A stretch of DNA of 40,795 nt from a virus (Duplodnaviria > Heunggongvirae > Uroviricota > Caudoviricetes), in IMG/VR virus record IMGVR_UViG_3300021399_000116, positions 1 to 40,795 of that record. One strand, given 5' to 3'. The translations under genes were made by a program, and so were the position numbers. The notes beneath the pieces were generated by a model that was not told the origin of the DNA, made no database searches, and saw nothing but the letters and a program-made list of their open reading frames with translations. Position 1 is the stretch's first letter. Every line of letters begins with the position of its first letter. Below are positions 1 to 40,795 of the stretch, one piece after another.

Positions 1-43
1 AAGGAAATACTGCAGGAGTAAAATTTAAAATGAGGTGATTTAT

Positions 44-208
44 ATGAAATTATTATCAAAAGCAGATACTATAGTAGAATGTCCTAGATGCAAACAACCT
101 GAGTACTGGGAATGTATGCATGTTAAAGACGGAGAATACTACTGTAGAAAATGTATATATGATAAGATGAATATTAAAAATCATCCAACTTTTCCAGATA
201 AAGATTAA
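44..208 (+). CDS. small Zn-ribbon protein (54 aa, not in ORF track)
   Basis: Manual translation MKLLSKADTIVECPRCKQPEYW...YYCRKC; two CxxC pairs; SD GAGGTG upstream. Confidence 0.7.
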   Translation: MKLLSKADTIVECPRCKQPEYWECMHVKDGEYYCRKCIYDKMNIKNHPTFPDKD

Positions 209-237
209 CTTTCATAGAAAGGAGATAGTAATTTAAA

Positions 238-723
238 ATGAAAACAGACTTCAAGGACATGAAACATCAAAGAGTATATATCAAAAATTTTATTAACAGA
301 AGATTTATAGGAGAAAAACAGTGTGCAGTTTGTTCTAGTAATGAAAATTTATCTGTAATACACAATAAAGAAAACCCATATCAAATAAGTTTCATTTGTA
401 AAGATTGTAAAAGTAAACTTGCTAGAAAAGACTTAGAAAATCTTCCTAAGGTAGACATACTTAAAAACATAGAAGTTAACAAAAGATATTCTCACTCAAA
501 AGATTTAGTACTAGACTCAAAAATGAAGTTCATTGTAGAACATTCATTAGAGACAGACTTGAGTATGATGAATTATCTTAAATCACACAACATATCATAT
601 CACAGATTTAAGATAGCCACTAAAATCTATGAAAAAGAAGTAGCTCCGATAGAAAAAGATATAAAAAATCATTTTAAAAGATTGCGCGTTAAAAATATAT
701 CAAAAACTAAGACCTCAGAATGA
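238..723 (+). CDS. hypothetical protein with Zn-finger / degenerate HNH-like N-terminus
   Basis: CAVC...H...ICKDC; SD AAGGAG; stop codon lies inside the downstream terminator hairpin. Confidence 0.6.
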   Translation: MKTDFKDMKHQRVYIKNFINRRFIGEKQCAVCSSNENLSVIHNKENPYQISFICKDCKSKLARKDLENLPKVDILKNIEVNKRYSHSKDLVLDSKMKFIVEHSLETDLSMMNYLKSHNISYHRFKIATKIYEKEVAPIEKDIKNHFKRLRVKNISKTKTSE

Positions 724-745
724 CCTCTGAGGCATTTTTATTTTG
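713..745 (+). terminator. intrinsic terminator, CTCAGA/TCTGAG family copy 1
   Basis: Stem CCTCAGA-ATGACC-TCTGAGG followed by a T-rich tract. Confidence 0.75.
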
Positions 746-826
746 TTCTAATATAATTTTATATCCAATAATTTTGCTTTCTCTAAAACCATTCTAGTGC
801 AAATTTAAAAACTTTTGAAAAATCTA

Positions 827-855
827 TTTACAAATTTGAAATAATATTATAAAAT
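827..855 (+). promoter_or_regulatory. sigma-A-like promoter
   Basis: TTTACA-17 nt-TAAAAT upstream of SD AGGAGGTG. Confidence 0.6.
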
Positions 856-885
856 GTTTACAATTATAAAAGGAGGTGATGGGTT

Positions 886-1092
886 TTGGAAAACGAAGAT
901 TTAAAATTTTTAGAAGATGTAAGAGCTAGAGGTAAACTTTTAGAAGTTTTCGACTTAAGAAAATTTGATGACAGTCATTCTAAATCTGACAGGATAGAAG
1001 TTTGGTATGCAAGTGGAGAAGTTTTAGAATATGAGCTTACAGTCTTTATAAAATTTGAAAATGAAAAGATAGTTGGTTTTGACACTAAATAG
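886..1092 (+). CDS. hypothetical protein
   Basis: TTG start with strong SD AGGAGGTGA. Confidence 0.65.
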   Translation: MENEDLKFLEDVRARGKLLEVFDLRKFDDSHSKSDRIEVWYASGEVLEYELTVFIKFENEKIVGFDTK

Positions 1093-1127
1093 ATTGACAA
1101 CATATTAGTAAATAGGAGGTGAGATTT

Positions 1128-1280
1128 ATGGAAAATACAATTTTATTTCATATAACAGAAGACCAAGCTAAAATTTTATGCAATTATTATCATAAAAATA
1201 TAAATGATTTAGAAGAATATGAAATTTGTGAATTATTAGATAAAGCTATTGATGATTTATCTAAGTTGATGGAGGATTAA
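1128..1280 (+). CDS. hypothetical protein (50 aa, not in ORF track)
   Basis: MENTILFHITEDQAKILC...; SD AGGAGGTG; fills the gap before 1282. Confidence 0.7.
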   Translation: MENTILFHITEDQAKILCNYYHKNINDLEEYEICELLDKAIDDLSKLMED

Positions 1281-1281
1281 A

Positions 1282-1515
1282 ATGGCCTATTATAAAGATT
1301 ATTTAGTAAAAGAAGAAATAGAAAGAGCTATTGGATGTTTATCAGTTATACAAGACAACTTAAATGCAATTAGAACAGAATTAATGGTAAATGAAAAGCC
1401 ATATAAAAATTATTTAAGAGAGAAAATACAACCTTGTTTAAATGATATTTTAGTTTTAAATGAGATATGTAAAAGAAAAGATGAACATTTATATTACAAA
1501 GTGAAGGAGGACTAA
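1282..1515 (+). CDS. hypothetical protein
   Basis: SD GGAGG; tightly packed operon. Confidence 0.7.
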   Translation: MAYYKDYLVKEEIERAIGCLSVIQDNLNAIRTELMVNEKPYKNYLREKIQPCLNDILVLNEICKRKDEHLYYKVKED

Positions 1516-1516
1516 A

Positions 1517-1762
1517 ATGAATATTATAGCTTATGATTTTGAATTTATGAGACATATAGACTTAGAAAAAGATTTCAGTGAAAACTTAGAGAAGATAGTT
1601 TACTATTTATCTCATAGAGGTAGAACTGGTATTAGATTTAGATATTATGACGAAATGAAAGCTTTTGAAGCAAAGTTAAGATTAACTTTAGAGAATGTAT
1701 CTATGTTTAATAAAGGCTCAGTTCTAATAATTAAAAGAGAGGAGTTGAAAGAAGATGAGTAG
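1517..1762 (+). CDS. hypothetical protein
   Basis: SD AGGAGG; tightly packed. Confidence 0.7.
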   Translation: MNIIAYDFEFMRHIDLEKDFSENLEKIVYYLSHRGRTGIRFRYYDEMKAFEAKLRLTLENVSMFNKGSVLIIKREELKEDE

Positions 1763-2177
1763 ATGGACACATCTTGCTGGTGCTTTGATAGTAGAAACTT
1801 TTGAAGAAATTCCTGTAGAAAGTGCTAATGCATATTTTAGTGATAAACTATTAAATGCTCCTAAAGTTACTGGTTCAGAAAGAGATGCAGATTTATTTTT
1901 AAATGTAGTCCCAGGGTATAATGGATGTACATGGAATGAAGATGGCACTAAAGTAGAATTTCAATCTAAAGCTGTACTTACATTAGCCGGTAGTTTAAGA
2001 GATAGAGACCAGGGAACAGTAATAGAAGAATTAACTAAGTTTGCAAATTATATTGCTAATGACTTAGGGTGGATGATTGAAGAAAACACTTTTGCTATAA
2101 ATGATGATGGATTACAAAATATAGTAACAATAAGTCTTATAGATTTAGTGGAGGAAAAGAAGGATGAAGAGATTTGA
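1755..2177 (+). CDS. hypothetical protein
   Basis: SD GGAG; overlaps both neighbours. Confidence 0.75.
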   Translation: MSRWTHLAGALIVETFEEIPVESANAYFSDKLLNAPKVTGSERDADLFLNVVPGYNGCTWNEDGTKVEFQSKAVLTLAGSLRDRDQGTVIEELTKFANYIANDLGWMIEENTFAINDDGLQNIVTISLIDLVEEKKDEEI

Positions 2178-2586
2178 GTATAGAATACAAGGAACAGAAA
2201 GAGTACTTCATGAAGTAGATGAATTTTACATGAATGCTCCTCTTATAGATAGAGATTTTATATATAGAAATACTAAAGATAAAACTTCTAAGTATGAAGT
2301 TTATGACAATCTTCTAGGTAAAACGGTTTATAGAGAAGGCGATGAAAAGAACAAACCTACAGTTATACTAACTAAAGAGCAACAAGAGATGTTATTAGAT
2401 ACTATTTTCTTAGAGAATGCGGCAGAAGTTTTTGAAGATTTATCATATTTCACTGAAAAAAGAGACGATTTGAATGAAGAAGTAAGAGACCATTTAAAGA
2501 AAGGTTATTGGAGAAATAAAAAGAAGGCAGAAAGAGAAAGTAGAGAAAAATGGTTAGAATATGAAAGAAGTTTTGGAGGTATGTAA
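2164..2586 (+). CDS. hypothetical protein
   Basis: SD GGAGG; overlaps previous gene. Confidence 0.75.
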   Translation: MKRFEYRIQGTERVLHEVDEFYMNAPLIDRDFIYRNTKDKTSKYEVYDNLLGKTVYREGDEKNKPTVILTKEQQEMLLDTIFLENAAEVFEDLSYFTEKRDDLNEEVRDHLKKGYWRNKKKAERESREKWLEYERSFGGM

Positions 2587-3023
2587 TGAAAATAGATAAA
2601 GATAATAAAAGAATTAAACACATTATTGATGAAGAGATGAGATATATTTCTAATAAACTAGAGAAAAACATCTTTGATAAGCAAGACATTATAGACTTAG
2701 ATAAATCCTTTGATGATTGTTTTAATGCATTAAATAAAGTAGATAATAATATAACAGTATCAGCTTATAAAGTGCCTGGAGAAGTTCAAGTTAGAGAACA
2801 GCTAACTGCAGAAAACAAGACTGTAGAAAGTATGAGTGCAAATTATATAAGAAACACAATGCTTACTCTTATAGATAGATTAAATGAAGCTGAAGATTTC
2901 TATTTAGAACTACAATATTTTCTTACTTTTTCTAGTGGAATGTGTGTAGTATATTTAAAAAATATTTCTAGCTTAAATAATGGTACTAACTTATTTGAGG
3001 AGGTAGAAAAAGACTATGAATGA
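2586..3023 (+). CDS. hypothetical protein
   Basis: TAATG stop/start coupling; SD GGAGG. Confidence 0.75.
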   Translation: MKIDKDNKRIKHIIDEEMRYISNKLEKNIFDKQDIIDLDKSFDDCFNALNKVDNNITVSAYKVPGEVQVREQLTAENKTVESMSANYIRNTMLTLIDRLNEAEDFYLELQYFLTFSSGMCVVYLKNISSLNNGTNLFEEVEKDYE

Positions 3024-3270
3024 TGATATTTTATTGGCTATTTTATTATCAATACAAGACGATTTAGCTACTAATAATAAAACTAAAAAGTCTATAATAA
3101 GTAATATAAATGAATATGTAGTATGGTTACAAACTAGTACAGATTTATTTGGAAAAGAATATGAAAAATACAAATTAATATTAAGTTCTATTTTATACAA
3201 CTTAGTACATGATGATATTACACAAGCTAAGAATGATTTAGACAGTTATATAAAATCACTAATGCAATAA
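3016..3270 (+). CDS. hypothetical protein
   Basis: SD GGAGG; overlaps previous gene. Confidence 0.7.
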   Translation: MNDDILLAILLSIQDDLATNNKTKKSIISNINEYVVWLQTSTDLFGKEYEKYKLILSSILYNLVHDDITQAKNDLDSYIKSLMQ

Positions 3271-3281
3271 AAGAGAAATAG

Positions 3282-3310
3282 TTTACAAATTTAAAATTTT
3301 ATTATATAAT
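3282..3310 (+). promoter_or_regulatory. sigma-A-like promoter
   Basis: TTTACA-17 nt-TATAAT. Confidence 0.7.
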
Positions 3311-3336
3311 GTAAAAGAAAGAGAGGTGAATTGTAG

Positions 3337-3525
3337 ATGGGAGAAATTAAAAAAGATTGTTTTGCACTAGAAAGAAAAAAGGATAAAGATGGAAATATAC
3401 ACTTAGGATGCTCAGCTTTATCAGAAATGCTTTGTGTAAGTAAAGATAAATGTTCATTTTATATGTCAAGGTCTGATAAAGTTGCTAGAGATAGTAAATT
3501 AAGAGAGAAGGGTTACAATGTTTAA
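3337..3525 (+). CDS. small Cys-rich protein
   Basis: Four Cys (DCF, GCS, LCV, KCSF); SD GAGGTG. Confidence 0.7.
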   Translation: MGEIKKDCFALERKKDKDGNIHLGCSALSEMLCVSKDKCSFYMSRSDKVARDSKLREKGYNV

Positions 3526-4381
3526 AGTTATAGTTGAAGAAGATAACAATAAAATAGGAGAGTTTAAAGCTGAAAATATAATTATTGGTACTGATACAAA
3601 ATATGCGGTATTGGGAGATGATAAGGCATACGGTAATAGACTCTCTATTGTAGAAAAAATGTTAGAACTAATAATTCTAGATGCTTTTCAAACTAATTTA
3701 AAAGATAAAGAAAGAGACAGAAGCTTTAGTGATATAAGGAAAAAAGGCTATTCTAAGTCTGATTTAGAGCGTAAAGAAAAAGCATTTATGAAAGGATTAT
3801 CTTTTGTAGAAGAGAATTTAGAAAGAAGATTAAAGTTAGCATTTTATGATGAAGAAACTAAAAGAGAAGAAAAAGATTTTAGAGTTAAAATTATGAATAA
3901 AGACAATGTAGAAGTTTATTCAACTCTTACTAATGAGTGTATGCTTTCTACAGATAGCACTACAACAGTATTTTCTAAAAAGAATGAAGATAAAGAAATG
4001 AAAAACACTTGCTTTAAACTACTAATGAGTTGTATAGAATATGCTGCAATGTCCTTTGTAGCAGTTGAGAACAATAAAAGTATAAAAGAGATAAGTGAAG
4101 AAATAGATAAAGCTAACAAAGATACTTATAAGAAAGTTACGAATGCAATGGACAATATTTTTTATAATGTATTTGAAAACTATAAGTTATTCTTTTATGA
4201 TAAAAGATTACAAAATGGTGAAAAATATGTAGTAGATGATGACTATGTAAATAGTTATTCGGCTAATGAAGGGTTGAAGAGTATGTTAGGGAAGTTTGGA
4301 TTTAAGTTTAACTCAGATGAAGATGAAGACGATGACGATGATGACTATGATGACCCTACAGAGAGTAAATTTTTTAGTTAA
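3518..4381 (+). CDS. hypothetical protein with acidic C-terminal tail
   Basis: 287 aa ORF ending in a DEDEDDDDDDYDD tract. Confidence 0.8.
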   Translation: MFKVIVEEDNNKIGEFKAENIIIGTDTKYAVLGDDKAYGNRLSIVEKMLELIILDAFQTNLKDKERDRSFSDIRKKGYSKSDLERKEKAFMKGLSFVEENLERRLKLAFYDEETKREEKDFRVKIMNKDNVEVYSTLTNECMLSTDSTTTVFSKKNEDKEMKNTCFKLLMSCIEYAAMSFVAVENNKSIKEISEEIDKANKDTYKKVTNAMDNIFYNVFENYKLFFYDKRLQNGEKYVVDDDYVNSYSANEGLKSMLGKFGFKFNSDEDEDDDDDDYDDPTESKFFS

Positions 4382-4404
4382 TTTATAGAAAGGAAGTAGC
4401 AAAT

Positions 4405-5448
4405 ATGAGAGCAAAATGTAAAGATTGTGAGCAAATTATTGAAGAGTGGGGAAGTAGAAAAGACCACCTATGTAAACAATGTTATATAAGAAAAGTTAAT
4501 TGTAAAAATAGAGGAATAGAATATATTCCAGTAAAAGATTTAGATGAAAAAGAAAGAATGAAAGTTTTTAAAAGAAGAGGGATAGTACTTAAAGATAATA
4601 AAGCAACTGTAAAAAAGATTAAAGCAAAGATAATAAAAGATGAAGATACAATTTTAGATGAAGAAGCTGAGAGAATATTACATAATAAAGAAATAGTTTT
4701 AGAAGATATAGAAAAGACATTAAAATCAAACAATATAGACTTTAAAGCTGAAGATTATGATATTTATCCAATGATTATGTCACTAAAGTCATTCATAGAG
4801 ACATTTATTGAAAATAAAGATAAACTAAATACTGTAAAAACTATTTATAATAATATGTCTACAGATTATTGTCATTCTAAAGAATATTGGAGTACGGAGT
4901 ATTTTATGAATTTTATGAATTATTCTCCAGAGGAAAGAGCAGAGGTTAGAGCTAAAAAAGAAAATTGGGATAACATGCACAGTGTTCTATTAGGGTATAG
5001 AAGAATTGCAATGTATGTTATAAATCAATTTGAATTAGTATCTGGATTTTTTGATACTATTATAGATAATAAAGAGCAACTTAATATGTTTTTTGATGCA
5101 TGTGATAAATTAGAAAAATTTAAAGAGGCCTATGAAAATAAAAAGTATGTGGCTGAAAGTTCTAGTTTAGTGGCATCAGAGGATTTTTCACTTGGAATAA
5201 AAGAAGATAATGGCACAGAATTTATATTTAAAGTAGAGCTCAAAACTTATGGTTATAATTCACAAACTGGAAAAAGAACTGTGGGTTGTTTTACTAGAAC
5301 TTTTGAGGCAACTAGCAAAAAAGAAGCTCTCAAAAAATTAGCAGAATTTCATAAAGCTAGAGGATTTTCATGGAGTTACACAGAAAGTGAAGCAATAGTA
5401 ACTAATTTAGGACCAGTTCTTCAGACAGAGGTGAGTCCCCAGCAATAA
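4405..5448 (+). CDS. hypothetical protein with N-terminal Zn ribbon; probable N-terminal part of a frameshift-joined protein of about 704 aa
   Basis: CKDC...CKQC; SD AAGGAAG; ends AGT CCC CAG CAA TAA, overlapping a long start-less +1 frame. Confidence 0.75.
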   Translation: MRAKCKDCEQIIEEWGSRKDHLCKQCYIRKVNCKNRGIEYIPVKDLDEKERMKVFKRRGIVLKDNKATVKKIKAKIIKDEDTILDEEAERILHNKEIVLEDIEKTLKSNNIDFKAEDYDIYPMIMSLKSFIETFIENKDKLNTVKTIYNNMSTDYCHSKEYWSTEYFMNFMNYSPEERAEVRAKKENWDNMHSVLLGYRRIAMYVINQFELVSGFFDTIIDNKEQLNMFFDACDKLEKFKEAYENKKYVAESSSLVASEDFSLGIKEDNGTEFIFKVELKTYGYNSQTGKRTVGCFTRTFEATSKKEALKKLAEFHKARGFSWSYTESEAIVTNLGPVLQTEVSPQQ

Positions 5449-6520
5449 GGAGCCTGTAAAAGAGGCTCCCAGAAGTCAAGAGCCTCTAGAGCTTCCTAAA
5501 ATAGAAGTTCCTAAAATAGTAGAAGCTCCACCTCTTTTCAAAGAATATTTTTACACTTTTAGAGCTATAAAAGATAAAAAAGAGTATACTATAGATAGAA
5601 TATCTAGAGATGAAGATTGTATAAAGCTTAAAGAAAAATTAGAAAAAGAAGGATATACTAATATAGAATTAGTTAAAGCGAGAAAAGCTAAGAATAAAGA
5701 TAAAGAAGACATAACTTTAATAAGAACTATTCCAGATTTATATAAAGTAAGCTTTAGAATAAAAATAGATGGAAAGAAATATGATAAAGTATTTCTAATA
5801 GAGTCTACAGATAAAAATAAAGTTGCTGAACTATTAAGACTTAGATGCAAAAAAGAGTTTAATAAAGTTAGAAGCATTACTAAAATAAAAATAGAACTAG
5901 CAGATGAAAATGTAAAAGAAAGTTCTGTAGAAGTAGAAGAAAAAACTACTAAAGTAAAAGAAACAGAGATAAGTGAAGAAGAAATGAAAGAGGTGCATAG
6001 TAAAGTCTTAGAGTTAGTAGAGAATATAGCAGACAAGTTGAGTGCAGAAGGCTTAGCTACATCTATCTCTAAAAATCAAATAAAAGTTAAAATTAATAAA
6101 CCTACATTAAATACTTTATTTGAGAGTATAAGTACTAAACCTAATAATTTAGACATAAATGCACTAGAAAGTATAACTGTAGATTTTAATAGAAAAGAAG
6201 AAATAACTACTATTAGACCTACAAATCCAATGTTAAATTATTCTAATTATAATTGGTATACTTTAACTCCAGTTATAAATTCAGATACTCATGTTAATGT
6301 TAGTAGAATTTTAGCTAAGACACCCGCAAATGCAGTAATAATGTTTGCTAAGGCTGCAGTTACTGTAGATGCTAATGATAATGCATTTGCTAAAATGCTT
6401 ATAAAGTTTGTTAACTACTATGTATTATCAGAAGAGAAAACTAAGAAATTTAATAATATTCCAGGGCATGTAGTCAATAACATAGTACAAGATTTTTTAA
6501 ATGAATACACTGAAAATTAA
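5435..6520 (+). CDS. start-less coding frame (about 360 codons) continuing 4405..5448 in the +1 frame
   Basis: Frame of track ORF 5984..6520 is open back to TGA at 5432-5434 (…SNKEPVKEAPRSQEPLELPKIEVPKIVEAPPLFKEY…); no ATG before 5984; phage-like codon use. Confidence 0.7.
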   Translation, partial: VPSNKEPVKEAPRSQEPLELPKIEVPKIVEAPPLFKEYFYTFRAIKDKKEYTIDRISRDEDCIKLKEKLEKEGYTNIELVKARKAKNKDKEDITLIRTIPDLYKVSFRIKIDGKKYDKVFLIESTDKNKVAELLRLRCKKEFNKVRSITKIKIELADENVKESSVEVEEKTTKVKETEISEEEMKEVHSKVLELVENIADKLSAEGLATSISKNQIKVKINKPTLNTLFESISTKPNNLDINALESITVDFNRKEEITTIRPTNPMLNYSNYNWYTLTPVINSDTHVNVSRILAKTPANAVIMFAKAAVTVDANDNAFAKMLIKFVNYYVLSEEKTKKFNNIPGHVVNNIVQDFLNEYTEN

Positions 6521-6547
6521 GAGTAGATTTTCTACTCTTTTTTCTTG
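6519..6547 (+). terminator. intrinsic terminator
   Basis: AAGAGTAGA-TTT-TCTACTCTT followed by a T tract. Confidence 0.75.
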
Positions 6548-6588
6548 AAAATTTGTTAAAATACATAATATTTATAGGAGGAGTTGAT

Positions 6589-7194
6589 ATGAAAAAGGAA
6601 AAACTAAGCCCTAATGAACTATCTATCAAAGACAGAGAAAAAGAAAATGCTCTTAGAAGAGATTTATTCTTTTTAAAACCATTACTCTTAGGAATTAACA
6701 ATGAGAAAGAAATTTCTTTTAAAGATGCTCAAATGAAAATTAGGGATACAGATAAATCAAGATTTAAAGGTTCGGTTTTAATAATGTCAATAAATGAATG
6801 CTATAGACATATTTCTATTACTGCACTTTCTAAATTTTACGATAGAAATACTAAATATACTTTAATTGCTACAGATACAATAATAAATTCTTGGTATAGT
6901 AATGATAATTCAGAGACAGTAAGTACAACTAATGAAATGCTAAAACCAGATGTTTTAATTATTTTTGGTGATGATTCATTTAAAAGAGATACATCTAAAA
7001 ATACAAAGAGAAAAGTAGCTATAGAAATAATGTCTACAAGAAAATCATTAAATAAAGATACTTGGCTTTTCTGTAGAGCTGCAGATATTGACAGAGTTTT
7101 CGATAAGTCTTATGGCTTTGAACCATATCTAGACTCTATAATTGATTTAGACAGAATAATAGAAGACTATAGAAATAAGGAGGGAAATAACTGA
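6589..7194 (+). CDS. possible degenerate DnaC/IstB-like helicase loader
   Basis: Immediately upstream of the helicase; PDVLIIFGDD Walker-B-like strand and MSTRKSLNKDTWLF; no Walker A; start moved to ATG 6589 after SD GGAGGAG. Confidence 0.4.
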   Translation: MKKEKLSPNELSIKDREKENALRRDLFFLKPLLLGINNEKEISFKDAQMKIRDTDKSRFKGSVLIMSINECYRHISITALSKFYDRNTKYTLIATDTIINSWYSNDNSETVSTTNEMLKPDVLIIFGDDSFKRDTSKNTKRKVAIEIMSTRKSLNKDTWLFCRAADIDRVFDKSYGFEPYLDSIIDLDRIIEDYRNKEGNN

Positions 7195-8612
7195 TGAATG
7201 AATCACCTATGTTAGATATAAATCCTCAGTTAGAAGTAATACTAAAGTCTATAGATTTAGAAGACTCATACCTTTTAGAGCCTATTCTTAATTCACCTGA
7301 AGTAGATAAAATAGACAAAATAGATATACAAAAATATTTAAAATTGATGGAGATTTCTGGTAGACCTAGTACTCTACTTTTAGAAAAAGAGATTCCTGGA
7401 AGAAACTTTGAATTAGAACCTATAGAAAAAGAACTTTTACCAGAGTACATAGAAATTTTCTTATTTAATAAGAAAAATCTTAATACTTCAAAGAGTTTAA
7501 TGGAATTAAGCACTAAAGTAAGAACTGAAGGACTAGATGAAAAAGTTATAAAGCAATTAACAGATTTAACTAAAGTAGACCATGTAAAAAGAGAGTTTGT
7601 AAATATTAGAGATACTTTTGTTGATAAATATGAAAATAGTGAGTATAATGCAGGAATACCTATTGGAATAAAATTTATAGATGATATGGTAGGTGGAATA
7701 CACAAAGGAGAAATATCAGTAGTAGCGGGATTTGCAGGTCATTGTAAAACTACAGTTGCTGTAAATGCTGCATATAGTGCACTTACAAGAGGTCAGAATG
7801 TTTTATATTTGTCATTAGAGGTAACTAAAGATAACATATATAGTGATTTTATATCTAGACACTCAAATTCCAAGAAATTTAAAATGAGAATACCTCACTA
7901 TGGATTAAAGAAAAAGAAATTAAAAGATGAAGAATGGGATTATTCTAAAAGTGTAATAATGCCAGATTTTAACACCTCATTAACAGGTAAAGTGTATATA
8001 ATAGATGAAACAGACTTAGATAATTACAAACCATATAGTTTACTAACTAAATTCAGAGAAGTAGATAAAATAGCTCAAAAAGAAACTGGTCATGGAATAG
8101 ATGTAGTAGTAATAGACCATATACAACTTTTAAAATTTGGAGATGGTTCGGCTAGTTCTAATGGAGAAGTTATAAATAGTTACATATCATTTTTTAGACA
8201 ACAATGCATGGACTGGTTAAATAGTAGTAGACAAGTTGCAATGGTAATTTTATCTCAAACTAATAGAACTGGTTATCTAGAAGCTAAAGCAAATAGTGGA
8301 AAATATGGAGCAACAGCTATGGCAGAAGCTAATGAATTAGAAAGAGCAGCCACTTTAATTTTAACAGTTTATACAGAGGCAGAAATGAAAGACATGGGAA
8401 TAGCAAAAATGCAAATCTTAAAATACAGAGATAATAGAAATGATGATGACCCTACAGAGGTATCTATAGATTTAGCATATTATTTATTTAGTGATAGTAT
8501 AGACGGAGCATCAACAATTAGCGCTGAAGTTTCAGAAGACTTATTAGAACAACTTAGTGAAAATGAAGACAATCCTGAAAGTTTAGACTGGTTATATAAT
8601 GGAGGTTTTTAA
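7194..8612 (+). CDS. replicative DNA helicase, SF4 (DnaB/gp41-like)
   Basis: VVAGFAGHCKT (H1), VLYLSLEV (H1a), VVVIDHIQLL (H2), MVILSQTNR (H3), ELERAATLIL and ILKYRD (H4). Confidence 0.92.
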   Translation: MNESPMLDINPQLEVILKSIDLEDSYLLEPILNSPEVDKIDKIDIQKYLKLMEISGRPSTLLLEKEIPGRNFELEPIEKELLPEYIEIFLFNKKNLNTSKSLMELSTKVRTEGLDEKVIKQLTDLTKVDHVKREFVNIRDTFVDKYENSEYNAGIPIGIKFIDDMVGGIHKGEISVVAGFAGHCKTTVAVNAAYSALTRGQNVLYLSLEVTKDNIYSDFISRHSNSKKFKMRIPHYGLKKKKLKDEEWDYSKSVIMPDFNTSLTGKVYIIDETDLDNYKPYSLLTKFREVDKIAQKETGHGIDVVVIDHIQLLKFGDGSASSNGEVINSYISFFRQQCMDWLNSSRQVAMVILSQTNRTGYLEAKANSGKYGATAMAEANELERAATLILTVYTEAEMKDMGIAKMQILKYRDNRNDDDPTEVSIDLAYYLFSDSIDGASTISAEVSEDLLEQLSENEDNPESLDWLYNGGF

Positions 8613-8614
8613 TT

Positions 8615-8899
8615 ATGAAAAATAAAATTAGTGAAAGTTATTGGAATTATAGATTTATAGAAAAACCCATTTATGAGAAAGACAAAGAAGTAGATAAATA
8701 TTATGAATTAATAGAAGTATACTACGGTAATAATGGACAAATTGTAGCATGGAGTGATACCTCAAATAATGTAATTGCAGATTCTTTAGATGACCTAAAC
8801 GTCTTTATAAAGCAAATAAAATTAGCTTCTAAAAATACTGTTATGAAACTTGTAAATAGAAAATTAGTAGATACTAAAGAATACATGAGAAAGAAGTGA
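8615..8899 (+). CDS. hypothetical protein
   Basis: YWNYRFI...ELIEVYY pattern; SD GGAGG. Confidence 0.7.
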   Translation: MKNKISESYWNYRFIEKPIYEKDKEVDKYYELIEVYYGNNGQIVAWSDTSNNVIADSLDDLNVFIKQIKLASKNTVMKLVNRKLVDTKEYMRKK

Positions 8900-8903
8900 T
8901 AGA

Positions 8904-9326
8904 ATGGAAAATAAAATAGACTTAATTCTAGAGAAAAAGATAATAAATACATATATAAAAATGACAGACTTATTTGATAAACTAGGTATAGAATATAGTG
9001 AACACTCTAATATGTATTGTCCGTTTCACGGAAATTTTAATACACCTTCAGCGCACTATCATACAGATACAAATTTGTTATGGTGCTATAGTGAAAATAG
9101 AATGTACGGTAGTTGGGACGTGTTAAACCAATTTTATCCTAATTTAGATATAAATAAAATTGCTGTTGGAATAGCTAAGAAATTAGGAATAGAAGAAATA
9201 GAGAAAAAACTCGGAGAATTAGAAATAGATACTACTATACCTTTTGAAGATTCTCTTTTAAAGTTTAAACAAGGTAAAATATCTTACAAAGAATTATGTA
9301 GACAAATATCAGAGCACTATATTTAG
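8904..9326 (+). CDS. primase-type CHC2 zinc-finger protein without a catalytic domain
   Basis: MYCPFHGNFNTPSAHY...LLWCYS...GSWDVL matches the DnaG Zn-binding domain; only 140 aa, no TOPRIM domain. Confidence 0.75.
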   Translation: MENKIDLILEKKIINTYIKMTDLFDKLGIEYSEHSNMYCPFHGNFNTPSAHYHTDTNLLWCYSENRMYGSWDVLNQFYPNLDINKIAVGIAKKLGIEEIEKKLGELEIDTTIPFEDSLLKFKQGKISYKELCRQISEHYI

Positions 9327-9390
9327 CTCTGATATTTTCATTTTCAGAGCATAGTATATAATATAAACAGTAATATGAAAGGAGATAGAA

Positions 9391-11883
9391 ATGGCAGACA
9401 GTAAATCTAAATTTGAATATAAGCTATGGTTACCTAAAGCTCCAGAATCAGATGATTTTCCGAATAAATTTAATTTTTATTGTGTTAAATCTATAGAAGA
9501 ACTATCACAAGTTCTAAGTTCTTATGAACAATGTACTGCACTAGCATTCGATACAGAAACTACTGGATTAAATCATGAGGATATTTTCTTAGTTGGCTAT
9601 TCTTTTTGTTTGGATGGTAGAAATGCATACTATGTACCTGTAAAACATGAAACTTTTGGCTTAGGTGATAAAGCAATAGATTTAATTTATGAAAAGATGT
9701 GCAGTATGCCTACAGTATACATGTTTAATATGAGATATGATACTAGAGTAATGGAATGGCATGGATTTAAAGAGGCAATGGAAGGAATAGATGCAGCAGA
9801 TATTACAGAAGAAGCAAAAATTTCATTAAAGGCTAGAATACTTAAGAAGCAAGTTATGAGTAAATATGATATGTCAAAAGTAAATACAGTGGATGTACAA
9901 GCTATGGTATTTGATATGGACACAGGAAATAAATACCCAGCTTTGAAGAAATCAGAAGAATATTTCTTAGGATGGAGAGGAGCTAGTTTCGAAGAAACCT
10001 TAGGAGACAAAGGAAACTTCTATTATCTTACTCCAGAAGAAGCATACTTCTACGCTGCTACAGATGCTTTAGGAACTTTCTTAATTGGTGAAAAACTAAA
10101 ACCACTATTTTTAAAACAAACTAAACAATCTGGACAATTAGATGTAAAGTGTTTATTACCTTTATCTAGATTTGAGTGTGAAATGACTAGAGTAGATGTA
10201 GATAAACTAGGAGAATATTCAGTTGATTTATCTCGACAGATAAAAGGGTGTCAAGAAAGATGTTGGAAAACTGCAGGTAAAGAATTTAATTTAGGAAGTC
10301 CTAAAGATAACAATGAAATTCTAACTAAATTAAACATACATACAGGTGTAACTACTAGTAGAGGAATGAGTACTAGTAAAACTGCAATACAAGAATGTTT
10401 AAAAACTCTAAGTAAAGATGACCCTGCAAGACAATTTTTAAAAGATATAGTAGATTATGCAAGTTTAACTAAGCAAAGAAGCAGTTATGTAGATAACACT
10501 ATTGAAATGTGTAAAGCTGCTAAAAATCATCCTAATAGACTTAGATTTAGTTATAGAAATACTGAAGTTCCATCTGGAAGATTTGCAGCTGGAGGAGATA
10601 AAAAGAATCAATTTTTTAGCCAATTAAATATTCAAAATATAACTAAACCTCATGTAGTTATGCATTATACTATAAAGTTTGAAGATATAAAAGAACAATA
10701 TCCAGAAGTTTACAATAAAATTTTAGAAAGTGGGAGTCTAGAAGAGTGTGATGTAGAATTTACTTACACAGAAGAACAACTTTCTGAATTAGCTAAAACT
10801 GTAGGAGATTTAAAAGCCAATGAAATTATAAATAATATTAAGGGAAAAACATTTAAAAGACATGCATACAAAGTTTTAGATTGGGTATTTAGTAATTACC
10901 CTTGGTTAGTTCCAGGAGTAGATGAAGAAACGGTAGAAGGGTTTGATGGTTATTTAAACATAAGAGCAGCATTTATGCCAGACCCAGGATATTTATGGAC
11001 ATCAATAGACTTTAATGCAGAGGAACTTAGAATACCATCTATAATCACAAAAGAACCTGTATGGGTAGATGCTTTTAGTCATAATAGAGATATACATAAA
11101 GCAACTGCAATAGCTATATGGGGTGAAGAAAATTATGATAAAAATAAAAGAAAGATAGCTAAATCTGCTAACTTTGGTATTTTATATGGACAAACTGGAA
11201 GAAATTTTGCTAACACTTTTAATATGACACTAGAAGAAGGAAATAAATTTGTTGAAGACTTTAAATCATCTTTACCAGTTTTATTTAATTGGGTTAATGT
11301 TTGGGAGAAAGTAGGAGAAAAACAAGGTTATGTTACTACTTTATTTGGTAGACCTATAAGAGTTAAAAACTTTTTCGAATCTAATGAATATAAATGGAAA
11401 TCTTATGCTAAAAGATTATGTGTTAACGGTACTATTCAAGGAACTGGTGCTGATATAATGAAAATCTGTCTAATAAAGTTATTTAAAAAATTCTATGAAA
11501 CTAATAGAACAGATGAAGTTAGATTTAAGAATATGATACATGATGAAATAAACTATCAAATAAGAAAAGACGTGCTATTTAAAGTATTACCAGAAATAAT
11601 GGACATAATGAGAATACAGATGCCAGGTTGGCCATTTCCAATGGAAGTTGGATTAGAAATGGGAAACAGATGGGGACAATCAGTTCCATTTAGATTTACA
11701 ATAGAAAAAATAGAAGGAGAAACTAGTAAGATTTCAGGAGTTACACCTAAAACTGACCCTATAGATAAAAAGACTGTATGCGGAACTTTTAAAGTTTCTG
11801 AGCATGATGATATAGCAACAGAAGAAAAAGAAGAGGGAGAAGAGAAAGTTACTTTTAATTGGGAGGATGAAAAATATGAGTAA
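9391..11883 (+). CDS. polA: DNA polymerase family A with 3'-5' exonuclease
   Basis: ExoI LAFDTETTGL, ExoIII YAATDA, SGRFAA..NIQNI, motif A SIDFNAEELRI, motif B RKIAKSANFGILYG, NGTIQGTGADIMK, motif C MIHDEI. Confidence 0.95.
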   Translation: MADSKSKFEYKLWLPKAPESDDFPNKFNFYCVKSIEELSQVLSSYEQCTALAFDTETTGLNHEDIFLVGYSFCLDGRNAYYVPVKHETFGLGDKAIDLIYEKMCSMPTVYMFNMRYDTRVMEWHGFKEAMEGIDAADITEEAKISLKARILKKQVMSKYDMSKVNTVDVQAMVFDMDTGNKYPALKKSEEYFLGWRGASFEETLGDKGNFYYLTPEEAYFYAATDALGTFLIGEKLKPLFLKQTKQSGQLDVKCLLPLSRFECEMTRVDVDKLGEYSVDLSRQIKGCQERCWKTAGKEFNLGSPKDNNEILTKLNIHTGVTTSRGMSTSKTAIQECLKTLSKDDPARQFLKDIVDYASLTKQRSSYVDNTIEMCKAAKNHPNRLRFSYRNTEVPSGRFAAGGDKKNQFFSQLNIQNITKPHVVMHYTIKFEDIKEQYPEVYNKILESGSLEECDVEFTYTEEQLSELAKTVGDLKANEIINNIKGKTFKRHAYKVLDWVFSNYPWLVPGVDEETVEGFDGYLNIRAAFMPDPGYLWTSIDFNAEELRIPSIITKEPVWVDAFSHNRDIHKATAIAIWGEENYDKNKRKIAKSANFGILYGQTGRNFANTFNMTLEEGNKFVEDFKSSLPVLFNWVNVWEKVGEKQGYVTTLFGRPIRVKNFFESNEYKWKSYAKRLCVNGTIQGTGADIMKICLIKLFKKFYETNRTDEVRFKNMIHDEINYQIRKDVLFKVLPEIMDIMRIQMPGWPFPMEVGLEMGNRWGQSVPFRFTIEKIEGETSKISGVTPKTDPIDKKTVCGTFKVSEHDDIATEEKEEGEEKVTFNWEDEKYE

Positions 11884-12025
11884 ATCTTTATACTTTTATT
11901 GTAAGAAATATGATAGATGGATAAATGATTTAAAGAAAATAGAAGCATCTGAGGAGCAATTAGAGTGTTTACAAAACTGTATGAACTGTGAGCATAAAGA
12001 TAATATATGGGTAGAGGAGGACTAA
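11876..12025 (+). CDS. small Cys-rich protein (49 aa, not in ORF track)
   Basis: MSKSLYFYCKKYDRW...CLQNCMNCEHK; SD GGAGG; overlaps polA stop. Confidence 0.65.
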   Translation: MSKSLYFYCKKYDRWINDLKKIEASEEQLECLQNCMNCEHKDNIWVEED

Positions 12026-12026
12026 A

Positions 12027-12284
12027 ATGTTTAAAATATTAGATGAGGAAGGAAATGCTACTTTAGATGTAGATACATTAAATCTAAATAAGAATGATGT
12101 ATTAGTAGTAAAAAGTAGAAACAGCATATCTATACAAGACAAAAGTACTTTAGAAAGATTATGTTCAATATTTCCTGAAAATAGAGTAGTATTTTTACCT
12201 GATGGATATGACCTAGGAGTACTTAAAACAGACTTAGACATGGTAGAAGAAAAAATTTCAAAGAGAAAGGTGTTGAAGGGATAA
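12027..12284 (+). CDS. hypothetical protein
   Basis: SD GGAGG; coupled to neighbours. Confidence 0.7.
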   Translation: MFKILDEEGNATLDVDTLNLNKNDVLVVKSRNSISIQDKSTLERLCSIFPENRVVFLPDGYDLGVLKTDLDMVEEKISKRKVLKG

Positions 12285-12484
12285 TGCTTATAAAACTTTA
12301 TATACACCCAGATAAATTGGTTAGTATTAAAAACAATGATGCAGTTTTAGCAAAACAGATGCCTAATTCACAGTATGAAATAGAAATATTTATAGACACT
12401 AGATTATATAATGTATCTAATCAACAAAATGGTGTTTTAATTAAAAGAAAATCATTAATAGAAAGATTATTGAAAAGGAAGTAG
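12284..12484 (+). CDS. hypothetical protein
   Basis: TAATG coupling. Confidence 0.65.
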   Translation: MLIKLYIHPDKLVSIKNNDAVLAKQMPNSQYEIEIFIDTRLYNVSNQQNGVLIKRKSLIERLLKRK

Positions 12485-12489
12485 AAAAT

Positions 12490-13011
12490 ATGAAAATAGA
12501 GAAGAAAATGCCTAATGATAGATGGACAGTGCCAGTTCCTGCAGAATATTCAAAAGCAATAGGAATTTATCAAGGAGGACCTGTATTTATAGAGCTTGAA
12601 GAACAAAATAATAGAATTATATTAACTTCTAATGAGAAAGTCTCTGAAGTCAATCTAGTGCCTCAGAGACCACCTGAAATAACCTCACAAAGAGAATTTA
12701 AAGAAGAAAAAGAATATTCTAAAGAAGAGATTTTAGAGCTTGTGAAATATATTATACAAGAAGAAAATATAGGTAGTGACCTAATGGATATAATATTAAG
12801 TAAAGATACTCTAATCGCTTTAAATAATATGCCTAAAGAAAAGTGCGCTCATTGTGGAGCAATACTAAAGGAGAATGAACAACTTAGAATAAATGGTAAA
12901 AGAATTTGTAGTAACTGTAAAAAGATGGAAGTTCAAAAGTTTTTATTCTACATAGAAAGGAGAAAGTTAGAAGATGAAAAAGAAAAAATCTTCAAACAAA
13001 GCTCAAGATAA
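12490..13011 (+). CDS. AbrB/SpoVT-like DNA-binding protein with C-terminal Zn finger
   Basis: N-terminal RWTVPVPAEYSKAIGIYQGGPVFIELEE resembles the AbrB motif (RITIPxE+RxxLGIxxGDxV); C-terminal CAHCG...ICSNC. Confidence 0.55.
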   Translation: MKIEKKMPNDRWTVPVPAEYSKAIGIYQGGPVFIELEEQNNRIILTSNEKVSEVNLVPQRPPEITSQREFKEEKEYSKEEILELVKYIIQEENIGSDLMDIILSKDTLIALNNMPKEKCAHCGAILKENEQLRINGKRICSNCKKMEVQKFLFYIERRKLEDEKEKIFKQSSR

Positions 13012-13645
13012 TAAAGTAAAAGAGCAAGCAACTGAACAAGAAGTTGATATAGACTTAAATAACATAGATATAAACAGTATGTTAGATGATGACAATACTC
13101 ACAGCAGTTCTATGCAAGTAGGAGATATTTTACCTAATGTAGATAAATTAAATGAAGCTACTGGTATGGATGATTTAGATACTGCTAAAGAGCTTATACA
13201 GTATGCTTTTGCTAATGACACAGAAAAACCTATAATTTTACAAAAGTTGTTATCTGACGGTGATGCTAGAATTAAAGAAATATCTACAATAAATGCTCTT
13301 CAAAGTCAACTTAATATAACTAAGCTTTCTTCTTTAGAAAAAGTAATTTTAGATGATATTATAAAAAGTGTAGAAAATATGGCTTATATGAGTATAGAAG
13401 ACAAACTATCTATTTTAGCTACAGTCACAGTTGCAAAAGAGAAAGCTCAAAAACAAGTTTTTGAATATATAAAACTATCTTATGATTTTAATTCTATGCC
13501 TACTATATATCAACAACTAGTTAGCAAATTAATGATAATGCCAGATGACAAAGTTCATAGATTTACTTCTATTCCTGCTTTGATGGAATTACCAGATGAA
13601 TTATGGGATAGAATAATGGAAATAGTAAATCTATGGAATAAATGA
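12974..13645 (+). CDS. hypothetical alpha-helical protein
   Basis: 223 aa ORF; SD AAGGAG. Confidence 0.75.
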   Translation: MKKKKSSNKAQDNKVKEQATEQEVDIDLNNIDINSMLDDDNTHSSSMQVGDILPNVDKLNEATGMDDLDTAKELIQYAFANDTEKPIILQKLLSDGDARIKEISTINALQSQLNITKLSSLEKVILDDIIKSVENMAYMSIEDKLSILATVTVAKEKAQKQVFEYIKLSYDFNSMPTIYQQLVSKLMIMPDDKVHRFTSIPALMELPDELWDRIMEIVNLWNK

Positions 13646-13746
13646 GTCAGAACCATACACCAGAATGACTTTAGAGACATTTTTAAAAGAAAGAAATATA
13701 TTTATATAGATGGAAAATTAATAGCGCTATTAATTTTCTATTTTTA

Positions 13747-13775
13747 TTTACAAAAGTAAAAAGATATATTATAAT
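13747..13775 (+). promoter_or_regulatory. sigma-A-like promoter
   Basis: TTTACA-17 nt-TATAAT upstream of the SNF2 gene. Confidence 0.7.
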
Positions 13776-13805
13776 TAAAGCATAATATAATCAAGGGAGG
13801 TAGAA

Positions 13806-15500
13806 ATGGAAGCTAGTAGAGATTATACTATAAATAAGCAATTTCCTTTAAGTGAAGAACAGAATGAAATTATAGAATTTTTATTGACTAGAAAATACGC
13901 AGTAAATGGGGCACAAACAGGATTGGGAAAAACTTACTCTACATTAACTGCAGCAGTACTAGCTATGTTACAGAATAAAGATTTAGATACTGTAATTATT
14001 TGTCCTCAGTGTGCTGTTAAAGCTTTTAGAAGAGAACTAACAGAGAAAATAAAAGTTAGATTTAATTTATTAACTAGTGGAAAGAAAGATTTTCAATCTG
14101 GAGCTAGAATACATATAACTACTCATTCAGCATTTAAGAAATATGCAGAATTTTTTGATAAATTACATGAGAGTGGTAAAAAACTGTTATTAATGATAGA
14201 TGAAGCTCAGATAATGGCTGACTCTGGAAATCAACTTTATAAATTATTAGCAGAAAGAAGACACTATTTTAGTATAGTTTGGGAAATGACAGCAACACCT
14301 TTAGGAAATCATTTAGAAGGATTATACTGGTTGTTATTTTTCTTAAATCCTAAGATAGTAGGTAGCTTAGATGAGTTTAAAAGAAATTATTTTATAATTA
14401 CACATAATAATGTAGTAAGATGGTGTGGAAAATATCCTAATAAATACAAAAGAACTTTCAGAGAAGAGGTAGTTTTAGGTTATAAAAATTTAGACAAATT
14501 AGCAGAAGTTCTTAAAAACTATGTAATAATAAAACAAAAGCCGTATAATTTAGAGTGGCATTATCATAGATTTAAGATTACTCCAGAAGAGGAAGAGCAA
14601 TATTTTATAGCGGGTCAAGGATTAAAAAGAGAAACTTCAGAGAAGAATTTTGCAGTTAGAATGCATGATTTACAGATGGTTATTGATAATTTAACTATAC
14701 CAGTAGATAAAACAGTTCTAGAATATAAAATCAGAAAAGCGGCTGCAGACTCTGGTAAAAATATTTCTGATGAAAAAGTAAAAGAACTTCTTAGAAAAAA
14801 GATAGAAGAGTTAAATACTCATAGAAAAACTACTATCATGAAATCTAGTCTTAATAGTAAAGAAAAAGAATATCTAAATACTGTAGCAGAAGAAATGAAA
14901 AAAGGTAATCCAGTTTTAACTTATTTAGATTATTCAGATGCAGTAGATAGATTAGAAATGTTACTTAATAAAACTAGAGCTATTACAGGTGTAAAAGAAG
15001 TTTTGAAAGTAACTGGTTCTATTAATCTTAAAGAAAGAGAAAAGGTTGAAGAAGCTATAAAAGAAGGTACTGTAGTATTAATTACTAGTGCTGGTACAGA
15101 GTCTATAAATTTACAGAAGTCCAATTGTATGATATTTTATGATATACCGTTTTCAGTTTTAACTTTTATACAAGCTGTAGGTCGTATTACTAGAATGGAT
15201 AGTAAATATAGTAAACAACACATACATATTATAGAAGCCACTGGAACTATAGATTCTTATAAGAGGCTTTTAATAAATATGAATGCAAATCTTATAGAAA
15301 CCATTTTTGGAGGAATTGAAACTTTACCGATGGATATGCTAAAGATAGATAAAGGAGTTCAAGGAATCCTTAAAAGAAAATTACTTTGGTGTTTTGACAA
15401 TGAAAAACTAATAGAGCCTGAAGAATTAGATACTTTGTTAATTAAGGCAATGGAAGAGAAAAGACTAAAAGAAGAAAGGAGAAGGATGAAATATGACTAA
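13806..15500 (+). CDS. SNF2-family SF2 helicase/ATPase
   Basis: Walker A AQTGLGKT, IICPQ (Ia), MIDEAQ, MTATPLGN, AGTESINLQ, QAVGRITR (VI), TIDSY. Confidence 0.9.
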   Translation: MEASRDYTINKQFPLSEEQNEIIEFLLTRKYAVNGAQTGLGKTYSTLTAAVLAMLQNKDLDTVIICPQCAVKAFRRELTEKIKVRFNLLTSGKKDFQSGARIHITTHSAFKKYAEFFDKLHESGKKLLLMIDEAQIMADSGNQLYKLLAERRHYFSIVWEMTATPLGNHLEGLYWLLFFLNPKIVGSLDEFKRNYFIITHNNVVRWCGKYPNKYKRTFREEVVLGYKNLDKLAEVLKNYVIIKQKPYNLEWHYHRFKITPEEEEQYFIAGQGLKRETSEKNFAVRMHDLQMVIDNLTIPVDKTVLEYKIRKAAADSGKNISDEKVKELLRKKIEELNTHRKTTIMKSSLNSKEKEYLNTVAEEMKKGNPVLTYLDYSDAVDRLEMLLNKTRAITGVKEVLKVTGSINLKEREKVEEAIKEGTVVLITSAGTESINLQKSNCMIFYDIPFSVLTFIQAVGRITRMDSKYSKQHIHIIEATGTIDSYKRLLINMNANLIETIFGGIETLPMDMLKIDKGVQGILKRKLLWCFDNEKLIEPEELDTLLIKAMEEKRLKEERRRMKYD

Positions 15501-15705
15501 AGAACGTTTAAGTACCTTGTTAAACTCATTTAGTTGTATATTAGACTCTAAGCAAAAAATAGAAGATATAGAAAAAGCTCTAAGAGATAATGGCTTATCT
15601 TTGGATAACTTAGTTACAGTATTTACTTATAATAGAGATAAAGAAGTAGAACTTAGCTTGATGACTAAGCCTAATAAAGACATACACTTATACTATAAGA
15701 AATAA
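15493..15705 (+). CDS. hypothetical protein
   Basis: Overlaps SNF2 stop; SD AAGGAG. Confidence 0.65.
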   Translation: MTKERLSTLLNSFSCILDSKQKIEDIEKALRDNGLSLDNLVTVFTYNRDKEVELSLMTKPNKDIHLYYKK

Positions 15706-15720
15706 AAATTTAGAGTAGTT

Positions 15721-15742
15721 ATATATTATATTAGAGAATAAA
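15721..15742 (+). promoter_or_regulatory. candidate late-promoter motif ATATATTATATTA..AATAAA (copy 1)
   Basis: Same motif at 27079 and 36682, each upstream of a structural gene block. Confidence 0.45.
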
Positions 15743-15790
15743 ATTCTAATAAATGTATAACTATTTTTATTTTTGAAAGGAGAATGAATA

Positions 15791-16576
15791 ATGAAAAAAT
15801 TAGTACAAACTGGAGAAGACAATGAAGGAGTTTTCAATGTAATGGATGGTCTTAGTTTTGTTAGAGCCATTAATGATAATGCAACAGCATTAGGAACTGA
15901 AACTAAATTAGACTTAGAAATTTATAATACACCAGAAGCTATAGCTAAAGCTTTGAAAGAGCAAACTGGTAAGATAGGATTCCATACACCCGGAGGTCCT
16001 GATGATTTACCAACTTTTGAAGAAAAAGGAGCTCCTGTGGACTCACCATCAGAGCAAAAAGGAGGAGTAGCTCAAATTTATAATGAAGCATTAGGTGATA
16101 CAACAAAAAGCATTGCTATTACAACACCTCCTGATAAAACTACATACTATGAAGGAGAAGAATTAGACTTAACTGGAATGGTTGTAACTGCAACTGAAGA
16201 AGATGGAGATACTAAAGAAGTTACTGATTACACAGTTAATATAACTGAACCTTTAACTACTGCTGATACAGAATTTATAGTTAACTACAATGGAAAAACA
16301 GCTACTCAAGCTATCACTGTAAATGAAGATTTAATATCTAGCATTATAGTAGATACACCTCCTACTAAAGTTGAATATACTGAAGGAGAGACTTTTGACC
16401 CTACTGGTTTAGTTGTAAAGGTAGTTTATGATAGTGGTTCTTCAGCTGTTGTTAATAATGAAGATTTAACATTTAATCCAACTACAGATACTCCACTTAC
16501 TACAAGTGACACATTAGTTACAATTAGTTATAATGAATTAAATTGCACACAATCAATTACAGTAAATGAAGCTTAA
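15791..16576 (+). CDS. virion protein with two bacterial Ig-like (Big_3-type) domains; Hoc-like head decoration candidate
   Basis: Two repeats SIAITTPPDKTTYYEGEELDLTGMVVTA / SIIVDTPPTKVEYTEGETFDPTGLVVKV, each ending Q(A/S)ITVNE. Confidence 0.8.
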   Translation: MKKLVQTGEDNEGVFNVMDGLSFVRAINDNATALGTETKLDLEIYNTPEAIAKALKEQTGKIGFHTPGGPDDLPTFEEKGAPVDSPSEQKGGVAQIYNEALGDTTKSIAITTPPDKTTYYEGEELDLTGMVVTATEEDGDTKEVTDYTVNITEPLTTADTEFIVNYNGKTATQAITVNEDLISSIIVDTPPTKVEYTEGETFDPTGLVVKVVYDSGSSAVVNNEDLTFNPTTDTPLTTSDTLVTISYNELNCTQSITVNEA

Positions 16577-16603
16577 TAAGAAGAGATTTTTCTCTTCTTA
16601 TTT
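16575..16603 (+). terminator. intrinsic terminator
   Basis: AATAAGAAGAGA-TTTT-TCTCTTCTTATT. Confidence 0.75.
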
Positions 16604-16629
16604 ACAAAAATGAAATAATATGATATAAT
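16601..16629 (+). promoter_or_regulatory. sigma-A-like promoter with extended -10
   Basis: TTTACA-17 nt-TATAAT with TG at -15/-14. Confidence 0.7.
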
Positions 16630-16655
16630 GCTAATATTAGAAAGGAGAAACTTAA

Positions 16656-17888
16656 ATGAGCAAAATAAATAATACTTTTAAGAATATAAATGCTTCTATT
16701 TTTTCAGCTCTTAAAGAGTCTGCTGCTAATGAAGCTAGTGTGTGGAAAAATACTCTCAAAGAAACTGGAGAATGGGATGATGAAGACGATGAAATGGCTC
16801 TTTGGTTAGATGAATTAAGAAGTCAAGCTCAAGAATTAGCTAATCAAATAAATGGAGAAGTTAAATCTGTTACAGGGTTTGATGCTTATCAGGGACCAAG
16901 AGCTGTAGTACATTCACCTAAACACGGTGATGTAATAATGTGGTTTGACCAAGAAGATGATACTGGAAGAAGTTTTAATGTTAAAGTAGCACATGTAGGA
17001 TGGATTACTGGAGGAATAAATAATTTAGCTGATTTGTTAAATCAAGATACTATTCCAGAAAATGAAATTTTAAGTGAAGGTTCTATGGAGGATGAACTTG
17101 GAAAAGAAGCTGATGAATGGTTAGAAGACCAATATCGTAAATTAGAGAAAAAATATGGTCCTGATAAAGCACATGAAATGATTTATGGAAAATCAGACTC
17201 ATTAAAAGATAAAAATTCTTTCAAAGAAGGAGTACTTGTAGTAAATGATGATAAAGATATAGATAATACTGTTATTTTACTAAAAGATGTAAAAGCTCCT
17301 AATGGCTTAAGTGTAGTTTATTACAAAGATGTTTATTTTGTAGTAGATGAAAAAGATTTAAAAGAACTTGAAAAAAATAATATGTCAGTTTTACATCAAA
17401 GAGTTAGAGCTAGAAGTCTAGAAAGTCTTTTTAATGAGCTAAATGAATCTTTTATAAATAAAAGAAAGAAGCTTAAAGAATGGAAAGATGGAGGTAGCGC
17501 AAATCAATATGCTATTACATTCTATGTAAATTCTAATTTATCTGAAGAAGAACTAGAAGCTAGAACTCAAGAAGTAGTTTCAGCATTAGAAGATGATGAA
17601 ATGATAGAAAGACCTATAGAAGAAATAAAAGTAAAGAAAATCTCTGAAATACATAGAAGATTACCTGAAAGTTCTTTAAAAGAAGAAAGAGTAAATCAGA
17701 CAGTTAGAAAAGGTGATATATTTAGAAATAAAAACGGTGTTGCTTTAACTGTAACTGATGTAGATGATAAAAATCAAGTTACATATCATTTTTCTAGTAA
17801 TGGAGCAGTAGGAAAAGAGTATGATTGTATACCTTTAGAAAGTTTCTTACACATGGTAAATCAAAATGGTTACAGAAAGGAGATATAA
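16656..17888 (+). CDS. multi-domain putative internal head protein
   Basis: N-terminal ...SALKESAANE as in the capsid protein; internal ILSEG, LNESF, LKEW, SLKEE motifs separate small acidic domains. Confidence 0.65.
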   Translation: MSKINNTFKNINASIFSALKESAANEASVWKNTLKETGEWDDEDDEMALWLDELRSQAQELANQINGEVKSVTGFDAYQGPRAVVHSPKHGDVIMWFDQEDDTGRSFNVKVAHVGWITGGINNLADLLNQDTIPENEILSEGSMEDELGKEADEWLEDQYRKLEKKYGPDKAHEMIYGKSDSLKDKNSFKEGVLVVNDDKDIDNTVILLKDVKAPNGLSVVYYKDVYFVVDEKDLKELEKNNMSVLHQRVRARSLESLFNELNESFINKRKKLKEWKDGGSANQYAITFYVNSNLSEEELEARTQEVVSALEDDEMIERPIEEIKVKKISEIHRRLPESSLKEERVNQTVRKGDIFRNKNGVALTVTDVDDKNQVTYHFSSNGAVGKEYDCIPLESFLHMVNQNGYRKEI

Positions 17889-17890
17889 AC

Positions 17891-18130
17891 ATGAAAGTTT
17901 TAAATGAAAATGTATCTAAAAATATCATGAATAAATTAAATGAAGGATATAATGATGAGATAGGTGGAGACCCAGAAGATTATATCTCTGATTTGGAAGA
18001 ACTTAGAACTTATATAGATACTTTCGATATGAGCAAATTTGGAACTCATTTAGCATCTCAAATGGTTATGGATTTAGTTGAAACTATAAATAAGCAAATA
18101 GAATATACTAAAACAAAGTATGACTTGTAG
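17891..18130 (+). CDS. putative internal head protein, class A leader
   Basis: Start moved to ATG 17891 (SD AAGGAG): MKVLNENVSKNIMNKLNEG. Confidence 0.7.
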   Translation: MKVLNENVSKNIMNKLNEGYNDEIGGDPEDYISDLEELRTYIDTFDMSKFGTHLASQMVMDLVETINKQIEYTKTKYDL

Positions 18131-18139
18131 GAGGTAAAA

Positions 18140-18460
18140 ATGAAAATTTTAAGTGAAAATATTTCAAATAATATAATGAAAAAACTAAATGAAAGCTGGT
18201 CTAATGAATTAGGCATAGATTTAACTTCAGATGAAGAATCAACTTTAGATGATATGATGAATAAAGACTATGATTTAGAAATTGATGACTTAGATGATGA
18301 AGAAAAAGCAAAATATATAGATGTAGCAAACTCTATTAGAAAATTAGGACCAGAAGAAGCATATATAGACGTAGAAAAAGAAGTCAAAGAAAAAGCTAAA
18401 GAAAATCATTTAGATGCAGATTTATTGGCTTATATCTATTTGAGCCAATATAAACACTAG
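18140..18460 (+). CDS. putative internal head protein, class A leader
   Basis: MKILSENISNNIMKKLNES followed by an acidic domain. Confidence 0.7.
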   Translation: MKILSENISNNIMKKLNESWSNELGIDLTSDEESTLDDMMNKDYDLEIDDLDDEEKAKYIDVANSIRKLGPEEAYIDVEKEVKEKAKENHLDADLLAYIYLSQYKH

Positions 18461-18474
18461 AGGAGGTGAAAATA

Positions 18475-19158
18475 ATGCCAATAAAGTTAAATGAGTTAAT
18501 GAACTCTGGTAGTATTTTAGAGTCTAAGAAATCATCTAGACCTGGAGTTCTTAAAACTATAATTGCTAAAATTACAGATTACTTACCTAATAGAAATGGT
18601 AGAGTTTATCCCAGAAAAATCTGGGAAAAGGCTTGTAATTCTGACCTAGTAAAAGAGCAAGTAGCTTGTAACTGTTTCTTCGGAGAAGCTAATCACCCTT
18701 TTGATGATAGAATGGACATAGATTTAACTAATGTATCTCATGCTATATCTAAGTTAGATATTAGAGATGATGGAGTTTATGGTACTATAGATATATTAGA
18801 CACACCTTCAGGAGGTATAATAAATAAACTATTAGACTATGGTTCTAAAATAGGAATATCTTCTAGAGGATGTGGTAGCTTAGATGATACTACTAATACA
18901 GTACAAGATGACTATCAACTATTTGCATTTGATATAGTAGCTAGACCTTCTGTAGCTGCAGCCAGATTAACTGAAAGTGAAGAACTTATGAAACAAGGCA
19001 AAGTTGTTATGACAGAGGCTGAAGTTAAATCAGTTTTAAATAATTATAGGAATAATGTCTTGAATGAATCAGGTTACATTCAGAGGGAAAAAGAGAGTGT
19101 AGCTAATAATATTATTAGTAGACTTATAAAAGAGTCTCAAGAATTAAATAGGAGGTAA
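18475..19158 (+). CDS. prohead protease, T4 gp21-like
   Basis: NRNGRVYP, GEANHP, VSH, GISSRGCGS, FDIVARPS; start moved to ATG 18475 after SD GGAGGTG. Confidence 0.92.
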   Translation: MPIKLNELMNSGSILESKKSSRPGVLKTIIAKITDYLPNRNGRVYPRKIWEKACNSDLVKEQVACNCFFGEANHPFDDRMDIDLTNVSHAISKLDIRDDGVYGTIDILDTPSGGIINKLLDYGSKIGISSRGCGSLDDTTNTVQDDYQLFAFDIVARPSVAAARLTESEELMKQGKVVMTEAEVKSVLNNYRNNVLNESGYIQREKESVANNIISRLIKESQELNRR

Positions 19159-19160
19159 AG

Positions 19161-19544
19161 ATGAAAATATTAAATGAAAATGTTTCTAGAGATATAATGA
19201 AAATATTGAATGAAAGTGCTAGAAATAAATGGCAAATTCCAGAAAATTTAAAAGTAGTAGACATAAATATGACTAATGACCCACATGGAACTTGTATGGG
19301 AAAGTTTAATGATGGAACTTGGTTTGTATCTAGTAATGGAAGTATAGGAATTTATGATGCAGACCCTGCAGGCGCTTATGGTTTTAATGATGAATATGAT
19401 GAAGATTATTATGCAGATAATGTAGATGAAATAATTGAAGATTTTGATAACAATCATTTACTAGCTGGGTTTGAAGCTGATTTTAATAACTATGAAAATT
19501 CTAGTTATAACAAATTGCAAAAATTAATCTATAAAAATAAATAA
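19161..19544 (+). CDS. putative internal head protein, class A leader
   Basis: MKILNENVSRDIMKILNES. Confidence 0.7.
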   Translation: MKILNENVSRDIMKILNESARNKWQIPENLKVVDINMTNDPHGTCMGKFNDGTWFVSSNGSIGIYDADPAGAYGFNDEYDEDYYADNVDEIIEDFDNNHLLAGFEADFNNYENSSYNKLQKLIYKNK

Positions 19545-19573
19545 TTACTACATTAGTAAAGGAAGTATGACAG

Positions 19574-20072
19574 ATGAGTAGTAACAAGTCTGCGAAAGAA
19601 GCTCTAGAAAGAAGATATGGAGCTGAATGTTTTATAGAAAAGTTACACCTTAGAAAAGACGAAAAACCTAGAAAATATACTTCTAAACGGGCAGAAGAAA
19701 AAGATGAAGCAATTAACATATCATCATATAAGAGAGAAAAGAAATGGAGGTAAAGCAACTATAGAAAATGGAGCTTTACTTTCGGCAGAAAATCACTCTT
19801 GGTTTCATAAACAAAGTGAAGCTGCTCAAGGATATATGAATGCTATGTTTCAGGAATACAAAAGACAAGTAGATGAAAGTACAGAGTGTATAGTAAAATT
19901 TGTAGATGATTTAGAGACAGATTATGAAATTAAAGTTACAGACATAGCCTTTGATGAGAAAGGTAGACTACTTTCAGAAGAAAAGAAAGAAAAATATAAC
20001 AGAGCAGCTAAAAAGAGAGAAGATAGAAAATTAGCTGAAGAATATTATAAAGGAGAGGATATAGAACTATGA
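19574..20072 (+). CDS. HNH endonuclease, interrupted by a +1 shift at 19688
   Basis: ATG 19574 frame MSSNKSAKEALERRYGAECFIEKLHL...KYTSK joins, after skipping C19688, GQKKKMKQLTYHHIREKRNGGKATIENGALLSAENHSWFH (HH..GG...N...H). Confidence 0.75.
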
Positions 20073-20749
20073 GAAGAACTATTAGACTATTAGAAAAACA
20101 AGAAGTTTTAAATCCTAAGTTGTTCAAAAATCAAAAGCTTATTCCAGAAGTAAGAGACCATTTACTGGCTATAGCTCAAGAGTTTTTAGACCATTTTACA
20201 ATAGAAATATTAGTAGATGATATAGATATAATAGGTTCTAATGCAGGATATAATTATAAGTCTAAATCTGACATAGATTTACATGTTGTAACAGATTTTA
20301 CTCAATATCCAGCTGATGTAAATATCATAGATGAATTATTCAATGCTAAGAAAAATAATTTTAATAATAATTATGATATTACTATTAAGGACATGGAAGT
20401 AGAACTTTATATAGAAGATAAAAATCATCCAGCAGAAACTAACGGTAGATATTCTATAAAAACTGATGAGTGGTTACAAGAACCTACTTATATAGAAGAA
20501 CCTCCTGTAAATAAAGATTTAGTAGAAGAGTGGACAAATAAAATAGAAGAGACTGTTAAAACTAAAGATTTAACTAAGATTGACTCTTTAATAGATGAAA
20601 TATGGGATTTAAGAAAATTAGACGTTAAAGATTATGGCTTTACAGGAGAATTTAATTTAGTGTTTAAAGCTTTAAGAGCGAGAGGACTATTAGATAAATT
20701 AAGAAAAACTAAGATGGAGGTAACTTCTGAAGAATTAAGTTTAAAATAG
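20069..20749 (+). CDS. Pol-beta-superfamily nucleotidyltransferase with class C leader
   Basis: IIGSNAGYNYKSKSDIDLHVV (GS...DxD) and third acid in DMEVELYIED; leader MRRTIRLLEKQ. Confidence 0.85.
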   Translation: MRRTIRLLEKQEVLNPKLFKNQKLIPEVRDHLLAIAQEFLDHFTIEILVDDIDIIGSNAGYNYKSKSDIDLHVVTDFTQYPADVNIIDELFNAKKNNFNNNYDITIKDMEVELYIEDKNHPAETNGRYSIKTDEWLQEPTYIEEPPVNKDLVEEWTNKIEETVKTKDLTKIDSLIDEIWDLRKLDVKDYGFTGEFNLVFKALRARGLLDKLRKTKMEVTSEELSLK

Positions 20750-20767
20750 TAGAAAGGAGAGAATTAG

Positions 20768-21931
20768 ATGAAACATTTAACAGAAAAATCAAGTTCATTG
20801 AAATTATTTCAAAAATTAAATGAGGGTACTAAATACAAAAGAATTTCAAGATTTAATGAATTTGATAATGGCTATGTTTTTCATAGCTGGAATGAGTGGA
20901 CAGATGAAGAAGCTGAAGAACAAGCAAGACAAGCTTCTATAAAAGACCCTACAGATGTTTATTATGTACAATATGATGATGTAATGAATCCTAATTCTGG
21001 AATATACTGGTATAAAGGAAACTCATATTCTTATGAAAAAGTTAATGAACTTCGTAAGAAAGATAAAGAAATAAATTTGGAAAAACAAAAACAAAAAATT
21101 TTAACAAATATTTTTGCACTTTATCCTGATATCTCAGAAGAAGATGAAGATTATTTAATCAGTCTAGATTTACTTTCTTTAAAAGATGAAATCAAAAATA
21201 GAGGATGGACAGATGCTTTAGAAGAAGGTTTAAAAGAAGATTCATTAAATTCAGGGATTATTCAACTTTATATGAATACTTGGGGTAATTATAATGAACG
21301 TGGAGCAGATGTAGAAAATATAAATGGTGGTTGGATGGATATAGACCAAGCAAAAGAATTTTTAGAAGCTCATAAAGATGAAGAACCATTTATTAATGAT
21401 ACAGAGAATGTTCCAGGAGATTTAGATATTGATGAATATACTAACCCTTGGGAAGCTATAGAAGAATTAGAATATATTGAAAACTCAGATGATAAAGATG
21501 CTCTTATAGCTATCATAGAAAGTACTGGAGATTTTGAAAATGCAAAAGAAATTTATGAAAGTGGTGATTATACATTTTTCCCTGGAGTAGAAGATGATGA
21601 GGAACTAGGAAGGGCTTATGTAGAATTAGTTGGTGGATTAGATGGAGTTAATAATGTAGGAAACTATATTGATGAAGAAGCTTACAAAGAAAGTTGGAGA
21701 GAAGCAGCTGAACAAGATATTAGAGAGAATAACCCAGATTTAGATGAAAATAGTGATGAATTTGAAGATGAAGTAAATAACTGGCTAAATGGAGTTGCTA
21801 TGGAAGAGTTAGAAAATGAAAAAGAAGCTGGTAATGATTTATCAGAATATTTTGACTATGAGGCTTTTGGTAGAGATTTAGATTTTGAAGGATATTTCTT
21901 CGCATCTACTGGAGCTATTCAAACTAATTAG
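20768..21931 (+). CDS. ardA: ArdA-like antirestriction protein (C-terminal ~225 aa) fused behind a class B leader and extra domains
   Basis: LYMNTWGNYNE...GGW, IDEYTNPWE, DDEELGRAYVELVGGL, YFDYEAFGRDLDFEGYF; very acidic. Confidence 0.85.
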   Translation: MKHLTEKSSSLKLFQKLNEGTKYKRISRFNEFDNGYVFHSWNEWTDEEAEEQARQASIKDPTDVYYVQYDDVMNPNSGIYWYKGNSYSYEKVNELRKKDKEINLEKQKQKILTNIFALYPDISEEDEDYLISLDLLSLKDEIKNRGWTDALEEGLKEDSLNSGIIQLYMNTWGNYNERGADVENINGGWMDIDQAKEFLEAHKDEEPFINDTENVPGDLDIDEYTNPWEAIEELEYIENSDDKDALIAIIESTGDFENAKEIYESGDYTFFPGVEDDEELGRAYVELVGGLDGVNNVGNYIDEEAYKESWREAAEQDIRENNPDLDENSDEFEDEVNNWLNGVAMEELENEKEAGNDLSEYFDYEAFGRDLDFEGYFFASTGAIQTN

Positions 21932-21944
21932 AAAGGAGCATTAA

Positions 21945-22247
21945 ATGAAAATCTTAAATGAAAATGTTTCTAAAAATATAATAAATATATTAAAAGAAGC
22001 AGAAGATGTTAATATAGAAGATGAACTACAAGTAAATCTTGAAGAACTAGCATACTATAATAATTGGTCAGAGAATAGATTAGATAATTATATTAAGAGA
22101 ATAGAAAAAAAGTATAATATAAGATGTGGTTATACATGGCAAGTAGGTCCTAAAGAAAACTTAATAGACTGGTTAAAATCTTTGAAGTTTGAGGAACCAA
22201 TAGAAGAAATATATAAAGCTGCTAAAGCAGGTGACTTAAGTTTTTAA
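21945..22247 (+). CDS. putative internal head protein, class A leader
   Basis: MKILNENVSKNIINILKEA. Confidence 0.7.
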   Translation: MKILNENVSKNIINILKEAEDVNIEDELQVNLEELAYYNNWSENRLDNYIKRIEKKYNIRCGYTWQVGPKENLIDWLKSLKFEEPIEEIYKAAKAGDLSF

Positions 22248-22267
22248 ATAAGAAAGGAGATAATGTT

Positions 22268-22981
22268 ATGAAACATTTAACAGAAAAATCAAATACATTA
22301 AAACTTTTTAATAAATTAAATGAAGGAGTAGATAAAATTGCTCAAGCTAAAGAAATTATGGCTTCTTTAGGTATAAATGAAATATATTTCTCAGATGAAC
22401 ACAAACCTAGTAGAGAGTATGATACTAGAATACCTAATGCATATAAGTATGTAGATTTTTATGGTTATGCTAGTATAAGTCATAATACTCTCGGTAATTT
22501 TTATATCTCATATAAAATTGGAGGTAGAAAAAATATAATAGATGCTTCTGGATTTCCTTGGGAAGGAATAGAGAAAGATACTACAGAAGAACAAAAATCT
22601 TTTATAGAGAATAATTACGAAGCTTTATCTGAGTTATTTATACTTTGCAGAGGACAAGTCAGTGTTTCATTAAATGAAAGCATAGAACCTAGCAATTTAG
22701 AATTAGATGAAAATGGACTTCCAGTTTTAGATGCTCCATATTATATGCAATGGTTAGATGATAATGATTGGGATGAAGGTATTTATTATATAACAAGCGC
22801 ACATCCATATAATGATGCAGATTATAGTTATGCTTATTCTAAAGAACCAGACTATACAGGATATTGGAATGTATACAATTCAAACAGAAAGTTAGCTGGA
22901 ACAGTAGAAGGTTATGAAGAAGCAGTAAAATTGATGAAAGAGTTAGACAAAAATGTAGAACCTAGAATGATGTATAATTAA
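22268..22981 (+). CDS. putative internal head protein, class B leader, two domains
   Basis: MKHLTEKSNTLKLFNKLNEG; internal VSLNES before an acidic, aromatic second domain. Confidence 0.7.
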   Translation: MKHLTEKSNTLKLFNKLNEGVDKIAQAKEIMASLGINEIYFSDEHKPSREYDTRIPNAYKYVDFYGYASISHNTLGNFYISYKIGGRKNIIDASGFPWEGIEKDTTEEQKSFIENNYEALSELFILCRGQVSVSLNESIEPSNLELDENGLPVLDAPYYMQWLDDNDWDEGIYYITSAHPYNDADYSYAYSKEPDYTGYWNVYNSNRKLAGTVEGYEEAVKLMKELDKNVEPRMMYN

Positions 22982-22995
22982 AGGAGTAAAATAAG

Positions 22996-23370
22996 ATGAA
23001 AAGAACTATTAAGTTAGTAGAATGTGCCAATTTCAAAGTATTTAAAGATGAAAAAGAAATAGAAGATGAGTTTGATGAGAAGGCATATAAATTCTATGAC
23101 AATGAGATAGACCATAATATAAATTATATAGGAGATATGAAGGCTGGTAATTGTAAACAAAACTCATATTTAGCTAAAGAAAATGACCCTGAAGATAATC
23201 CAGAAATTTATTTAGGTTATATAGTAATGAAAGACAAATCAGGAAAACTATGTGGAATAAGACATTATTTTAATGTAAACAATGGATTAGTAATGGAACA
23301 TACACCTGTTAGAGATACTCAGTTATATAAGTCAGGAGAATTACAATATTATATAGGAGAAGAAGTATGA
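22996..23370 (+). CDS. putative internal head protein, class C leader; possible Cys-His (papain/transglutaminase-fold) enzyme
   Basis: MKRTIKLVEC; AGNCKQNS...LGYI...RHYFNV...VMEHTP. Confidence 0.55.
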   Translation: MKRTIKLVECANFKVFKDEKEIEDEFDEKAYKFYDNEIDHNINYIGDMKAGNCKQNSYLAKENDPEDNPEIYLGYIVMKDKSGKLCGIRHYFNVNNGLVMEHTPVRDTQLYKSGELQYYIGEEV

Positions 23371-23895
23371 TTACAGTTTTTACAGGACCAATGTTTTCAG
23401 GAAAAAGTAGTAAATTGATAGAAGTATATTCAAATAAATTTTATAATGGTAGAGTCTTAGCTTTTAAACCCGCTAAAGACAAAAGAGATAAAACTAAAAT
23501 AAAGTGTAGACAATACTCTTTAGAAATAGAAGCTACAGTAATTTCTACTTTTGAAGATATTTTAAAACATTTACAGCCTGATTGTAAAGTTATTTTAATT
23601 GATGAAGCTCAATTTCTAACTGGAGACCCTAGAATTTTATTAGATTTATCTCTATTAGATAATTATGAAATTTATGTAGCTGGATTAGCTTTAGACTCAG
23701 AGCAAAGAGGTTTTGGAAAATTTCCAGAGTTAATTACTCTAGCAGATAAAGTAGAAAAAGTTTATGCTGATTGTTATTATTGTGGCAGAGAAGCTGAATA
23801 TACTAGATATTTAGAAAAGAAAGAAGAACAAATTTTAGTTCGGTTCTAAAGGTTACATTCCAGTGTGTAGACACTGTTTAAAGAAAGAAATTTAA
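23367..23895 (+). CDS. tdk: thymidine kinase (type II), interrupted near the C-terminus by a +1 shift at 23841
   Basis: TGPMFSGKS, ILIDEAQF, VAGLALDSEQRGFG, CYYCG; skipping C23841 restores QILVGSKGYIPVCRHCL with the second Zn-binding CxxC. Confidence 0.9.
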
Positions 23896-23913
23896 TCTAT
23901 ATTTAGAGAAACT

Positions 23914-23945
23914 AAGCTTCAGAATGACTTCTGAGGCTTTTTCTA
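23914..23945 (+). terminator. intrinsic terminator, CTCAGA family copy 2
   Basis: AAGCTTCAGAA-TGAC-TTCTGAGGCTT plus TTT. Confidence 0.75.
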
Positions 23946-24069
23946 TGCATTCTAATAGAATATTATATCTACGCGCTAGTAAAACTTGCACTTTTTACCT
24001 TTTATTTATATACAATATTAGAAGAAGCTATATCGAGTTAGCTTCAAAAATTTAGAAAGGAGAATGAAA

Positions 24070-25476
24070 ATGATAATTGACAGTTTAGCATTAAAAGAAG
24101 CAGATGCACTTATCAAAAAACATGAGTCTATGATAAATGCAGTAGATAATGCTTTAAAAGAATCAGCATCATTTGAAGCTATGGATTCTAACAAGAAAGC
24201 TAATTTAGCTATAATGTTAGAAAATGTTAGCAATCAAATCGAAGCTAAAGCTCCAAGAGTATTAACAGAGTCTGGAACACAAGTTGTAGACATTGCTAAG
24301 AAAATGGAATACTTAAATTTAACAGCTGCTATTATGCCAACATTAGTTGCTGAAGATATAGTTTCTGTACAAGCTCAAAAACAAAAAGCTGCTACAGCAT
24401 TCTATATAAAATATGAATATGGTTCTAACAGAGGAGCTATAAAAAGAGGAGATAGAATTTCTGATTTTATGCAAGTAGGACCAGATGCAGATAAAATACC
24501 AGCTGCATTCAATTATTCAGCAGAAACTATTGATGGAGAAGAAGTTGTACAAGATGAAACAACAGGAAACTTTGTTTTAGCTTGGAAACCAGTTGTTCCT
24601 GGAACAGTTAACTTCTTAGTAGGTGGAGCTGAATACAAAGATAATGGTGAACAAGCCATTGTTGATGATTCAAATGCTGAAGTTGGAACTATCGACTACA
24701 CTACAGGTGTTGTTGAATTTACAAGTAAAGTTGAAATAGATGATGCTACAGTAAACTATGCTCAAGATTTAACAATTGCTCCAGTAGATGTACCAGAAGT
24801 TAAAATGGAAGTTAAAGAAGTAGTTATGGTTGCAAAACCAAGAAAATTAAGAGGAGGATTTTCTTTGGATGCTGCTTTTGATTTAAGTGCTACTCAAAAC
24901 ATTGACCTTCAATCATTACTTCAAAATTTAAAAGTTGATGAAATAAGAAGTGAAATTGATGGAGAAATAATGAACGACTTATTAAATACAGGAACAGGAA
25001 TGCAAGTTACATTCAACATTGCAGTACCTTTCGGTATTACTAAAGTTGACCATTATGATTCATTAATGCAAACACTTATCCAAGGTGCTAACAAAGTTAG
25101 AACAAAAACTAGAAGAATTACTCCTAACATCTTAATAGTAGGTGAAACAGGAGCAAATATTCTAGAGTCTATGACTAAGTTCAAACCAGCTGCATCTTTA
25201 GGAAGTGCTGGACCTCACATTCTTGGAACATTAGCTAACAGATTCTTATGTGTATACTCTCCATACTATCCAGCTGATAAAGCTGTTATAGCATACAGAG
25301 GAGACGTTATAATTGATACTGGATATATTTATGGTCCTTATATGCCAATTATAGCTACTCAATACATAATGGGAGCTGACTTTTATGGTGACCAAGGTGT
25401 GGCTACAAGTTATTCAAAGAAACTTGTATGTAAAGACTTCTATTGCAACTTAACATTTACAAATGTTACAGTTTAA
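24070..25476 (+). CDS. major capsid protein, T4 gp23-like
   Basis: DIVSVQAQKQKAATAFYIKYEYG (cf. gp23 GVQPMxGPTGxVFAxRxxY), KPRKLRGGFSLDAAFDL, EIRSEIDGEI, GTLANRF, GYIYGPYMP; propeptide ending VLTES; ATG 24070 fits SD AAAGGAG better than 24064. Confidence 0.9.
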   Translation: MIIDSLALKEADALIKKHESMINAVDNALKESASFEAMDSNKKANLAIMLENVSNQIEAKAPRVLTESGTQVVDIAKKMEYLNLTAAIMPTLVAEDIVSVQAQKQKAATAFYIKYEYGSNRGAIKRGDRISDFMQVGPDADKIPAAFNYSAETIDGEEVVQDETTGNFVLAWKPVVPGTVNFLVGGAEYKDNGEQAIVDDSNAEVGTIDYTTGVVEFTSKVEIDDATVNYAQDLTIAPVDVPEVKMEVKEVVMVAKPRKLRGGFSLDAAFDLSATQNIDLQSLLQNLKVDEIRSEIDGEIMNDLLNTGTGMQVTFNIAVPFGITKVDHYDSLMQTLIQGANKVRTKTRRITPNILIVGETGANILESMTKFKPAASLGSAGPHILGTLANRFLCVYSPYYPADKAVIAYRGDVIIDTGYIYGPYMPIIATQYIMGADFYGDQGVATSYSKKLVCKDFYCNLTFTNVTV

Positions 25477-25516
25477 TAGTTAGAGTGCCAACCATTTAAG
25501 AATATATTATTGTTGA

Positions 25517-25565
25517 TAAAATAGAGGAAAGTAAGTTTTAAATGACTTATACTTCCTCTATTTTT
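25517..25565 (+). terminator. terminator after the capsid gene
   Basis: AAAATAGAGGAA...AAGT-loop-ACTT...TTCCTCTATTTT imperfect long hairpin. Confidence 0.7.
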
Positions 25566-25591
25566 ATGTTAAACTTTACCATATATGCCTA

Positions 25592-25620
25592 TTTACATAT
25601 TTCATTAAATATAATATAAT
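25592..25620 (+). promoter_or_regulatory. sigma-A-like promoter of the free-standing endonuclease
   Basis: TTTACA-17 nt-TATAAT. Confidence 0.65.
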
Positions 25621-25645
25621 ATAATATAAATAGGAGATGATTGTT

Positions 25646-27022
25646 ATGAGAAAAATAGAAGTAGATAAAGATTTATTATATCACTATTATATTGAAGAAA
25701 ATTTATCTATACAACAAACAGCAGATAAAATGAACATAGGAGCCAGAACTATACAAAGACACATAGATAAAAATAATTTTCATAAAACTCAAGAGCAAAT
25801 TAAATCTCAAAGAGAAGATGTAATGTTAAAGAAATATGGTGTAATAAATGCTTATCAAAGTGAAGAGATTAAAAAGAAAATTAAGACTAGGACTAAAGAA
25901 ACTCTTCAAAGAAAGTATGGTGTTTCTCATAATTTTCAATTAGAAAGTTTTAGAGATAAAATTTCTAAAAAGAAAAAAGAAAATTACTTTATTCATCTTG
26001 AAATAATAGAAAGTAAATATACCTTATTAAAATGGATAGAACAATTCAAAGAGGAGAAAAAGAGAAAACCTACATATATTGACCTACAGCTGTATTTGGG
26101 ATGTGCTTATACTACAGTATGTGCTATTATTGGTAGGTTTAAAGTTAAAAGTTACTTTAAGGTGATTCATAGTTATTTAGAATTTAGTGTAGAAGAATTT
26201 ATAAAAACATTGAATGTTAAATACATAAAGCATAATAGAAAAGAGATAAAGCCTTTAGAGTTAGATTTCTATTTTCCAGAGTATAAAGTTGCAATAGAAG
26301 TTAATGACATAGCAAGTCATAATTCTACTCTATCATATATGAAAAATAGTACACCTATTAACAAAGATTATCATGTGAATAAATCTAGACTATGTGAAGA
26401 AAAAGGAATAAGACTTATACATATATGGGAATATGAGTGGAACAATGAGAGACAAAAACCTATTTTAGAAAACATAATCAAAAATGCTTTAGGAATTAAT
26501 ACTAATAAAATATACGCTCGTAAGTTAGACATAGAAATTAGAGAGTCTAAATTAATGAGAGAATTTTTTGATACTAATAATATACAAGGTTTTAGAAGTG
26601 GGAAATTTGCTATATGTTTAGTAGATAAAGTTACTAAAGAAATTTATATGTCTTATATGATAGGCTCAGCATTTTTTGGGAAAGGAAAATATGAATATGA
26701 AGTTATTCGAGGGGCTACAAAGCTAGGATACACTGTAGTTGGTGGAGCTAGTAAAATTTGGAAATACTTTATAGATAATTATAATCCTCAAAGTTGTGTA
26801 TACTATATAGATTATAACTATTTTAATGGTAATAGTTTACCTTATTTAGGATTAAAATACATTACTACACAATTTAGTTATAAAAATTGGTGGGTAAAAG
26901 AGCAAGAAATAAAGAATAGAGAGCCAATGAGACACAAAGAAATAAAAGAAAAATATAAAAGCGGAGAAGTACTTCAAATCTATAATGCAGGGACTAAAGT
27001 TTATGTTTATGAAAATTTATAA
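25646..27022 (+). CDS. free-standing Hef-like / PD-(D/E)XK (Vsr/DUF559-type) homing endonuclease
   Basis: N-terminal HTH, KYGV repeats, ELDFYFPEYKVAIEVND..H, IRLIHIWEYEW, KIYARK, VVGGASKIWKYF; probable start ATG 25646 (SD GGAG). Confidence 0.75.
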   Translation: MRKIEVDKDLLYHYYIEENLSIQQTADKMNIGARTIQRHIDKNNFHKTQEQIKSQREDVMLKKYGVINAYQSEEIKKKIKTRTKETLQRKYGVSHNFQLESFRDKISKKKKENYFIHLEIIESKYTLLKWIEQFKEEKKRKPTYIDLQLYLGCAYTTVCAIIGRFKVKSYFKVIHSYLEFSVEEFIKTLNVKYIKHNRKEIKPLELDFYFPEYKVAIEVNDIASHNSTLSYMKNSTPINKDYHVNKSRLCEEKGIRLIHIWEYEWNNERQKPILENIIKNALGINTNKIYARKLDIEIRESKLMREFFDTNNIQGFRSGKFAICLVDKVTKEIYMSYMIGSAFFGKGKYEYEVIRGATKLGYTVVGGASKIWKYFIDNYNPQSCVYYIDYNYFNGNSLPYLGLKYITTQFSYKNWWVKEQEIKNREPMRHKEIKEKYKSGEVLQIYNAGTKVYVYENL

Positions 27023-27036
27023 AATATACCTAATAG

Positions 27037-27070
27037 AGTCTTCAGATTTAATTCTGGAGGCTTTTATTTT
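27037..27070 (+). terminator. intrinsic terminator, CTCAGA family copy 3
   Basis: AGTCTTCAGA-TTTAAT-TCTGGAGGCT plus T tract. Confidence 0.75.
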
Positions 27071-27078
27071 GTCATAAT

Positions 27079-27101
27079 ATATATTATATTAAGCAAATAA
27101 A
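27079..27101 (+). promoter_or_regulatory. candidate late-promoter motif (copy 2)
   Basis: ATATATTATATTAAGCAAATAAA. Confidence 0.45.
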
Positions 27102-27120
27102 TTTGAAAGGAGCTAAAATT

Positions 27121-27807
27121 ATGAGTACATTTAATGCAAGATTAAGTTTTAAAGGAGAAGGTGAATTAACAGTTACTTTACCAGTAATAGGACAAATTTC
27201 TATTTGGAATGGTAGAGATATTTATCTTAGAGGAGCTACTACAGAAATTATAGAAACTTTAAGACAATATAGAAGTATGCAACTAGAGCACACTTTAAAT
27301 GGAGAAATAAGAGGATGTTATAGAGTAATAGAAGTTGGAGCTATAGATAAAATACCTCAAAATGCTTTCAGGCCAGTAGCTGCTCCAAGAACAGAGCATA
27401 TAGCTAGTTTAAAAGCACAGATGTTGAAAGCTAATGAATTAACTCACTTTGATGAAGAAGTTTTAGAAAAAGCAAAGAAAGAAGAACCTAAGGTAGATAA
27501 TAAAGAGGAGGAAACTGAGAAAGTCGAAGAAGTTACTGAAGAAACTACTAAGGAGACTACTGAAAACACTGATAATACTGATGTTACTAATAATGTCAGT
27601 GATGATATAACAGAGAATGAAGAAAATACTAAACCAGAACTTTCTATGAATATAGAAGAAATCACTGTATCTGTAGGTAATCTAAGAGGTAAGAAAATCG
27701 GTGAATTAAATGCTAAAGAACTTAGAAAAGTTCTTAGATATTCTAAATCTGAAGTAGAGAGAAAAGCTGCAGAAACTGCTCTAAAAATAAAATTTCCTCA
27801 GAAATAG
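27121..27807 (+). CDS. hypothetical head-region protein with acidic E/T/N-rich linker
   Basis: Start moved to ATG 27121 (SD AAAGGAG); EEVTEETTKETTENTDNTD linker; small basic C-terminal domain. Confidence 0.75.
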   Translation: MSTFNARLSFKGEGELTVTLPVIGQISIWNGRDIYLRGATTEIIETLRQYRSMQLEHTLNGEIRGCYRVIEVGAIDKIPQNAFRPVAAPRTEHIASLKAQMLKANELTHFDEEVLEKAKKEEPKVDNKEEETEKVEEVTEETTKETTENTDNTDVTNNVSDDITENEENTKPELSMNIEEITVSVGNLRGKKIGELNAKELRKVLRYSKSEVERKAAETALKIKFPQK

Positions 27808-27821
27808 GAGGTAGTATATAA

Positions 27822-40795: not shown

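Follow-up and report, generated by a model that had tools for sequence, protein, structure and literature searches.

A leader-bearing ArdA precursor encoded among the head genes of a T4-like phage is a probable capsid-loaded anti-restriction protein

Introduction

Why should a gene for ArdA stand among the head genes of a phage? Canonical ArdA is a DNA mimic that is expressed early from conjugative elements; as a homodimer it mimics about 42 bp of DNA, binds the cores of type I methyltransferases and relieves type I restriction. Among phages, T7 makes the DNA mimic Ocr, which blocks type I restriction-modification (R-M) at the very start of infection, and these two textbook DNA mimics are both thought to work via early expression. 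Phage P1 packages DarA and DarB (and Hdf and DdrA/B) in its head, and these proteins protect the incoming DNA from type I restriction.

Phage T4 provides a further precedent for proteins that travel in the capsid. Its protease gp21 cleaves on the C-terminal side of L/I-X-E, a capsid-targeting sequence makes up the first 10 residues of the internal protein IPIII, and fusion to this 10-residue leader causes foreign proteins, including GFP, to be packaged, at 20-200 copies, and carried into cells (PMC9026906). The T4 proteins Ip1-3 are injected inhibitors of the type IV GmrSD enzymes (PMC12373910). Moreover, ArdA is listed in Firmicutes among the domains of polyvalent proteins, where it is tied to ArdC-N, and the polyvalent proteins of phages are predicted to be packaged (Iyer et al. 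2017, PMC5512222).

Here we analysed a window of 40,795 nucleotides, the first 40.8 kb of a single contig of 131,968 bp with a G+C content of 28.8%, in which an initial reading, made from the sequence without database searches (hereafter the sequence-only reading), had picked out the gene at 20768-21931 as an ArdA domain carried as virion cargo. Our results suggest that this ArdA is probably loaded in the capsid and enters the cell with the DNA, rather than being made after entry. The genes, gene parts, candidate late promoter and hairpin described below lie on the + strand.

Results

The ArdA gene lies between the prohead protease and capsid genes

The window reads as the genome of a T4-like myophage: genes for a DnaB-type helicase, a DNA polymerase and an SNF2-type helicase are followed by head and tail genes, comprising those for a gp21-type prohead protease, a gp23-type major capsid protein, a head-tail adaptor, the tail sheath, the tail tube, the baseplate hub and the tape measure. 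The ArdA gene sits between the gene for the prohead serine protease (18466-19158; Pfam Peptidase_S77, E 1.7e-18) and that for the major capsid protein (24064-25476; Pfam Gp23, E 2.8e-46), and these two matches bear out its earlier placement in the head cluster.

The capsid protein is 34-37% identical to those of the nearest isolates, which are phages of Listeria, Bacillus and Streptococcus. In one of them, Listeria phage LIS04, the protease gene directly adjoins the capsid gene and the array of leader-bearing genes described below is absent; searches of 50,697 phage records, by megablast with positions 18000-26000 and by tblastn with the ArdA-bearing protein, returned no match. No relative in culture was thus found to have a gene set of this kind.

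The C-terminal part of the protein is a long, acidic ArdA

The sequence-only reading had assigned the C-terminal ~225 residues, from about position 21256, to ArdA on the strength of hallmark motifs, and had left it to an HMM comparison and a fold match to uphold or refute this. The C-terminal domain scored 39.1 bits (E 1.5e-9) against Pfam ArdA (PF07275), which has a gathering score of 27, and matched PHROG 2059 'anti-restriction protein' at 2.4e-9. When a profile of the subfamily (62 members) was compared with solved structures, the sole real match was the Tn916 ArdA chain 2W82 (E 1.3e-6), to which the subfamily is just 20-28% identical. Structure prediction gave the same result. Specifically, an AlphaFold model of residues 150-387 (mean pLDDT 92.7, pTM 0.81), in which only the first 11 residues are disordered, was matched by Foldseek in the PDB to 2W82 with a probability of 1.0 and an E of 9e-5, with no other match below E 1, and VIA-align superposed it on 2W82 at Z 9.4 and an rmsd of 3.5 A over 152/162 residues, the next best entry reaching Z 4.6. 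The elongated three-domain ArdA fold was accordingly recovered by AF2, Foldseek and VIA-align alike, and given the Pfam score, the profile match to 2W82, the model and the fold matches, the ArdA assignment is secure.

Homology and fold begin at about residue 165 (nt 21260), close to where they had been placed, and the hallmark motifs are found at residue 169, where YMNTWGNYNE starts, and at residues 361-371 (YFDYEAFGRDL). The extra acidic insertion that had been noticed by eye is also real. It splits the profile alignment to 2W82 and amounts to about 58 residues (303-360; 21674-21847) of net charge -18 in the third ArdA domain, flanked by NYID and Y-x-A-x-GRDL, two motifs that are contiguous in 2W82. 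In the model the insertion forms a helical hairpin, made of helices 162-172 and 181-205 of the model.

ArdA is the last part of a modular precursor

The open reading frame at 20768-21931 is open over 387 aa and contains 0 CGG codons, and a ribosome-binding site read from the sequence, AAAGGAGAG (20753-20761), stands 6 nt ahead of its ATG. Residues 1-19 (20768-20824) form the class B leader, a proposed capsid-targeting propeptide that is basic (net +2) and poorly ordered in the AlphaFold model (pLDDT <50); its two L-x-E motifs, L-T-E and L-N-E, end at residues 6 and 19, respectively. The same leader opens the reading frame that starts at 22268, which substantiates the earlier call of a class B leader ahead of ArdA.

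The two halves of the protein, on the domain X side and on the ArdA side, were aligned and folded separately. Domain X (residues 20-100; 20825-21067) is a small alpha+beta module (model pLDDT 80-90) recognised by its similarity to LPD11 (PF18824) proteins of 555-669 aa, to an internal segment of which it is 45-58% identical in alignment A3 and 55-67% identical by local BLASTP. A PDB fold search with domain X gave no significant match and the ESM Atlas no usable result; in AlphaFold DB there was just a weak resemblance to small DUF2188-like proteins. Domain X is followed by a helical linker (residues 101-150; 21068-21217; AF2 helices 89-118, 124-132, 135-145 and 148-155), which is replaced or missing in the close relatives L009 and L010. 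These middle ~140 residues constitute a separate module, absent from the description given by the sequence-only reading.

Next comes the junction L-E-E-G-L-K-E (residues 151-157; 21218-21238), which is disordered in both models and has a predicted cut site after E157; the junction previously given as LEEGLKED thus stands, as LEEGLKE|D at residues 151-158. The predicted mature ArdA fragment would consist of residues 158-387 (21239-21928), a stretch of 230 aa identified by Pfam, profile, AF2, Foldseek and VIA-align, with a net charge of -55 and a pI of about 4.05 from its composition. Across the 387-aa protein there are 13 L/I-x-E motifs in total, many of them inside the ArdA part. L/I-x-E is a short motif, and this counts against the cleavage reading.

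Three classes of leader are confined to the head module

A regex census of the whole 132-kb genome found 11 leader-bearing genes in three N-terminal classes and none outside 17.9-30.9 kb, the entire set occupying ~13 kb (17891-30876) around the protease and capsid genes. Class A (M-K-I-L-N-E-N-V-S...L-N-E) has five members, starting at 17891, 18140, 19161, 21945 and 29803; class B consists of the two genes that start at 20768 and 22268; and class C (M-R-R-T-I-K-L-I-E) has four, starting at 20069, 22996, 28502 and 28821. A short propeptide ending in L/I-x-E is, in other words, common to unrelated proteins, and the positions at which the L-x-E motifs end are fixed, being 6 and 18/19 in classes A and B, and 9 in class C. 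The L-x-E motif is also common to the capsid propeptide, in which L-K-E ends at residues 12 and 33 and L-T-E|S at residue 69, and to the N-terminus of the protease, which bears its own L-N-E (ending at residue 10) and I-L-E (ending at residue 19).

Since the copies of the leader vary at synonymous sites, selection on it acts at the level of the peptide. An RNA element as the cause of leader conservation was considered and rejected on account of these synonymous differences.

A conserved junction separates ArdA from unrelated upstream parts

A word-indexed search identified 162 relatives, all of them from metagenomes and many located on 90-220-kb contigs, and an exhaustive profile search gave 967 matches at 1e-3 or better, with 80 cluster representatives below 1e-30. 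Among the profile matches, ArdA often lies at the extreme C-terminus of proteins as long as 1,560 residues, and the parts upstream of it are unrelated between lineages, consisting of short leaders (for example, M-S-N-T-R-K-L-F-E-S-I-Q-N-N-L-N-E) or of one or more additional domains. A maximum-likelihood tree built from 111 ArdA domains requires no fewer than 19 changes of upstream architecture, and at least 10 are required by its well-supported branches alone.

We then asked how often [LIVM]-x-E ends 6-12 residues before Y-M-N-T-W, using the next interval of equal width as the control. The motif was present in 51/64 non-redundant upstream contexts versus 20/64 in the control (Fisher p 5e-8), with Leu at P3 in 46 of the 51, Lys, Thr or Asn at P2, and Asp, Ser or Ala at P1'. 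Judged from these sequences, a conserved disordered site between unrelated N-terminal parts and a constant ArdA domain looks like a processing site.

Seven of the 111 homologues are leaderless, including P0089, which occupies a head-module slot adjoining the protease, so a position in the head module is not always paired with a leader. With a few relatives in the same slot lacking a leader, the original claim that the location of the gene makes sense only if the protein is packaged was too strong. The idea that P0089 is joined to its upstream reading frame by CGG +1 recoding was rejected, since it has its own Shine-Dalgarno site and ATG.

ArdA mostly keeps its place while its surroundings are shuffled

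The ArdA gene is found beside protease or capsid genes in 6/7 related phage contigs; at most a few genes separate it from Peptidase_S77 and/or Gp23 in L001, L004, L006, L007, L009 and L010. It comes two genes after Peptidase_S77 and Gp23 in L001 (a 223-kb contig) and one or two genes ahead of them in L006 and L007 (205 kb and 160 kb), and in L004 (147 kb) it is flanked by gp13 and a 913-residue leader-bearing protein, with the tail tube on the other side. In L003 (120 kb) it belongs to a run of five genes with another common leader (...N-L-F-E-S-F...N-L-N-E), and in L008 the slot ahead of the protease is occupied by a protein with LPD11 and domain X.

L009 and L010 keep the gene order seen here, with a class C gene followed by the class B ArdA gene and a class B gene. 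Their flanks are 88-90% identical, and the segment that joins the leader to the L-K-E-D junction is replaced or missing; between the protease and the capsid gene they hold 16 and 13 leader genes, respectively, including one for a SprT-like peptidase. Because upstream parts are swapped ahead of a constant ArdA domain, we regard ArdA as the stable part of a head-linked cassette system with fast shuffling, one that recalls the hypervariable internal-protein loci of T-even phages (as cited in PMC12373910).

The gene lies in a unit that fits late expression together with the protease

The ArdA gene is part of a tightly packed run of same-strand genes (15791-23849) that includes the protease gene. 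A candidate late promoter, TATATTATATTA (15722-15733), stands ahead of this unit, and a terminator-like hairpin (23914-23939), with an 11-pair stem and then a T run, closes it. The 12-mer TATATTATATTA, extended to ...A-G-A-G-A-A, has six + strand copies in the genome, each followed by a ribosome-binding site and a gene. Of these copies, five precede operons with structural or lysis genes (head-tail adaptor, baseplate hub, two virion structural and amidase); the sixth is the copy at 15722, ahead of the head unit, the first two genes of which have no family match. As far as the sequence goes, this arrangement fits late expression of the ArdA gene together with the protease.

A scan for sigma-70 promoters returned 114 sites versus 107 in shuffles. 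Since these sites are no commoner than in shuffles, neither a near-consensus sigma-70-like site at 16601-16629 nor an internal site at 21267-21295 is taken as evidence, and the former, by its sequence, could also permit early transcription.

Discussion

Proposed packaging and injection of ArdA

The sequence, the structure prediction and the comparative genomics lead us to favour, with moderate confidence, a reading in which the precursor is directed to the prohead, processed by the protease, packaged and injected as a T4-style internal protein. This agrees with the sequence-only reading, which had likened the protein to P1 DarA/DarB and T4 IPI* and whose in silico checks (HMM, fold, leader, junction and head location) all came out in its favour, as did the comparative data. 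The precursor would have three parts, a 19-residue targeting leader, an effector-like module with its helical linker, and the C-terminal ArdA DNA mimic, and it would be produced alongside the head proteins. Its leader would direct it into the prohead during assembly, just as the T4 internal proteins are directed by their capsid-targeting sequence, and the gp21-type protease would cut after the L-x-E motifs at E6, E19 and E157. Cleavage would release the 230-residue, strongly acidic ArdA fragment, which would be kept in the head and leave with the DNA at infection. Injected in this way, ArdA would be in place before the transcription of any phage gene, and would fill the DNA-binding groove of the type I restriction-modification enzymes of the host. 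The analysis itself establishes the family and fold of ArdA, the paralogy of the leaders, the place of the gene in the head module, the conserved junction motif and the synteny among relatives; targeting, cleavage, head retention, ejection and the type I R-M target are the steps that we infer. A fragment with a net charge of -55 may be poorly retained beside packed DNA, and an elongated DNA-like protein might pass the DNA channel folded.

The same features can be read in other ways. The leader proteins, including ArdA, could be acidic prohead core or scaffold-like parts that are cut and then expelled or degraded before or during packaging, with ArdA acting as a DNA-like placeholder that is never injected. 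All 11 leader proteins are indeed acidic (pI 4.1-5.7), there are many I/L-x-E sites within the ArdA part, and the T4 core proteins gp22, gp67 and gp68 are cut to fragments that exit the head (PMC9026906). However, the set of leader genes varies among close relatives (11, 16 and 13 genes, with swapped cassettes), which fits accessory cargo and not essential assembly parts; moreover, the ArdA domain retains the conserved motifs of its family and the full fold, and relatives carry other conflict-type domains (SprT-like, LPD11) behind the same leaders. These observations make a role in the core unlikely. A protein that is made late, remains unpackaged in the cytoplasm, and shields progeny DNA or acts after lysis would account for the leaderless homologues in the same slot, the leader and junction then serving for protease-dependent activation, translation or partner binding, and it is true that the packaging reading is reached by inference. 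Yet a restriction inhibitor is most useful at the entry of the DNA, the leader is confined to the head module and, with copies that differ at synonymous sites, is not an RNA element, and the motif fits the specificity of the co-encoded protease family, which is active inside proheads. We find a cytoplasmic role unlikely too, by a shade the more so.

Finally, the protein could be packaged and injected, with the long phage subfamily of ArdA acting on a DNA-binding defence other than type I R-M (BREX-like, type III or modification-dependent). Such a shift would suit a subfamily that differs so much from Tn916 ArdA (20-28% identity) and has a large insertion in its third domain, and all three T4 internal proteins block the modification-dependent GmrSD enzymes (PMC12373910). 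Since the protein nevertheless keeps the motifs conserved in ArdA and all of the three-domain fold, and nothing in the data points to another target, we consider this quite improbable. If the phage DNA is hypermodified, classical restriction may be less important, and the target could then be another DNA-binding defence.

Relation to known systems

In family, fold, the C-terminal motif Y-x-D-Y-x-A-x-G-R-D-L and very acidic composition, the domain resembles Tn916 ArdA/Orf18 (2W82, PF07275). The canonical protein, however, is a stand-alone chain of ~165 aa that starts at the fold (the domain start aligns with its residue 2), whereas here a domain of 223-230 aa, with its 58-residue insertion, is the C-terminal part of a 387-aa leader-bearing precursor encoded among head genes.

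With T4 IPI, IPII and IPIII, the system shares a gp21-family protease, short N-terminal propeptides ending in L/I-x-E and a hypervariable set of accessory genes. The T4 internal proteins deliver anti-restriction with the DNA, and the same is proposed here. In contrast to T4, the proteins here have no sequence similarity to the internal proteins, there are three classes of leader, 9 to 19 residues long, the genes are situated between those for the protease and the capsid protein, and at least one encodes a multi-module precursor with a predicted internal cut site. T4 internal proteins are basic, whereas none of the leader proteins is of the small, basic, DNA-associated kind: all are acidic, ArdA extremely so. 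The T4 proteins block type IV GmrSD, whereas the target expected here, by analogy with ArdA, would be type I R-M.

Polyvalent proteins also resemble the precursor, being conflict proteins of several domains whose predicted fate is to travel with the DNA, and domain X recurs in proteins that bear LPD11. The precursor combines two conflict-type domains, domain X and ArdA, and upstream modules are swapped among its relatives; at 387 aa, it is unlike the large polyvalent proteins (often >1000 aa) with a peptidase or ArdC-N, and Pfam finds neither domain in it. Furthermore, the polyvalent proteins that contain ArdA are ArdC-N-linked, belong mostly to conjugative elements and use zincin peptidases for their processing (PMC5512222), whereas we propose processing in trans by the prohead protease at L-x-E and targeting by a T4-like leader. 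P1 DarA and DarB, in turn, are unrelated proteins that protect in cis without DNA mimicry and follow a different assembly pathway, and Ocr, which has an unrelated fold, is not a virion protein but the product of the first gene transcribed from the slowly entering T7 DNA. Our literature search found no paper that joins ArdA to a capsid-targeting leader or to processing by a prohead protease. The finding is a combination of known kinds, namely ArdA, the T4 targeting leader and polyvalent proteins, and not a new kind.

Implications

If ArdA is packaged, the gap between the entry of the DNA and the first expression would be closed, and two ideas that have so far been separate, the T4 capsid-targeting leader and the DNA-mimic anti-restriction proteins, would be joined. 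The order of leader, L-x-E and effector would then be a readable signature for finding injected anti-defence proteins in uncultured phages. Since the family is large, its 80 cluster representatives below 1e-30 including many with ArdA at the C-terminus of long multi-domain proteins, such a rule would annotate hundreds of metagenomic genes, and it would draw attention to new effector modules, domain X among them. Protein delivery by phage capsids could also make use of the natural leaders and junctions.

More tentatively, and as a possibility to which we give slightly less than an even chance, the locus may represent a hypervariable 'cargo library', in which each genome would encode a dozen or more unrelated accessory proteins with interchangeable prohead-targeting leaders, some of them mini-polyproteins, to be cut at L-x-E junctions by the prohead protease and co-injected as separate effectors. 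In that case ArdA would be the first restriction inhibitor of the DNA-mimic type for which delivery as a virion protein is shown. Examples of the contents of such a library are ArdA, domain X, the SprT-like peptidase, an NTase-like protein and the LPD11 proteins.

Domain X is a mobile module shared with LPD11 proteins

Domain X, which spans residues 20-100 of the ArdA precursor (window 20825-21067), is a mobile module. LPD11 proteins of 555-669 residues, among them one on a related phage contig (L008 8001-9902), contain the same module, whose conserved core is T-E-G-T...K-R-I...E-F-D-N-G...D-P-T-D-V-Y-Y-V-Q-Y-D-D. In phages whose assembled contigs reach about 190 kb at most, these proteins combining LPD11 and domain X fill the slot before the prohead protease.

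Genes upstream of the ArdA gene and in relatives

Immediately upstream of the ArdA gene lies a gene with a class C leader (window 20069-20749; PHROG 36119, E 4e-38), whose product may be a second packaged effector. This product carries a G-S...D-x-D pattern, and its matches to the nucleotidyltransferase families in Pfam were all sub-threshold (E 0.04-0.05). In four related contigs (L007, L008, L009 and L010) look-alikes of this gene, recognised by their N-terminal sequence, adjoin or lie near ArdA or LPD11 genes. In the close relative L009, a class A leader precedes an SprT-like metallopeptidase domain (7077-7862; Pfam E 7.5e-11), a domain type known from ArdC and polyvalent proteins.

Further upstream, an HNH endonuclease is split between two overlapping ORFs (19574-19753 and 19704-20072, together window 19574-20072), as it likewise is in L009 and L010. 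When the in-frame CGGG at codon 39 is read as a single glycine, both ORFs fuse into a stop-free frame of 165 residues, an arrangement that would agree with +1 recoding at CGG.

A repeated 12-mer is a candidate late promoter

The 12-mer TATATTATATTA occurs six times on the + strand genome-wide (window 15722, 27080 and 36683; genome 89769, 98383 and 129887, L011-L013), whereas composition predicts fewer than one copy per strand. AGAGAA usually follows it, and operons downstream of five of the six copies contain structural or lysis genes; the genes downstream of the copy at 15722 had no family match. TATATTATATTA is a candidate phage late promoter.

A thymidine kinase gene (window 23367-23849; PHROG 592, E 1e-28) closes the head-gene unit, immediately ahead of the terminator and the capsid gene, an unexpected site for a nucleotide-metabolism gene. 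Immediately downstream of the major capsid gene is a homing endonuclease gene (window 25637-27022, 461 residues; PHROG 3339, E 7e-64), preceded by a near-consensus sigma-70-like site.
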